Below are positions 1-64,000 of a stretch of 64,000 nt of DNA, piece after piece (position 1 is the stretch's first letter; each line of letters starts with the position of its first letter). The notes beneath the pieces are model-generated. The model did not search any database, had not been told where the DNA came from, and saw only the letters and a program-made list of their open reading frames with translations. A program made the position numbers and the translations under genes. Source of the DNA: an uncultured Pseudomonadota bacterium (GTDB lineage: Bacteria; Pseudomonadota; Alphaproteobacteria; JACZXZ01); NCBI GenBank assembly GCA_963749075.1, contig CAVVLJ010000020.1:640001-704000 (forward strand), in the 5' to 3' direction.

Positions 1-512
1 ATCATCCAGGTACGCTGGTAGCCGATCTGCAGAATGACGTCGTAATTGCTGGCCAGGCTGGCCTGGGTCGTGGTCATGACGCCGCTGGAGATCGTTGCGA
101 GCGAAAGGGTCGTGAACGCGTGGCCTGCCGGCGAACCGGACGCCGCCGCTGCGACATAGATTTGAATACTGGTGCTGCACGAAGGCACCAGCGGGAGATC
201 GTTGCACACGTCGGTGGTCAGCGTCGATGAATAGCCGGAGCCCGTGATCGTGCCGATGCGGATCAAACGGGCGGCGTCGCGTGCGGCGGTGTCCATGAGC
301 TCTTGGGTGACGAAATCGAGGGCGAGCTCAAAGATGAACAGCGCGAAGACTACGAAGATCGGCCCCACCAATCCGAATTCCACCGCCGCCGTGCCGATGT
401 TTTGCGAGAACAGCCGAGCGACAATGCCGCGATTGTCCGAGCGGGCTCGCCTGTCCGGGGCCGCTCGGCTATCGGCGGCACGGGTATTATCTAGGCGAGG
501 ATGGGGCGGCAT
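1..512 (-). CDS. TadE/TadG-family pseudopilin (Flp/Tad pilus assembly), runs off the window edge
   Basis: Manual translation from the ATG at 512 gives ...NIGTAAVEFGLVGPIFVVFALFIFELALDFVTQELMDTAARDAARLIRIG...; G-x-A-A-V-E-F prepilin motif, hydrophobic helix and AAR-x-AAR signature. Not in the ORF track because no stop lies inside the window. Confidence 0.85.
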   Translation of the reverse strand, partial: MPPHPRLDNTRAADSRAAPDRRARSDNRGIVARLFSQNIGTAAVEFGLVGPIFVVFALFIFELALDFVTQELMDTAARDAARLIRIGTITGSGYSSTLTTDVCNDLPLVPSCSTSIQIYVAAAASGSPAGHAFTTLSLATISSGVMTTTQASLASNYDVILQIGYQRTWM

Positions 513-1015
513 GCGTAATGCGACTCAGTGCGGGGATTGCCCAGAAAACCGGCGATCATATCGAAGGCCAAATTCAGATTGCTCCCCACGCCGTCACGTC
601 GGCCAAGATGGCCACAACGGCGATCAGGACCGCGATCGGTCTCTATTCGATGGGTGTCACGCGACGCTTTGATTTCAGCGCCCGCGCGATCACGCCAAAG
701 AGGTGCGGCACCTCCGATCCGCCGTCGCTCTGCAAAGGAAATGGTAATCCTCGCCACCTCTCCGACCCCTTTCCATGGCATTACCGTTTGGAAAGCGCGG
801 CCGGGCGGTCGGCGGCGAGATGTGCCGTCCAGGCAGCGATTCGTTGCGGGGCCGCTGCGAGTAGCGTCGCACCGAGGGCATCCAGCGCCGGAGCGTTACG
901 GCGGGCGGTCCAGAGCCGGCGCGGCGCCCGGGCAGAGATCTTGCGCACACCGGCGGGAGAGGCCGCGAACGGCGGTGTACCCGACAACTCGGGCCGGCGC
1001 GGCCGAAGGATCGCG

Positions 1016-2233
1016 CTAATGGGTGAGCAGGACGCCGTTCGTTATTCCGTTGCCCTGAAGGCCGCCCGAGCAGGTGAAGGTGAATTGAGCGTCGTTGTAG
1101 TCGAAGTCGTCGGTCGAGCCGCCCATGTCGTTCCAGGAATAGTACCAGTTGCTGCCGTTCATCTGCGCGCAGGTCGGCGACGCATTGGTCTGCGCCGTGG
1201 TGAAGCACTTTCCCGCGGTCGGCGTGGGCAGGCTCGAGCCGGTCACCTGCTGGGTCTGCAGGCTGCAGTTCTCGATTGTCTTGCAGCCGCTTGGCGGGTG
1301 GCGCCCGGTACAGGTCAAGCCGTTCGTGTAATCCGCCGCGGTGGTATAGCCGCCCGGGTTGTTGGTCGAGTCGTTGGGGATGGTCAATTGCGAATAGAAG
1401 ACGTGCGTGCTGCCGGGCGTCCCGCCGTACTGGTTGTCGCCGTAATTGATGAGACCGCCCGTCACGTTGACGAGGGCGAAGCCGATTTGCGCGCCCGGCG
1501 GCACCGAGAAGGTGAGGTTGCTCGTGGGCGGCACGTTCGACGAGGAGTTGGTGAAGAGCGCCGTGAAGGTGCCGTCCGTGAAGGTGCCGGTGGGGAAATG
1601 CGCGGAGTTGAATACCGGCACGGTACCGTTCGTGGGCACGATGTACCAATAGATGGTGTTGTGGTCGCCGGCGTTGCTGCCCCAATTGGCCGCATTGACG
1701 CTGCCGATCGAGCCCTCATAGGCCGCCGTCGCCGTGGCATAGATGGGGATCGATTGCACGAACATGTACATGAAGGTCGTCTTGATGCTCGAATTGGCGG
1801 CCACGGTGACGCTGTAGGCGCTGGTCGAGACGGCCGTCGAGACGGCGTAGGTGGTGCCCTGGTTGTTCGGCAGGTTGGTGACGTTGAGGTTCATGTAGTT
1901 GTCGGCCACCGTGGTCGCGGCGGAACCGTCGGTGGAGCCTAAAAAGACGGCGGCGCCGGACAGTGCCGCGGAATCCACGATGCTCTGCAGCGACGTCCTG
2001 GCCTGAACGGCGAGCGCAAAATCGACGCCGGCGCCGAGCGACATGAGGAGAACCGGCGCCATGAGCGCGAACAAGACCGCGATGTTGCCGCGGCGGTTTT
2101 GCATGAGGGCGCGGAGCGCCCTCGGGAAGGAGCGGGACTTCCCGGTCGTGTCGGCAGCATTGCCGCCCGGGGCATCCCCCCGTAAAGGGCGCTCCGGCGC
2201 TCTCATGGATCGATCGTGCATGGTATCTCTCAT
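1016..2233 (-). CDS. TadG-like pilus-associated protein with an N-terminal Tad domain and a Thr/Asn/Gly-rich extracellular C-terminus
   Basis: RRGNIAVLFALMAPVLL..GAGVDF..LQSIVDSAALSGA Tad motif; C-terminal WNDMGGSTDDFDYND motif; start codon uncertain (2233, 2221 or 2206). Confidence 0.8.
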   Translation of the reverse strand: MRDTMHDRSMRAPERPLRGDAPGGNAADTTGKSRSFPRALRALMQNRRGNIAVLFALMAPVLLMSLGAGVDFALAVQARTSLQSIVDSAALSGAAVFLGSTDGSAATTVADNYMNLNVTNLPNNQGTTYAVSTAVSTSAYSVTVAANSSIKTTFMYMFVQSIPIYATATAAYEGSIGSVNAANWGSNAGDHNTIYWYIVPTNGTVPVFNSAHFPTGTFTDGTFTALFTNSSSNVPPTSNLTFSVPPGAQIGFALVNVTGGLINYGDNQYGGTPGSTHVFYSQLTIPNDSTNNPGGYTTAADYTNGLTCTGRHPPSGCKTIENCSLQTQQVTGSSLPTPTAGKCFTTAQTNASPTCAQMNGSNWYYSWNDMGGSTDDFDYNDAQFTFTCSGGLQGNGITNGVLLTH

Positions 2234-2304
2234 TCTCAGGGGGCGGGCTCCCTGCCGCCGTCGCATCCGCCGATTGCGAGCCCGATCATGCTATACCGAA
2301 AAAA

Positions 2305-2319
2305 TTAAAACTCAGTTAA
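2305..2319. promoter_or_regulatory. CtrA-type binding box TTAA-N7-TTAA upstream of the tad genes
   Basis: TTAA-aactcag-TTAA in an AT-rich patch about 70 bp upstream of the tadG-like start; CtrA controls pilus genes in Alphaproteobacteria. Confidence 0.6.
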
Positions 2320-2420
2320 AACTTGGAAGCCCTTCAGGTATTCGTAAGGATTATCTGGTATTTCATTCAGAGCACTCAGACTAACGCGACGTAAGATTCT
2401 TGTAAGGTTCGCCGTATGAC

Positions 2421-2714
2421 TTGCGGCTTGCAACCCTGATGCTTGAAGCCGGCCAAGCTCATGGCTGGCCCAAGCGGCGCTTCGCAAGGCGCGCCGCCTT
2501 AGCGCCGGCGCAAGAGCCGAAGCGCGCCGCCCCCGTTCGGGCGGCGTCCGGGCTTCTGCGGCGCGCCGCTGGCGCGCCCGGTTACCCATTGTGGGCGCAA
2601 GCGGCCAAAGTCTGCGTGCTGATTGCGCTCGCGGTCATGCTATGGCGCTGGGCCGACGGCAGCGCGCTCCGCTTCTTGGGCTGGGTCTTGCTCGGTCAGG
2701 ACAGCCAAGTTTAG
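2421..2714 (+). CDS. Small hypothetical membrane protein
   Basis: 97 aa ORF with a C-terminal hydrophobic segment (LWAQAAKVCVLIALAVMLW..LRFLGWVLLG), flanked by tandem GTAAG repeats; start uncertain. Confidence 0.35.
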   Translation: MRLATLMLEAGQAHGWPKRRFARRAALAPAQEPKRAAPVRAASGLLRRAAGAPGYPLWAQAAKVCVLIALAVMLWRWADGSALRFLGWVLLGQDSQV

Positions 2715-2787
2715 CCTGGCGATTGCCGGCCAACACGCCGCCCTCTCGACGCCGCGGCCGCCGCGGCCTCAACGATGGCCGTCGCGT

Positions 2788-2814
2788 CTTACGTAAGCCT
2801 TACGCGAGTCTTAC
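2788..2814. promoter_or_regulatory. Triple CTTAC direct repeat with 11-bp period, putative OmpR-family regulator site
   Basis: CTTAC at 2788, 2799 and 2810; the inverse GTAAG-N6-GTAAG occurs at 2391-2406; lies upstream of the response regulator. Confidence 0.55.
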
Positions 2815-2905
2815 GTCTGGCTGAACGGGCATAGCTGGGCAGACAAAGGCGCGCGGTGCTACACTCTTATAATTCTCCGACCGACGCCGAACGGGACGCC
2901 CGCGC

Positions 2906-3586
2906 ATGCGATTGCTGGTCGTCGAGGACAACGAGGAGCTCACGCAGCTTCTGGCCAAGGGGCTCGGGGCGGCGGGCTATGCCACGGATATCGTGACCAC
3001 GGCCGGCGAGGCCCGTGCCGCGCTGGCCGCGAGCAGGTATGCCGCCGTGATCCTCGATCTCGGCCTGCCGGACGAGAACGGCCTCGTCCTCCTCCGCGAA
3101 GCCCGCGAACGCAGCGATCCGACGCCGGTCGTCGTGCTCACGGCGCGGGCCGGCGTGCAGGACCGCGTCGCCGGACTGCGCGGCGGCGCCGACGATTACA
3201 TCGTCAAGCCCTTCGCGTTCGAGGAGCTGGTGGCCCGCCTGGAGGCGGTGCTGCGCCGGCCCGGGCAATTGCTGGGACGCTCGCTTCGCGTCGGCAATCT
3301 CGTCTTCGATACGGAGGCGCGGCAGGCGCTCGTCGGCGACGAGCCGCAGGTCCTGTCCGCGCGCGAGGTGGCGGTGCTCGAGATCCTGATGCGGCGCAGC
3401 GGCCGCGTCGTGCCCAAGAAGCTGGTCGAGGACCAGCTCTTCGGGCTCGCCAGCGACGTTGCGTCCAACGCGGTCGAGGTCTACATCCACCGCCTGAGGA
3501 AGCAGCTCGCCGAGCGCCGCGCCACGGTGCAGATCCACACGATCCGCGGGGTCGGCTATCTCATTGCCGAGGACAAGCCGGCGTGA
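2906..3586 (+). CDS. OmpR/PhoB-family response regulator (QseB/TctD-like)
   Basis: MRLLVVED..ILDLGLPD..GADDYIVKPF receiver domain; winged-helix C-terminus NAVEVYIHRLRK..IHTIRGVGY. Confidence 0.95.
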   Translation: MRLLVVEDNEELTQLLAKGLGAAGYATDIVTTAGEARAALAASRYAAVILDLGLPDENGLVLLREARERSDPTPVVVLTARAGVQDRVAGLRGGADDYIVKPFAFEELVARLEAVLRRPGQLLGRSLRVGNLVFDTEARQALVGDEPQVLSAREVAVLEILMRRSGRVVPKKLVEDQLFGLASDVASNAVEVYIHRLRKQLAERRATVQIHTIRGVGYLIAEDKPA

Positions 3587-4992
3587 TCCGCTTCAAATCG
3601 ATCGCCTCGCAGATCATCTCGCTCCACGTCGTCGTCGTCGGCATAACTCTGGTCTCGATGCCGCTGGCGCTCGATTGGCTGATGGATTCGACGGCCAACG
3701 ACCTCCATCATCGCGCGCTGCGGGAAATCTCCGAGAAGATCGCGCACCATCTTCTCCCGCAGGCGGCGGGCGGCTGGAAGCTCGATCTGCCGCCGGAGCT
3801 TCAGCAGCTCTACTCGATGAGCTACGGGCGCTATGCCTACACGGTGCTCGACGACCGCGGCAAGGTCCTCTTCTCGTCGTTCAACGACGGCTCGCCGACT
3901 TTTCCCGGGGACCGCCGCTCCCCGGCGGCGTCCTTTCTCCAGGCGCGGCGCGGCGACATGGTCCTCTACGGCGCCAGCATTCCGCGGACGATCCACGGCC
4001 GCACCGTGTGGATCCAGGTGGGCGAGGATCTCGAGCACAGCGACGTGCTGATCGACGACATCGTCGCCGATTTCTTCAGGCGCGTCGGCTGGATCACCAT
4101 CCCCATCCTGCTGTCGCTTCTGGCGATCGACATCGTCATCTTCCGCCGCGCGCTGCGGCACGTGCGGCGGGCCTCGGTAATGGCGGCGGACATCGGGCCG
4201 GAGCGCACCGACGTGCGGCTGCCGGCCAAGGACATGCCGAGCGAGGTCCTGCCGCTGGTGCGCGCCGTCAACCAGGCGCTGGACCGGCTCGAAGAGGGCT
4301 TCCGCATGCAGCGCGAGTTCACCGCCGACGCCGCCCACGAGCTGCGCACGCCGCTCACGATCCTGCGCGCACGGATCGACACGCTCGCCGACCGCAAGAT
4401 CGCCTCGACGCTGAGCCGCGACATCGCCGGCATGAGCCGCATCGTCAGCCAGCTGCTCGACATCGCCGAGCTCGAGACCTTCGTCGTCGATCCCCGCGAG
4501 AAGGCGGACTTGCAAGCCGTGTGCGCGGAGCTCGCAGGGTTCGTAGCGCCTCTCGCCTTGGCCCAGGGCAAGAGCGTCGCCTTGAGCGGCGCTGCGGCGC
4601 CGGTCTGGGTCCGCGGCAATGCGCAAGTCCTCTCCCAGGCCGTGCGCAACCTCGTCGAGAACGCGCTCAATCACACGCCCCCGGGTACCACGGTCGACAT
4701 CGTCGTGGCGGAGAGCGGCACCGTCTCCGTCTTCGATCAGGGACCGGGCATCCCCGAAGGCGAGCGCGCGCTCGTCTTCCAGCGCTTCTGGCGCCGCGAC
4801 CGCCGCCGCACCGGCAATGCGGGGCTCGGGCTCTCGATCGTCCGCCGCATCGTCGAGGCGCACGCCGGCTCGGTCACCGTCGAGAACCGGCCCGCCGGCG
4901 GGGCCGCATTCTCCATCAGCCTGCTCTGCGCCGAATCCGGCTCGATCGCAGGGGAGGCGGAGAGGTCTCCAGCGAGGGCTGCTCTCACTTGA
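3583..4992 (+). CDS. Sensor histidine kinase (two TM, HAMP, HisKA, HATPase)
   Basis: H-box FTADAAHELRTPL, N-box NLVENALNH, G-boxes DQGPGI and GLGLSIV; overlaps the regulator stop (GTGA). Confidence 0.95.
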   Translation: MIRFKSIASQIISLHVVVVGITLVSMPLALDWLMDSTANDLHHRALREISEKIAHHLLPQAAGGWKLDLPPELQQLYSMSYGRYAYTVLDDRGKVLFSSFNDGSPTFPGDRRSPAASFLQARRGDMVLYGASIPRTIHGRTVWIQVGEDLEHSDVLIDDIVADFFRRVGWITIPILLSLLAIDIVIFRRALRHVRRASVMAADIGPERTDVRLPAKDMPSEVLPLVRAVNQALDRLEEGFRMQREFTADAAHELRTPLTILRARIDTLADRKIASTLSRDIAGMSRIVSQLLDIAELETFVVDPREKADLQAVCAELAGFVAPLALAQGKSVALSGAAAPVWVRGNAQVLSQAVRNLVENALNHTPPGTTVDIVVAESGTVSVFDQGPGIPEGERALVFQRFWRRDRRRTGNAGLGLSIVRRIVEAHAGSVTVENRPAGGAAFSISLLCAESGSIAGEAERSPARAALT

Positions 4993-6088
4993 TCTTGCCG
5001 CGCGCCGCCACCCGCCACACGGCCTCGACGCGCCCGGCGCGCATTCCCACGATCTCCTCGTGGAGATGGACCGTGGTGTCGGAGTAGCCCACGATCAGCT
5101 CGAGCCGCTCGCCGATCCGCGGCGCAGCACTCGGCTGCTCGAGCTCGATCTTCATGTGCTCGGCGGAAAGCCGCATGGCGGCGATCGCCGGCAGTCCGAG
5201 CGGCTGCGGCATGGCCGCATCGCCGCTCATGGCCTTCCGCCCGGCATCGAGCACGATGCGGGTGGGCGTGGGCCGGCTCGTCACCGTGGCGAGCACGGTG
5301 AGGGCGGTGGGGAAGTCGGCGTGATAGTGCGTGCGGTAATGCATGTCGCTGAAAATGGCGCCGCCGACCTGCACCTCGGTCACTCCGGGGTGCTGCGCGC
5401 AATAGGGAAAGGTGCCGGTGCCGCCGCAGCTCACGATCTCGATGGCATGGCCCGCCTCGCGGCAGGCTTGCGCGCTCGCGGTGAGGCGGAGAATCGCGTC
5501 CGCCACCGCGCGCGCCTTCTCCGCCGGATCGGCGATGGTGGTGGCGTGGCTCTCCCAGGCCACCAGGCCGGCGAGGCGCAGGCCGGCGTGCTGCGCCACC
5601 GCGTTGGCCAGCGTCACCACCGCGGCACCCGGCTCCACCCCAGCGCGGTTCATGCCGATATTGACCTCGATCGCCACCTTGAGCTCCTTGCCCCGGCGCT
5701 CGCTGGCCTCGGCCAGCTCGGCGAGATTGGCGATGCTGTCGACGCCCACGATCGGATCGGCATGCAGGGTGAGCTCCATCAGCCGCTCGATTTTCGCTGC
5801 CCCGACGATCTGGTTGGCGATGAGGATGTTGCGGATGCCCGCTGCGGCCATGACCTCCGCTTCGCTCACCTTGGCGCAGGTGACGCCGATGGCGCCGGCG
5901 GCGAGCTCCTTATGGGCGATCTCGGGCGTCTTGTGGCCCTTCATGTGCGGGCGCCAGCCGACGTTGTTCGCGCGGCAGGTATCCGCGATGCGCCTGATGT
6001 TCGCCTCCATCACGTCGAGATCGACGAGGAGTGCGGGCGTGTCGAGCGCCGTCTTCGGTAGGCCGACCAACGTCTCGGCTGCGCACAT
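4985..6088 (-). CDS. DSD1/D-threonine aldolase-family PLP-dependent enzyme (alanine racemase fold)
   Basis: LDTPALLVDLD, RPHMKGHK (PLP lysine), GGTGT, LSAEH motifs. Confidence 0.9.
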   Translation of the reverse strand: MCAAETLVGLPKTALDTPALLVDLDVMEANIRRIADTCRANNVGWRPHMKGHKTPEIAHKELAAGAIGVTCAKVSEAEVMAAAGIRNILIANQIVGAAKIERLMELTLHADPIVGVDSIANLAELAEASERRGKELKVAIEVNIGMNRAGVEPGAAVVTLANAVAQHAGLRLAGLVAWESHATTIADPAEKARAVADAILRLTASAQACREAGHAIEIVSCGGTGTFPYCAQHPGVTEVQVGGAIFSDMHYRTHYHADFPTALTVLATVTSRPTPTRIVLDAGRKAMSGDAAMPQPLGLPAIAAMRLSAEHMKIELEQPSAAPRIGERLELIVGYSDTTVHLHEEIVGMRAGRVEAVWRVAARGKIK

Positions 6089-6097
6089 GATGTCCTC

Positions 6098-7132
6098 CTA
6101 GCCCGTGACGACGGGTGCGTGGAGGCCGGCCGCCCAATAGGCGTGCTCGACGAGCCTCAAAGTTTCGAGATTGTCGGCGGGACCGGTCTCGAACGCGGCG
6201 CCGCTCCCGAGGCATGCGACGAAGTGCGCGATCACCCCGTCGAAGCTCGCCTGGTAGCCCGCATCCGCGTCGTAGCTCTCCGCGCGCGGCCGGGCGCCGA
6301 TGAGGCTCAGCTCGCTGCCGTCCAGCACGGCGCTCGCCTTGCGGCCGATGAGCTCGAGGCGGTCCTGGCCGCGCGGCGGAAAACCGGGTGCCGCCATGTT
6401 GCCGCTCACCACCATCGGCGCGCCGGCAGCACTCTCGAGGAAGACCGTGGCGAGGGTCTCGCCCTTGACCTCGTCGATCGTCCGCGCCGCGCGTGCGCCG
6501 ACGACGCGCAGGGGGCCGGCGAGCCAGCGCATGACGTCGAGCTGATGGATGAGCGACTCGGCGATGAGGAACCGCCGCTCGTTCGCCATGAAGGGCTGCC
6601 GTACGAGGGCCGGGCGCCGTCCGCTCGCATCCGGCAGCAGGCCCGACGAGGTCGCCACCAGCTGCCCCGCGCTGAGCTCGCCGAGCTCGCCTGCCGCGAG
6701 CCAGGCCTTGAGCGTGCGGTACCAGGGGCGGAAGCGCCAGTTCTCGTGCACCATGAGCCGCACGCGGCCGGCGAGGCGGCGGACCAGCGCCTCGGCCTCG
6801 GCGAGCGTGGGTGCCAAGGGCTTCTGGCACAGCACGTCGATGCCGCGCCCGGCCGCCGCCTCGACCCAGAAGGCGTGCGTCTCGCGCGGCGAGGCGACGT
6901 CGAGCGCGTCGATGTCCTCGCCATCGAGCATGGCTTCGGCACTCTCGTAGGCTTTGGCGATCTCGAACTCGCGCGCGCGGGCGCGTGCGCGCACCGGATC
7001 GGGATCGAAGACCGCGACGAGGCGCACCGCGCCGCCGAGCGCGCGCCAGGCGGTGAGGTGGAAGTGGCTGATCATTCCGGCGCCGGCGAGTGCCACGCGG
7101 AGCGGTTGCGAGCGGTCGCGGGTTTTGCTCAT
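6098..7132 (-). CDS. Gfo/Idh/MocA-family NAD(P)-dependent oxidoreductase
   Basis: LRVALAGAGMIS, DVLCQKP, ENWRFRP; likely start MSKTRDR at 7132, overlapping the upstream stop. Confidence 0.9.
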   Translation of the reverse strand: MSKTRDRSQPLRVALAGAGMISHFHLTAWRALGGAVRLVAVFDPDPVRARARAREFEIAKAYESAEAMLDGEDIDALDVASPRETHAFWVEAAAGRGIDVLCQKPLAPTLAEAEALVRRLAGRVRLMVHENWRFRPWYRTLKAWLAAGELGELSAGQLVATSSGLLPDASGRRPALVRQPFMANERRFLIAESLIHQLDVMRWLAGPLRVVGARAARTIDEVKGETLATVFLESAAGAPMVVSGNMAAPGFPPRGQDRLELIGRKASAVLDGSELSLIGARPRAESYDADAGYQASFDGVIAHFVACLGSGAAFETGPADNLETLRLVEHAYWAAGLHAPVVTG

Positions 7133-7961
7133 GAGCTCACCTCGCCGAAGCCGAAGAGCCGTATCGGATTGCGCCAGAAGAGGCACTCCCGCGCGTCCGC
7201 GTCGCCGAGCCAGCGGTCGACCGCCTCGAGCGCCGCGGCATAGCGGAACCCGCCGGGCACATTGACGAACGGCCAGTCCGAGCCCCAGACGCAGCGCTCG
7301 ATGCCGAAGGCCGCGATCGCCGCCTCGGCGAAGGGTGCGAGGTCCGCGTAACGGCCAAGGTCGCGCGAGATGCGGAAGGGTGCGGAGAGTTTGACGGCGG
7401 CGTTGCCTTCGCGGCCGAGCCTGAGGACGGCCTGAAAGCCGGGCCGCTCGACCCCGCCCGCCAATTCGCGCACGCCGAAATGGTCGACCAGCACCTTGAC
7501 TCCGGCATTGTGCAGAAGGCGGGCGAGCTCCGGCCATTGCTCGTCGTGGGCATAGACCTGCACGAACCAGCCGAGCGCCTTGAGGCGCTGGAGGAAGGGC
7601 TGTGCCGCCGGCCGGGCGAGCGCCTCGCGGTCGTAGCTCACGAGGTTGAAGCGCACGCCGACGATGCCCGCTTTCGCGAGCGCCTCGAGCTCGGCCTCCG
7701 GCGTCGCGGGGTCGAGCACGGCGATCGTCTTGAAGCGGCCGGGGTAGGCCGCCATGGCATCGAGCAGGGCCGCGTTCGCATAGCCGTAGCAGCTCGGCTG
7801 CACGAGGAGCGCGTGGGCGACGCCATGGGCGTCGAGCACGGCTGTGAACTCCTCGCGCGTGCCGGCTTCGTCGGCCAGCGGCTTGTAGCCCGGACCGTCG
7901 ACGTAGGGAAAGCGCACGGGATCGACCACGTGCGCATGGCAATCGATGATGCGCGCCGCGC

Positions 7962-7965
<4 letters not shown>
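7129..7965 (-). CDS. Amidohydrolase_2-family protein (LigI/lactonase-like)
   Basis: IIDCHAH, LLVQPS, VLVDHFG, VKLSAPFR, WGSDWPF motifs. Confidence 0.9.
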
Positions 7966-9089
<1,124 letters not shown>

Positions 9090-9123
9090 GTCGGTCCCGT
9101 TGCTCTCCTGTGGTCCCGGGCGG

Positions 9124-9966
9124 CTAGCGGACGGCGCCCGCCGTCATGCCCCTGATCATCGTCTCGGAGAAGAAGGCATAGAGCAGGATGATCGGCGTGA
9201 TTGCGATCATGAGGCCGGTTGCGAGCATGCCGATATCGAGCTGGTGGCTGCCCATGAAATGCATGATGCCGAGCGGCAAGGTGCGCTTGTCGTCGTCGGT
9301 CAGCAGCACGACGGCGTAGAGGAACTCGTTCCAGAGGATGATGAAATTGAGGGTGACCGCGGTGAAGATCGCCGGCGTGCCGATCGGCAGCGTGATGCGC
9401 CAGAAAATCTCGAAATCCGAGTAGCCGTCGATGCGCGCCGCATCGAACAGATCCTGCGGTATCTGCGCGAAGAAGCCCTCGAGAATGTAGACCGTTATCG
9501 CGAGATGGGCGGCGACGTAGACGAGGATGAGGCCCGTAAGCGTGTTGTAGAGGTCGAACTCGAGGAGAATCTGGAAGAGCGAGAGGATGAGAAGCTGCGG
9601 CGGCAGGATCAGGCCCGAGAGGATGACGAAGCGCGCGAGCCGGTTCCCTCGGAACTGATAGCGCGCGAGGCAATGCGCGGCCATGGCGCCGATGACGGTG
9701 AGAAAGAAAACCGCGGTAACGACGACGATGGTGCTGTTCCAGAAATAGGTGCCGTAGTTTGAGCGCGTCCACGCCTCCGCGAACTTCTCCCAATGGAACG
9801 GGCTCGGAAACGCATAGGGATGCGCGAATATCTCGGGCGTCGTACGTAGCGACATGGACGCCACCCAGAGAAAGGGCCCGCCCGCGAGCACCGTATAGAG
9901 CAAAAGGAACAGGAGCAGCGGCGCGCGCCGCAGCTGAACGAGCCAAGGGCTCCCGGACGCCGTCAT
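9124..9966 (-). CDS. Carbohydrate ABC transporter permease (MalG-like)
   Basis: EAA-loop IPQDLFDAARIDG; WNEF; multiple TM helices. Confidence 0.93.
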   Translation of the reverse strand: MTASGSPWLVQLRRAPLLLFLLLYTVLAGGPFLWVASMSLRTTPEIFAHPYAFPSPFHWEKFAEAWTRSNYGTYFWNSTIVVVTAVFFLTVIGAMAAHCLARYQFRGNRLARFVILSGLILPPQLLILSLFQILLEFDLYNTLTGLILVYVAAHLAITVYILEGFFAQIPQDLFDAARIDGYSDFEIFWRITLPIGTPAIFTAVTLNFIILWNEFLYAVVLLTDDDKRTLPLGIMHFMGSHQLDIGMLATGLMIAITPIILLYAFFSETMIRGMTAGAVR

Positions 9967-9970
9967 CGCC

Positions 9971-10915
9971 TCAATACTCCAGGCGATCGCGGGAGTGTAA
10001 GAAGTGCGTCATCGCGAAGACGAAGGCGAGGATGATGACGAACCAGAGGACCGCGATCGCCGATGGGTAGCCGAGATCGAAGGTATTCCAGTCGAAGGCG
10101 CGCTTGTAGACGTAGGTCGACACCGTCTCGGTCGACCACAGCGGGCCCCCGCCGGTCATGATCCAGACGAGATCGAAGATCATCATCTTGCCCACGAAGG
10201 AGAGAATGAGGAGGTTCACGATCGTCGGCCGCAGCATCGGGATGACGATGTAGACGAGCTTGGCGAGCCAGCCGCAATTGTCGAGCGCGGCCGCACCCAG
10301 CACCTCCGCCGGCAGCGCGTAGAGGGCGGCGAGGAAGATGATCATGTTGAATCCGAGCCATTTCCAGATGTGCGTCGCCATCACCGACCACAGCGCGGTA
10401 TGGGGATCGCCGAGCCAGGACTGCTCGAAGGCACCGAGGCCGATCGAGCGCAGGATGAGGTTGGCGAGGCCCCAGTCGTAATCGTAGATCCACACCCAGA
10501 TGATGCCGACCACGACGTAGGACATCAGCACGGGCGTGAACCAGACGACCCGCAACAGCTTTGCGAGCGGCGCACCGGAGAAGAGGCAAAGGGCGAGGAG
10601 CAGGCCGCCCGAGACGTCGACGATGGTGGCGACGACGGTAAAGATCGCGGTGTTGCCGACCGCCTTCCAGAACACGGCATCGCTGAGCAGGAGTGCGCGG
10701 AAATTGGCGAGGCCGACGAACGTCTGGACGTTGTGGGGCCCTATCGTGTGGATGCTGTTCCAGAAGGTGCGCAGCACCGGATAGACGATGAAGCTGGCAT
10801 AGAGAAGGAAGGCGGGTGCCAAGAAGACGAGGAGAGTCGCGGGGCGCGCGTGGCGCACGCCCACCTCCGCCTCGCGAGCGGCGCGCCTCCGAAGCCTCGC
10901 GAGGCGCGCCGCCAC
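9971..10915 (-). CDS. Carbohydrate ABC transporter permease (MalF/UgpA-like)
   Basis: FVGLANF, WKWLGFNMIIFLAAL, FDLVWIMTGGGP, GYPSAIA. Confidence 0.93.
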   Translation of the reverse strand: MAARLARLRRRAAREAEVGVRHARPATLLVFLAPAFLLYASFIVYPVLRTFWNSIHTIGPHNVQTFVGLANFRALLLSDAVFWKAVGNTAIFTVVATIVDVSGGLLLALCLFSGAPLAKLLRVVWFTPVLMSYVVVGIIWVWIYDYDWGLANLILRSIGLGAFEQSWLGDPHTALWSVMATHIWKWLGFNMIIFLAALYALPAEVLGAAALDNCGWLAKLVYIVIPMLRPTIVNLLILSFVGKMMIFDLVWIMTGGGPLWSTETVSTYVYKRAFDWNTFDLGYPSAIAVLWFVIILAFVFAMTHFLHSRDRLEY

Positions 10916-10946
10916 CGCCGTCCCGTGTGCCCGCGCGGCAGCCCGC

Positions 10947-12245
10947 TCAGCCCTTGTAGCAGCCCTCGTTCATCTTCTTCGCCGTCTCCTCGACCGAGAG
11001 CAGGCCGCCGGGGAAGGCGCTGTTCAGCACCTGCGAGAAGGTGTCCTTGCACTTGCCCTGCATCAGATCGAGCGGTCCGCCGATGAAATAGTCCTCCCCC
11101 TTCTGGCGCGCCATGAGCTCGGTGAAATAGGCGGCGTGCGGGCCGGAGAAGGTTTTCACGTCGGCCTTGATGCCGGTCTGGAGATAGACCGTCTCGATCC
11201 ACATTTTGCCCATCTCGGGCGTCGACATCGCATCGAGGAACTCGGCGGCGATCTTCTTATGCTTGCTCGCAGCATTGATCGCAAAGCTGGCGCCGATATC
11301 CGAGGTCTTGCAGTTGTTGCAGGCGCCGCCGTCCATCGCCGGATATTGCATGATGCCGAGCGGGAAGTCGGGCGGCTGGCCACCCTTATCCACGGGCACG
11401 AAGGCGCGGCCGGTGTACCAGCTGCCCATCGGCAGCATCAAGGAGCCGGGATTCGAGTAGAAATAATAGTGGGACTCGCCGAGCTTCAAGGTCATGAAAT
11501 TCTTGGGATAGGCGCCCGCGTCGACGAGCTCCTTGGTCCATTTGAGGACGGCGATGACGCGCGGGTCCTCGAACGACAGCTTGCCCGTCCACAGCTTCCT
11601 ATAGTCGTCCTTGCCGAGCTTGCGGAGGAGCGCCTCGCCGACGATGTAGGCGCCGGGGTAGGGCCGGTCGCCGACGCCCTGCGCGATCGGCGTGATCCCG
11701 GCCGCCTTGGCCTTCTTGACGAGATCGAGGAACTGCGCCTGGGTGAATTGCTCGTTGGCCGGCAGCTCGACCCCGAGCTTCTTAAGGAGCGCCTTGTTGT
11801 AATAGAGCTCGTTGGTGTAGGCCTCCTGCGGAACCCCGTAGGTCTTGCCGTTGTGGACCCAGACCGCGCGCGCCCAGGGTTCGATGTTGTTCCAATTGAC
11901 GAGATCGTCGAGCGGCGCCAGATAGCCGGCCTCGACATATTCCGTCCAATCCGGCTCGACGTAGAAGACGTCGGGCCCCTGGCCGGCCGGAAGTGCTGTC
12001 TTCAACGCGGCCAGCATCGGGTTCTTCTCGTACCAGGTGATCTTGACGTGGACCCCCGGATGCGCGGCCTCGAGATTCTTGGCGGCCTTCTCGCGGAAGG
12101 CGACCTTGGCGTCCTCGTCCGCCTCGTGGCTCCACACCGTGAGCGTTACGTCCTCGGCCCGCGCGCTCGGCGCCAGTGCGCAAAAGCCGACCGCCGCGAC
12201 AAGCGCCGCGAGCGCAGCGCGTCGCGTTGCAAAGCGTCCCGTCAT
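10947..12245 (-). CDS. Carbohydrate ABC transporter substrate-binding protein
   Basis: Signal peptide MTGRFATRRAALAALVAAVG..ARA; PDVFY and LYYNKALLKKLG SBP_bac_1-type motifs; the track ORF is over-extended. Confidence 0.9.
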   Translation of the reverse strand: MTGRFATRRAALAALVAAVGFCALAPSARAEDVTLTVWSHEADEDAKVAFREKAAKNLEAAHPGVHVKITWYEKNPMLAALKTALPAGQGPDVFYVEPDWTEYVEAGYLAPLDDLVNWNNIEPWARAVWVHNGKTYGVPQEAYTNELYYNKALLKKLGVELPANEQFTQAQFLDLVKKAKAAGITPIAQGVGDRPYPGAYIVGEALLRKLGKDDYRKLWTGKLSFEDPRVIAVLKWTKELVDAGAYPKNFMTLKLGESHYYFYSNPGSLMLPMGSWYTGRAFVPVDKGGQPPDFPLGIMQYPAMDGGACNNCKTSDIGASFAINAASKHKKIAAEFLDAMSTPEMGKMWIETVYLQTGIKADVKTFSGPHAAYFTELMARQKGEDYFIGGPLDLMQGKCKDTFSQVLNSAFPGGLLSVEETAKKMNEGCYKG

Positions 12246-12413
12246 CGTTCGCCCCCTCGTCAATTGCTTCGTTCTGGCCATGGCCGGCAGGCCGCTCGTC
12301 GCCGCCTTCCTCCCCGGGCCCCGGCGTTTCCGTTGCCGCGAGCAACGATAGGCTCTACGATCGATTGAAACAAATTGATTTAATGGCCGGTAATCGATAG
12401 GGTTTTCCAATCT

Positions 12414-13319
12414 ATGAGGACTTCGCTGGGTCAAATCGAGGCGTTCTATTGGATCGAGCGGCTGGGCAGCTTTCGCGCCGCCGCCGTCCAGCTCAACCTG
12501 ACCCAGCCGACCGTCAGCCTGCGCATCAGAAGCCTCGAGCGCTCGCTCGGCCACCGCCTTTTCGAGCGCGCCGGCCGCCGGGCGCGGCTGACGGCCGAGG
12601 GGGTGGCGCTGCTGCCGCTCGTCAGGCGGCTGGTCGATCTCGCCGAGCAGGTCTCGACGCACCATGCCTCGCACGACCCGCTGCAGGGCCGCCTCAGGCT
12701 CGGTGCCCCTGCCAGCTTCGCATTGAGCTGCATGGCGAACCTCCTCGGCGACCTCAGGAAGGAATATCCCGAGCTCACCGTGGCCCTGACCGTCGACAAC
12801 AGCGTCGAGCTGTCCCGCAGGCTGAACGCCCGCGAGCTCGATCTCGCCTTCGTGGTCGACCCGGAGGTCGAGCCCTTCGTGCGGGTCGAGGCGCTCGGCA
12901 CGATGCCGCACGTCTGGGTCTCCAGCCCGCGGCTCGGACTGGGGGCGGGCTGGCTGGAGCCGAGGGACCTCTTGGGCTTCCATGTCTTCACCCATCCCGA
13001 GCCGTCCGGCTTACGCGTGCTGGTGATGAACTGGTTCGCCTCCGCCGGGCTCGAGCCGCAGCAGCTCAGCACGTGCAACGACCTCTCGGTCATCGTTCGC
13101 TTGACCGCGGCCGGCGAGGGGGTGGCGCTGCTGCCGCTCGCCATCCTCAGGAGCGAGCTGCGCTCCGCGGCGCTCGCGGTGCTCAGGACCCGGCCGCAGA
13201 CGGAGCGCCCGCGGCTCTATGCCGCCTATCTTGTGGACAAGGCCGGGCGGAGCGTGAATACGGTGCTCGAGACGGCGCGCCGGGTCATCGTCGGCTCCGA
13301 TCTCGTCTCGAGCGCGTAA
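12414..13319 (+). CDS. LysR-family transcriptional regulator, divergent from the ABC operon
   Basis: GSFRAAAVQLNLTQPTVSLRIRSLE HTH; AT-rich intergenic region with GAT-N11-ATC (T-N11-A) at about 12396-12412. Confidence 0.95.
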   Translation: MRTSLGQIEAFYWIERLGSFRAAAVQLNLTQPTVSLRIRSLERSLGHRLFERAGRRARLTAEGVALLPLVRRLVDLAEQVSTHHASHDPLQGRLRLGAPASFALSCMANLLGDLRKEYPELTVALTVDNSVELSRRLNARELDLAFVVDPEVEPFVRVEALGTMPHVWVSSPRLGLGAGWLEPRDLLGFHVFTHPEPSGLRVLVMNWFASAGLEPQQLSTCNDLSVIVRLTAAGEGVALLPLAILRSELRSAALAVLRTRPQTERPRLYAAYLVDKAGRSVNTVLETARRVIVGSDLVSSA

Positions 13320-13368
13320 CGCAATTGCGGCACCCTCGCAGGTGCCTGCGATGGGGAGGTGTCGGTCC

Positions 13369-13825
13369 ATGACGAACGGGATGAGGAACCCCGGCACTCC
13401 GGCGCCAGCTGCCGCCGCCGATGCCGAGGCGGCGGCGGCCTTCGAGCAGCTCCCCCTCCTCGTCGCCGCCGACGTCCGGCTCGCCCACCGCGCCCGCCAT
13501 CTCGCGGTCGAGTGCCTCATCGAGATCGGTGCCGTGCCGTTCTACGCCGCGATCGCCCAGGGCAGGCTCGAGGCACTCGAGCGCGGCCCGCTCCTCATGC
13601 GGCCGTGGCGCTTCGCGGTCCGCGCCCCGGCGGCTGCGTGGCTCGCCCTCTGGCAGCCGGTGCCGGCACCCGGCTGGCACGACCTCATGGCGCTGGCCAA
13701 GCGCGGCGAGGCGAGGCTCGAGGGCGACCTCCATCCGCTCATGGCGAACCTGCAGTATTTCAAGGACGTCTCTGGCGGCACCCCGCCGGCTCTTCGCGGA
13801 GGCCTCCCATGACGGCGGAGATTGA
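13369..13825 (+). CDS. Conserved hypothetical protein (possible SCP2-like fold), probable 1-bp frameshift near the C-terminus
   Basis: GGAGGT RBS before ATG 13369; motif W..P.PGWHDL.AL.K.GE..LEGDL.PLMANLQYFKDV; removing the T at about 13771 gives KDVLAAPRRL...stop at 13825, otherwise the stop is at 13812. Confidence 0.65.
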
Positions 13826-14672
13826 GCCCATCGTCGGCCGCTACGCGCGCATCGAGATCGGCGGCCGGCCGCACCGCATCTATTTCGAGGAGAGCGGTGC
13901 CGGCATCCCGCTCCTCTGCCTGCATACGGCGGGCGCCGACGGGCGGCAGTGGCGCCATCTCATGGTCGATGCCGAGGTGACGCGGCACTTCCGCGTGCTC
14001 GCCTTCGACATGCCGTGGCACGGCAAGTCGAACCCGCCGGCGGGCTGGGAGAAGAGCGAGTACCGCCTCACGACGGCGCTCTATGCCGAGATGGTGCGCG
14101 CCTTCTCGAAGGCGCTCGCGCTCGAGCGGCCGGTGGTGATGGGCTGCTCGATCGGCGGCCGGCTGGTGCTGCATCTCGCCGTCGCGCACGCCGCGGAGTT
14201 CCGCGCCTTCATCGGCCTCGAGGCAGCCGACTTCCAGGCGCCGTGGTACGATACCGACTGGCTGCACCGCGCCGACGTGCACGGCGGCGAGCTTTGCGCC
14301 GCCCTCGTCTCGGGCCTCGTCGCCCCGCAAAGCCCCGCCGAGTTCCGCCACGAGACGCTCTGGCACTACATGCAGGGCGGCCCGGGCGTGTTCAAGGGCG
14401 ACCTCTATTTCTATCGCGTCGACGGCGACCTGCGCGGCGAGCTCGGGCGCATCGACACCAAGGCGGCGCCGCTCTTTCTCCTGACGGGCGAGTACGACTA
14501 CTCCTGCGAGCCCGCGGATACGCTGAGGACGGCGGCGGCGATCGCGGGCGCCGAGGTTAAGGTGATGAAGGCGCTCGGGCACTTCCCGATGAGCGAAAAC
14601 CCGGCGCAGTTCCGCGCCTATATCCTGCCCGTGCTCGAGAAGATCCGCGCGCTCGGGGCGCCCGCCGCATAG
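13809..14672 (+). CDS. Alpha/beta hydrolase
   Basis: LCLHTAGADG, FDMPWHGKS, nucleophile elbow GCSIGG, TGEYD, GHFPMSENP. Confidence 0.92.
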   Translation: MTAEIEPIVGRYARIEIGGRPHRIYFEESGAGIPLLCLHTAGADGRQWRHLMVDAEVTRHFRVLAFDMPWHGKSNPPAGWEKSEYRLTTALYAEMVRAFSKALALERPVVMGCSIGGRLVLHLAVAHAAEFRAFIGLEAADFQAPWYDTDWLHRADVHGGELCAALVSGLVAPQSPAEFRHETLWHYMQGGPGVFKGDLYFYRVDGDLRGELGRIDTKAAPLFLLTGEYDYSCEPADTLRTAAAIAGAEVKVMKALGHFPMSENPAQFRAYILPVLEKIRALGAPAA

Positions 14673-14677
14673 CCGCA

Positions 14678-14700
14678 GCGCCGCCCTTCCAGGGCGGCGC
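14678..14700. terminator. GC-rich hairpin between convergent genes
   Basis: GCGCCGCCCT-tcc-AGGGCGGCGC perfect 10-bp stem; no clear U-tract. Confidence 0.4.
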
Positions 14701-14740
14701 CGTCAGCGAGCCGCGCTATTTCCCGCTCGCTCCGGCGATG

Positions 14741-15154
14741 TCACCTGGGCGGCGCCGCGGGAACCTGACGCCAGCCCGTGTTGCAGGTCTGGACGTAGGG
14801 ATAATAGCCCTTGGAGCTGTCGCAGTAGTACCAGGTCTGCGCCGTCGACGGCGCCGGAGCGGCCGCAGGGGCCGACGGCTGCTGGATCACGGTGACCGGT
14901 GCGGCGGGCTCATACGCGTAAGGGTAGTAGCCGGGGTAGTAGTAGGGCCAGCCCCACCAGGGAGCCAGGCCGGCGCCCCAACCCCCGCCGCAGCACCAAC
15001 CGCCGTGCCACCCGCCGCCGCCGTGCCACCCGCGGGCGGCATCGGCCGGAGCAACGGAGCCCGCAACAAAGAGCACGCCCGCGGCCAGCATGAGAGCTGC
15101 GCAGATACGGCCGAGAGCTCGGAGCGAACGCGACGCTTTTGCGGTGATCGTCAT
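14741..15154 (-). CDS. Small exported Pro/Gly/Trp/Tyr-rich protein
   Basis: Signal peptide, GWHGGG repeats, C-terminal WYYC..GYYPYV..C..WRQVPA motif shared with 21988-22497. Confidence 0.75.
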   Translation of the reverse strand: MTITAKASRSLRALGRICAALMLAAGVLFVAGSVAPADAARGWHGGGGWHGGWCCGGGWGAGLAPWWGWPYYYPGYYPYAYEPAAPVTVIQQPSAPAAAPAPSTAQTWYYCDSSKGYYPYVQTCNTGWRQVPAAPPR

Positions 15155-15414
15155 GGCATGATCCTCTGGCTTCCTACCTCAGGACGCACGTGGCTGCCGG
15201 TCTCACTTCCCGCCCCCGCCCTCGCAAAGCGGAAGGCGTTGCCGAGATTGTAATCTGGTACATTTGCCGTTGCGAATCAAGATGAGGGGCCCCCGCGGGT
15301 GCATGTTCGCCGCCGACATCGCCAAGAGTTTCCTCGAAGCGGCGATTGCCGCCAGTGACCGCGATCACAGGCAGCACCTGATCGTGGGCGTGCGCTAGCC
15401 GGGCGCCGCCTGTC

Positions 15415-17040
15415 TCAGCCGCGTACCCGGGGCATGAGGATGAGGTCCCACGGGCTCGGCATGGCGCCGCAGGGCACGTGGACGAGCGCCGGCGCGTCGA
15501 GCGCGAGGGCCGCGCGCAAGGCGCTCTCGAGATCCTGCGGCTCTCGGGCGCGGAAGCCGGCGACGCCGAAGGCGTCAGCGAGCTTGAGGAAGTCGGGATT
15601 GACCAGATCACAGGCGATCGTCCGGTTGCCGTATTGCTCCTCCTGAATACGCCGCACGTTGCCGAAACCGGCGTTGTCGAACACCACCACGACGACCGCA
15701 AGCCGATGCTGCACCGCGGTCGCAAGCTCGCCCGCCTGATACATGAAGCCGCCGTCGCCGGCGATGGCCACGACCGGCGTCCCCGGCTTGGCCGCCTTGG
15801 CGCCGAGTGCCGCTCCGTAGCCCCAGCCGAGATTGTCCTGGTAGCCGGGCGAGAGGAAGGTGCGCGGCTTGAGCACCGGGAAGGCCAGGCGCGACACGAA
15901 GCCGACCTGCGTCACCTCGTCCACGAAGATGCCGTCCTCGGGAAGTGCGGCGCGGATGGCCTTGAGGAAGCCCAGCTGCGGCTCGAGGCGGGCAAGCCGC
16001 CCGGCGAGCCAGGCGCGCTGCGCCTGCAGCTCCTCCGTGCGCGCCGCGCGCCGGCGATTGTGCGCCGGCAGGCGGGCGAGGAGCGCCCGGGCGGCGTCCG
16101 CCGCCTCGCCCAAGAGGGCGGCGGCAGGCTTCAGGAAGCGCTCCGGCGCCTCGGGATCGCTGTCGATGCGCACGATCTTGAGGTCTTGATCCACCCCCCA
16201 CTGGCTCTGCTGCATGTAGAGCCGCGTGCCGATGGCGAGCACGGCGTCGCTCTCGGCCCACAGGCGATGGGCGATGGGGAGGGCCACGCTGAGCCGGTGC
16301 GTCGCGGGCAGCACGCCCTGGCCGCGGCGGTAGGCAACGACCGGCGCCTCGAGGAGCTCGGCGAGTGCGGCCACTTCCGGGCCGGCATCCTGAGCGCCGC
16401 CGCCCACGACGATGAGCGGGCGCTTGGCCGCACCCAGGATCCTGGCCGCGGACTCGGCGGCGTCCTCGTCGATCGGCGGCTGCTCTGCCGGCGCCGGCAT
16501 CTCCGGGAAGACGACGGCGCCCTTCTGCCCCGAGACGTCGATCGCGCATTCGAGCACCGCCGGCCCGGCGCGCCCGGCGGCCGTGCTGCGGAGCGCCTCG
16601 CTCACGCGGAGCGGCGCCTCGTGGGCGGCACGAATGCGCGCGACATGCTTGGCCAGGTGCCGGGCCAGGCCGCGCTGGTCGTGGATCTCGTGGAGGTGGC
16701 CGTGGCCGCGGTCGATGTCGGCCTGCGGGATCTGGCCGGCCAGCGCCACGACCGGCGCATTCATGCCGTAGGCGGTGAGCAGTGCCGCACCGGCATTGAG
16801 GAAGCCGGGGCCGGGCACCACCGCGAAGGCCTGCGGCTTGCCGGTAGCACACGCCGCACCGAGCGCCATATAGGCCGCGGCCTGCTCGTGGCGCGGGTGG
16901 ATGACGCGGAGGCGGGCTTGCGCGCCATGGAAGGCATCGAAGAGCGGATCGTTGTGCAGCCCCGGCAGGCCGTAGACCGTGTCGATGCCATGGCGCAGCA
17001 GGCTCTCGACCACGGCCTCGGCGGCGGTCATGGTGGGCAT
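15415..17040 (-). CDS. Thiamine-pyrophosphate-dependent enzyme (acetolactate synthase-like superfamily)
   Basis: VYGLPG, RHEQAAAYMA, TPP motif GDGGF..(x)..VVFDN. Confidence 0.92.
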   Translation of the reverse strand: MPTMTAAEAVVESLLRHGIDTVYGLPGLHNDPLFDAFHGAQARLRVIHPRHEQAAAYMALGAACATGKPQAFAVVPGPGFLNAGAALLTAYGMNAPVVALAGQIPQADIDRGHGHLHEIHDQRGLARHLAKHVARIRAAHEAPLRVSEALRSTAAGRAGPAVLECAIDVSGQKGAVVFPEMPAPAEQPPIDEDAAESAARILGAAKRPLIVVGGGAQDAGPEVAALAELLEAPVVAYRRGQGVLPATHRLSVALPIAHRLWAESDAVLAIGTRLYMQQSQWGVDQDLKIVRIDSDPEAPERFLKPAAALLGEAADAARALLARLPAHNRRRAARTEELQAQRAWLAGRLARLEPQLGFLKAIRAALPEDGIFVDEVTQVGFVSRLAFPVLKPRTFLSPGYQDNLGWGYGAALGAKAAKPGTPVVAIAGDGGFMYQAGELATAVQHRLAVVVVVFDNAGFGNVRRIQEEQYGNRTIACDLVNPDFLKLADAFGVAGFRAREPQDLESALRAALALDAPALVHVPCGAMPSPWDLILMPRVRG

Positions 17041-17054
17041 GGCCGGCGCTTCGC

Positions 17055-18845
17055 TCAGCGCACGTCCAAGGGCGGCATGAGGAGGCGGGCGTCGCCCGGC
17101 CGGGCGAGCGCCGGAAGCTCGGCGATGAGCGGGCGCAACGCCGTGACGCTCATGCCGAGCTCGTGGGCGAGGGAGCCGGCGATGCGCGCCTGAGTGAGCT
17201 CGTCATAATTGAAGAGCCGCTCCAAGAGCTCGCGCAGCTCGTGCCCGCGCTGCGGATAGCTCCTCAAGCTCACGGTTTCCTCGGGCTTGATGCCGGCCGC
17301 CTCGCGGGCGAGCTCGAGCGCCTTCTCGAAGCCGCCGAGGGCGTCGACCAGGCCGATCTTCTGCGCCTGCTCGCCGGTGAAGACGCGCCCCTTGGCGATT
17401 TCCGGGATGCGCCTCGGCTCGAGGCCGCGCCCGGCCACCACCTTGGTGGTGAAGTCCTTGTAGATGGCGTCGAGGGAGGCCTCGAAGCGATCCCAGGCCG
17501 CGGCCGAGAAGTCCTGATCGACGCTCCAGTCCGCGGCATCGGCGCCGATCTTCAGCGTGTCGATGCTGATGCCGAGCTTGTCGAGCAGCCCCTTGACCAC
17601 GAGCTTGCCGCCGAAGACGCCGATCGAGCCGGTGAGGGTGCCCGGCTCGGCCACGATCTTGGTGGCGGGTGCGGCGATGAAATAGCCGCCCGAGGCCGCC
17701 GTGTCCCCCATCGAGACGACGACCGGCTTGCCGGCCGCCTTGGCGCGGGCGACCGCCCGCCAGATGGTGTCGGATGCCACATAGGAGCCGCCGGGGCTGT
17801 CGACGCGCAGCAGGATGGCCGCCACGTCGTGCGCGCGCGCCGCCTCGTCGAGCTCGGCCGCGAGCGTGTCGGCGCCGATCTTGCTCGTGCCGAAGGCGTC
17901 GTCCAAGCCGCTCGATCCTCCGACGATCGGGCCGCTCGCGTTGATGACCGCAATGATGCGGCCGCTCTCCTTGCCGCTGTGCGTGGCGCGGAAATATTCC
18001 GGGAGCCGCACCACCCTGGCGCCCGACCCCGCGCGCCGCTTCGCCTCGTCGCGCGCATCGTCGTGGTAGCCGAGGCGGTCGACGAGCTTCGCCGCCATGG
18101 CGTCCGGGGCAAGGAACGGTCCGCGGTCGATGAGCGCCTTGACCGCGTCCGGGCTGAGGCCGCGACCCTCCGCGACCATGGCGACGAGCTGGCCATAGAG
18201 CGAGCCGAGGATGCTTCCGAGCGACTCCCTGAAGGCCGCATCGTAGGCGGTCTCGGTCAACTGATCGATGGCGGTCTTGTACTCCTCGCGCTTGTCGAAG
18301 CGCGGCAGGATGCCGAGCTTGTCGAGCGAGCCGCGGAAGAAGGGGGTCTGGGCCACGACGCCGACGAGGTTCACCTCGCCCGAGGGCTGCAGCCAGACCT
18401 CGTCGCACGCCGCCGCGACGGGATAGCCGCCGCTGCCGCCGCCGGCCGAGCCGTAGCTCTCGGCGAAGGCGATGACGAACTTGCCGCTTTTGCGGAAGGC
18501 GGCGATGGCATCGCGCAGCTCGTCGCTCGTGGCGGCGCCGAGCGAGGCGCCGAAGCGGACCAGGAGACCCTTGACGCGGGCATCGCCGCTCGCCTGCTTG
18601 AGCGCCGCCTCGACCTCGCGTAAGGTCGGGCGCTCGGGCGAGAGGAGGCCTGCAAGGTTTCCCGCGGAACCGGCATCGGCGAGCGGGCTTGAGAGATCGA
18701 GCTCGAGCGCCGTGACGCCCGGTACCGTGCGTCCGGAGGGCGAGACGAGGCTCATGCCGACCCACATCGCGAGCGCCGCGATGCCAAGCGTCATGAGCCC
18801 GACGAGCGCGAGAAAGCCGACGACGATTCGTTTGAGCCAGCGCAT
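17055..18845 (-). CDS. sppA: Signal peptide peptidase SppA (protease IV, long form)
   Basis: N-terminal TM, EYKTA, RVDSPGGS, SMGDTAASGGY, TLTGSIGV, GRVFTGEQA. Confidence 0.93.
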   Translation of the reverse strand: MRWLKRIVVGFLALVGLMTLGIAALAMWVGMSLVSPSGRTVPGVTALELDLSSPLADAGSAGNLAGLLSPERPTLREVEAALKQASGDARVKGLLVRFGASLGAATSDELRDAIAAFRKSGKFVIAFAESYGSAGGGSGGYPVAAACDEVWLQPSGEVNLVGVVAQTPFFRGSLDKLGILPRFDKREEYKTAIDQLTETAYDAAFRESLGSILGSLYGQLVAMVAEGRGLSPDAVKALIDRGPFLAPDAMAAKLVDRLGYHDDARDEAKRRAGSGARVVRLPEYFRATHSGKESGRIIAVINASGPIVGGSSGLDDAFGTSKIGADTLAAELDEAARAHDVAAILLRVDSPGGSYVASDTIWRAVARAKAAGKPVVVSMGDTAASGGYFIAAPATKIVAEPGTLTGSIGVFGGKLVVKGLLDKLGISIDTLKIGADAADWSVDQDFSAAAWDRFEASLDAIYKDFTTKVVAGRGLEPRRIPEIAKGRVFTGEQAQKIGLVDALGGFEKALELAREAAGIKPEETVSLRSYPQRGHELRELLERLFNYDELTQARIAGSLAHELGMSVTALRPLIAELPALARPGDARLLMPPLDVR

Positions 18846-18895
18846 CAGAACTCCTCCTCCGCGGCCGCGGGACCGCTCCTAGCGCCGTTCCCGGC

Positions 18896-19969
18896 TCAGC
18901 CGCCGCATTGCGCGCGGTGGCGCAGCAGGTGGTCGGCGAGCACGATCGCCATCATCGCCTCGCCGACCGGCACGGCGCGGATGCCGACGCAGGGATCGTG
19001 GCGGCCCTTGGTGACGACTTCCACCTCCTCGCCGCGCACGGTGACGCCGCGTTGCGGGATGAGGAGCGAGCTCGTCGGCTTGACGGCAAAGCGCACCACG
19101 ACGTCCTGGCCGGTCGAGATGCCGCCGAGCGTGCCGCCCGCGCGGTTGGTGAGGAAATGCGGCTTGCCGCCGACCATCCGCATCTCGTCGTGCGCCGCCT
19201 CGCCCGGCACGGCGGCACCCGCGAAACCGTCGCCGATCTCCACCGCCTTGACCGCGTTGATGCTCATCATGGCCTTGGCGAGATCGGCGTCGAGCTTGTC
19301 GTAGACCGGCTCGCCGAGCCCGGCCGGGACGCCCGAGGCGACGATCTCGACGACGGCGCCCACCGACGAGCCGCGCTTGCGCACGGCGTCGAGCTCGCCC
19401 TCCCAGGCGCTGGCCGCCTCGGCGTCGGGGCAGAAGAAGGGGTTCTCCTCGACCGCCGCCCAGCTCCAGCGGCCGCGCTCGATCCCGTGCGGGCCCATCT
19501 GCACCATGGCGCCGCGGATGACGACGCCTGGCCCCAGCACCTTGCGCGCGACCGCGCCGGCGGCGACCCGGCAGGCGGTCTCCCGGGCCGACGCGCGCCC
19601 GCCGCCGCGGTAGTCGCGGATGCCGTATTTGGCCTGATAGCTGAAGTCGGCGTGGCCGGGGCGGTAGAGCTCCTTGATCTCGCTGTAGTCCTTGGAGCGC
19701 TGGTCGACGTTCTCGATGAGGAGCGAGATCGGCGTGCCGGTGGTCTCGCCCTCGAAGGTGCCGGAGAGGATGCGCACCTGGTCCGGCTCGCGGCGCTGGC
19801 TCGTGAAGCGCGACTGGCCGGGGCGGCGCTTGTCGAGCCAGCGCTGGATGTCGGGCTCGGCGAGGGCGATGCGCGGCGGGGCGCCGTCGACGACGCAGCC
19901 GATGGCGGGGCCGTGGCTCTCGCCCCAGCTCGTGTAGCGGAACGCGTGGCCGAAGCTGTTGCCCGGCAT
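18896..19969 (-). CDS. aroC: Chorismate synthase
   Basis: [36 protein letters not shown]. Confidence 0.98.
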
Positions 19970-19971
19970 GG

Positions 19972-20814
19972 TCAGGAATTGGTCTTGAAGGTGTCGAGCA
20001 TGCCCTTCACCTCGGCCACCGCGTCGACCGCCAGCATGCCCACCACGTGGTAGCCGCAGTCGACGTGATGGACCTCGCCCGTGACACCGCTGCCGAGCTC
20101 GCTCAGGAGATAGAGCGCAGAGGCGCCCACCTGATCGATGGTTATGTTGTGCTTGAGCGGTGCGTTGTACTCGTTCCACTTGAGGATGTAGCGGAAATCG
20201 CCGATGGCCGAGGAGGCGAGCGTCTTGACCGGGCCTGCCGAGATGGCATTGACGCGGACCTGGCGGCCGCCGAGATCGACCGCGAGGTAGCGCACGCTCG
20301 CCTCGAGCGCCGCCTTGGCCACGCCCATCACGTTATAGTGGGGCATCACCTTCTCGGCGCCGTAATAGGTGAGGGTCAGGAGGCTGCCGCCGTGCGGCAT
20401 CAGGGGGGCGGCGCGGCGCGCGAGCTCGGTGAAGGAGTAGCAGGAGATCACCATGGTCTGGACGAAGTTCTCCCGGCTGGTGTCGACGTACTTGCCGGTG
20501 AGCTCAATGCGGTCCGAGAAGGCGATGGCGTGCACGACGAAGTCGATGGTGCCCCACGCCTCCGCCATGGCGGCGAACACGGCATCCAGGCTCGCCGCGT
20601 CCGTCACGTCGCAGGGCAGCACGAGGGGTGCGCCGACGGACTCCGCGAGCGGGCGCACGCGCCGCTCGAGCTGCGGGATCTGGTAGGTGATGGCGAGCTT
20701 GGCGCCGTGCGCGGCGAGCGTCTTGGCGATGCCCCATGCCAGCGAGCGGTCGTTCGCCACGCCGAGGATGAGGCCGCACTTCCCGGCCATGAGCGCGCTT
20801 GCTTCGGTCATCAT
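19972..20814 (-). CDS. fabI: Enoyl-ACP reductase
   Basis: [42 protein letters not shown]. Confidence 0.97.
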
Positions 20815-20954
20815 CGCCTCTTCCGGTTCTCTCTGGCACGGCGCTCCGGGCCGGCGGCATCCTACACAAAAGGCGGAAACCGGCAAAGCCGCCTCCGCCG
20901 CGGCCGCTCGAGGGGAAGATGGAGCGACGGCGCTGCGCCGGGCCCGCGCGTTGC

Positions 20955-21377
20955 TTAACGCCGGCCGACGATGGTCCAGGAGCCGTCGCCGAGGCGGCAT
21001 GCCGTGGCGCGGCTCTCCGCGGTGTCGCCGCCGACCGTGACGGTGGCGCGGAAGTCGCGGCAGAACCGGCCGGAGACGCTGCGATAGGTTGTGACGGGCG
21101 TGACGCTCCCGGAATGTCCGCTCTCCGGGTTCGTCCAGCTCGCAGTCTCGCCCGAAGGCACGCCCTCGAGCGCCTGCTGGGTGGTCCGCTGCCGGTAGGC
21201 CTCGTCCTCGGCATCCAGCGCGCGCTCGGCCTCGCCTGCGGCGCCGCGGGCAGCGCCAGCAGAGAGCGCATCCGCCGCCGGCTGGCCAGCCTCGCCCGGC
21301 ACCCCGCTCCCTCCGCCCGCGCATCCTGAAAGCGCCAGGAGGACGACGGCCGCTCCCGCTCTCGCGACGAGCCTCAT
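20955..21377 (-). CDS. 17-kDa surface antigen-like lipoprotein (RT0821/Lpp0805 family)
   Basis: Lipobox LSGC; W.NPESGHSGSVTP, CRDF..TV..ACRLGDGSW motifs. Confidence 0.85.
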   Translation of the reverse strand: MRLVARAGAAVVLLALSGCAGGGSGVPGEAGQPAADALSAGAARGAAGEAERALDAEDEAYRQRTTQQALEGVPSGETASWTNPESGHSGSVTPVTTYRSVSGRFCRDFRATVTVGGDTAESRATACRLGDGSWTIVGRR

Positions 21378-21454
21378 GAGCGTCGGCGGCAATGCCCTCC
21401 CTCGGATCGCCTGCGGGAGCGGCGGCGCGCAGGTGCGGCGCCGCTCCCGCGCGA

Positions 21455-21976
21455 TCAGCCCTGAGGCGGCGGTGGCGGTGGCGGTGGCGGCGACCCTCCC
21501 GGCGGCGACCCTCCCGGCGGCGGCGGCGGCGGCGGTGCCGCCCCCGGTGCCGCCTGGAAGCCGGGCACTTGGTTCCCCTTGGAATACATGCACTGCGCGT
21601 AGGCGTTGTCGTAGCGCTGCTGCACGGTCATCTGCACGGCGCCGCCTGAGCTCGCGCCATAGGCGGTTCCGGCAACGGCGCCGGAGGCAGCACCTATGGC
21701 GGCACCGCGGCCGCCGCCGACCGCGGCACCCAGCCCGGCGCCGAGGAGGGTGCCGATGACGGCGCTGCCCAGCACCTGGTTCGACCCGGCGTTCTCCTGC
21801 CCGGCCACTTGCGACTGGGCGTACTGCCGGCACACGGCCTGATCCTGCTCGAACGACTCGAACGGCTTGTTCGGCGCCGGCATCACCTGCACGCTCGGCG
21901 ACAGCGGCTGCGGGCCGCATCCGCCGATCAGCACGACCGCCGCCAGCCCGGCTATCGTTGCTGCTAGGCGCTTCAT
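21455..21976 (-). CDS. Glycine-zipper (YMGG-like) lipoprotein
   Basis: Lipobox IGGC; P.V.VMP.PNKPFE.F..DQAVC, GAGLGAAVGGGRGAAIGA, Q.RYD.AYAQCMYSKGNQVP, poly-Pro tail. Confidence 0.85.
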   Translation of the reverse strand: MKRLAATIAGLAAVVLIGGCGPQPLSPSVQVMPAPNKPFESFEQDQAVCRQYAQSQVAGQENAGSNQVLGSAVIGTLLGAGLGAAVGGGRGAAIGAASGAVAGTAYGASSGGAVQMTVQQRYDNAYAQCMYSKGNQVPGFQAAPGAAPPPPPPPGGSPPGGSPPPPPPPPPQG

Positions 21977-21987
21977 GGCTGTTCTCC

Positions 21988-22497
21988 TCACTGTGGTGCA
22001 CCCTGCGGCGTCGCCGGAACCTGACGCCATTGGGTCGGACATGAGCTCACATAAGGATAATATCCCGCGGGATTGTCGCAATAGTACCAGGACTGCGCCG
22101 GTGGCGGGCCGCTTGCCGGCGGCGCCGGCTGCACCGCCACTGCCGGCGGCACGTAGGGGTCCGGATAGGGGTAGACCGGCGACCCGTAGAAGTACCAATA
22201 AGGCCCGACCACCCACCACCAGCCGAGGCGGCCGTCGTGAAAGGCGTGGTTCCAGCCCCCGCCCCGCCAGACGCCCCAGTCATGCTCCGTGAAATGCCGG
22301 GGGTCGCGGTCGCGGAAGCCGCCGCGCTCGTCATGGCCGCGGTTCGGTTCGCCACGCGGCGCCTCCCCACCTCGCGGCGCTCCGCCGGGCGCGGGGACGC
22401 CACCCGGCGGCGGCACTTGCGCGAACGCGGGTGCCGCGAATGCCGCGGCGCCTGCGGCAAGCAGGAGCGCGGACAACAATTGGCCTAGGGTCTTCAT
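21988..22497 (-). CDS. Small exported Pro-rich protein, paralog of 14741-15154
   Basis: Signal peptide MKTLGQLL..AFA; WWWVVGPYWY; WYYCDNPAGYYPYVSSCPTQWRQVPA. Confidence 0.78.
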   Translation of the reverse strand: MKTLGQLLSALLLAAGAAAFAAPAFAQVPPPGGVPAPGGAPRGGEAPRGEPNRGHDERGGFRDRDPRHFTEHDWGVWRGGGWNHAFHDGRLGWWWVVGPYWYFYGSPVYPYPDPYVPPAVAVQPAPPASGPPPAQSWYYCDNPAGYYPYVSSCPTQWRQVPATPQGAPQ

Positions 22498-22959
22498 GAT
22501 CGAGTTTCCTCCACCAGGGGGTGATCGCGGCCGTTCATCCGCCGCGGCATGCATGCCGCCTATTGCGCTGACGCAAGGCGAAGAGCAGGAGAAGCCAATC
22601 CGAGGAAACTAGGGTTCATACTAACCTTTGTCAATTTCTCCGGGATTGGCGCAAGGCCTCGTGGCCAAAGTGGCGCCGCTGTGGGGATCGGCGCATTTGC
22701 CCGGCTTTCTTGTTTGCTTTGCGTCCGTAATTGCCGTCGCACCCGATCGTGCAGTCAATCGAACTCAGTGGCAAGCAACTCCGTGGCAACCGACCCTCTC
22801 GGCATTTGCGTGGGTCACCGGCAATTACGCCCGAGCAACCCCTGAACCTGCGCGATCTTTTCCCGAGGGGCGGCACGCGGGAGCTTTTTTGCCGTGCCTC
22901 AAGCGCCCAAGCGTTTTATATCACTGTCCCGAAGATGGCGGAGGCTTGCTGAACCCGCG

Positions 22960-23550
22960 ATGAACGAAGATGCCGGCGCAGATCCCATGGCGCTCTTCCG
23001 CAGCTGGTTCGAGGAGGCGGAGGCGAGCGAGCCGGCGGAGGCCAATGCCGTGGCGCTCGCGACGGCGGACGCGGCCGGCGCGCCCTCGCTGCGCATGGTG
23101 CTGCTCAAGGACGCCGACGAGCGAGGCTTCGTGTTTTATACCAACAGCGAGAGCCGCAAGGGCCGCGAGCTCGCGGAGAATCCGCGCGCGGCGCTGTGCT
23201 TCCATTGGAAGTCGCTGCGCCGCCAGGTGCGCATCGAGGGCCCGGTGGCGCTCGTCTCCGAGAGCGAGGCCAACGCCTATTTCGCGACGCGCCACCGTCA
23301 GAGTCAGATCGGCGCCTGGGCATCCCAGCAGTCGCGTCCGCTCGCCGGCTTCCTCGAGCTCGAGCGGCGCGTGGCGCAGTACGCCGCCCGCTTCGGCCTC
23401 GGCACGGTGCCGCGACCGCCCTATTGGACAGGCTACCGCTTGCAGCCCGAACGCATCGAGTTCTGGCGCGACCGCCCGTTTCGCTTGCACGAGCGCATCG
23501 TGTATCATCGCAGCGAAGGCGGCTGGCGCACGGAGCGCCTTTATCCCTGA
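22960..23550 (+). CDS. pdxH: Pyridoxine/pyridoxamine 5'-phosphate oxidase
   Basis: [48 protein letters not shown]. Confidence 0.97.
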
Positions 23551-23589
23551 GCGTCCCGGCCTCGGGCTCGACGCCGCCGCGAGGGAGAA

Positions 23590-24507
23590 ATGACGGAGCG
23601 CGGCACCGTGAGCGGACGCAGCGCGCGGCTGATGACCGCGGCCACCTACGCCTCCGTCACCGCGGCCGGCGTCCTCATCCTCGTCAAGATCGGCGCCTAT
23701 CTGGTGACCAACTCGGTGGCCCTGCTCTCAACCCTCATCGATTCGCTGCTCGATGCCGCGGCCTCGACCGTCAACCTCTTCGCCGTGCGCCAGGCGCTGG
23801 TGCCCGCCGACCAGGAGCACCGCTTCGGCCACGGCAAGGCGGAGGCGCTCGCCGGCCTCGCCCAATCGGCCTTCATCGCGGGCTCCACCCTCTTCCTCAT
23901 CTTCCAAGCCGGCCGCCGCCTCATCGAACCGCAGCCGGTGCGCAACGGCGTCGTCGGGATCGCCGTCATGGCGTTCTCGCTCGTGGTGACGCTTGGCCTC
24001 GTGGCCTACCAGCGCCACGTCGTGCGCGTCACGGGCTCGCTCGCCATCAAGGCCAACGCGCTCCACTACCTCGGCGACCTCATGGTCAACGGCAGCGTGA
24101 TCCTGTCGCTCGCCCTCGGCATGGAGTTCGGCTGGCATCTCCTCGACCCGCTCTTCGCCATCGCGATCGCCCTCTATATCGTGACGAGCGCCTGGTTCAT
24201 CGCCCGCCAGTCCCTCGACCAGCTCATGGACCGCGAGCTGCCCGACGAAGCGCGCCGACGCATCAGGGAGATCGTCCTCTCCCATCCCGGCGTGGTGACG
24301 CTCCACGATCTGCGCACGCGCGCTTCCGGGCCGATGCAGTTCATCCAGCTCCACCTCGAGATGGACCCCGCCATCACGCTGCTGCGCGCCCACGAGATCG
24401 CCGATGCCGTCGAGGCGCAGCTGTGCGACGCCTTTCCCGGCTCGGAGGTGCTCATCCACGAAGATCCGGCCGGGCTCGCCGAGCCGCGGCCGAATTATGT
24501 GCGCTGA
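23590..24507 (+). CDS. fieF: Cation diffusion facilitator transporter (FieF/YiiP-like)
   Basis: LIDSLLD, PADQEHRFGHGKAEAL, LHYLGD, HDLRTR, IHEDP. Confidence 0.88.
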   Translation: MTERGTVSGRSARLMTAATYASVTAAGVLILVKIGAYLVTNSVALLSTLIDSLLDAAASTVNLFAVRQALVPADQEHRFGHGKAEALAGLAQSAFIAGSTLFLIFQAGRRLIEPQPVRNGVVGIAVMAFSLVVTLGLVAYQRHVVRVTGSLAIKANALHYLGDLMVNGSVILSLALGMEFGWHLLDPLFAIAIALYIVTSAWFIARQSLDQLMDRELPDEARRRIREIVLSHPGVVTLHDLRTRASGPMQFIQLHLEMDPAITLLRAHEIADAVEAQLCDAFPGSEVLIHEDPAGLAEPRPNYVR

Positions 24508-26098
24508 GCCGCGCGCGAGCCATGTGGTCGAGGACCAGAGCGAGGCGATCGCCTTTCTCGCGGCACCTGAGAGCCACGGCGGGGCTGCGGTCGAGCGCAT
24601 CGACACCCACGGCGCCGTGGTCGTGCTCGCCGGCGCGCGGGCCTATAAGCTCAAGCGCGCGGTCAAGTTCCCCTATATGGACTATTCCACGCTGGCGTTG
24701 CGCCGCCGGGCCTGCGAAGCCGAGCTGGCGCTCAACCGGCGCACGGCGCCGGAGCTCTATCTCGCGGCACTCCCCATCACGCGCGCCCCGGACGGCGGCC
24801 TAGCGCTCGGCGGCGGCGGCCCGGCCGTCGATTGGGTCGTCGTCATGCGCCGCTTCGCGGAGGGTGCGCTCTTCGAGCGCATGGCCGAACGGGGCGCCCT
24901 CGCGGCACCGCTCATGACCGCGCTCGCCGACGCGGTGCTGGCGCTCCACAGGGCAGCCGAAGTGCGCCCCGAGCACGGCGGAAGTGCCGGCATCGCGCGC
25001 GTGATCCGCGGCAACGACCGCGGACTCGCCGAGGCTCGGGAAGCGGGCATCGATGCGCGCGAGGTGCTGCACCTCGGCCAGGCGAGCGAGGCAGCGCTGC
25101 AGCGCCTGGCACCGCTCCTCGAGGCGCGGCGCCTCTCCGGCCTCGTGCGCCACTGCCACGGCGATCTCCATCTGCGCAACATCTGCCTGTGGGGCGGCCG
25201 GCCGACGCTCTTCGACGCCATCGAGTTCAACGACGAGATATCTTGCGTCGACGTGCTCTACGACCTGGCCTTCCTCCTCATGGACCTCGACAAGCGCGGG
25301 CTCGGGCCGCTCGGCAACCGCGTCTTCAACCGCTATCTCTCCGAGGGCGCCCGCGACGCCGCACTCGGTGATCTCGGCGGATTGGCGGCGCTGCCGCTTT
25401 TTCTCTCCTGCCGCGCCGCGGTGCGCGCGCAAGTGGGTGCCGCGGCGGCGGCGGCCCAGCGCGATGCGCAAGCTGAGCGCCGCGCGGTCGCGGAGGCCGG
25501 CAGCTATCTCCGCCTGGCGCTCGGCTACCTGGCGCCGCCGCCCGCCGTGCTCGTGGCGGTGGGCGGTCTCTCGGGCAGCGGCAAGTCGACCCTCGCCGAG
25601 GCGCTCGCACCCTCCCTCGGTGCGGTGCCGGGCGCGCTGGTGCTGCGCAGCGACGTGATCCGCAAGCATCTCCTCGGATGCGATCCGCTCGCCCGCCTCG
25701 GTCCCGAGGGCTACACGCCCGAGATGACCGCGCGCGTCTATGCCGCCATGCGGAGCCGCGCGCGCACGGCCCTCGCGGCCGGACACGCGGTGATCGCCGA
25801 CGCCGTGCATGCGCGGCCAAGCGAGCGCGCGGCGCTCGAGGCCGTGGCGCGCGAGGCGGGCGCCCGGTTCCGCGGATTGTGGCTCGAGGCGCCGTCCCGC
25901 GTGCTGGGGTGCCGCGTCGAGCGGCGCGAGGGCGACGCCTCCGATGCCTCCGATGCCACGGCCGCCGTGCTGCACGCGCAGCTCGCCCTCGAGCTGGGCG
26001 CGCTCGGCTGGCACAAGCTCGACGCCGCCGGCCCGCCCGCAGAGACGCTGGCCGCAGCCCGTACCGTTCTCGGGCTATCGGCCGATGGCCGCCATTGA
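24497..26098 (+). CDS. Bifunctional aminoglycoside-phosphotransferase-like / AAA_33 P-loop kinase protein
   Basis: AYKLKRAV, ELALNRR.AP, CHGDLHLRNI, FDAIEF, then GGLSGSGKST and RSDVIRK. Confidence 0.9.
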   Translation: MCAEPRASHVVEDQSEAIAFLAAPESHGGAAVERIDTHGAVVVLAGARAYKLKRAVKFPYMDYSTLALRRRACEAELALNRRTAPELYLAALPITRAPDGGLALGGGGPAVDWVVVMRRFAEGALFERMAERGALAAPLMTALADAVLALHRAAEVRPEHGGSAGIARVIRGNDRGLAEAREAGIDAREVLHLGQASEAALQRLAPLLEARRLSGLVRHCHGDLHLRNICLWGGRPTLFDAIEFNDEISCVDVLYDLAFLLMDLDKRGLGPLGNRVFNRYLSEGARDAALGDLGGLAALPLFLSCRAAVRAQVGAAAAAAQRDAQAERRAVAEAGSYLRLALGYLAPPPAVLVAVGGLSGSGKSTLAEALAPSLGAVPGALVLRSDVIRKHLLGCDPLARLGPEGYTPEMTARVYAAMRSRARTALAAGHAVIADAVHARPSERAALEAVAREAGARFRGLWLEAPSRVLGCRVERREGDASDASDATAAVLHAQLALELGALGWHKLDAAGPPAETLAAARTVLGLSADGRH

Positions 26099-26108
26099 TA
26101 TAGATCAC
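26095..26108. promoter_or_regulatory. FNR/FixK-type box upstream of a universal stress protein gene
   Basis: TTGAT-atag-ATCAC, one mismatch to TTGAT-N4-ATCAA, about 55 bp before ATG 26162. Confidence 0.6.
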
Positions 26109-26161
26109 GGCGCGCGCCGGCTCGCGCAGCTAGGGATTTCGCAGATTTTCCGCTGGAGGAG

Positions 26162-27016
26162 ATGATGGCCATCAAGAGCATCTTGATTCCCCTGACAGGC
26201 TACGAGGAGGGCGAGGTCGCGCTGGTGGCGGCACTCGGCCTGGCGCGCCGGCTCGGCGCCTATGCCGACGTGCTGCACGTGAAGCCGGATCCGCGCGAGG
26301 CCGTGCCGCTCATCGCCGAGGGGACCTCCGGCCCGGTGATCGCCGACATCATCGAGGCCGCCGAGAAGGAGGCGGCGCTGCGCGCCGAGACGGCGGAGCG
26401 CTTCTTCGTCTCGGCCTGCAAGGCGGCCAAGGTCACCACCGCCGGCGAGAGCGCCGGCGCGCGCTTCCGCAGCCTGGTCGGCCGCGCGCCGGACGACGTG
26501 CCGCTCGCCGCGCGCGTGCGGGATCTCGTCGTCATGATCCGGGTGCCCGAGGAGAGGGACATCGACTGGCGGCTCACCCTCGAGGCGACGCTCGTCGAAG
26601 GCGGCCGGCCCGTCCTCGTCCTGCCGGCCGACACGCGCGGGCCGTTCGGCAAGGCGGTGGCGCTCGCCTGGAACGGCAGCGTCGAGGCGGCGCGCGCCGC
26701 AACGGCGGCCTTGCCGCTGCTCGCGCAAGCCGAGCGCGTGCTGCTGCTCTCGGGCGTCAAGCAGGCGCCGGTCGAGCCGAGCCTCGACGCCCTCGCCGAA
26801 TGGCTCGGCCACCACGGCATCAAAGGCGAGGCGAAGCGCGTGGCGCTCAAGGGCTGGCCGGTCGGCAGCGAGCTGGTCGGCGAGGCGGCCGCCGCGGGCG
26901 CCGATCTCCTGGTGATGGGCGCCTACGGCCACAGCCGCATGCGCGAGACCATCTTCGGCGGCGCCACCCGCGCCGTGCTCAACGAGTCCCGCCTGCCGGT
27001 CCTCCTCGAGCATTGA
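26162..27016 (+). CDS. Universal stress protein (tandem USP domains)
   Basis: GRPVLVLP, AWNGSVEAARA, DLLVMGAYGHSRMRETIFGGATR. Confidence 0.93.
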   Translation: MMAIKSILIPLTGYEEGEVALVAALGLARRLGAYADVLHVKPDPREAVPLIAEGTSGPVIADIIEAAEKEAALRAETAERFFVSACKAAKVTTAGESAGARFRSLVGRAPDDVPLAARVRDLVVMIRVPEERDIDWRLTLEATLVEGGRPVLVLPADTRGPFGKAVALAWNGSVEAARAATAALPLLAQAERVLLLSGVKQAPVEPSLDALAEWLGHHGIKGEAKRVALKGWPVGSELVGEAAAAGADLLVMGAYGHSRMRETIFGGATRAVLNESRLPVLLEH

Positions 27017-27082
27017 GCGCGGGGAGGCACCGCTCCTTTCGCGGCGCTGGCGTCACGGGCGGATTGCGCTAAACTCCGGCCC

Positions 27083-27826
27083 ATGCCCGACGAGACACCG
27101 AAGACGGTCCTCTTGACCGGCGCCAGCCGCGGCATCGGCCACGCCAGCGTCAAGCGCTTCTCCGACGAGGGCTGGCGCATCATCACCTGCAGCCGCGAGG
27201 ACGTGCCGCCCGAGTGCAAGCGCGATCCCAACTGGACGCACCATGTGGTGACCGACCTGGCGGAGCCTGCGAGTGCCGGGGCCTTCATCGCCGAAGCGGT
27301 CGAGCTCCTCGAGGGTGCCGCCCTCCATGCCCTCGTCAACAATGCGGCGGTCTCGCCCAAGGCGCCGTTCAGCGAGCGCCTGGGCTCGCTCAACGGCGAC
27401 CTCGACGAGTGGCGCCGCGTCTTCGAGCTCAATTTCTTTGCCCCGCTGGCGCTCTCGCGCGGGTTCGCCCCGGCGCTCGCCAAGGGCAAGGGCTGCATCG
27501 TCAACATCACCTCGATCGCCGGGCACGCCATCCATCCCTTCGCCGGCTCGGCCTATTCGACCTCGAAGGCCGCCCTCTCGGCGCTCACGCGCGAGATGGC
27601 CGTCGAGTTCGCGGCACTCGGCGTGCGCGTCAATGCGGTGGCCCCGGGCGAGATCGAGACGGCGATGGTGGGGCCCGAGTACGACAGCCTCATCCCGCGC
27701 ATCCCGCTCCATCGCCTGGGCACGCCCGAGGAGGTGGCAGGGGTGGTCTTCCAGCTCTGCTCGGCCGACTTCGGCTACGTCACCGGCACCGAGATCTTCA
27801 TCACCGGCGGGCAGCACTTGCTCTGA
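27083..27826 (+). CDS. Short-chain dehydrogenase/reductase
   Basis: TGASRGIG, LVNNA, YSTSK, VNAVAPG. Confidence 0.93.
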   Translation: MPDETPKTVLLTGASRGIGHASVKRFSDEGWRIITCSREDVPPECKRDPNWTHHVVTDLAEPASAGAFIAEAVELLEGAALHALVNNAAVSPKAPFSERLGSLNGDLDEWRRVFELNFFAPLALSRGFAPALAKGKGCIVNITSIAGHAIHPFAGSAYSTSKAALSALTREMAVEFAALGVRVNAVAPGEIETAMVGPEYDSLIPRIPLHRLGTPEEVAGVVFQLCSADFGYVTGTEIFITGGQHLL

Positions 27827-27830
27827 CGAG

Positions 27831-27914
27831 CAGACGACGGACGACAGACGACGGATGACTGACGCGATGCCCGGATCCGGCATCCGTCGTCCGTCATCTG
27901 TTTTCTGTCCTCCG
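27831..27914. repeat. Palindromic element built from heptamer repeats
   Basis: Left arm ACGACGG-ACGACAG-ACGACGG-ATGACTG, central GATGCC..GGCATC, right arm CCGTCGT-CCGTCAT-CTGTTTT-CTGTCCT; lies between convergent genes. Confidence 0.65.
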
Positions 27915-28430
27915 ATCCTCGAACCATCTCCTGCGCGCCTCGAGCTGGGCGAGGTCGTGGCCGAGCCAGTCGGCGAGGAGGCCGGCGGGCTCGCGCGCGC
28001 GCAAGTCGGCGAGGCGGGCGATCTCGCCCTCGGTCGCCTCGACGAGGAGGTCGAGCTGCTGGCGCTTCTCATCGGCGTCGAGCAGGTCGAAGAAGCGCAT
28101 CTTGAGCGCCACCACGAGCTTGTTGAGGTCGTCGACGGGCGAGCGCACGCGGCTCTTGAGGAGGGTCTTGAGCTCGGCGCGGCCGGCCTCGGTGATGGCG
28201 AGGCGCGCGTCGTCCGCGATGTCGCTGCCCTCGACCGGCTCGACCAGCCCCTCGAGGCGGAGAAGCTCGATCGAGGTGCCGAGGATGTCGAGGGACGGCC
28301 CCATCACCCGGCTCGCGAAGTGGCGCACCGCGGCCGCGAGTGCCGCGTAGCGCTCGGGCCCGCCCGCGAGGATGCCGAGGGCGCAGAGCCTGATCGCCTC
28401 GGTCGGGATGAGCGTCTTGTCGCGGTACAT
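27894..28430 (-). CDS. Conserved hypothetical protein with a PadR-like winged-helix fold
   Basis: AIRLCALG.L..GP..Y, ELLRLEGLV, ITEAGRAEL PadR-like pattern; downstream of hemA. Confidence 0.7.
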   Translation of the reverse strand: MYRDKTLIPTEAIRLCALGILAGGPERYAALAAAVRHFASRVMGPSLDILGTSIELLRLEGLVEPVEGSDIADDARLAITEAGRAELKTLLKSRVRSPVDDLNKLVVALKMRFFDLLDADEKRQQLDLLVEATEGEIARLADLRAREPAGLLADWLGHDLAQLEARRRWFEDRRTENR

Positions 28431-28499
28431 GCGTCGCGGCCCCTATTGGCTATGACGGGATATGGGGACGCAGGACCCTCAAGTCCAGCTGCCGGCGGC

Positions 28500-29714
28500 T
28501 CACGCCGCGCGTCTCAGGCCGAGCCTCGACCACACGTCGCGCAAGGCCTCGAGGAGGCGGTCCACGTGCCGCTCCTCGTGGAGCGGGCTCGGCGTGAGCC
28601 TCAGGCGCTCGCTGCCGCGCGGCACGGTCGGGTAATTGATCGGCTGCACATAGATGCCGTGGCGATCTAAGAGCTCGTCGCAGGCCTCCTTGCAGAGGCA
28701 CGCGTCGCCCACGAGGAGCGGGACGATGTGGCTGGCGCTCGCCATGACCGGGAGCCCGGCCGCCTCGAGGCGGCGCTTGAGGGTCAAGGCGCGCTCCTGG
28801 TGGCGCTGCCGCTCGGCGCCGCTCGCCTTCAGGTGCCGCACGCTGGCAAGCGCCCCGGCAGCAATGTGCGGCGGCAGCGCCGTCGTGAAGATGAAGCCCG
28901 CGGCGTGGCTGCGCACCGCGTCGACCAGCGCCGCCGAGCCCGCGATATAGCCGCCCATGCAGCCGAAGGCCTTGCCGAGGGTGCCCTCGATGACCGCGAG
29001 GCGGTGCATCTGGCCTTGGCGCTCCGCAATGCCGCCGCCGTGCGGACCGTAGAGGCCGACGGCGTGCACCTCGTCGAGGTAGGTGAGGGCGCCGAAGCGC
29101 TCCGCGACATCGCAGAGCGCGGCGATGGGGCCGATGTCGCCGTCCATCGAATAGACGCTCTCGAAGGCGACGAGCTTGGGGGCGGCGGGATCGCTCTCGC
29201 CGAGGAGGCGCTCGAGGTCGCGTGCATCGCTGTGCCGGAAGATGCGCTTCTGGGCGCCGCCGTGGCGCATGCCCTCGATCATCGAGGCATGGTTGAGCGC
29301 GTCCGAGAAAATGACGAGCCCGGGGAGCAGCCGGCTCAAGCTGGCGAGCGCCGCCTCGTTGGCGACGTAGCCCGAGGTGAAGAGGAGGGCGGCCTCCTTG
29401 CCGTGGAGTGAGGCGAGCTCGCGCTCGAGGAGCACGTGCTCGTGGCTGGTGCCCGAGATGTTGCGCGTGCCGCCGGCGCCGGCGCCGGCGCGCTCGAGCG
29501 ATTGGCGCATGGCGGCGAGCACCGCCGGATGCTGCCCCATGCCAAGGTAGTCGTTGCTGCACCACACCACGACCTCGCGGCTCCGGCCGTCGGGCGTGCG
29601 GTAGGTGGCGTTGGGGAACGACCCGGCATGGCGCTCGAGGTCGGCGAAGACGCGATAGCGCCCCTCGGCCTGAAGTGCCCCGAGTGCCTCGCGGAAGCGG
29701 CGCTCATAGTCCAT
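28500..29714 (-). CDS. hemA: 5-aminolevulinate synthase
   Basis: [66 protein letters not shown]. Confidence 0.98.
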
Positions 29715-29767
29715 CGGCGACCTCCCCGGACAGCTGCCCGTGCTTAGGCCCGATCGTGGCGCGCCGG

Positions 29768-29786
29768 AATGTGTCACATTGCCGCG
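29768..29786. promoter_or_regulatory. Palindrome AATGTG-T-CACATT overlapping a RegA/PrrA-like site upstream of hemA
   Basis: Minus strand reads CGCGGC-aatgt-GACAC, fitting the degenerate PrrA/RegR pattern, about 55-70 bp upstream of hemA. Confidence 0.35.
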
Positions 29787-29799
29787 GACGGCCCCTCTG

Positions 29800-31188
29800 C
29801 TACGCCGCCACGAGCTGGCGCTCGCGGAGGCCCGCGTGGGTCTCGTCGAGCGCCTTGGCGACGGCGTCGAACATGGCGTCGATCTCGCGCTCGCTGATGA
29901 TGAGGGGCGGGCAGAAGCCGAGCGTGTCGCCCATGCCGCGGGTGATGACGCCGTGCGCCTGGGCGAACTTGGAGGCAAGAATGCCGACGCCGTCCTTGGG
30001 CTCGAAGGCCTCCCGCGTCGCCTTGTCCTTGACGAGCTCGAGGCCGCCGATGAGGCCGACGCCGCGCGCCTCGCCGACGAGCGGGTGGCCTGAGAGCGCC
30101 CTGAGCCGCGCCTGGAAACGCGGCGCCACGCGCCCCACGTGCTCGAGGATGCGGCGCTCCTCGTAGATCTTGAGGGTCTCGAGCGCCACTGCCGCCGGCA
30201 CCGGGTGGCCGCCATAGGTGAAGCCGTGGGCGAAGACGCCGATCTTCTCGCTCTCGGCAACGAGGGCGCGGTAGATCTTCTCGTTCACCATGAGGGCGGA
30301 GATCGGCATATAGGCGGCGGAGAGCTGCTTGGCGACCGTGATCATGTCGGGCTCGAGGCCGTAGGTGGTGGTCGCGAACATGTTGCCGGTGCGCCCGAAG
30401 CCGCAGATCACCTCGTCGGCGAGGAAGAGCACGTCGTACTTCTTGAGCACCTTCTGGATCTTCTCGAAGTAGGTCTTGGGCGGCACAATGACGCCCCCCG
30501 CACCCATCACCGGCTCGGCGAAGAAGGCGGCGACCGTCTCGGGACCCTCGCTGAGGATGAGCGCCTCGAGCGCCTCCGCCATGCGCGTGGCAAAAGCCTC
30601 CTCGCTCTCGCCCGGCTTGCCGTAGCGGTAGTGATGGGGGCATTCGGTATGGAGGATGCGCGCGATCGGCAGGTCGAAGTCGCGGTGGTTGTTGGGCAGG
30701 CCCGTCAGGCTCGCCGCCGCCACGGTGACGCCGTGATAGCCGCGCAGGCGCGCGATGATCTTCTTCTTCTCCGGCTTGCCGATGGCGTTGTGGTAGTACC
30801 AGATGAGCTTGACCGCGCTGTCGTTGGCCTCCGAGCCGGAGTTGGCGAAGAACACCTTCGACATGGGCACCGGCGCCATGTTGATGAGCCGCTCGGCGAG
30901 CTCGATGCCGACCTCCGAGGTCTTGTGGCCGAAGGCATGGTAGAAGGGCAGCTTGCGCATCTGCTTGACCGCGGCGTCGATGAGGCGCTCCTCGCTGAAG
31001 CCGAGCGAGGCGCACCACAGGCCGCCCAGGCCCTCGATGTAGCGCTTGCCCGCATCGTCGTACACGTAGACGCCCTCGCCGCGGGTGATGACGAGCGGGC
31101 CTTCCTTCTCGTGGACGCTCAGGTTCGTGTAGGGATGCAGGTAATAGGCGATGTCGCGCGCCTGGTTCGAGTTCAATCGGGCGGTCAT
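29800..31188 (-). CDS. Class III (omega-amino acid) aminotransferase
   Basis: [49 protein letters not shown]. Confidence 0.95.
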
Positions 31189-31356
31189 CGGTGCCTCGCC
31201 ATTGGGGGTTCGCCGTTTCGTGTCGCCGCTAACCTACCTCGCCGCAGCCGGCAGGACAATGCGTGCATGCCGCGCGCGGCAATGTCCTTCGCGCATGGCG
31301 GCAAGGGGGATCGGCAAGGGGGATCGGTTGACCCGGCTCCCCCTCGGCCTCTATCG

Positions 31357-31370
31357 TTGACCTGCGTCAA
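31357..31370. promoter_or_regulatory. FixK/FNR-type palindrome upstream of the second USP gene
   Basis: Perfect TTGAC-ctgc-GTCAA about 100 bp upstream of ATG 31469. Confidence 0.65.
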
Positions 31371-31468
31371 TGAGCGGAGCGGGACTTCCCGCTTGAGTGG
31401 CCCGAGGCGCGGCCGCGTAATGTCGGAGCCGAAGCATAAGGCCGAAGCATGAGGATGGGGAGGCAGCC

Positions 31469-32305
31469 ATGGCGCTCAAGGATCTGATGGTCCAAGTCAA
31501 TAGCTCCAAGCATGCCGGCAAGCGCATCGAGCTCGCCGTGCGCCTCGCGCAGGACAACGATGCGCATCTCGTCGGCCTCTACGTCTCGCCCGGCTTCGAA
31601 ATGCCGCCCTATATCGCGGCGCAGGTGCCGCCCGACGTGCTGCTTGCCCAGGAGCGCCGCATGCGCGACGTGCTCGAGCGCCTCAAGTCCGACTTCGAGG
31701 AGCGCATGCGCAAGGCCGGCATCGAGTGGGAGTGGCGCCAGGCCGAGGGCGATCCGGGTGCGACCGCCGCGGTGCATGCGCGCTACACGGACCTCGCGGT
31801 CGTCGGGCAGAACGATCCCGACGAGGAGACCCCCGAGCTCGACGAGCTGCTTGCCGAGCGCGTCGTGCTCGAATCCGGGCGGCCGGCCCTCGTCGTCCCC
31901 TATGCCGGCAGCTTTCCCAAGGTGGGCGAGCGGGTGCTCGTGGCGTGGAACGCGAGTGCGGCCGCGGTGCGCGCCGTCAACGACGCGCTGCCGATCCTCG
32001 CGCGCGCCAAGAAGGTGACCATCCTCGCGGTCAACCCCGAGGAGGGCTCGCAAGGCCACGGCGAGGTGCCCGGCGCCGACATCGCCCTCCATCTCGCGCG
32101 CCACGGTATTGCGGCCGAGGCGAGCCACATCCACGCCGACGACATCGACGTGGGCGACATGATCCTCTCCCGCGCCTCGGACGAGGGCGTCGACCTCATC
32201 GTCATGGGCGCCTACGGCCACGCGCGGCTGCGCGAGATGGTGCTGGGCGGCGCCACGCGCGACCTCCTCGCCCACATGACGGTGCCGGTGCTGATGTCCC
32301 ACTGA
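31469..32305 (+). CDS. Universal stress protein (tandem USP domains)
   Basis: SGRPALVVP, VAWNAS..AVRAVNDALP, DLIVMGAYGHARLREMVLGGATR. Confidence 0.94.
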   Translation: MALKDLMVQVNSSKHAGKRIELAVRLAQDNDAHLVGLYVSPGFEMPPYIAAQVPPDVLLAQERRMRDVLERLKSDFEERMRKAGIEWEWRQAEGDPGATAAVHARYTDLAVVGQNDPDEETPELDELLAERVVLESGRPALVVPYAGSFPKVGERVLVAWNASAAAVRAVNDALPILARAKKVTILAVNPEEGSQGHGEVPGADIALHLARHGIAAEASHIHADDIDVGDMILSRASDEGVDLIVMGAYGHARLREMVLGGATRDLLAHMTVPVLMSH

Positions 32306-32342
32306 GGCAGCACCGCCGGCCGGCCGGCCGCGGCTCGCACCC

Positions 32343-33260
32343 GTGATCCTCGTCTTCGGCTCGCTCAACGTCGACCTCGTCTTCGCCGTAGCGGCACTGC
32401 CGCGCCCGGGCGAGACCGTGCTGGCCCCCGGCATGGCCCTGCACCCCGGCGGCAAGGGCGCCAACCAGGCCGTGGCCGCGGCGCGCGCCGGCGCCAAGGT
32501 GGCGATGGCGGGTGCCGTGGGCGACGATGCGCATGGCCGCCTCCTGCTCGCGGCACTGGCCGAGAACGGCGTCGATGCGCGGCTCGTGACGGTGGTTGCG
32601 GCGCCGACCGGCTGCGCCGTGGTGGCGGTCGACGCCAACGGCGAGAACCTCATCCTCGTAGCCGGCGGCGCCAATGCACTTGCGCGCGCGGCGCAAGTGC
32701 CCGACGCGGCGCTCGGGCCGCAGACGACGCTCCTCCTCGAGCGCGAGACCGAGCCCGGCGAGATCGCCGCCCTCGCCGCGCGCGCCCATGCGGCCGGGAA
32801 CCGCGTCATCCTCAACCTCTCGCCCATGGGGCCGGTGCCCGAGGCGCTCTTCGCGAGCCTCGACTTTCTCGTGGTCAACCAGCACGAGGCCGCGGCACTC
32901 CTCGGCGCCGAGGTGGGGGATGACGGGGGTGCTACGGCACTCGCCCAGCGCCACGGCATCGCCGTGGTGGTGACGCTGGGCGCCGCAGGTGCCGTGGCAG
33001 CGCGCCCCGACGGCTCGGGCCTCCGCGTCCCCGCGCTTGCGGTCGAGCCGGTCGATACCACCGGCGCCGGCGACGCCTTCGTCGGCGCCCTAGCCGCGAG
33101 CCTCGACCGCGGCGAGGGTTTGGCGGATGCGCTTCGCCGCGCCAGCGTCGCGGGTGCACTCGCCTGCCTCAAGGTTGGGGCGCAGAGCGCCCTGCCGACG
33201 GCGAAGGAGATCGAAGTGGGGCTGGCGAGGCTGGGGGCGGTAGATGTGCTTGAGAAATAG
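32343..33260 (+). CDS. Ribokinase (PfkB family)
   Basis: GSLNVD, PGGKGANQAVA, VVNQHEA, DTTGAGDAF. Confidence 0.9.
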   Translation: MILVFGSLNVDLVFAVAALPRPGETVLAPGMALHPGGKGANQAVAAARAGAKVAMAGAVGDDAHGRLLLAALAENGVDARLVTVVAAPTGCAVVAVDANGENLILVAGGANALARAAQVPDAALGPQTTLLLERETEPGEIAALAARAHAAGNRVILNLSPMGPVPEALFASLDFLVVNQHEAAALLGAEVGDDGGATALAQRHGIAVVVTLGAAGAVAARPDGSGLRVPALAVEPVDTTGAGDAFVGALAASLDRGEGLADALRRASVAGALACLKVGAQSALPTAKEIEVGLARLGAVDVLEK

Positions 33261-33323
33261 GCATTCCTGAGCGCGCTTCTCAAGCCGTCCCTCAGCCCGA
33301 TCACAGCGTCACGGAAGGCGCAA

Positions 33324-33818
33324 TCAGCGCGCCTCGGCTGGGGCGAAGAGGCGCCGATCCCACCACACGGGACGATGGAGCGAAGGCTGCAGCGTGGCGA
33401 ACTGCTCGTGCTGCGGATTGAAGAGGAAGTTGCGCTCGGGCCGCGCCACCACGCTCGGCACGATGAGAAGAAGGGAGCGCCGGCTCTGCTGCCAAGCCTC
33501 GCCGGATGCCTTGCTCGCCGCGGCTGTTGCCTCGGCCCAGTCGGGCAGTGCCGCCTCGTCGAGCACCTCGTAGGTGGTGCCGTTGGGCACGGTGATCTCG
33601 ATGAAGTGCTGGTTCGGCGGAAGGATGCCGTTCGCATGCACGAGCTTCTCGATGAGTGCGGTGGAGTAGTGCTCGCTCGTGTAGAGGACGGGGCTTAAAG
33701 CTGTGTTCCAGCGGCCGGGATAGCTCGTCGAGCCCGTTGCGTCGAAGATGGCATGGGCGCCCTCGGGGTCGCCGATGCGGTAGGATTTGAGAACCCGGTC
33801 GAGCCTTTGCGCGCTCAC
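33324..33818 (-). CDS. RES-domain toxin (NAD+-degrading MbcT/ParT type)
   Basis: YRI, GRWN..VLYTS..STALIE, LIVPSVV..N.L.NP.H RES motifs. Confidence 0.9.
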   Translation of the reverse strand: MSAQRLDRVLKSYRIGDPEGAHAIFDATGSTSYPGRWNTALSPVLYTSEHYSTALIEKLVHANGILPPNQHFIEITVPNGTTYEVLDEAALPDWAEATAAASKASGEAWQQSRRSLLLIVPSVVARPERNFLFNPQHEQFATLQPSLHRPVWWDRRLFAPAEAR

Positions 33819-34234
33819 ACGGCGACGCCGGACTGGATGCGGCCGAGAATGTCCTCGACGAGCCGGGCGCCGAGCTCGTACGCGATGGCAAGCTCGATGG
33901 GGCGCTTGCCGCCGAGGAGCTGGTGGGGACGGTTGAGGAAGTCGCGCGCGTCCTCCTCGCTCTGCCAGATTCGCACGGCGAGCGCCCAGATGCCCGCGAG
34001 CCGCGCCACGAGCGCGCTCTCCGCGGGCGAGAGCCTGTTGCCCTCCCGCCGCCGCGCCAGGCTCGCCTTGGGTACGACGCGGTATTTGAAGCCGTTGTCG
34101 CTCGGCGCGAGCAGGCCGGAAAGCCGCGTGAGGCTCTTGAGCGGCAGGCCGTGCTCGATCGTGACGACGAGATCGAGCGGCGTCTTGGGGCGCCGGACGC
34201 CGAGGACCTCGGCCACGTCCTGAATTTCGCTCAT
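33815..34234 (-). CDS. Xre/MbcA/ParS-type antitoxin
   Basis: GLP..., LS..ES.., A..FL.RPH.LLGG..PI..., G..LVE.ILGRI..G toxin-binding C-terminus; overlaps the RES gene start. Confidence 0.9.
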   Translation of the reverse strand: MSEIQDVAEVLGVRRPKTPLDLVVTIEHGLPLKSLTRLSGLLAPSDNGFKYRVVPKASLARRREGNRLSPAESALVARLAGIWALAVRIWQSEEDARDFLNRPHQLLGGKRPIELAIAYELGARLVEDILGRIQSGVAV

Positions 34235-34245
34235 GGGCGGCTCCT

Positions 34246-34281
34246 GTCTCAGATGAGACGTAATATGGTCTTATGTGAGAC
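34246..34281. promoter_or_regulatory. Paired 14-bp palindromic operator of the Xre-RES module
   Basis: GTCTCA-ga-TGAGAC (34246-34259) and GTCTTA-tg-TGAGAC (34268-34281), 22 bp apart, immediately upstream of the antitoxin. Confidence 0.65.
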
Positions 34282-34405
34282 AGATGGCAAGAGCGGGCGC
34301 GCGGGCAGTATGAGGGAGGGGACAGGGGAAGCGAGGGGGCGCTCGACGGGTGGGCGCCACGCGGCTAGAGTCGCCGTTTCTCGAGTATCTTGCGCGGGGT
34401 TCCCC

Positions 34406-35593
34406 ATGGCCGTCCTCAACCGCATCGCCGAGTTCCACGCGGACATGACCGCTTGGCGCCATCACATCCACGCCCATCCGGAGACCGCCTTCGAGGAGCA
34501 TGCGACGGCGGAGTTCGTCGCCAAGAAGCTCGCCTCGTTCGGCATCGAGGTGCACCGCGGCCTCGCCGGCACCGGCGTCGTCGGCACCATCCGCGGCGGC
34601 AAGGGAGGGGGCGGCGCGATCGCCCTCAGGGCCGATCTCGACGCGCTCCACGTCGAGGAGAAGAACGGCTTCGCGCACCGCTCGCAGAACCCGGGGCGCA
34701 TGCATGCCTGCGGCCACGACGGCCACACCACCATGCTGCTGGGTGCTGCGCGCTATCTCGCCGAGACCCGCGCCTTCGCCGGCACCGTGCACGTCGTCTT
34801 CCAGCCCGCCGAGGAGAACGAGGGCGGCGGCCGCGTCATGGTCGAGCAAGGGCTCTTCGAGAAGTTCCCCGTCGACGCCGTCTTCGGCATGCACAATTGG
34901 CCGGGCCAGCCGGTCGGCACCATCGCGGTGCGCACCGGCCCCATGATGGCGGCCTATGACGTCTTCGAGCTCAGGGTCCTGGGCCGCGGCTCCCATGGCG
35001 CCATGCCGCACGACGGCGTCGATCCGGTGGTGGTGGCGGCGGAGATCGTCTCGGCCCTCCAGACGATCGCCAGCCGCAACACCAATCCGCTCGATTCCGT
35101 CGTCGTCTCGGTGACACAAATCCACGGCGGCGACACCTGGAACGTGATCCCCGACGAGGTCGTTTTGCGCGGCACCTGCCGCAGCTTCCGCCGCGAGGTG
35201 CAGGAGCGCATCGAGCCGGCGATCCGCCGCATCGCCGACGGCGTCGCAGCGGCCTTCGGCGCCACGGCGAGCTTGCGCTACGAGCGGCGCTACCCGCCCA
35301 CCGTCAACAGCGCCGCCGAGACCGCGCGCGCGGGCGAGGCCGCCGCCAAGGTGGTGGGTGCCGAGAACGTCATCCGCGATCCGGTGCCGAGCATGGGCTC
35401 GGAGGATTTCGCCTTCATGCTCGAGGCGAAGCCGGGCTCCTACGTGTGGATCGGCAACGGGCCGCAGGCGGGCGGCTGCGGTCTCCATAACCCGCACTAC
35501 GACTTCAACGACGAGGTGCTGCCGATCGGCGCCAGCTATTGGGTGCAGCTCGTCGACACCATGCTGGGGGACGGTGCTGCAAAGCGGGCGTGA
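34406..35593 (+). CDS. M20 aminoacylase/hippurate hydrolase-family amidohydrolase
   Basis: HAHPE.AFEE, LRADLDAL, MHACGHDGH, FQPAEE, GSEDF, LHNPHYDFND. Confidence 0.95.
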   Translation: MAVLNRIAEFHADMTAWRHHIHAHPETAFEEHATAEFVAKKLASFGIEVHRGLAGTGVVGTIRGGKGGGGAIALRADLDALHVEEKNGFAHRSQNPGRMHACGHDGHTTMLLGAARYLAETRAFAGTVHVVFQPAEENEGGGRVMVEQGLFEKFPVDAVFGMHNWPGQPVGTIAVRTGPMMAAYDVFELRVLGRGSHGAMPHDGVDPVVVAAEIVSALQTIASRNTNPLDSVVVSVTQIHGGDTWNVIPDEVVLRGTCRSFRREVQERIEPAIRRIADGVAAAFGATASLRYERRYPPTVNSAAETARAGEAAAKVVGAENVIRDPVPSMGSEDFAFMLEAKPGSYVWIGNGPQAGGCGLHNPHYDFNDEVLPIGASYWVQLVDTMLGDGAAKRA

Positions 35594-35596
35594 GCG

Positions 35597-36520
35597 TCAC
35601 CTGCCGAGTGCCCTCGGATCGAGGGCTGCCTGCAGCCCGTCGCCGATGAGGTTGAAGGCGATCACCGCGAGGAAGATGAGCGCACCCGGATAGACGGCGA
35701 GTGCGGGCGAGGAGCCGAGAAGCTCGAGGCCGCCCGAGAGCATGTTGCCCCAGCTCGCCGCCGGCGGCTGGATGCCGAGGCCGAGGAAGCTCAAGACGCT
35801 CTCGAAGAGGATGATGCCGCCGATCGAGAGCGTGGTCGCCACGATGATGGGCGACACCGCGTTGGGGAGGATGTGCACCGCCATGATGCGCAAGGGCCCG
35901 GCACCCTCGGCGCGGGCCGCCAGCACGAACTCGCGCTCGCGCAAGGTTAGCGTCGCGTTCCTCACCAGGCGCGCGGTGCGCGTCCAGCCGACGAGGGCGG
36001 TGATGGCGATGATGCGGTAGAGGCTGATGCTGTCGGATTGCGCGATGGCGGCCGGCAGCCCGAGCTTCGCCGGATCGACGGCGGCGAGCACGATGAGGAG
36101 CGGCAGGAGCGGGAGAGCGATCACCCCGTCGGTCACGCGCATGAGGAAGGCGTTGGCCCAGCCGCCGCGATAGCCCGCCGCGAGCCCGACCGCCGTGCCG
36201 AGCACCGCCGAGGCGAGTGCCGCCACGAGGCCCACGAGGAGCGAGACGCGGCCGCCGTAGAGCAGGCGCAGGAGCTCGTCGCGTCCGAGCTCGTCGGTGC
36301 CGAGCGGATGGCCGAGGCTCGGCGGTGCGAGGCGGGCGAGGAGATCGACCGCGTCGGCGTCGTGGCCGAGAAGCGTTGACACGAGGGGGGCCGCCAGGAC
36401 GAGGAGCGCCAGCCCTGCCAGCAGAACGAGGCTCGCGAGGGCCAGGCGGTCGGCTGCCAGGCGCTCCGCCATGAGCCGCCAAGGCCCGTATCCGCGCCGC
36501 CCGCGTCCGCGCCCGCTCAT
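35597..36520 (-). CDS. Dipeptide/oligopeptide ABC permease (DppC/OppC)
   Basis: HPLGTDELGRD, EFVLAARAEGA, HILPN, LSFLGLG.QPP..SWG. Confidence 0.93.
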   Translation of the reverse strand: MSGRGRGRRGYGPWRLMAERLAADRLALASLVLLAGLALLVLAAPLVSTLLGHDADAVDLLARLAPPSLGHPLGTDELGRDELLRLLYGGRVSLLVGLVAALASAVLGTAVGLAAGYRGGWANAFLMRVTDGVIALPLLPLLIVLAAVDPAKLGLPAAIAQSDSISLYRIIAITALVGWTRTARLVRNATLTLREREFVLAARAEGAGPLRIMAVHILPNAVSPIIVATTLSIGGIILFESVLSFLGLGIQPPAASWGNMLSGGLELLGSSPALAVYPGALIFLAVIAFNLIGDGLQAALDPRALGR

Positions 36521-37470
36521 GCGAGGCTGATCCGGGGATCGAGCCAGCCGACCGCGAGGTCGGCCAAGAGGTTGGCTACGATCGTCGTGAAGGTGGCCAA
36601 GAGGAGCGCCACCATGGCGAGGTTGAAGTCGTTGCCCATGATCGAGTCGTAGATGAGCTTGCCCATGCCCGGGTAGGCGAACATGGTCTCGGTGATGAGG
36701 GCGCCGGAGAAGAGGGCGCCGAAATCGAGGCCGATCACCGTCACGACCGGGATGAGCGCGTTCCTGAGCGCGTGCTTCATGAGCACGAGGCGCTCCGGCA
36801 CGCCCTTGGCGCGCGCCGTGCGCACGTAGTCCTGGCTCAGCACCTCGAGCATCTCGGCGCGCAGATAGCGCGTGAAGCCGGCGACGCTGAGCAGCGTCAA
36901 GGCCAGGACGGGAAGCACGAGATGCACGGCGCGATCCGAGAAGGTGCCGAGGCCGACCGTCTCCATGCCGCCCGCGGGCAGCCAGCCTAGGCTCACCGAG
37001 AAGAGGCCGATGAGGAGGAGGGCGAGCCAGAAGGGCGGGATCGAGATGCCGGCGAAGCAGAAGAGGTTGATCGCGCCATCGAGGCGGCTCTGCGGCCGCG
37101 TCGCGGCAAGCACGCCCAAGGGAAGGGCTGCTGCGAGCGAGACGAGGAAGCTCAGCCCCATGAGCCAGGCGGTATTGCCGAGGCGCGGCAGCAGCACGGC
37201 GAGGACCGGCTTGGCGAAGGCGCGCGAATAGCCGAGATCGCCGTGCAGCGCCGCCGCGAGCCAATTGAGGTAGCGCTCGTAGAGCGGCAGGTCGAGGCCG
37301 TAGAGCGACTTGAGCCGCACCACGTCCGCCGCCGTCAGCTTGGGGTCGGCGCTCAGCATGAGATCGATGGGGTCGCCCGGCATGAGCCCGATGAGGCCGT
37401 AGATCACCACCGACATGACGAGGAGCACGAGGAGCGCCTGGAAGAGCCGGTTGGCGATATAGCGGGTCAC
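36517..37470 (-). CDS. Dipeptide/oligopeptide ABC permease (DppB/OppB)
   Basis: PGDP, GDLGYS, DYVRTARAKG, HALRNALIP, ETMFAYPGMG. Confidence 0.93.
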   Translation of the reverse strand: MTRYIANRLFQALLVLLVMSVVIYGLIGLMPGDPIDLMLSADPKLTAADVVRLKSLYGLDLPLYERYLNWLAAALHGDLGYSRAFAKPVLAVLLPRLGNTAWLMGLSFLVSLAAALPLGVLAATRPQSRLDGAINLFCFAGISIPPFWLALLLIGLFSVSLGWLPAGGMETVGLGTFSDRAVHLVLPVLALTLLSVAGFTRYLRAEMLEVLSQDYVRTARAKGVPERLVLMKHALRNALIPVVTVIGLDFGALFSGALITETMFAYPGMGKLIYDSIMGNDFNLAMVALLLATFTTIVANLLADLAVGWLDPRISLA

Positions 37471-37481
37471 GGCACTCTCGC

Positions 37482-39414
<1,933 letters not shown>

Positions 39415-39433
<19 letters not shown>

Positions 39434-41082
39434 GTCTCGACCTCGAGGCTGCTCGGGTCCTCATGGCCGGTCGGCACCACGCCCTCGAGCCACTTGGGGA
39501 TGATGAAGGGGTCGGCGCGGTAGAAGAGCGGCAGGACAGGCAGGTCCGCGACATAGAGCTCCTGGATGCGGTGCCAGAGCGCCTTGCGCTTGCCGCGGTC
39601 GAGCTCGACCTCGATCTCGTCGATCAGCTTGTCCATCTCGGCGCTCTTGTAGCCCGCGTCGTTCTGCCCGCTCCAGCCGTTCGAAGCACTCGGAATCTCG
39701 CTCGAATAGAGCGTCGAGCGCGGCACGTTCTCAGGCGCGCTCACCCAGGCATACATCGCCATGGCGGGGAACTTGCGCTCCCTCACCGTCTCGCCGAAGA
39801 AGACGCGCGCCGGCTCGTTGCGGATGCGCACGTCGACACCGAGCGCCTTCCACTGGCTCTGCAGCACCTGCTCGACGAGCTCGCGCGCGCGGTTTCCCGC
39901 CGTCGACATGAGCTCGAGGGAGAGCGCCTCGCCCTTCGCGTTGCGCCGGAGCCCGGCAGCACCCAGCTTCCAGCCCGCCTCGTCGAGGAGGGCGGCCGCC
40001 TTCGCCGGCTCGTGGCCGTAGCCTGTAAGGTCCTTGGCATAGGGCCAGTCGAGCGGGCTCATGAAGCTTACGGCGGGCGGCTGGCGCCCGCCGAAGAGGC
40101 GCTCGTTGATGGCGTTGCGGTCGAGCGCGTAGGCGAGCGCCCGGCGTACTCGGAGATCGCGGAGGATGGGGTTGTCGAGGTTGAAGTCGATGTGCTCGTA
40201 GGTGAGGCCGGGCTTGTAGACGTAGCGGTAGGCTTGGGGATGCTGCGCCTGGAAGGCGAGCGCCTGGTCAAGCGTGAGGCCGAGCTCGCCCGCGATGTAG
40301 TCGACGCCGCCCGAGAGCAGATTGGCCTCGAGTGCCGCGGTATTCTCGATCACCTTGACGACGATGCGCTTGAAGAAGGGCTTGGCGCCGTACCAGGTCG
40401 GATTGGGCTCGAGCACCACGAAGGCGCCGGGGGAGACCTGCGTGATCCTGTAGGGCCCGAAATAGAGGCCGGGATTCGCCGTGTCGGTATCGAAACGCGT
40501 CCGCGTGCGGTACTGCGCCGGATCGGCGAAGGCGGCCTCCTCGAGGTGCGCCGGCAGCAGGCGGAAGTCGTCGATGGCGTTGTAGTCGAAGGTGACGCGG
40601 TCGACGTGCATCACGAAGGTCTTGTCGTCCAGAACGTCGATCTTGAGGATGCGGCGGTAGAGCTCGAGGTCGCCGACCCCGCTCTTTGGATTGCTGCCGA
40701 CCTGCCAGGTGAAGACCGCGTCCTTGGCGGTGACCGGCACGCCATCGCCCCAGGCGGCACCCGGCTGGATCTTGTAGCTGAGCGCCACCCCGTCCTTGCC
40801 GTCGGGCGTCTTCTCGTGCCTCGCGAGACCGTTCTCGAAGGTGGGGAGCTCGGTGCACAGCATGCAGATGAGTTGCCAGTTCGCGTCATAGGCGGTAAAC
40901 GGCCGCTCCGCCATGGCCAGGATGTAGCTCTTGGCCACCATGGCATCGATGTTGGGCTGGAAGGTCGAGGGGAACTGGGTAATGCCGATGGTGAGCTCGT
41001 CCTTGGCGTAGGCCGGCGGGCCGGCCGCGGCGGCGGCAAGCGTCAAGAGGGCGAGGAGCGGGCGGAGGAGACGAGCGGTCAT
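39415..41082 (-). CDS. Peptide ABC substrate-binding protein (SBP family 5)
   Basis: Signal peptide MTARLLRPLLALL..AYA; WGDG.PVTA.D, GPY, D.RVRRAL..A.DR. Confidence 0.93.
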
Positions 41083-41135
41083 CGCGGTCTTTTGTAATCC
41101 GTGGTCCGCCGGCTGTCTTGCGTCATCTCCGGCGC

Positions 41136-42719
41136 TCACACCGGCGAGAGCGCACAGAGGAGATAGGGGAGATAGCCGATGTTGGAGGGCACCAGGCGGC
41201 ACTCCCGGCTCTCGATCCTGAGATGGTAGGCGGCGAGGTGCTGCTTCGCGAATGCGGCCTCGTTGGGGTTGTAGAGCACATAGAGCGGGCCGCGGTGCGC
41301 GGCTACGATGCGGTGCATCTCGACGTTGAAGAGCACCTGCGGCTGGTAGGGGCCGGTGAAGCCGCTGTGGATGCGCAGGAAGCGCACGGCTGGCGGAAAG
41401 AAGGGGATGAGGTAGGAGAGCGGCTCGTGCCCGGTGATGAGCACGATCGTATGATCCGGATCGGCAAGTGCCGGCGGCGTTGCCGTCACCCAGCGCTCGC
41501 TCCACGGCACGCGGGTCCAGTCGGCCGGCCGCATCGCGGCGGTGACGAGGGCGAGCACCGCCACGGTCGCGAACGCCCGGACGCGCGGCGTAATAGGGAA
41601 GCGCTGAATCGCGAGTGCGATCGCGAGCGGCGCCAGCATCTCGTAGGCGACGAGGTAGCGGTAGATGCAGAGGATGATCGCCCAGGCGATATAGCCGATG
41701 GCAAAGGCGACGAGGAGATGGCGCGAGCGGGCGGCCCTCTCGGGCGCGGGCGCTGCGGCTCCGCGCCAGCTCCGAGCCAGGGAGGCGAGGGCGGCAAGCG
41801 GCAGCAGCACGAAGCAGGCGAGGATGCGCAGGTCGCGGAAATCCACTTCGGCGGTGAGCCGGGGGTGCACGAGATAGGCGAAGGGGAAGAAGATGCGCTG
41901 CCGGAGATCGGTGGGAATATAGAAGAACTCGCGGTAGTCCTTGTCGAGCGCCCAGGGCGACTTGAAGATCTGGTTGTCGAAGGGGAAGGCCGGATTGCCG
42001 TAGGCCTGCCACAGGTGGTGCATCCACAAGCCCGAGCTGAGTGCCATCCCCATGAGGACGCCGATGCCGAAGAGGAACGCGAGTGCGAAGCGGCGGAAGT
42101 AGCCCGTGGGTGCCGCGAGGAAGGCGAGGCAGAGACCGAGCGCCAGCGTCACGATCGGCTGCTTGAGCCCGACGGCGATGCCGCACGCGAGCCCGGCCGC
42201 GACGAGGCCCGGTGCTAGGCGGCGCCAGGCGCCGCCGAGAACCGTCTCGTAGCGCCGGAGGATGAGCCAGAGTGCCGTGAGCGGTCCCAGGCTCACCACA
42301 TTGTCGTAGAAGGTGGTGCCGAGCTCGGAGAGTGCTCCCACCCCCAGCAGGCCGAGCAGCGCCACGCCCGCGGCGGCGAGCCGGCGGCGCGACGGCGAGG
42401 CGATGGCGAGCGTGGCGTGGGCGATGCCGTAGAGCGGCAGGACGTTCAAGCCCTGCACGGTCGCGAGGAGGAAGCCCACGAGGCGCGCCGGCCAGACCTG
42501 CACCGCGAGGAAGAACGGCACGTCGATGAGGGGGTTGAAGAAAGTGGCCACCTGGGCCGCCAGCACGTCGTAGCCCTCGCGCCCGGTGAGCCAGGCATAG
42601 GCATTGTAATAGTGGTAGTTGCGCAGATCCCAGTTGGCGTCCATGCCGAGCGCCAGGGCCGCGAGGCCGCAGGCGGGCGGCGTCGCCAGGAGGAAGATCG
42701 CGACTGCCGTGCGGCTCAT
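41136..42719 (-). CDS. Polytopic membrane protein, possible GT-C-fold glycosyltransferase
   Basis: About ten hydrophobic segments; N-terminal loop DANWDLRNYHYY; G...GLK and YGNP.FP motifs; soluble C-terminal domain. Confidence 0.6.
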   Translation of the reverse strand: MSRTAVAIFLLATPPACGLAALALGMDANWDLRNYHYYNAYAWLTGREGYDVLAAQVATFFNPLIDVPFFLAVQVWPARLVGFLLATVQGLNVLPLYGIAHATLAIASPSRRRLAAAGVALLGLLGVGALSELGTTFYDNVVSLGPLTALWLILRRYETVLGGAWRRLAPGLVAAGLACGIAVGLKQPIVTLALGLCLAFLAAPTGYFRRFALAFLFGIGVLMGMALSSGLWMHHLWQAYGNPAFPFDNQIFKSPWALDKDYREFFYIPTDLRQRIFFPFAYLVHPRLTAEVDFRDLRILACFVLLPLAALASLARSWRGAAAPAPERAARSRHLLVAFAIGYIAWAIILCIYRYLVAYEMLAPLAIALAIQRFPITPRVRAFATVAVLALVTAAMRPADWTRVPWSERWVTATPPALADPDHTIVLITGHEPLSYLIPFFPPAVRFLRIHSGFTGPYQPQVLFNVEMHRIVAAHRGPLYVLYNPNEAAFAKQHLAAYHLRIESRECRLVPSNIGYLPYLLCALSPV

Positions 42720-42731
42720 TGTTGCGGATCT

Positions 42732-42833
42732 ACCCCCCTCCCCAACCCTCCCCCTCAAGGGGGGAGGGGGCTTTGAGCGGAGCACGCCCCAATTCTCCCC
42801 TCCCCCCTTGAGGGCGAGGGCAGGGAGGGGGGT
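42732..42833. repeat. Intergenic palindromic REP/RPE-like element
   Basis: ACCCCCCTCCCCAACCCTCCCCCTCAAGGGGGGAGGG ... CCCTCCCCCCTTGAGGGCGAGGGCAGGGAGGGGGGT: two inverted hairpin units of the common alphaproteobacterial type that translates as PSPL.GEGWGGG. Confidence 0.85.
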
Positions 42834-42880
42834 GCTGACTCCAAGGCCGTCCGGTTGCGTGCCTTGGCCTCGGCTCGGCC

Positions 42881-43576
42881 TCAGGACGCGCGCTCGGCAC
42901 CGGCGTGGGCCGCCTGCCAGCCGTCCGGGTCGTCGAGGAAGGCGCGCACCTTGGCGAGGCTCGCGGCATCGAAGGTGCCCTCCGCCTCGGCGACCGCCAG
43001 CACGTCCCACCAGGTGGCGAGCGCCAGGAGCTCGACCCCCTTCTCGGCGAGGCGCGCGATCGCCGCCGGGAAGATGCCGTAGTGGAAGATCACGAAATTG
43101 TGCGCGACCTTGGCCCCCGCCTTGCGCAGTGCCTCTATGAAGACGAGCTTGCTGCCGCCGTCGGTCGCCAGATCCTCGACGAGGAGGACGCGCGCACCCT
43201 CGGCCATGGCGCCCTCGATCTGGCTCATGCGGCCGAAGCCCTTGGGCTCCTTGCGCACGTAGAGCATGGGGAGGCCCATGCGCTCGGCGATCCAGGCGGC
43301 GAAGGGGATGCCGGCGGTCTCGCCGCCGGCCACGGCATCGAGCGACTCGCAGCCGATCTCGGCGAGGATCATGTCCACGGCGAGGTCCATGAGGCGGCCC
43401 CGCGCGCGCGGAAAGGCGATGAGCCGGCGGCAGTCGATATAGACCGGCGAGCGGCGCCCCGAGGTGAAGACGAAGGGCTTGTCCGGGCTGAGCTTGACGG
43501 CCTCGACCTCGACGAGGATGCGCGCGGTCGCGTAAGCCGGGCTATCGCGCGCGGGAAGCACAGTCGCAGCACTCAT
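42881..43576 (-). CDS. pyrE: Orotate phosphoribosyltransferase
   Basis: [36 protein letters not shown] loop [14 protein letters not shown]. Confidence 0.95.
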
Positions 43577-43741
43577 GCCGGTCTCCGCAAGGGGGCAAGG
43601 CTCGGGAGGCTGAGGGTACGGCCGAAGGTGCGGCGAGGGAAGGGGCTAGGCGCGAGCCGCGTCGGGGCCGCCAATTGGGAGCTTGCCGCGCGGCAGCCGC
43701 TTGCTAAAGTCCCGGTGCAAAAATCCCGAGAGGTTGCCGCC

Positions 43742-44521
43742 ATGTCCGAGCTCGTCCTCGTCCAGCGCCAGGCCGACATCGCGACCGTCGTCCTCAACCG
43801 CCCCGAGAAGCTCAACGCGCTCAACAAGGCGCTGTGGCAGGGCGTGGGCGAGGCGATGGCGGCGCTCGAGGGCGACGACGGCGTGCGCGCCATCGTGCTG
43901 CGCGGCGCCGGCGACAAGGCCTTCGCTCCGGGTGCCGACATTGCCGAGTTCGCGAGCGAGCGCTCGAACGTCGAGGAGGCGCGCCGCTACGGCGCCGTCA
44001 TGCACGAGACCATGGGCCGCATCGCCAACTGCCGGCACCCGACGATCGCGCTGATCAAGGGCGTCTGCGTGGGCGGCGGCCTCGAGCTCGCCATCATGTG
44101 CGACCTCCGGATCTGCGGCCAATCGAGCCGCTTCGGCGTGCCGATCAACCGCCTCGGCGTGATCATGGCCTATCCCGAGATCACGGCGCTCATCGACCTC
44201 GTGGGGCGCGCGACGACGCTCGAGATCCTGCTCGAGGGCCGCGTCTTCGGCGCCGAGGAGGCTAAGGAGAAGGGCCTCGTCACGCGCGTCGCCCCCGACG
44301 ACAAGGTGGAGGAGGAGGCCTACGCCAGCGCCAGGCGCATCGCCGACGGCGCCCCGCTCTCGAACCGCTACCACAAGAAGTTCGCGCGCCGCCTCCTCGA
44401 CCCGCGGCCGCTCTCGCCCGAGGAGTTCGCCGAGGGCTTCGCGACGGCGGGCAGCGAGGACTACCAGGAGGGCATCCGCGCCTTCATCGCCAAGCGCAAG
44501 CCCGCGTTCCGCGGCGTCTGA
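43742..44521 (+). CDS. Enoyl-CoA hydratase/isomerase-family protein
   Basis: LNRPEKLNAL, AFAPGADI, GVCVGGGLELA..CDLRI, EG..AF..KRKP.F. Confidence 0.93.
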   Translation: MSELVLVQRQADIATVVLNRPEKLNALNKALWQGVGEAMAALEGDDGVRAIVLRGAGDKAFAPGADIAEFASERSNVEEARRYGAVMHETMGRIANCRHPTIALIKGVCVGGGLELAIMCDLRICGQSSRFGVPINRLGVIMAYPEITALIDLVGRATTLEILLEGRVFGAEEAKEKGLVTRVAPDDKVEEEAYASARRIADGAPLSNRYHKKFARRLLDPRPLSPEEFAEGFATAGSEDYQEGIRAFIAKRKPAFRGV

Positions 44522-44545
44522 GACCCGCCTCCGGCGCCGGCACCT

Positions 44546-45049
44546 TCAGGGGATGACCCCGCAGGCCTGCCGCTCGCCCCCGCGGCTCTTTGCGACGACG
44601 AGCGCGCGGCCCTTGATCTCGGCGAGCTTGAGGTTGGGGATGGTCGCGGTGGTGCGCGCGATGCCGTCGTTGCCGACCGCGAGCGCCACCGGCTCGACGG
44701 CACCTCGCGCGGCCGCCCCGCCCTTGGAGGCGGCGGCGGGCGGCGGCACGAAGGTGCTGCCCGCCGCACCGCCCGCCACCTTGTTGCCGTCGAGCACGCC
44801 GGGAGCGCAATCGCCATGCTCGTAGATGCCGATGACGTGGCTGCCGGACGGCAGGCTCCTGAGCAGCGGGCTCAGCTTGAGGTCCTCTCCGCTGTCGGCG
44901 GCGAGAACGGTGCCGATGCCCGGGCCCAAGCCGTCTTGTGTCAGGAGGTTGATGCGGACGCGCGCCTCGTCGGCCGCGGCGGCGCTGCCGAGAAGGAGGG
45001 CGGCCGAGAGGGCAGCGGCCGGGACGAGTGCCGCCGTCAGCGCGCGCAT
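44546..45049 (-). CDS. Exported SodC (Cu/Zn superoxide dismutase)-fold protein lacking metal ligands
   Basis: Signal peptide; IGTV, LP.G.H, G.C.P...DG..VA..AAG, L..IKGRAL, R.ACGVI framework kept; Cu/Zn His/Asp positions replaced. Confidence 0.75.
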   Translation of the reverse strand: MRALTAALVPAAALSAALLLGSAAAADEARVRINLLTQDGLGPGIGTVLAADSGEDLKLSPLLRSLPSGSHVIGIYEHGDCAPGVLDGNKVAGGAAGSTFVPPPAAASKGGAAARGAVEPVALAVGNDGIARTTATIPNLKLAEIKGRALVVAKSRGGERQACGVIP

Positions 45050-45170
45050 GGCCGTTCCCCGCTCGCCTGCGCCTGCACCGGGTGCCGGCGGCGGCGATGG
45101 GATCGGTTGATTCTTTGCCCCCGGGCCGTCATAGTGTCGCGCAATTGCAAGGCAGGGGGACAATCGTAAC

Positions 45171-45756
45171 ATGCGGTGCCGTTGGCTGGGCGTGGCGGTC
45201 GCCGCGCTCCTTTCCGTGGGCGCGTTGCCCGGCTCGGCCCGAGCGGACGGGCTCACCTTCTTCGATCGCGGGCCGGTGCCCGCGCTGCTCGAATTCAGCA
45301 CCGGCGGCTTCGCGGTGCCCGACAACAACGGGCAGGACACCACGGTGCTCTTCCAGCTCGACGCCATTCCACGCTGGTCGATCGTCGATTTCTGGGGCTA
45401 TTTCATCGTCAACCCCTACATCGGCGGTTTCGTGACCGGCAAGGGCGCCGGCATGGGCTACGGCGGCATCCACGGCACGGTGCCCATCGGCTCGCATTTC
45501 GAGGCGGATCCCTACTTTGCGGTCGGCGGCTACAGCCGCGGCGGCGGCCGCGACATGGGGAGCAGCTCGCTCTTCCAGACCGGCTTGCAGCTGCTCTACG
45601 TGTTCGACAACGGATCGCGCGCCGGCTTCACCTTCAGCCACGAGTTCGAACGGCTCCCTGCTGCCTCGCGAGCGCACCGGCTGCGTCTGCAACCCTGGCG
45701 CCAACAACTTCCTTCTCACCGTCGCGGTGCCGCTCAAGAAGATGTTCGACTTCTAG
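45171..45756 (+). CDS. PagL-like lipid A 3-O-deacylase / acyloxyacyl hydrolase beta-barrel, 1-bp frameshift at about 45645
   Basis: Signal peptide; P..G.G.Y..G.G.D.GS..LF pattern; deleting one T restores FSHESNG...NPGANN.L..P (H-x-S-N and NPG motifs) with the stop at 45756. Confidence 0.75.
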
Positions 45757-45768
45757 CCGCCCGCCGCC

Positions 45769-46381
45769 TCAGCCTGCGAGATCGTCGGTCTTCTTGCGGA
45801 TCGCCGAGATGAGGGCGTCGACCCCCTTGTCGCGGATGACGGAGGTGTATTCCGAGCGCCGCGTGGCGAGCTGGGAGATCGAGCCGTCGAGAAAGACGTT
45901 CGATCACCTGGTAATTGCTGTCGCCGTCGGCGCGCAGAAGATAGTCGATGGGAACCTTGTCGCCGTCGGACTTGACGATCGCGGTATAGACGATGATGTC
46001 CTTGCGCGGCGTCTCCTTGATGCCGCTGGTGACGAACTTCTCGCCCTCGTAGCCGGGGAAGTTGTGCGCGTAGTTCGCGACGGTGAAGTTGCGGAAGGCG
46101 TCGACCAGCGCCGTGCGCTGAGCGGCCGTCATCGAGTCCCAGTAGGAGCCGACGCTCGTCTGCGCCATCAGCGCCACGTTGAAGGTCTTCTCCACCCACG
46201 GCTTGAGGAGCTCGTAGCGGCCCTTGTAGCCGAGCCTGGCGCCGTTCTGCATGGCGTTCATGAGCTGCGCGTAATAGCTCTCGATCACCTGCTTCGGTGC
46301 ATCGGGGGCGGCCGCGGCCGCGGCGGAGAGCGTGGCGGCCACGGCGAGGGCGGCCAGGAGAGCTTTCAGGCGCTGCAGCAT
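45769..46381 (-). CDS. hpnM: MlaC/Ttg2D-family lipid shuttle, hopanoid-associated HpnM, 1-bp frameshift at about 45899
   Basis: FN..LM....G..W, F..FTVANYA.NF..Y.GE.F, IDYLL; removing one base restores QVIDVFLDGSISQLATRRSEYTSVI..KG.DALI with the stop at 45769; divergent from hpnN. Confidence 0.82.
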
Positions 46382-46661
46382 CGGAATCCCAAGGTTGTTC
46401 GCAAGACGACGCCGCATCGTGCGGATGCCGCTCATTCCTCAAATTAAGGACTCGATGGCGCGGCGGCAATAGGGTCTCCTGCGCGGCGCGCTGCGTCAAG
46501 CCCGCTCAACCTGCGGCGGCAAGCGGCTTCCGCCGATTCGGCGCGTGCCGCATCCGGGCACCGACGTTCGCCATTTGTCCGCACGGCCGCGCGGCGCGGA
46601 ACTCGGCGCCGCGCGCGCCCGCGGCGCGTTCCGCAGCGCCTCGGCGGCGGCGCCCCGCGGC

Positions 46662-46702
46662 AATATTGGGCTTGTGGATCGCGGCGCGCGCCGTTATATC
46701 CA
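46662..46702 (+). repeat. Conserved upstream (promoter) block of hpnN copy 1
   Basis: AATATTGGGCTTGTGGATCGCGGCGCGCGCCGTTATATCCA; 36/41 identical to 54497-54537. Confidence 0.75.
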
Positions 46703-46770
46703 GTGGCTCGCGGGCAGGGCACGCTTGGCGTTCGCGCCGCATTCGGCCGCTCGGGTCCGATTCCTCCAAC

Positions 46771-49484
46771 ATGCGAGTCGCAACACCAGTGCACGCCGAA
46801 GTCCCGGAGCAGCGTCCCAGGCGAATGGCGATATTGCCCGGGCGGTGGTACCGCCTGAGGACGGCCATGGTCGCCATGGCGCTCTGCTGGTGGGTGGAGC
46901 GCGTGCGGCGTCTGGCCTGGCCGGTCGTCATCGGCTCCGTTTTGCTTGCGCTTGCGGGCGGCGTCTACACCGCCAGCCATCTCCGCATGAACACCGACAT
47001 CGACGCCCTGTTGTCCCCCGATCTGCCCTACCGCAAGATATTCAAGGCCTTCGAGGAGGATTTCCCGCAGATGCGCGGGAATCTCGTGGTCGTCGTCGAG
47101 AGCGACGGCGCCGAGCGCGCGGAGAGCGCGGCCAAGGCGCTCGCCGCCAAGTTCGCGGCCGACCACGCGCTCTTCGAGGACGTCTTCTATCCGATGGGCG
47201 ACCCCTTCTTCCACCGCGAGGGTCTGCTTTACCTCAAGTCCGACGAGCTGCAGCAGTTCGCCGACCGCATCGTCCAGGCCAAGCCGCTGCTCGTCACCTT
47301 CGCCTTGGACCGCAGCCTGCGCGGCTTCTTCGGCGCGCTCGGCGACGTGGCCGAGGGCGTCAAGCTCGGCAAGCTCGATCCGGCGCTGCTCGCGCACCCG
47401 CTCGGCGCGATCGCCCAGACGGTGGAGGGGCAGATCGACGGCAAGTCGGATCCCTTGAGCTGGCGCGATCTCGTGGCCGCGTCGCCCGGCAAAGCCTCGG
47501 ATCGGCGCCAGATCATTCAGCTCAAGCTCCACATCGACCCGCAGTCCTTGTCGCCGGCCGTGACCGCGATCAAGGCCGTGCGCGCCACAGCGGCGGAGCT
47601 GGGCCTCGATCCGGCGCACGGCGTGCGCGTGCGCATCACCGGCTCGCCGGCGCTCGACGAGGACGATCTCAAGACCGTGAGGGACGGCGTCGGGCTGGCG
47701 AGCGCGGTCTCGCTCGTGCTCGTCTCGATCATCGTGTTCCTCGGCCTGCGCTCGCCCCGGCTCGTCTTCGCGACCCTCGCAACGCTCGTGCTGAGCCTGG
47801 TGTGGACCGCCGCCTACGCGACGCTCGCGGTCGGCTACCTCAACATGATCTCGGTCGCCTTCGCCGTGCTCTTCATCGGCCTCGCGGTCGATTTCAGCAT
47901 CCAGTTCGGGCTGCGCTACAAGGAGAGCGTCGACCGCGGCTCGCCGACCCAGGCGGCGCTCAGGGAGGCGGCGGGCGGCACCGGCGTCGCCGTGACGCTT
48001 GCCGCGGTGTGCGCCGCGATCGGCTTCTTCGCTTTCGTGCCGACCGACTACATCGGCCTCTCGCAGCTCGGCATCATCGCGGGCGGCGGCATGTTCATCG
48101 GGCTCTTCGCCACCCTCACGCTGCTGCCGGCGATCCTCACGCTCCTGCCGGTGAAGCCGAGCCGGCGCGCGGTCGAGAACAGGAAGGGCTATGCCGCGGC
48201 GAGGCTGCTCGAGCGCCATGCCCGCGCGGCGTGCCTGGGGGCGCTCGCCGTGGGCCTCGTGGCGCTCACATCCTTCCCGTGGGTGCGCTTCGATATCGAT
48301 CCCATCAACCTCAAGAGCCCCGACAGCGAGTCCGTCCAGGTCTTTCGCGACATGACCAAGGATTCGCGCACCTCGCCCTACTCGATCAGCATCGTGACGC
48401 CCAATCTGGGGGCGGCCGATGCGCTGGCCAAGCGGCTCGACAAGCTGCCCGAGGTCGCCGGAACCGTAACCCTCAGCTCCTTCCTGCCCTCGGACGAGGA
48501 GGCCAAGCTGCCCGTCATCCGGCGCATGGCGGCTTCCGTGCTGCCCATCCTGCAGGCACCCGAGCGCCGCAGTCCGCCGAGCGGCGAGCGCCGCCGCGAC
48601 GCGACGGAGGAGGCGGGCACCATGCTCACCGGCTTGGCGAACCTGCCCAACGCCGGCGCCGCCGCGGCACCGGCGCGGCACTTGGCCGAGGTTCTCGCCC
48701 GCTTCAACGAGGGCCCGGGCAGAATCTCGATAGCTATGGCGGCCTCGAGAAGGCGCTCGTCGCGAGCCTGTCGGGCGAGCTCGACGGCATGGCCGGCCTG
48801 CTGCAGCCGGCGGCCGTGACGGCGGCGGAGCTGCCGGCCAACATCCGGGCGCGCTACGTGGCGGACTCCGGCCGCGCGCGCATCCAGGTGTTCCCCGCGG
48901 AGACGCTCAACAACGAGCGCGCGCTCAGCCGCTTCGTCACGGCGGTGCGCGCCGTGGCGCCCGATGCCACCGATTCGCCGGTCGAGCTCTACGAGGGCGG
49001 CCGGATGGTGGTCGGCGCCTTCGTCGAGGCGGGCGTGATCGCGCTCGTCGCCATCAGCCTGGTCCTCGTCCTCGTGCTGCGCAGCCTGCTCGATTCGCTC
49101 CTCGTGCTGCTGCCCTTGACGCTGGCCGCGGTGCTCACGGTGGCGGTCGTCGTGGTGACGGGGCATTCCTTCAATTTCGCGAATATCATAGCGCTTCCGC
49201 TGCTCTTCAGCTTAGGCGTCGCCTTCGGCATCTATTTCGTGATGCGCCACCGCGAGACCCCGGGACTGGTGGACCTCATGCACACCAGCACGCCCAGGGC
49301 CATTCTGTTCTCGGCGCTGACCACGATGGTGGCGTTCTCGAGCCTCATGCTGTCGAGCCACCGCGGCACGGCGAGCATGGGCTTTCTCCTCGGCGTCTGC
49401 TTGACCCTCGCACTCGTCTGCACGCTCACCGTTCTTCCAGCACTCCTCACCTGGCGCGCGCAGCGCCGCGGGGCGCGGCGCTAG
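46771..49484 (+). CDS. hpnN: Hopanoid RND/MMPL exporter HpnN, copy 1, 1-bp deletion at about 48722
   Basis: FFHREGLLYL, LNMISVAFAVLFIGLAVDFSIQF, DPINLK.P.SESV, FNFANIIALPLL; translation continues in the frame of track ORF 46545-49484 after about 48722. Confidence 0.88.
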
Positions 49485-49672
49485 CTTGGATTTCCACGGA
49501 ACACGGTTTGCCTAACGGCTCGCTTCATTCAATAAAATTGCCAGAGGCATTTTGTGCTGTGTGTGAACCTACGTTGGGCGACCATCGAAGACCGCCCCGG
49601 TCCGGTCTGCCAGCTCAAATCTCGAATGGAATGTCACCGTACCGCCGGCCGCGATCGGCGGTTTCGGCGCGG

Positions 49673-50608
49673 TTACCGGCTATTAGCAATGAGAGCTGGG
49701 AGTCGTCTGACGGCGACGCCGAAGGTTAGCAGATCGTAGCTGTTGCAGAAGCTCTCGAAGCGGAACTCCCAGACCTCACCATTCGCGTCCTGGAGCGGGT
49801 GGCTCGCATCGCCAGTCGGGCCCTTTGAGCGGAAGTCAACGTAGGAACGTACTATGCGGTAGATATCTGCTCCTAACAGATGCGGGAAAGCTCGTCGGAA
49901 TCCACGCGATCGGATGAAGTGTCGGCAGTTCCCTCCATCCGATGCTCCACCGATATGCGGATGGCGCGGATGACGGCTAATAAGCCCCACGACCGGGTGA
50001 TCTGGCTCGCGCTCCTCGATCATATGCCAGAGCGTGGTCGTGATTGTGTTGCCATAGCGCTTCTTGAGCTCATGAATTGCAGTCCAACTTAGCTCGCCAT
50101 CACGCGCCTCATTCGCGAATTTGTCCAAGAGGAACAGGAGCTGACCAGCGCCGTAATTCGCTTCGGCCTCGATGACCATGTGACATGCTGGGTCGAGTGT
50201 TAGCTCGTTGTCGCCCCGCAGGAAATCGCGGTGCCATGGCGTGATGTCATGCGTGATCTCATGGGCCTCGATATGCCGTTGCTTGGGTGTCGGCACATCA
50301 TCATCGATCAAAATCCGCCGGTCCTCTTTGAACAGGAGCGCCCGAAGCCCGGCCTTCTGTATCACCTCGATCATTCGGGTTGGTTTTCGAATCAGGCGTT
50401 TCCCACCGACCCTTAGTCGATGGGACACCTCGTCAAACAGTGATAGATCGGTCTTGCTGTAGTAGCCGAGATCCAGCTTCAGAAGCTCGCGAACTTCTCC
50501 GAGGAGCAATGGCGGTTCTGGCTGGCCGAGATCGCGCAAGATGCGTGCAATTTGCCGCCGAATGTCCTCAGCTGAATATTCGTCGATTTCCGGATCCTCA
50601 ATCGGCAT
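49673..50608 (-). CDS. ImmA/IrrE-family zinc metallopeptidase (CapP-like)
   Basis: AHEITH (HExxH), IEAEANYGAGQLL third-ligand helix, HTH-like linker and extra C-terminal domain. Confidence 0.88.
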   Translation of the reverse strand: MPIEDPEIDEYSAEDIRRQIARILRDLGQPEPPLLLGEVRELLKLDLGYYSKTDLSLFDEVSHRLRVGGKRLIRKPTRMIEVIQKAGLRALLFKEDRRILIDDDVPTPKQRHIEAHEITHDITPWHRDFLRGDNELTLDPACHMVIEAEANYGAGQLLFLLDKFANEARDGELSWTAIHELKKRYGNTITTTLWHMIEEREPDHPVVGLISRHPRHPHIGGASDGGNCRHFIRSRGFRRAFPHLLGADIYRIVRSYVDFRSKGPTGDASHPLQDANGEVWEFRFESFCNSYDLLTFGVAVRRLPALIANSR

Positions 50609-51143
50609 TCTTCTTCCAATGCTCCTTGTATTCGCTAAGCAACTTGATGAATTCGTTCAGGCGTTTCCGCTCATCTCGGCTTAGCTTCGATAAGTCGTCC
50701 GAGCTGGCAGCAAACCGGACCGCCGCCTTCTCAAGATTTTGGTCACGCTCGGCAGCTGCTGGTGAGAGAACGAGAAGTGCCCGTGGCGGCAATTTGAAAT
50801 GAACGGCGAGCTGGTAAATCGTCCGCGGTCTCGGGACGATACTGCCGTCTTGCTCGAGCGCGCGTAGTTCTCCTTCGGGTACGCGGACGACCGCAGCAAG
50901 TTGCGCGATATTCAGATTGTCTCGCCGACGCAACTGCCGAAGCAAAATGCCGAGCAGCACTGCCGGCTGCGCGCTGCTAGCTGGCGCTTTCGCTCTAGGG
51001 CTAGGCGGGGTGCGCGGGGTCTTTTCGGAAACAAAGGCCTGTAGGACTTCAGCCTTTGTGATAGGTAGACCGGCGTCGGTATCCAGGTCGGCGTCACGCT
51101 CGATCCGGCTCCGCAGCCATTTGTTTGTGATTCTCATGATCAT
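50598..51143 (-). CDS. XRE-family HTH regulator (CapH/DdrO-like)
   Basis: LG.LLRQLRRR.NL.IAQLAA..V...EL..LE..P.PRTIYQLA..F HTH; C-terminal VRFAASS..L..LS.DE tail; overlaps the peptidase start; GAGGAA RBS before 51143. Confidence 0.85.
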   Translation of the reverse strand: MIMRITNKWLRSRIERDADLDTDAGLPITKAEVLQAFVSEKTPRTPPSPRAKAPASSAQPAVLLGILLRQLRRRDNLNIAQLAAVVRVPEGELRALEQDGSIVPRPRTIYQLAVHFKLPPRALLVLSPAAAERDQNLEKAAVRFAASSDDLSKLSRDERKRLNEFIKLLSEYKEHWKKNAD

Positions 51144-51153
51144 GTCGTGTTCC

Positions 51154-51787
51154 TCAGCTTTCCGGCGTTTCCAGAAAGGTCGCGGCCTGGTTTGACGAAA
51201 GCTCGAAGTAGCATAATCCATAGCATTGCTGGTCGGAGCCGAAGTCGGTCAACTCCATAACGTCGCGGTAGAATCCCTCCGCGTTCGGCAGGGCATGGAG
51301 ACCGATGCGGCCCTCCAAGCCCTCGTCGAGGCTGAGGTTTACGGCCGCGGCGAAGAGTAGCTGACCTACGCCCTTGTATTTCGGATCGGTAACGAACCGT
51401 GGTCGATTCCAAGGCGCCGTTGCCAGCCGGTCTATGTAGACGCAGGTCCGCGCGCGGGTGGTCAGAGTGACGACTGAATTTTCCACCTTTGCGGACCAGC
51501 ATGAGCCCTTGCGTAAGATCAGCGCACTCGACGCTGTACATCTGAAACAGGAGCGGATTCCGGTAGATTTCGGCCAACCGCCGCCAATCCCAGTGCGCAT
51601 CTTCAGCATTCGCTGCCACGCGCTCAACGGCCGAGGCATTGGCTGGCAATCTGGCTGCGAAAGCGGGTTGCCAGTCACGCTCAAAATCGAGGAGATTCTT
51701 TGCGTCGATCCCATCGAAGAGCATGGCCTCCTCGTACCGCCGGGTTTGACGGTTTAGCAGGTCAAAGGCGCCAAGCCGCGTCTTCAT
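51154..51787 (-). CDS. GNAT-family acetyltransferase (candidate toxin), 1-bp frameshift at about 51442
   Basis: Joining track ORFs 51140-51787 and 51154-51714 gives ..HWDW..TQGLM..LVYIDRLATAPWNR..KYKGVG..GRIGLHALPNAEGFY (acetyl-CoA motif A and B). Confidence 0.8.
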
Positions 51788-51996
51788 AGGACCATCAGCT
51801 CAGCTTTTTCTTTGCTCTTGGGGTCCTCGATGAAAACCTTGTCGCCACGCTCTAAACGCTCGTCAACCGACTGATAGAGACGCAACGCCTGACGCAGCAA
51901 CACGGTCTTCGATAGACCCTTGCGAATGCAGAGGGCCTCCAGTGCGTTCATCTCGGCATCGCTCAGATTGAGCGTCATGGTCCGCTTTTCGGTCAC
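51784..51996 (-). CDS. Ribbon-helix-helix (CopG-like) protein, candidate antitoxin/repressor
   Basis: KRTMTLNLSD.E...LE.L....GLSKT.LLRQALRLY; GGAGGAG RBS before GTG 51996; 4-bp overlap with the GNAT start. Confidence 0.85.
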   Translation of the reverse strand: MTEKRTMTLNLSDAEMNALEALCIRKGLSKTVLLRQALRLYQSVDERLERGDKVFIEDPKSKEKAELMVL

Positions 51997-52020
51997 GGGG
52001 CTTCTCCTCCAGGCCAACGA

Positions 52021-52095
52021 TATATAGGCGTCGGCATGGATTTTGTCAACATAATTTAGCCGTTGACTAGCTAAAAAATAGCTGTATTTTAGCTA
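52021..52095. promoter_or_regulatory. Divergent promoter pair with an 11-bp-phased TAGC operator array
   Basis: TTGACA on minus (52044-52049) and TTGACT on plus (52063-52068); TAGC at 52057, 52068, 52079, 52090; inverted TAGCTAAAA/TTTTAGCTA at 52068-52095. Confidence 0.7.
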
Positions 52096-52161
52096 TCTAG
52101 CAGTGACCTGCGCCGCTCGGACCATCCGTGCCGGCCGCACACCCTACAGAGGAACAGGCAA

Positions 52162-52947
52162 ATGGAACCGCAGAATCAACCAAACCCAGAGCAAGTTGAT
52201 ACGGACGTACAGAAAGCGGCGGCGGACGTGAAGCAGGCCGTAGCGGAACTCGAGCGAGCCGAGCACGATCTGGAGCGGGCGGAATCCGAACTCCAGGAAG
52301 CCGAGGCGCATCATCACGCAATTCACTTCACCGTCGACGGCGAACCTTGCGAGACGGAGAAACGCGAGATGACGCCGAACGAGATCATTCGAGAGTTCGG
52401 CAACGGTCAAGACGCAACAACCCACTATCTCATTCAGCTCAAAGGGCACGAGAAGATCAGTTACCAGGGCAAAGGCAACGAGCCGGTCAAGCTGCACGAC
52501 GGCATGCAGTTCCAGATCGTCTCGCTAGGGCCGACGCCGGTCTCGGACGGCCCGATTGTGCGGGGGGTTCCGGCCTTCGTCGAGGGCTTGCGCGGACTCG
52601 GCTACGCGTCCGTCGCACTGCCGGGCAAGCCGGACCATGTTGTGATCGACTACTCGGTGCCGGTCGGCCGTTTCGCCGGCCAGCAGATGCGCCTGGGATT
52701 CATCGTGCCGCCCGACTTCCCCGAGATCCCCCCGAGCGGCCCACACGTCTCGCCGCACATCCACCCGATCAAGACCGATGGTGGCCACCCGAACGGTGCG
52801 GTGCACCGATCGCACTCAGAGCCCTTTGAGCGCGGGCTAGGGGGCCTTTGGCAGTATTGGTCGCGCCCTTTGAAGGACTGGGTGAAGGGCAAGAAGACCG
52901 TCGCCGCCTACATGAGCCACATCTGGCGCTTGTGGGCCACGCAATGA
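52162..52947 (+). CDS. Coiled-coil + ubiquitin-like (multi-ubiquitin type) + prokaryotic E2-like fusion protein
   Basis: Heptad-rich N-terminus; IHFTVDGE..E.TPNEII..Y.L....V.L.DGM.F..GPTPVS beta-grasp pattern; then Y.VP.G.F.G, VPPDFP..PPSGPH, WQYWSRP E2-like motifs. Confidence 0.75.
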   Translation: MEPQNQPNPEQVDTDVQKAAADVKQAVAELERAEHDLERAESELQEAEAHHHAIHFTVDGEPCETEKREMTPNEIIREFGNGQDATTHYLIQLKGHEKISYQGKGNEPVKLHDGMQFQIVSLGPTPVSDGPIVRGVPAFVEGLRGLGYASVALPGKPDHVVIDYSVPVGRFAGQQMRLGFIVPPDFPEIPPSGPHVSPHIHPIKTDGGHPNGAVHRSHSEPFERGLGGLWQYWSRPLKDWVKGKKTVAAYMSHIWRLWATQ

Positions 52948-54366
52948 GCCGCGCAGCCCACTCGGCGGCGATGACAGAGAAGGTGGACCGCGCAGCCCGT
53001 GGCCAACTCTTGCGCATCGACCGCCAGGAAGATTTGTGCTTCGCGCTGTGGCACCCGAGCCGCGGTCGTAGCCGGACGACCGCGCTCATTGAGCGCCTCA
53101 TCCTGCCTGAAGAGGGGGACCGCCGGATTCACGGCAACGCGAGCTTCGAGCCGGCATTTTTCGAGCGCGCGCTCGGCACCGCCACGGCCCAAGGCGCCGG
53201 CTTGGCGCTTCTACACAGCCATCCGTACGGGCGCGGTTGGCAGGGCATGAGCAAGGACAACGTCGTCGCTGAGCAGGGCCATGCCGGGGCTACCTACGGC
53301 GCGACCGGCTCGCCTCTGGTAGGCTTGACGCTCGCTGGCGATGGCACGTGGAGCGCGCGGTTCTGGGATCGCACTGCACCGCGGACATATCCTGGTGCTT
53401 GGTGTGCCACGGTGCGGGTAATCGGCCAACGCCTCGTCACGATGTATAACCCCGCGCTCGCTCCGCCACCGCGACCGACCGACGAGCAGATCCGGACTAC
53501 CTCGGCCTGGGGCGAAAGCAGCCAAGAGGATCTGGTGCGCCTGCGCGTCGGTGTCGTCGGCGCCGGCAGCGTTGGTGGCATTGTTGCCGAGACTTCTCGC
53601 GCGAACCGGCTTCGAGGATGTGATGCTCATCGATTTCGATCATGTCGAGCGCCATAACCTCGACCGCCTGGTCTATGCGACGCGCGCCGACATCGGCGAG
53701 CTCAAGGTGGAGGTGTTGGCGGAGCATCTGCGCACTCGCGCGACCGCCGCGGCTTTCCGAGTCGAGCCAGTAACCGCCGCCGTGTACGAGGAGGAAGGCT
53801 TCCGGGCGGCTCTTGACTGTAACGTCCTCTTTTCCTGCGTCGACCGTCCGTGGGGCCGGTATGTGTTGAACCTCATCGCCTACGCCCACTTGATCCCGGT
53901 GATCGACGGTGGCATCGCCATCCGAACCAACCGGCTGGGCAAGCTGGCTGCGGCCGATTGGCGCGCGCACACCGCCATGGTTGAACGGTGCTGTCTGCAG
54001 TGCCTCGGTCAATACGACCCCAGCTTAGTACAGATGGAGCGCGAGGGACATCTCGACGATCCGCATTACATCGCCAGTTTGCCGAAAGACCTCCCGCTCA
54101 AGGCCCGCGAGAACGTCTTCGCCTTTGCCTTGTCCACCGGTAGCTTCCAGATGCTGCAACTGCTCGCCCTCGCGCTGGCGCCGCTTGATCAGTCGAACCC
54201 AGGCGCCCAGCGCTATCATTTTGTGGGCCATTTTATGGAGCCACCGGCTTTCAGTGCCTGCCGTCCGGGATGCTTGTTTCCCTCGCTCGCCGGGCACGGC
54301 GATTCGAGCGGATTGGCGGTCACGGGTGCACGGCCGATCAGGCCAAAGAATGACGCCAGCCCGTGA
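52944..54366 (+). CDS. JAB/MPN-like peptidase + ThiF/E1 activating enzyme fusion, 1-bp frameshift at about 53592
   Basis: N-terminal QED..HSHP..S JAB pattern; VGVVGAGSVG, IDFDHVE.HNLDR, K, FSCVD..R, P.IDGG, C..C; removing the A at 53592 joins track ORFs 52848-53657 and 53551-54366; ATGA overlap with the upstream gene. Confidence 0.85.
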
Positions 54367-54367
54367 T

Positions 54368-54443
54368 GTGAGCGATCCAAGGGTCTACGTCGGCTACGTA
54401 TTCCTCTACTCCTACGGCCTTGAGCGCAGAGTGTTGCTGGACG
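54368..54443 (+). pseudogene. Short remnant of a TerB_N-domain protein (Shango SngA-like)
   Basis: Translates VSDPRVYVGYVFLYSYGLERRVLLD, matching the GYVFL.FYGLERR signature as I recall it for TerB_N; no full gene present. Confidence 0.6.
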
Positions 54444-54496
54444 GCGCCGGTGACGCGCAAAATGCGCCAGGCACCCTCCGCCGGCCGCGGCTGGCT

Positions 54497-54537
54497 AATA
54501 TTGGGCTTGTCGATCACGGCGCCCGCCCTTATATGCA
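54497..54537 (+). repeat. Conserved upstream (promoter) block of hpnN copy 2
   Basis: AATATTGGGCTTGTCGATCACGGCGCCCGCCCTTATATGCA; 36/41 identical to 46662-46702. Confidence 0.75.
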
Positions 54538-54609
54538 CGCCTTGATGGCCGGACGGCGCCGAGGGGATGGTGCGTTGCTTTTGGCCGCAACCGGCTGTTC
54601 TCGCTGTCG

Positions 54610-57321
54610 ATGAGCCCTATACCCGTGCAGGCCGAGGTCCCGGAGGAACATCCGAGCGGCAGTGAGGCCGTGCCCGAGCACCGCCGCCGCCCGTTCGGAC
54701 CGCGCATCGCCTGGGCCCTCGGCTGGTGGGTCGAGCGGGTGCGGCGCTTTGCTTGGCCCGTGGTCGTCGCAGCGCTCTTGGCCACGCTCGCGGGCGGCGT
54801 CTACACCGTGCGGAATCTCCGCATGAATTCCGACAGCGACGCGCTCCTGTCCTCGGCGTTGCCCTATCGCCAGACGCTCAAGGCCTTCAGGACGGCATTT
54901 CCAGAGCTCCGGGGCAATCTCGTCGTCATCGTCGACGGCGACAGTCCCGACCGCGCCGAGGACGCGGCGAACGCGCTCGCCGCCAGGCTCGGCGCCGCGA
55001 GCGCGCTCTTCGAGGACGTCTATTTCCCTACCGGCGAGCCGTTCTTCCGCCGCGAGGGCCTGCTGTTCCTCGATAAGAAGGAGCTCCAGGATCTCTCGGA
55101 CCGCCTGGCGCAGGCCCAGCCGCTCCTCGGCGCGCTCGTCGAGGACCGCAGCCTGCGCGGCCTCTTCGGCGTGCTCCGCGAGGCCACGCTCGGCATCGAG
55201 CACGGCGAGGTCGCCCCCACCCTCCTGGTGCGCCCGCTCGAGGCGATCGGGGACACGGTCCAGGCCGGGCTCGAGGGCAGGCCGGCGCGCTTGAGCTGGC
55301 GCGACCTCATGACGGGTCTCCCCGACCGGCCGGCCGACCGGCGCCAGTTCATCCTCGTCAAGCCGCGGCTCGACCACGGCTCGCTCGCCCCCGCCGAGCG
55401 CGCGATCAAGGCCGTGCACGCCCTCGCGGCGGCGCTCGATCTCGATGCGCGGCACGGCGTGCGCGTGCGCGTGACGGGCGGCCCGGCGCTCGACGAGGAC
55501 GATTTGCGCAGCGCGCGGAACGGCGTCGGGCTCGCCAGCATGATCTCGCTCGTGCTCGTCTCCATCATCGTCTGCATCGGCCTGCGCTCGCCCAAGCTGA
55601 TCTTCGCGACGCTCGCGACGCTGATCCTGAGCCTGATATGGACCGCGGCCTTCGCCACGCTAGCCATCGGCTATCTCAACATGATCTCGATCGCCTTCGC
55701 CGTGCTCTTCATCGGCCTCGCGGTCGATTTCAGCATCCAGTTCGGGCTGCGCTACAAGGAGAGCGTGGATCACGGCGCCGGTCTCGCGGCAGCACTCGAG
55801 CGCGCGGCGCGGGGCACCGGCGTCGCGGTCGGCCTGGCCGCACTCTGCGCCGCGGTCGGCTTCTTCGCCTTCGTGCCGACCGACTATACGGGCCTCTCCC
55901 AGCTCGGCATCATCGCCGGCGGCGGCATGTTCATCGGGCTCTTCGCGACGCTGACGCTGCTGCCGGCGCTGCTGGCGCTCATGCCCATCAAGCCGAGCGC
56001 CCGGCCGATCGAGGAGAGGAACCGGCTCGTCGTGGCGGCGTTTCTCGACCGCCACGCGCGGGCGGTGTGCCTCGCGGCACTTGCCATCGGCCTCGTCTCG
56101 CTCGCGGCCGTTCCCTTCGCGCGCTTCGACTTCGATCCCATCAATCTCAAGAACCCGAACACCGAGTCGGTGCAGGCCTATTTGGAATTGACCAAGGACG
56201 CCGGCACCTCGCCCTATTCGCTCAACGTCGTGGCGCCGAACCTCGCGGATGCCGATGCGCTGGCCAAACGGCTCGACCGGCTGCCCGAGGTGGACAGCAC
56301 GGTGACGCTGAGCTCCTTCATTCCGCAGGGCGCCGCGGCAAAGCTGGGGCTCATCGATCAGATGGCGACCTTCCTGACGCCCGTGCTGCAGGAGCCCGAG
56401 CCGAAGCCGCCGCCGAGCGACGCCGAGCGGCGCGCCGCCTCGGAGGCGCTGCGCCAGGCCCTCGTCGAGCTCGCCGTCTCGCCCAAGGCGGGCGCCGTCG
56501 CCGCCTCCGCAAGGCGCCTGGCCGAGCTGCTCGCGCGCTTCAACGACGGCCCCGGCAGGGATCTCGCCGCCTATAGCCGGCTCGAGACCGCCCTCGTCGG
56601 CAACCTGCCGGGCCGTCTCGACAGCCTCATCGACCTCATGCAGGCGGGACCCGTCACCTACGGCACGCTGCCGTACAATCTGCGGGAGCGCTACGTCACC
56701 CCCGACGGCCGCGCGCGCGTCGAGATCTTCCCGGCTCAGAATCTCACCAACGAGGTCGCCTTGCGCCGCTTCGTCGAGTCCGTGCGCACCGTGGCGCCCG
56801 ATGCCACCGGGGCACCCGTCGAGCTCCTCGAAGGCGGCAAGCTCGTCATCGGCGCCTTCGAGCAGGCGGGCGCCATAGCGCTCGTCGCCATCAGCCTGCT
56901 CCTCGTCCTCGTGCTGCGCAGCGTTTGGGACTCCCTCCTCGTGCTCTTGCCGCTGGCGCTCGCGGCGGCGCTCACGGTGGCCCTCGTCGTGGTGACCGGG
57001 CAGGCCTTCAATTTCGCCAATATCATCGCACTGCCGCTCCTCTTCAGCCTCGGCGTCGCCTTCGGCATCTACTTCGTGCTGCGCCACCGCGAGACCCGCG
57101 GGGTCGCCCAGCTCATGCGCACCAGCACGCCGCGCGCGGTGCTCTTCTCGGCGCTCACCACCATGGTCTCGTTCTCGAGCCTCATGGTGTCGAGCCACCG
57201 CGGGATGGCGAGCATGGGCTATCTCCTCGGCATCTGCCTGTCGCTGGCGCTGATCTGCACCCTCGTCGTGCTGCCCGCACTCCTCACCTGGCGCGAGCAG
57301 CATCGCGGGGAGACGCCATGA
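54610..57321 (+). CDS. hpnN: Hopanoid RND/MMPL exporter HpnN, copy 2 (intact)
   Basis: 903 aa; same motifs as copy 1; overlaps the hpnA start. Confidence 0.92.
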   Translation: MSPIPVQAEVPEEHPSGSEAVPEHRRRPFGPRIAWALGWWVERVRRFAWPVVVAALLATLAGGVYTVRNLRMNSDSDALLSSALPYRQTLKAFRTAFPELRGNLVVIVDGDSPDRAEDAANALAARLGAASALFEDVYFPTGEPFFRREGLLFLDKKELQDLSDRLAQAQPLLGALVEDRSLRGLFGVLREATLGIEHGEVAPTLLVRPLEAIGDTVQAGLEGRPARLSWRDLMTGLPDRPADRRQFILVKPRLDHGSLAPAERAIKAVHALAAALDLDARHGVRVRVTGGPALDEDDLRSARNGVGLASMISLVLVSIIVCIGLRSPKLIFATLATLILSLIWTAAFATLAIGYLNMISIAFAVLFIGLAVDFSIQFGLRYKESVDHGAGLAAALERAARGTGVAVGLAALCAAVGFFAFVPTDYTGLSQLGIIAGGGMFIGLFATLTLLPALLALMPIKPSARPIEERNRLVVAAFLDRHARAVCLAALAIGLVSLAAVPFARFDFDPINLKNPNTESVQAYLELTKDAGTSPYSLNVVAPNLADADALAKRLDRLPEVDSTVTLSSFIPQGAAAKLGLIDQMATFLTPVLQEPEPKPPPSDAERRAASEALRQALVELAVSPKAGAVAASARRLAELLARFNDGPGRDLAAYSRLETALVGNLPGRLDSLIDLMQAGPVTYGTLPYNLRERYVTPDGRARVEIFPAQNLTNEVALRRFVESVRTVAPDATGAPVELLEGGKLVIGAFEQAGAIALVAISLLLVLVLRSVWDSLLVLLPLALAAALTVALVVVTGQAFNFANIIALPLLFSLGVAFGIYFVLRHRETRGVAQLMRTSTPRAVLFSALTTMVSFSSLMVSSHRGMASMGYLLGICLSLALICTLVVLPALLTWREQHRGETP

Positions 57322-58313
57322 GGGCGCTCGTCACCGGTGCCGCGGGCTTCATCGGCTCGGCCGTGCTCCGCCGCGCCATCGAGGAGGGCTTCGAGACCGT
57401 GGCCCTCGTCCGCGCGGGCAGCGACCGGCGCAACCTCGCGGGGCTGCCGTGCGAGCTGCGCCAGGGCGATCTCGGCGACCCGCCGTCGCTCGCGGCCGCA
57501 CTCGAGGGCTGCCAGGCGCTCTTCCACGTCGCCGCCGATTACCGCCTCTGGGTGCCCAAGCCGGAGGCGATCTACCGCACCAACGTGGAGGGCACGCTGA
57601 GCCTGATGCGCGCTGCCCTCGCGGCGCGGCTCTCCCGCATCGTCTACACGAGCAGCGTGGCCACGCTCGGACTCAATCCCGACGGCACGCCGGCGGACGA
57701 GGACACCCCCTCCACGCTTGCCGACATGATCGGGCACTACAAGCGCTCCAAGTTCCTCGCCGAGGAGGAGGTGAGGCGCCTCGTGCGCGAGGAGGGGCTG
57801 CCGGCCGTCATCGTCAATCCCTCGGCGCCCATCGGTCCGCGCGACGTGCGCCCGACCCCGACCGGGCGCATGATCGTCGAGGCGGCGAGCGGCAAGATGC
57901 CGGCTTATGTGGATACCGGGCTCAACGTCGTCCACGTCGACGACGTGGCGCACGGCCATCTCCTTGCCTTCGCGCGCGGCAGGCTCGGCGAGCGCTACAT
58001 CCTGGGCGGCGACAACATGTCGCTCAGGCAGATTCTCGCCGAGGTGGCGCGGCTCACCGGCCGCCCGCCGCCGCGCATCCGCCTGCCGCACAATCTCGTG
58101 CTGCCCATCGCCTATGCGGCCGAGGCCTGGGCGCGCCTCGCCGGGCGCGGCGAACCCATCGCCACGGTCGACGGCGTGCGGCTCGCCAAGAAATATATGT
58201 ATTTCAAGTCCGACAAGGCGGCGCGCGAGCTCGGCTATGGCGCGCGTCCGGCGGCCGAGGCCATCGCCGACGCCGTTCGCTGGTTCGGGGCGAACGGCTA
58301 TCTCAACGGCTGA
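57318..58313 (+). CDS. hpnA: Hopanoid-associated sugar epimerase/NAD-dependent dehydratase
   Basis: LVTGAAGFIG, FHVAADYRLW, YKRSK, PIGPRD.RPTPTG, PAYVDTGLN. Confidence 0.93.
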   Translation: MRALVTGAAGFIGSAVLRRAIEEGFETVALVRAGSDRRNLAGLPCELRQGDLGDPPSLAAALEGCQALFHVAADYRLWVPKPEAIYRTNVEGTLSLMRAALAARLSRIVYTSSVATLGLNPDGTPADEDTPSTLADMIGHYKRSKFLAEEEVRRLVREEGLPAVIVNPSAPIGPRDVRPTPTGRMIVEAASGKMPAYVDTGLNVVHVDDVAHGHLLAFARGRLGERYILGGDNMSLRQILAEVARLTGRPPPRIRLPHNLVLPIAYAAEAWARLAGRGEPIATVDGVRLAKKYMYFKSDKAARELGYGARPAAEAIADAVRWFGANGYLNG

Positions 58314-58341
58314 TGCGCGTCTCGCAACCGTGGCCCGCGCG

Positions 58342-59712
58342 TCACGATTCGCGGTCTGCCGGCGCCGTCTGATCGAGCCTGCCGATGAGCGCCTCAACGC
58401 AATCGGCCCAGGTTCGGGGACGGTATTCGGCCAGCAGCCGCGCCTCCCGTGCCGCCAGATAGCCGGGATCGAAGAGCAACCTCTCGATCTTCGCCAGCGC
58501 GTCCTCATCGTTCGACGGATCGAAATAATCGACGAAGTCGCCGCCCACCTCGGGGATCGATGTGCGGTCCGAGGCGACGCAGAACTTGCCCTGCGCGAGG
58601 CTTTCCGCGATCGGCAATCCCCAGCCCTCGCAAAGGCTCGGAAATATCGTGAACCAGCAGGACCGATAAGCCTCGCGCAGCTCGGCATCCGACAAGTCGG
58701 GCATGAGCTTGACCTTGCCGCCCAGGTAGTCGCTCGCCGCGAGGTCCGCGAGCAAGTCGTCCACCAGCCAGCCGATCTGGCCGGCGAAGATGAGGACCGG
58801 TATGGCATCCGCGCCGTGACGCTCCAGCAACCGCCGCCATATTCTGACGAGCATCCGGTGATTCTTGCGGATTTCAATCGTGGAAACGAACAGCACGTAG
58901 CGCTGAGGAAGGCGGAGCGTTTTCCGGTCCCCGGCGAGCGGCCGGTCGCTCAAGGCGGCGCCCGGCTCCAGGACCTCGACGCGAGGCAGCGACCATCCCG
59001 CGGCTGCGGCCAGGCTCAAGAGCGCATCCCGCGAATACTTCGACACGGTGAGCACCACATCCGCAATGGGTATGGCCTCTTGCAGCCACTTCCGGAATTG
59101 GAGAACGTGCCGTTGCTCGACAAAGGATTCGTTTTCGATCGGAATGAGATCGTAGATCAGGGTCGAGAACTTGATCCCGTAGCGCCGCTTCGCTTCGGCA
59201 ATACGCTGCGCGTAGCGAGGCAATGCCCAGGAGGCGCCGAGCGAAACGAGGATGTCGCCGCGGCGCACGGAGCGCTCGAAACGGCGGCGCTGGCTTCTCA
59301 TCTCGACGAGGTCGCGAAGCGCCGCCTTGAATATCCAGAAGAAAAATCGCGGATGACGGATGATCGCGGGCAGCATTTTGGAGCATTCGCTCAAGACCCG
59401 CGCCGGCTCCCAGACCGTCTTCCACGGGGCGCCGGCGCCTGGGGGGTTCAAGTAGGCCGAGATGACCGCATCGAACCCGATGGGCTCGAATTGCTTGCTG
59501 TACACGCTGAGCCGGCAAAACCTCACGCGTCCCGTACGGCCGTAAAGCCTCTCGGCCTCGACGAAAATCTCGAACGGCACGCGTTGCAGGCCGGTCGGGT
59601 TGCGAAAGTGATCGAAATACCGGAGAAAATCCTCGACTTCGAACCACACGACGGGCTGGCCGTTCGCCCGGGCGCAATCGTCTCGGTCAGCTGGTTCGTC
59701 GATACGGTTCAT
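58342..59712 (-). CDS. GT-B glycosyltransferase (GT4, LPS mannosyltransferase-like)
   Basis: TGLQRV, YDLIP, VSTIEIRKNH, FPSLCEGWGLPIAESL..GK, S.PEVGG; start uncertain (59712 or upstream). Confidence 0.9.
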   Translation of the reverse strand: MNRIDEPADRDDCARANGQPVVWFEVEDFLRYFDHFRNPTGLQRVPFEIFVEAERLYGRTGRVRFCRLSVYSKQFEPIGFDAVISAYLNPPGAGAPWKTVWEPARVLSECSKMLPAIIRHPRFFFWIFKAALRDLVEMRSQRRRFERSVRRGDILVSLGASWALPRYAQRIAEAKRRYGIKFSTLIYDLIPIENESFVEQRHVLQFRKWLQEAIPIADVVLTVSKYSRDALLSLAAAAGWSLPRVEVLEPGAALSDRPLAGDRKTLRLPQRYVLFVSTIEIRKNHRMLVRIWRRLLERHGADAIPVLIFAGQIGWLVDDLLADLAASDYLGGKVKLMPDLSDAELREAYRSCWFTIFPSLCEGWGLPIAESLAQGKFCVASDRTSIPEVGGDFVDYFDPSNDEDALAKIERLLFDPGYLAAREARLLAEYRPRTWADCVEALIGRLDQTAPADRES

Positions 59713-60377
59713 GTGGCCGTTCCCAGATTGCGCCCGCTCGTGTCGGCCGGCAATCGAGATCGCGGCCCTTAGGATGTTCACCCGATATTCCCCAAATGAC
59801 CAGGGATCGGCGTGAAAGATAACAGTCCGCCGGGATACGTGAAATGCAATTGGCGAGGTGCGCAAGGCCCCCTGCGCCGGGTACGGGCGGGACCGCTCTG
59901 GGGAGGCCGGCTCGGCCCTTGCCCGCGTCTCATTCGGAAACAGTCCCCTCGTTGTGGCGACGCATGCGACCGCCCCGGTTGCTACGCGGGGGCCGGTCTT
60001 ATCCTGCGCCGGCCCGCGGTCGCCGTCAGGCTCGCTCGGCCTTCTATGACCATTCGGCCATTACGCTTGAATTGCCGCGAGAACGACGCAAATTATGGCG
60101 TCATCCGGAGGTGCTCGGGTTGCGCGCGCGCGATCGCCTCCGGCTTGAGGGGCGATGCCCCCGGAGGGGCATGGTTGAAGGTTCTCGGAATGTGCCGCGC
60201 GCGGTGCCGCCGCCGGGCGATTCCGTGGCGTGGGGCGTCGATTCATGTTATTGAGCCGGGGGGGGAGAGCCCGGCTGGCTAGGGCCGGGTTCGATGAGGA
60301 AGTGGTTAGGCTGCAACGGGGAAGGCGGCGGGCAGGCCGGCCGCGCCGCGTTGCATAAGCGAGCGAAAGAGGGGTGC

Positions 60378-61313
60378 ATGCGGGTCGTCCTTGCCCAACC
60401 GAGGGGGTTCTGCGCCGGCGTCGAGCGCGCCATCGAGATCGTCGAGCGCGCCCTCAAGCGCTACGGTCCGCCTGTCTACGTGCGCCACGAGATCGTGCAC
60501 AACAAGCGCGTGGTCGAGGACCTCAAGGCCAAGGGCGCCATCTTCGTCGAGGAGCTCGACGGGGTGCCGAAGGGCGCCATCACGGTGTTCAGCGCCCACG
60601 GCGTCGCCCAGACCGTCGAGGACGAGGCGATGGGCCGCGAGCTGCCCGTGATCGACGCCACCTGCCCGCTCGTCGCCAAGGTGCACAAGGAAGGCCAGCG
60701 CTACTCGGAGAGCGGCTACGAGGTGGTGCTCATCGGGCACAAGGGCCACCCCGAGGTCGAGGGCACCATGGGCCGCATCCCGGGCAAGGTGCATCTCGTC
60801 TCCAAGGCGGGCGACGTGGCCAAGCTCACCGTGAGCGACCCGAGCAGGCTCGCCTACGTCACCCAGACGACGCTCTCGGTCGACGACACCCGCGAGGTGA
60901 TCGAGGCGCTGCGCCGGCGCTTCCCGCGCATCCTCGGGCCGGACGTGAAGGACATCTGCTACGCCACCCAGAACCGCCAGGCGGCGGTGCGCGAGCTCGC
61001 GCGCGAGGTCGACGTGATCCTCGTGGTCGGCGCCAAGAACAGCTCAAATTCCAACCGGCTCCGCGAGATCGGCTCCGAGATGGGGGTGGCGAGCTACCTG
61101 ATCGACGACGCCGGCCAGCTCGATCCGCGCTGGCTCAAAGGGGCGGAGGCGGTGGGGATCACGGCCGGCGCCTCGGCGCCGGAGGAGCTGGTGCAGGAGC
61201 TCATCGCGCGGCTCAGGGACTTCGATCAGGTCGAGGTGAGCGTGCTCGACGGCATCCAGGAGAACGTGCAGTTCAAGCTGCCGGCCGAGCTGCGCGACGA
61301 GGCCGTCGCCTGA
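60378..61313 (+). CDS. ispH: 4-hydroxy-3-methylbut-2-enyl diphosphate reductase
   Basis: [50 protein letters not shown]. Confidence 0.98.
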
Positions 61314-61359
61314 GCCGGGGCGCGGCACGAGGGGAAGCGATTTCGCGAGGAGTTGAGAC

Positions 61360-62511
61360 GTGGGCGTACCTTTGATCCAGATGATGCGCGTCGGCGCATA
61401 TATCGTGAAGCAGCAGCTCTTGGGCAAAAAGCGCTACCCGCTCGTGCTCATGCTCGAGCCGCTCTTCCGCTGCAACCTCGCCTGCCCCGGCTGCGGCAAG
61501 ATCGACTATCCGGACGAGATCCTGAACAAGCGCCTCTCCGTGGCCGAATGCCTCGAGGCGGTCGACGAGTGCGGGGCACCGGTGGTCTCGATCCCGGGCG
61601 GCGAGCCGCTCCTCCACAAGGAGATCGACAAGATCGTGGCGGGCATCGTCGCGCGCAAGAAGTTCGTCTATCTCTGCACCAACGCGCTGCTCCTCGAGAA
61701 GAAGCTCGACCTCTTCACGCCGTCGCCCTATCTCACCTTCTCCGTGCACCTCGACGGGCTCAAGGAGGAGCACGATCACGCGGTGGCGCAAGCGGGCGTC
61801 TTCGAGCGCGCCACCGCCGCCGTCGCCAAGGCCAAGGCGCGGGGCTTCCGGGTGAGCGTCAATGCCACGCTCTTCGACGGGCTCGACCCCGACCGCATCG
61901 CCTCCTTCCTCGACTACGCGAGCTTCGAGCTCAAGGTCGACGCCATCACCATCTCGCCGGGCTACGCCTACGAGCGCGCACCCGACCAGCAGCACTTCCT
62001 CAACCGCCAGAAGACCAAGCAGCTCTTCCGCGAGGTGTTCAAGCGCGGCCGCGGCAAGAAGTGGCGCTTCTCCCAGTCGAGCCTCTTCCTCGATTTCCTC
62101 GCCGGCAACCAGCAGTATCATTGCACGCCGTGGGGCAACCCGACGCGCAACGTCTTCGGCTGGCAGCGGCCGTGCTATCTCCTGGGCGAAGGCTATGCGC
62201 GGAGCTTCAGCGAGCTCATGGCGACGACCGAGTGGGAGAAATACGGCACGGGCAATTACGAGAAATGCGCCAACTGCATGGTGCATTGCGGCTACGAGCC
62301 GACCGCGGCCGACGATTCGCTGCGCCATCCCTTGAAGGCCTTCATGGTCTCGCTGCGCGGGCCCAAGACCGAGGGCCCGATGGTGGCGGACATCCCCCTC
62401 GACCGGCAGCGGCCCGCGGAATACGTCTTCGAGGCCAATGTGCAGAAGGCGCTCGGCGAGCTACACGAGGAAGCCGAACGCCGGGCCAAGGTCGGCAGCC
62501 AGGCGGCCTAG
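61360..62511 (+). CDS. hpnH: Adenosyl-hopene transferase (radical SAM)
   Basis: [20 protein letters not shown] (CxxxCxxC), [27 protein letters not shown]. Confidence 0.97.
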
Positions 62512-63153
62512 GACGGCGAGGGCCCGCCGGTGGTCGCGGGCGAGTGCCAGGAGCTGGGGCAGCTCCGCGGGCCGCAAAAGAAGCCGGAACAGCACCGGAA
62601 GGACGCGGCTCGTGCCGTCGGGCGCTAGGCCTGCAAGCGCCGCCTGAGGCAGTGCGCGCCCCGCCGGATCGAGGATCACGCGCAAGGCCATGAAGGGGAC
62701 GCCCGCCTCATGGGCCGCGCGCGCCACCCCATGGCTCTCCATATCGACCGCCTGCGCGCCGCTGCTTTGCGCGAGCGCCGCCTTGGCGGCGGCCGTTGCC
62801 GCCGCCTCCTCGCGGCCGGCGATGCTGCCCTCGCGCGCGCGGGCACCCAGTGCCGCGGCGAGGCTGCGGCGCCAGGCGGCCGAGGTCTCGAGCCGCCGGC
62901 CGTCGGGGAGCACGATGAGGCTCGCGAGGAGCGCATCTCCGCTCGCCAGCTCGGAATCGAGGCCGCCCGCGAGGCCGAAGCTCAAGAGCGCCCCAGCGCC
63001 TTGCGCGAGAAGCGCCTTGGCACCCTCGTAAGCACGCTCCGGCCGCGCGCCGGAGACGAAGAGGAGCGGGCGGCGGGCGGCGGCGAGCGCCGCGGAGGGG
63101 GCCGCCGCGGCCGCCGCCTCGGCTGCCATGCCGACGACGACGCCGATGCGCAT
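62461..63153 (-). CDS. hpnG: Hopanoid-associated nucleoside phosphorylase
   Basis: [34 protein letters not shown]; directly downstream of shc. Confidence 0.85.
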
Positions 63154-64000
63154 CAGATGCCGTATTGGACGGTCTTGTCGTTGCCGCGCGTCAGGTTGCG
63201 GTAGCGCGCCAGCGCCCACAGGGGAAAGAACTGGCAATAGCCGTGGTAGCGCAGAAAGAAGACGCGCGGGAAGCCGACCGCGGTGAACCACGGCTCCTCC
63301 CATTCGCAGCCGCGCCGCGGCGCCTCGAGGAGATAGGCGATGCCGCGCTTGACCGCCACGCTGTCGGCCTCGCCCGCCGCCATGAGGCCCAAGAGCGCCC
63401 AGGCGGTCTGCGAGGCGGTCGAGGCCTTGCACTCGCCGCGCCGCTCCGGCCAATAGCTGGCGCCGTCCTCGCCCCAGCCGCCGTCCTCGCGCTGGCGTCC
63501 CTTGAGCCACTCGACGGCCTTGCGGATGTAGGGCTGCCCCGGGTCCTCGTGCACGGCATTCAGCGCGCACAGCACGGACCAGGTCCCGTAGATGTAATTG
63601 GTGCCCCAGCGCCCGAACCACGAGCCGTCGGCCTCCTGCTCGCGCTTGAGGAACTCGATGGCGCGCGCCACCGCCTGATGGTCGCGCTTGTGGCCGAGCT
63701 GCGCGAGGAAACCCAAGCAGCGCGCGCTCACGTCGGCGGTCGGCGGATCGAGCAGCGCGCCATGGTCCGCGAAGGGAATGTGGTTGAGATAGAACTTGGT
63801 GTTGTCGGCGTCGAACGAGCCCCAGCCGCCGCCCTCGCTCTGCATGCCGATGACCCACTCGGCGGCGCGCTCGACCGCCCCGCGGTGCGCGGGGTCGCCG
63901 GCGCGGTCGAGCGCCATGCCGACCACCGCGGTATCGTCCACGTCCGGGTAATCGGCATTGGCGTACTGGAACGCCCAGCCGCCCGGGCGAAGTGCCGGCC
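63153..64000 (-). CDS. shc: Squalene-hopene cyclase, C-terminal part (continues beyond the window)
   Basis: PGGWAFQYAN..YPDVDDTA (DxDD), QW repeats (QEADGSW, QREDGGW), GFPRVFFLRYHGY. Confidence 0.97.
   Translation of the reverse strand, partial: PALRPGGWAFQYANADYPDVDDTAVVGMALDRAGDPAHRGAVERAAEWVIGMQSEGGGWGSFDADNTKFYLNHIPFADHGALLDPPTADVSARCLGFLAQLGHKRDHQAVARAIEFLKREQEADGSWFGRWGTNYIYGTWSVLCALNAVHEDPGQPYIRKAVEWLKGRQREDGGWGEDGASYWPERRGECKASTASQTAWALLGLMAAGEADSVAVKRGIAYLLEAPRRGCEWEEPWFTAVGFPRVFFLRYHGYCQFFPLWALARYRNLTRGNDKTVQYGI

Follow-up and report, generated by a model that had tools for sequence, protein, structure and literature searches.

Does an island in a bacterial hopanoid cluster, in which genes for ubiquitin-like protein (Ubl) conjugation face a divergent operon of RHH, GNAT, HTH and peptidase genes, encode one system or several unrelated ones? 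The island was examined within the window, the whole 64-kb stretch of DNA analysed. The best explanation, which we favour with some reserve, is a horizontally acquired island of two modules, a Bub-like pair without BubE and a four-gene control cassette, under one common 144-bp control region. The new point lies in the left arm: a conserved cassette that adjoins several kinds of bacterial ubiquitin-like operons.

The island and its setting

The island (49485..54490, right end approximate) lies between tandem hpnN paralogues. It measures 5.1 kb and has a GC content of 0.53-0.67 against 0.68-0.76 in the flanks, as expected for the compositionally distinct insert described in the original prediction. 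The hopanoid setting was also recovered, with HpnN at 1027.8 bits (cut-off 751.85) and HpnA at 495.6 bits (cut-off 367.65); the HpnM match was below its own cut-off. In four genomes of the same genus (G001, G002, G004, G005), hpnN1 and hpnN2 stand in tandem about 185-370 bp apart, and the last ~110 bp before hpnN2 in the window are retained native spacer. Thus, as judged by this comparison, the 5.1-kb stretch is an insertion of foreign DNA. A search for terminal repeats or a target duplication at the island found none, nor was any mobility gene or integrase found in it.

All six predicted genes are in place, in two tightly coupled arms with overlapping junctions: ATGA at 51784-51787 (RHH/GNAT) and 52944-52947 (Ubl-E2/JAB-E1), and 11 nt at 50598-50608 (HTH/peptidase). 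The TerB_N remnant noted 3' of the right arm was detected on the + strand at about 54362..54460 (PF13208, E=2.7e-7, 31 bits, cut-off 25); it spans 33 residues, or 33 of 207 profile positions, and TerB_N was not found in the first two ORFs 3' of BubCD at 45 related loci. In agreement with the earlier reading, neither a cyclase nor a CBASS effector was matched.

The GNAT (51154-51787) and JAB-E1 (52944-54366) genes are each read in two frames in the window, and the locus had been thought to need frameshift repair. In contigs of another assembly, from soil run X1, a single base is missing at each of 51442 and 53594; these two differences, exactly at the frame breaks, are the only indels reported against the window over 8.5 kb, at low contig depth (4.4 and 3) and from a run that may be the window's source sample. 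Because both bases are missing there, the breaks are probably single extra bases introduced as assembly errors, and not lesions to be repaired.

A Bub-like pair without BubE

The right arm begins with a BubAB-like fusion of 261 aa (52162..52947, + strand), consisting of a coiled coil (9-49), a Ubl beta-grasp (54-121) and an E2 (131-261). A BubCD-like JAB peptidase-E1 fusion follows (52944..54366, + strand, with the extra base at 53594); a single ORF of 468-615 aa occupies its position in 43 of 45 related loci. The reference system is Type I Bub (formerly 6E.1) of Citrobacter sp. RHBSTW-00271, with BubAB, BubCD and BubE (PDB 9ea4, 9eae, 9eav), as described in its preprint (Ye, Gong, Chambers, Corbett, bioRxiv 10.1101/2024.11.21.623953). 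Profile A3 matched Citrobacter BubCD (9ea4) over nearly its full length (E=4.3e-38, 16-450 against 10-435), and this protein was also the best solved match for the BubCD of an intact relative (3e-19). The motifs QEDLCF, HSHP, MSxD, GxGSVG and NLDR and two CxxC pairs are present. The Prok-E2_E match of the Ubl-E2 protein reached just 21.8 bits, under the Pfam cut-off of 25. In its AlphaFold model (pLDDT 81), the best structural matches of the two folds found by VIA-align were BubA and BubB: the Ubl matched BubA-type multi-ubiquitin proteins (Z 8.7-10.3), and the E2 could be aligned with BubB of Citrobacter over 112 residues (Z 9.4, rmsd 3.2). An E2 profile of 12 rows, one of them a BubE-linked E2, matched BubB at E=1.1e-7. 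By profile and predicted fold, therefore, the right arm encodes a Bub-like pair, as had been proposed; it is of Type I and from a branch without BubE.

The E2 of the fusion is Cys-less, with a serine where other E2s have cysteine, as in Type I Bub. The WSR of the clade motif YWSRP aligns with the WSRH of BubB, so Ser234 (codon 52861-52863) corresponds to the catalytic Ser333. S128, S234, Y232 and R235 occur in 121/121 sequences, and nowhere in the E2 part does a column reach 30% Cys. The helper residues of Type I Bub differ: His335 is replaced by Pro236 (117/121), and at position 192, the counterpart of Asp299, the 121 sequences have Ser 74 times, Gly 27 times and Thr 14 times. Aligned in this way, the E2 of the branch keeps the Bub catalytic serine and lacks the histidine and aspartate helpers.

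Unlike the Ubl of Type I Bub, which ends in Gly, that of the window ends in a serine, Ser128 (codon 52543-52545); Gly130 is found in just 67/121 sequences, against 121/121 for Ser128. Fusion is the commoner form among 38 loci with a Ubl match (24 loci, against 14 split ones). In 11 split loci the stop directly follows VS, and the other three have 2-4 extra residues; in the split relatives L043 and L044, the Ubl gene likewise ends right after VS. Comparison thus shows the predicted cut to fall after Ser128, because the free-standing Ubl genes of relatives end exactly there. A C-terminal serine is unusual for an E1 substrate and was counted against the best explanation.

By analogy with Citrobacter Bub biochemistry, the JAB of BubCD would cut the BubAB pre-protein after Ser128 and free the coiled-coil-Ubl part. 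The E1 domain may then adenylate the Ubl C-terminus, and the Ubl may pass through oxygen-ester intermediates, on a crossover-loop tyrosine and then on Ser234 of the E2, to lysines of some target. The crossover loop, as in Type I Bub, has no cysteine outside the zinc site and contains conserved tyrosines, which were not placed opposite Citrobacter Tyr370 in the profile alignment. The four-Cys zinc site retained by the E1 of the window is occupied by other residues in Citrobacter. Further features common to Type I Bub and the window are the order of a Ubl-E2 fusion and a JAB-E1 fusion with overlapping genes, and the link to a CapH/CapP-type pair. A difference lies in the Ubl, where a coiled coil precedes a single beta-grasp; the preprint reports such an architecture for 3 Bub Ubls.

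Another difference from Type I Bub is the lack of BubE (DUF6527) in the locus, clade and genome. No BubE was detected among 78 ORFs located downstream at 45 loci, in six-frame searches of 46 loci and the window with a home-made HMM (3/3 controls recovered, two of them overlapping seed sequences), or in the host genome (96% complete). According to the Bub preprint, all Bub operons have BubE, the catalogue was built from DUF6527 operons, 168 of 544 operons (31%) are accompanied by CapH and CapP, and no Bub operon was found to protect E. coli against phage (bioRxiv 10.1101/2024.11.21.623953). A BubE-less branch could therefore not be in that catalogue. Of the 42 loci of the BubAB clade examined, 36 have a capP-like gene upstream; to judge from gene neighbourhood, an HTH and ImmA/IrrE pair beside the Bub operon is the norm in the BubE-less branch. 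Type I Bub operons and their CapH/CapP link are thus already published, and the arrangement is less novel than first thought.

Bil (bacterial ISG15-like) operons, some of them under CapH/CapP, resemble the right arm in their Ubl, E2, JAB and E1 functions. The Ubl-E2 protein of the window, however, has no match to any Bil model, and its E1 matches BilD only weakly (3.8e-4). Bil proteins are separate, and their E1 has a catalytic cysteine-containing domain, according to the Bub paper, whereas those of the window are fused.

The four-gene cassette and its control region

The left arm is read from the - strand. Its first gene encodes an RHH protein of 77 aa (51784..52017; Pfam RHH_1, E=1e-5, 25.7 bits, cut-off 20.5) with a conserved C-terminal tail, KEKAELMVL (alignment A8). 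The second encodes a GNAT-fold protein of ~210 aa (51154..51787, extra base at 51442), whose relatives have 206-217 aa and whose two pieces join gap-free in alignment A2. Its N-terminus carries about 75 additional residues; the Pfam Acetyltransf_10 match was below cut-off, no Pfam GNAT cut-off was reached and no PADLOC match was found. The AlphaFold model of a relative, P0123 (pLDDT 73), matched 182 solved structures at E<=0.001, with the toxins TacT, AtaT and GmvT among the top 13 (E about 1e-5). In GNAT-RHH type II toxin-antitoxin (TA) pairs (TacA/TacT, AtaR/AtaT, GmvA/GmvT; Makarova et al. 2009, PMC2701414), a small RHH gene likewise runs into the 5' end of a GNAT-fold gene; further likenesses are the predicted fold and the conserved RHH tail. 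The length of the GNAT, its N-terminal region and sub-threshold Pfam scores, the assignment of the RHH protein to RHH_1 (CopG-type) and the HTH and peptidase genes that follow set the window apart from such pairs.

The third gene encodes a predicted CapH-like XRE-type HTH repressor (50598..51221; HTH_31, 33.4 bits, cut-off 27; PADLOC capH 5e-6; HTH_VI 2.4e-6), whose translation probably begins with the ATG at 51143, just past the GNAT stop. The fourth encodes a CapP-like ImmA/IrrE zinc peptidase of 311 aa (49673..50608) with an HEITH motif (HExxH) and a PADLOC capP match of 4.6e-10. It has no Pfam match at E<=0.01; its orthologues in L066 and L086 reach 26.6 and 28.2 bits with Peptidase_M78 (cut-off 22). 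The CapH/CapP likeness claimed for this pair is supported by these matches. CapH/CapP belong with DdrO/IrrE and ImmR/ImmA to the DNA-damage switches and have been recorded next to DUF2188 and 6e (Bub) operons (Lau et al., bioRxiv 10.1101/2022.04.27.489752). The window likewise has, beside and divergent from a defence-type operon, an HTH of XRE type and an M78 peptidase with an HExxH motif. Here, in contrast, RHH and GNAT come first in a single four-gene operon, which separates the HTH gene from the promoter; the HTH is extended N-terminally by about 60 residues, and the repeated operator boxes look RHH-like. The main text of Lau et al. does not mention an acetyltransferase or GNAT. The HTH is 56-65% identical to those of cassette loci L060, L061, L063 and L067. 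With the HTH and peptidase found next to other BubAB-clade loci, the pair shares only 23-43% identity, so the island is a chimera.

Between the arms lies a divergent promoter and candidate operator region (52018..52161). TAGCTA boxes at 52068-52073 and 52090-52095, 22 bp apart, enclose a degenerate box, CAGCTA on the opposite strand, and all three form a palindrome (52068-52095, inverted repeat I12). TAGCTA occurs at three sites in the 64 kb, two of them in this region. A promoter-like TTGACT-16-TATTTT (52063-52090, + strand) covers the boxes; TTGACA-17-TATATA on the - strand was read by eye and was not flagged by the scan. TAGCYA boxes with 11-bp spacing precede the RHH gene in 7/9 other cassette loci examined. 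By sequence comparison, the four genes RHH-GNAT-HTH-peptidase and their TAGCYA boxes, spaced by 11 bp, make up a conserved cassette.

RHH dimers may bind these boxes; overlying the Bub promoter in the window, the boxes would allow both operons to be held off. If the pair works as CapH/CapP does, a cue of DNA damage or infection (single-stranded DNA) would lead the peptidase to cut a repressor and both operons to be turned on. Least certain is the role of GNAT, which might be restrained by RHH as in TacAT/AtaRT pairs, and might either arrest growth as an acetyltransferase or target the conjugation pathway. The abortive-infection arm of an anti-phage system that the original prediction saw in RHH-GNAT is hypothetical, as is toxicity of the GNAT.

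Neighbours of the cassette and alternative readings

RHH is directly upstream of GNAT in 10/13 metagenome loci and 2/3 class genomes. Beside GNAT, an HTH is found in 10/13 metagenome loci and a peptidase in 7/13, and both in 3/3 class genomes. The divergent neighbour of the cassette could be judged at nine loci, so few that the association with cargo rests on a small sample; it is a Ubl-conjugation operon in six. Besides the window, these are L087, with Type I Bub, L086, with DUF6527 and Type II Bub, L063 (BilA 6.7e-37, BilB 4.2e-51), L066 (BilB/C/D-like) and L062 (start of BilA). In the last three the neighbour is of Bil type. L059 carries DUF2188, and nothing recognisable adjoins the cassette in L060 and L069. 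Six of the seven identified cargos are thus Ubl operons, of four kinds; save DUF2188, no CBASS, DISARM or other CapH/CapP cargo is among the seven. The original prediction had tied RHH-GNAT to the Ubl system. The tie stands in that RHH and GNAT form a conserved cassette with HTH and peptidase that recurs beside Ubl operons; the exact six-gene set does not recur, and neither RHH nor GNAT was found beside this BubAB branch (0/46 loci).

The modules could instead be independent, with RHH-GNAT an ordinary type II TA (addiction) pair stabilising mobile DNA, HTH-peptidase a generic CapH/CapP-type regulator whose nearness to Ubl genes reflects a known cargo preference, and GNAT without a role in conjugation. 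We consider this unlikely. GNAT-RHH and COG2856-Xre are long-known mobile two-gene modules, of which three-component versions have been proposed; 31% of Bub operons have CapH/CapP; DUF2188 in L059 is a known CapH/CapP cargo; and HTH-peptidase stands alone in 36/42 BubAB-clade loci. However, the four-gene order and overlaps are constant across loci 35-85% identical, the cassette keeps its operator boxes from locus to locus, these cover the cargo promoter in the window, and DUF2188 is the sole identified cargo outside the four kinds of Ubl operon.

A three-component TA or Rosmer-like system, in which GNAT is the toxin, a split HTH and M78 peptidase serve as antitoxin or sensor (like RmrA), RHH is just a transcriptional autoregulator and the Ubl operon a passenger, appears improbable. 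PADLOC RmrA models weakly match peptidases and HTHs of this family, L018 has a fused RmrA-like HTH-peptidase (1.4e-52) at the same position, and the three-component idea is present in the literature; yet in PADLOC the window peptidase matches capP (4.6e-10) far better than RmrA (0.0014), GNAT has no toxin match, and the overlapping RHH-GNAT order is the classical antitoxin-toxin layout.

The two-module reading, a Bub-like pair under a control cassette, is retained as the best explanation. Against it count the missing BubE, the serine end of the Ubl, the lost E2 helper residues, the tyrosines that do not align with Tyr370, the low Pfam scores of GNAT, the chimeric make-up of the island, the lack of phage protection in the Bub study and the small number of cargo loci. 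It is very improbable that the island is a decaying, non-functional remnant, as the two genes read in two frames, the TerB_N gene truncated to a fragment, the missing BubE and the lack of a mobility gene, integrase or terminal repeat might suggest, but BubE is missing from a whole clade of 46 loci and not from the window alone, the X1 contigs are free of both frame breaks, and the catalytic motifs are all intact.

Structure and insertion of the island

Six genes lie in two compact, divergent operons at 49.5-54.5 kb of the window, as the original prediction described. The minus strand carries an RHH gene (51784-52017; Pfam RHH_1), a GNAT-like gene of about 210 aa in two frames (51154-51787; assigned through the GNAT-fold model of its relative P0123), an XRE-type HTH gene (50598-51221; Pfam HTH_31, PADLOC capH 5e-6) and an HExxH peptidase gene (49673-50608; HEITH motif, PADLOC capP 4.6e-10). 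The plus strand carries a BubAB-like Ubl-E2 gene (52162-52947, 261 aa; assigned by its predicted structure and by structural matches to BubA and BubB) and a BubCD-like JAB-E1 gene in two frames (52944-54366; assigned by a profile match to Citrobacter BubCD). Adjacent genes overlap at their start and stop codons, at 51784-51787 (ATGA, RHH/GNAT), 50598-50608 and 52944-52947.

The other predicted features of the locus were also recovered. GC content is 0.53-0.67 within the island versus 0.68-0.76 in the flanks, a TerB_N fragment of 33 residues lies downstream of JAB-E1, and the flanking genes encode HpnN, HpnA and an HpnM-like protein of the hopanoid cluster. In four genomes of the same genus, the hpnN paralogues stand in tandem, about 185-370 bp apart. 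The window keeps the final ~110 bp of this native spacer before hpnN2, and the remainder is replaced by the 5.1-kb island; thus, the island is an insertion. No integrase, tRNA, terminal direct or inverted repeat or target duplication was seen at its ends. The Ubl-E2 gene occurs in none of 60 host relatives, the sole BubAB match among them (G009) covering the coiled-coil segment only. No relatives of BubAB or GNAT were found by pattern scan in IMG/VR viral contigs, BubAB had no tblastn match in PLSDB plasmids, and NCBIfam provides no name for any island protein.

The two frame breaks of the island can be compared with contigs from X1, a soil metagenome run in which 84% of the words sampled from the locus are present. 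Against window positions 46200-54700 these contigs show two indels only, one base being absent at 51442 and one at 53594, which are exactly the GNAT and JAB-E1 frame breaks. Without the extra base, both frames align gap-free to full-length relatives, and JAB-E1 is a single ORF of 468-615 aa in 43 of 45 related loci (it is split in L024 and L026). Judging from these alignments, the two frameshifts of the window are probably not real. The X1 contigs have low depth (4.4 and 3), and the window itself may derive from this sample, so that X1 represents a second assembly and not a second organism.

The upstream hpnN paralogue (46297-49484) is likewise divided between two frames, the ORFs 46297-48819 and 46545-49484, which change over near 48.7 kb. 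No X1 indel is listed there and X1 cover is unclear at that point; the change may be a genuine break or else a third assembly error. Within the same gene (47652-47859), a second X1 contig differs by about 25 substitutions in 200 bp; its probable origin is a paralogue or a related strain in the same sample.

The Bub-like operon and its relatives

Bub pathways are the least understood among the bacterial relatives of ubiquitination. The right arm of the island is Bub-like, as had been proposed, and both of its proteins point to this family. Relatives of the Ubl-E2 protein number 288 at E<=0.001 (protein clusters at 90% identity); they are about 220-310 aa long and mostly without names. The AlphaFold model (pLDDT 81) contains a long helix at residues 9-49 and a beta-grasp domain at 54-121, after which come a flexible tail and, at 136-260, a UBC-like domain. 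When the model was compared with about 48,000 solved chains, bacterial multi-ubiquitin (BubA) proteins ranked first for the beta-grasp part (Z 10.3, 9.9 and 8.7; rmsd 1.5-1.9) and Citrobacter BubB for the E2 part (Z 9.4, rmsd 3.2, 112 residues), with eukaryotic E2s at Z <=9.1. Pfam Prok-E2_E scored 21.8 bits, under its cut-off of 25. Among solved structures, a search with the profile of full-length BubAB gave no relative at E<=1, and Foldseek gave no match for the whole model at E<=0.001. An E2-only profile of 12 rows, one of them a BubE-linked E2, does find BubB by sequence (1.1e-7).

For the JAB-E1 protein, Citrobacter BubCD is the best solved match both of the family profile (4.3e-38, both domains covered) and of an intact relative (3e-19). 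The motifs of the JAB domain, E, HxH and S..D, are all present. The E1 part of the branch has a four-Cys zinc site of CxxC pairs, which distinguishes it from the Citrobacter Bub E1, and its loop contains no other conserved Cys. Two near-invariant tyrosines, Y389 and Y407 (L004 numbering), are found in the crossover loop; however, neither is aligned with loop Tyr370 of Citrobacter BubCD, which falls opposite the His/Leu of PKDHPL in the profile alignment. In several branch BubCD proteins (among L003-L048, for example L003, L010, L020, L025 and L027; alignment A3), the C-terminus is a tail of variable basic/hydrophobic sequence that contains a conserved Trp; the window protein has no such tail.

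The Citrobacter system provides the reference for this chemistry. Ye et al. (bioRxiv 10.1101/2024.11.21.623953) report that BubCD cuts BubAB after a conserved Gly and that the pathway passes via an E1 Tyr and then an E2 Ser. The branch resembles Type I Bub in the use of Ser instead of Cys in E2, and the window also resembles it in the order of a Ubl-E2 fusion followed by a JAB-E1 fusion. In the branch motif YWSRP, the WSR aligns with the WSRH of BubB and places Ser234 opposite the catalytic Ser333. Ser234 is kept in 121 of 121 sequences, in which no column of the E2 part has Cys at 30% or more. Ser197 (HVSP) was considered as the E2 nucleophile and rejected, as L011 and L017 have Ala there and the BubB alignment indicates Ser234. 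The helper residues His335 and Asp299, invariant in Type I Bub, are replaced in the branch: Pro stands in place of the His of S-x-H (position +2) in 117 of 121 sequences, and the residue opposite Asp299 is Ser in 74 sequences, Gly in 27 and Thr in 14.

A further difference concerns the end of the tag, which is Gly in Type I Bub and is predicted to be Ser in the branch. Among 38 loci with a Ubl match, the Ubl is fused to E2 in 24 and split from it in 14. The Ubl stop codon of the split loci follows immediately after VS in 11 of 14 and after 2-4 further residues in the other three, and the free-standing Ubl genes of L043 and L044 likewise end after VS. Ser128 is present in all 121 sequences and Gly130 in only 67. 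The existence of both split and fused forms marks the processing site by comparison alone: the mature Ubl of the branch is predicted to end in Ser, with the cut placed after Ser128.

The branch also differs from Type I Bub in having no BubE, the DUF6527 serine protease. DUF6527 was absent from all 78 ORFs downstream of BubCD in 45 loci. A home-made HMM applied to all six frames had no match in 46 loci or in the whole window and recovered three of three controls, two of which overlap its seed sequences. The genome of the window, 96% complete, contains no DUF6527 either; in five other genomes hosting the branch, BubE is absent in two and located elsewhere in the genome in three. The published Bub catalogue was built from DUF6527 operons, and this branch therefore could not be in it. 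Such a widespread branch, with a predicted Ser end of the tag and an altered E2 site, probes the limits of drift in E1/E2 chemistry.

Type II CBASS, with Cap2 and Cap3, is set apart by the lack of any cyclase or effector in the island, a point of the original prediction that PADLOC confirmed: models of CD-NTase cyclases and CBASS effectors had no match in any of nine ORFs. The CBASS E1-E2 models match the window E1 only partially, at best with 1.3e-8 over about 100 residues.

The RHH-GNAT-HTH-peptidase cassette and its neighbours

The left arm of the island is a conserved four-gene cassette. Its GNAT-like protein has 24 related clusters of 206-217 aa. Pfam GNAT models remain below cut-off on this family (Acetyltransf_10, E 0.003-0.05), and the model of relative P0123 (pLDDT 73) matched 182 solved GNAT structures at E<=0.001, with TacT, AtaT and GmvT in the top 13. 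Among 13 metagenome loci with a GNAT relative, RHH lies just upstream in 10 and HTH just downstream in 10, and the peptidase follows HTH in seven, that of L061 matching only at its two ends; L065 stops after GNAT, and L070 and L071 are distant or partial. In 400 sampled genomes of the host's class, GNAT was found in three others, with HTH and peptidase in all three and RHH in two, the contig of the third beginning at GNAT.

As in GNAT-RHH type II toxin-antitoxin pairs, the RHH gene of the window is directly upstream of GNAT and overlaps it by ATGA. A complex prediction for RHH and GNAT (L059 pair, alignments A8 and A5) scored 0.12 against a mark of 0.32, which counts neither way. Among the pairs given by Makarova et al. 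2009 (PMC2701414) are GNAT-RHH, GNAT-Xre and COG2856-Xre, and three-component systems are also proposed there.

The predicted pair of an HTH and an ImmA/IrrE-type peptidase holds, and this XRE-type HTH with an HExxH (M78) peptidase beside an operon resembles the CapH/CapP switch. A capP-like peptidase, usually with HTH, stands upstream of the branch operon in 36 of 42 loci with upstream sequence, and Ye et al. give CapH and CapP for 168 of 544 Bub operons. The window HTH and peptidase are only 23-43% identical to those beside other branch loci and belong to another lineage than the usual pair of the branch. Orthologues of the peptidase are above the Pfam Peptidase_M78 cut-off; the window peptidase itself has no Pfam match.

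The divergent neighbour of the cassette could be judged at nine loci, the remaining loci being too short, and it is a Ubl conjugation operon at six of them. Besides the BubE-less operon of the window, these are a Type I Bub operon at L087 (Multi_ubiq and Prok-E2_E, 3.5e-45, then Prok-JAB and ThiF), a Type II Bub operon at L086 (Multi_ubiq, then DUF6791 and ThiF, then DUF6527), BilA (6.7e-37), BilB (4.2e-51) and the beginning of a JAB gene at L063, a small Ubl candidate followed by BilB-, BilC- and BilD-like genes at L066, and the beginning of a BilA gene at L062. A DUF2188 gene is the neighbour at L059, and nothing recognisable was found at L060 (a plasmid-like contig) and L069. At L066 the setting is a defence island, in which a TIR-APAZ gene and a short pAgo (L066:4-2726; PADLOC pAgo_I, 8e-160) adjoin the Bil-like operon and the cassette.

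Neither RHH nor GNAT occurs in any of 46 BubAB-branch loci, which implies that in the six-gene set of the window two mobile modules have been joined in one particular way. The proposed tie between RHH-GNAT and a conjugation module stands in that the cassette adjoins Ubl operons at six of nine loci, but does not stand for the exact six-gene set, which is absent from those 46 loci. Neither the Bub paper nor the CapH/CapP paper (bioRxiv 10.1101/2022.04.27.489752) mentions acetyltransferase, GNAT or toxin in its main text. A full-text literature search returned no paper joining GNAT with CapH/CapP and ubiquitin-like systems in such a context, and no published description of the four-gene cassette or its Ubl link was found, a statement to be read knowing that supplementary tables may list such neighbours.

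Operator boxes, possible roles and downstream genes

In seven of nine other cassette loci that were examined, the RHH gene is preceded by T[AG]GC[TC]A boxes spaced at 11 bp. In the window, two such boxes lie 22 bp apart and flank a degenerate one, and jointly they form a palindrome at 52068-52095. The window contains TAGCTA three times where 1.7 occurrences are expected, a number that is not significant by itself; the clustering and the conservation across loci are significant. The sole plus-strand promoter-like site, TTGACT-16-TATTTT at 52063-52090, lies on top of these boxes. As the scan gave one site against 1.3 expected by chance, this site is credible only because of its position.

By analogy with the Citrobacter work, JAB would cleave the pre-protein, the Ubl would be adenylated, and transfer would proceed through Tyr and Ser oxygen esters. 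Phage protection by Bub was not found, according to Ye et al. The repressor would be removed by damage-triggered proteolysis, as in the E. coli CapH/CapP pair, for which stimulation by ssDNA of repressor cleavage by the peptidase is described (10.1101/2022.04.27.489752). The role of GNAT is the least certain step: this protein is possibly a toxin that RHH keeps in check, or possibly one with an action on the conjugation pathway.

A conserved cassette with a putative acetyltransferase beside four kinds of Ubl operons offers a handle on how such systems switch on, and its recurrence possibly links acetylation and ubiquitin-like tagging in bacteria. We consider it doubtful that the cassette is a dedicated partner of Ubl conjugation, rather than a generic switch, with GNAT acting on the pathway or as a growth-arrest arm. 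If it were, GNAT would acetylate lysines or N-termini of, for example, the Ubl, E2 or host proteins; such acetylation could gate or restrict conjugation or shield the host's own proteins, and RHH, rather than HTH, would be the repressor on the cargo promoter.

Other proteins are encoded next to BubCD in related loci. In the Bub operon at L079:33-4308 (genome G062), Ubl (140 aa) and E2 (127 aa, WFSWH motif) are encoded separately; next come a JAB-E1 of 444 aa, an extra 492-aa protein without assigned family and DUF6527, in that order. In four BubE-less loci, a protein of about 1030 aa that fuses a caspase (Peptidase_C14) to a DEAD helicase is encoded directly downstream of BubCD (L008:12202-15297, L014:12231-15326, L016:12210-13835 and L041:12190-15231). 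A further copy (L004:5397-8498) stands beside the capP gene, and the fusion may be a partner or effector that recurs in the BubE-less branch.
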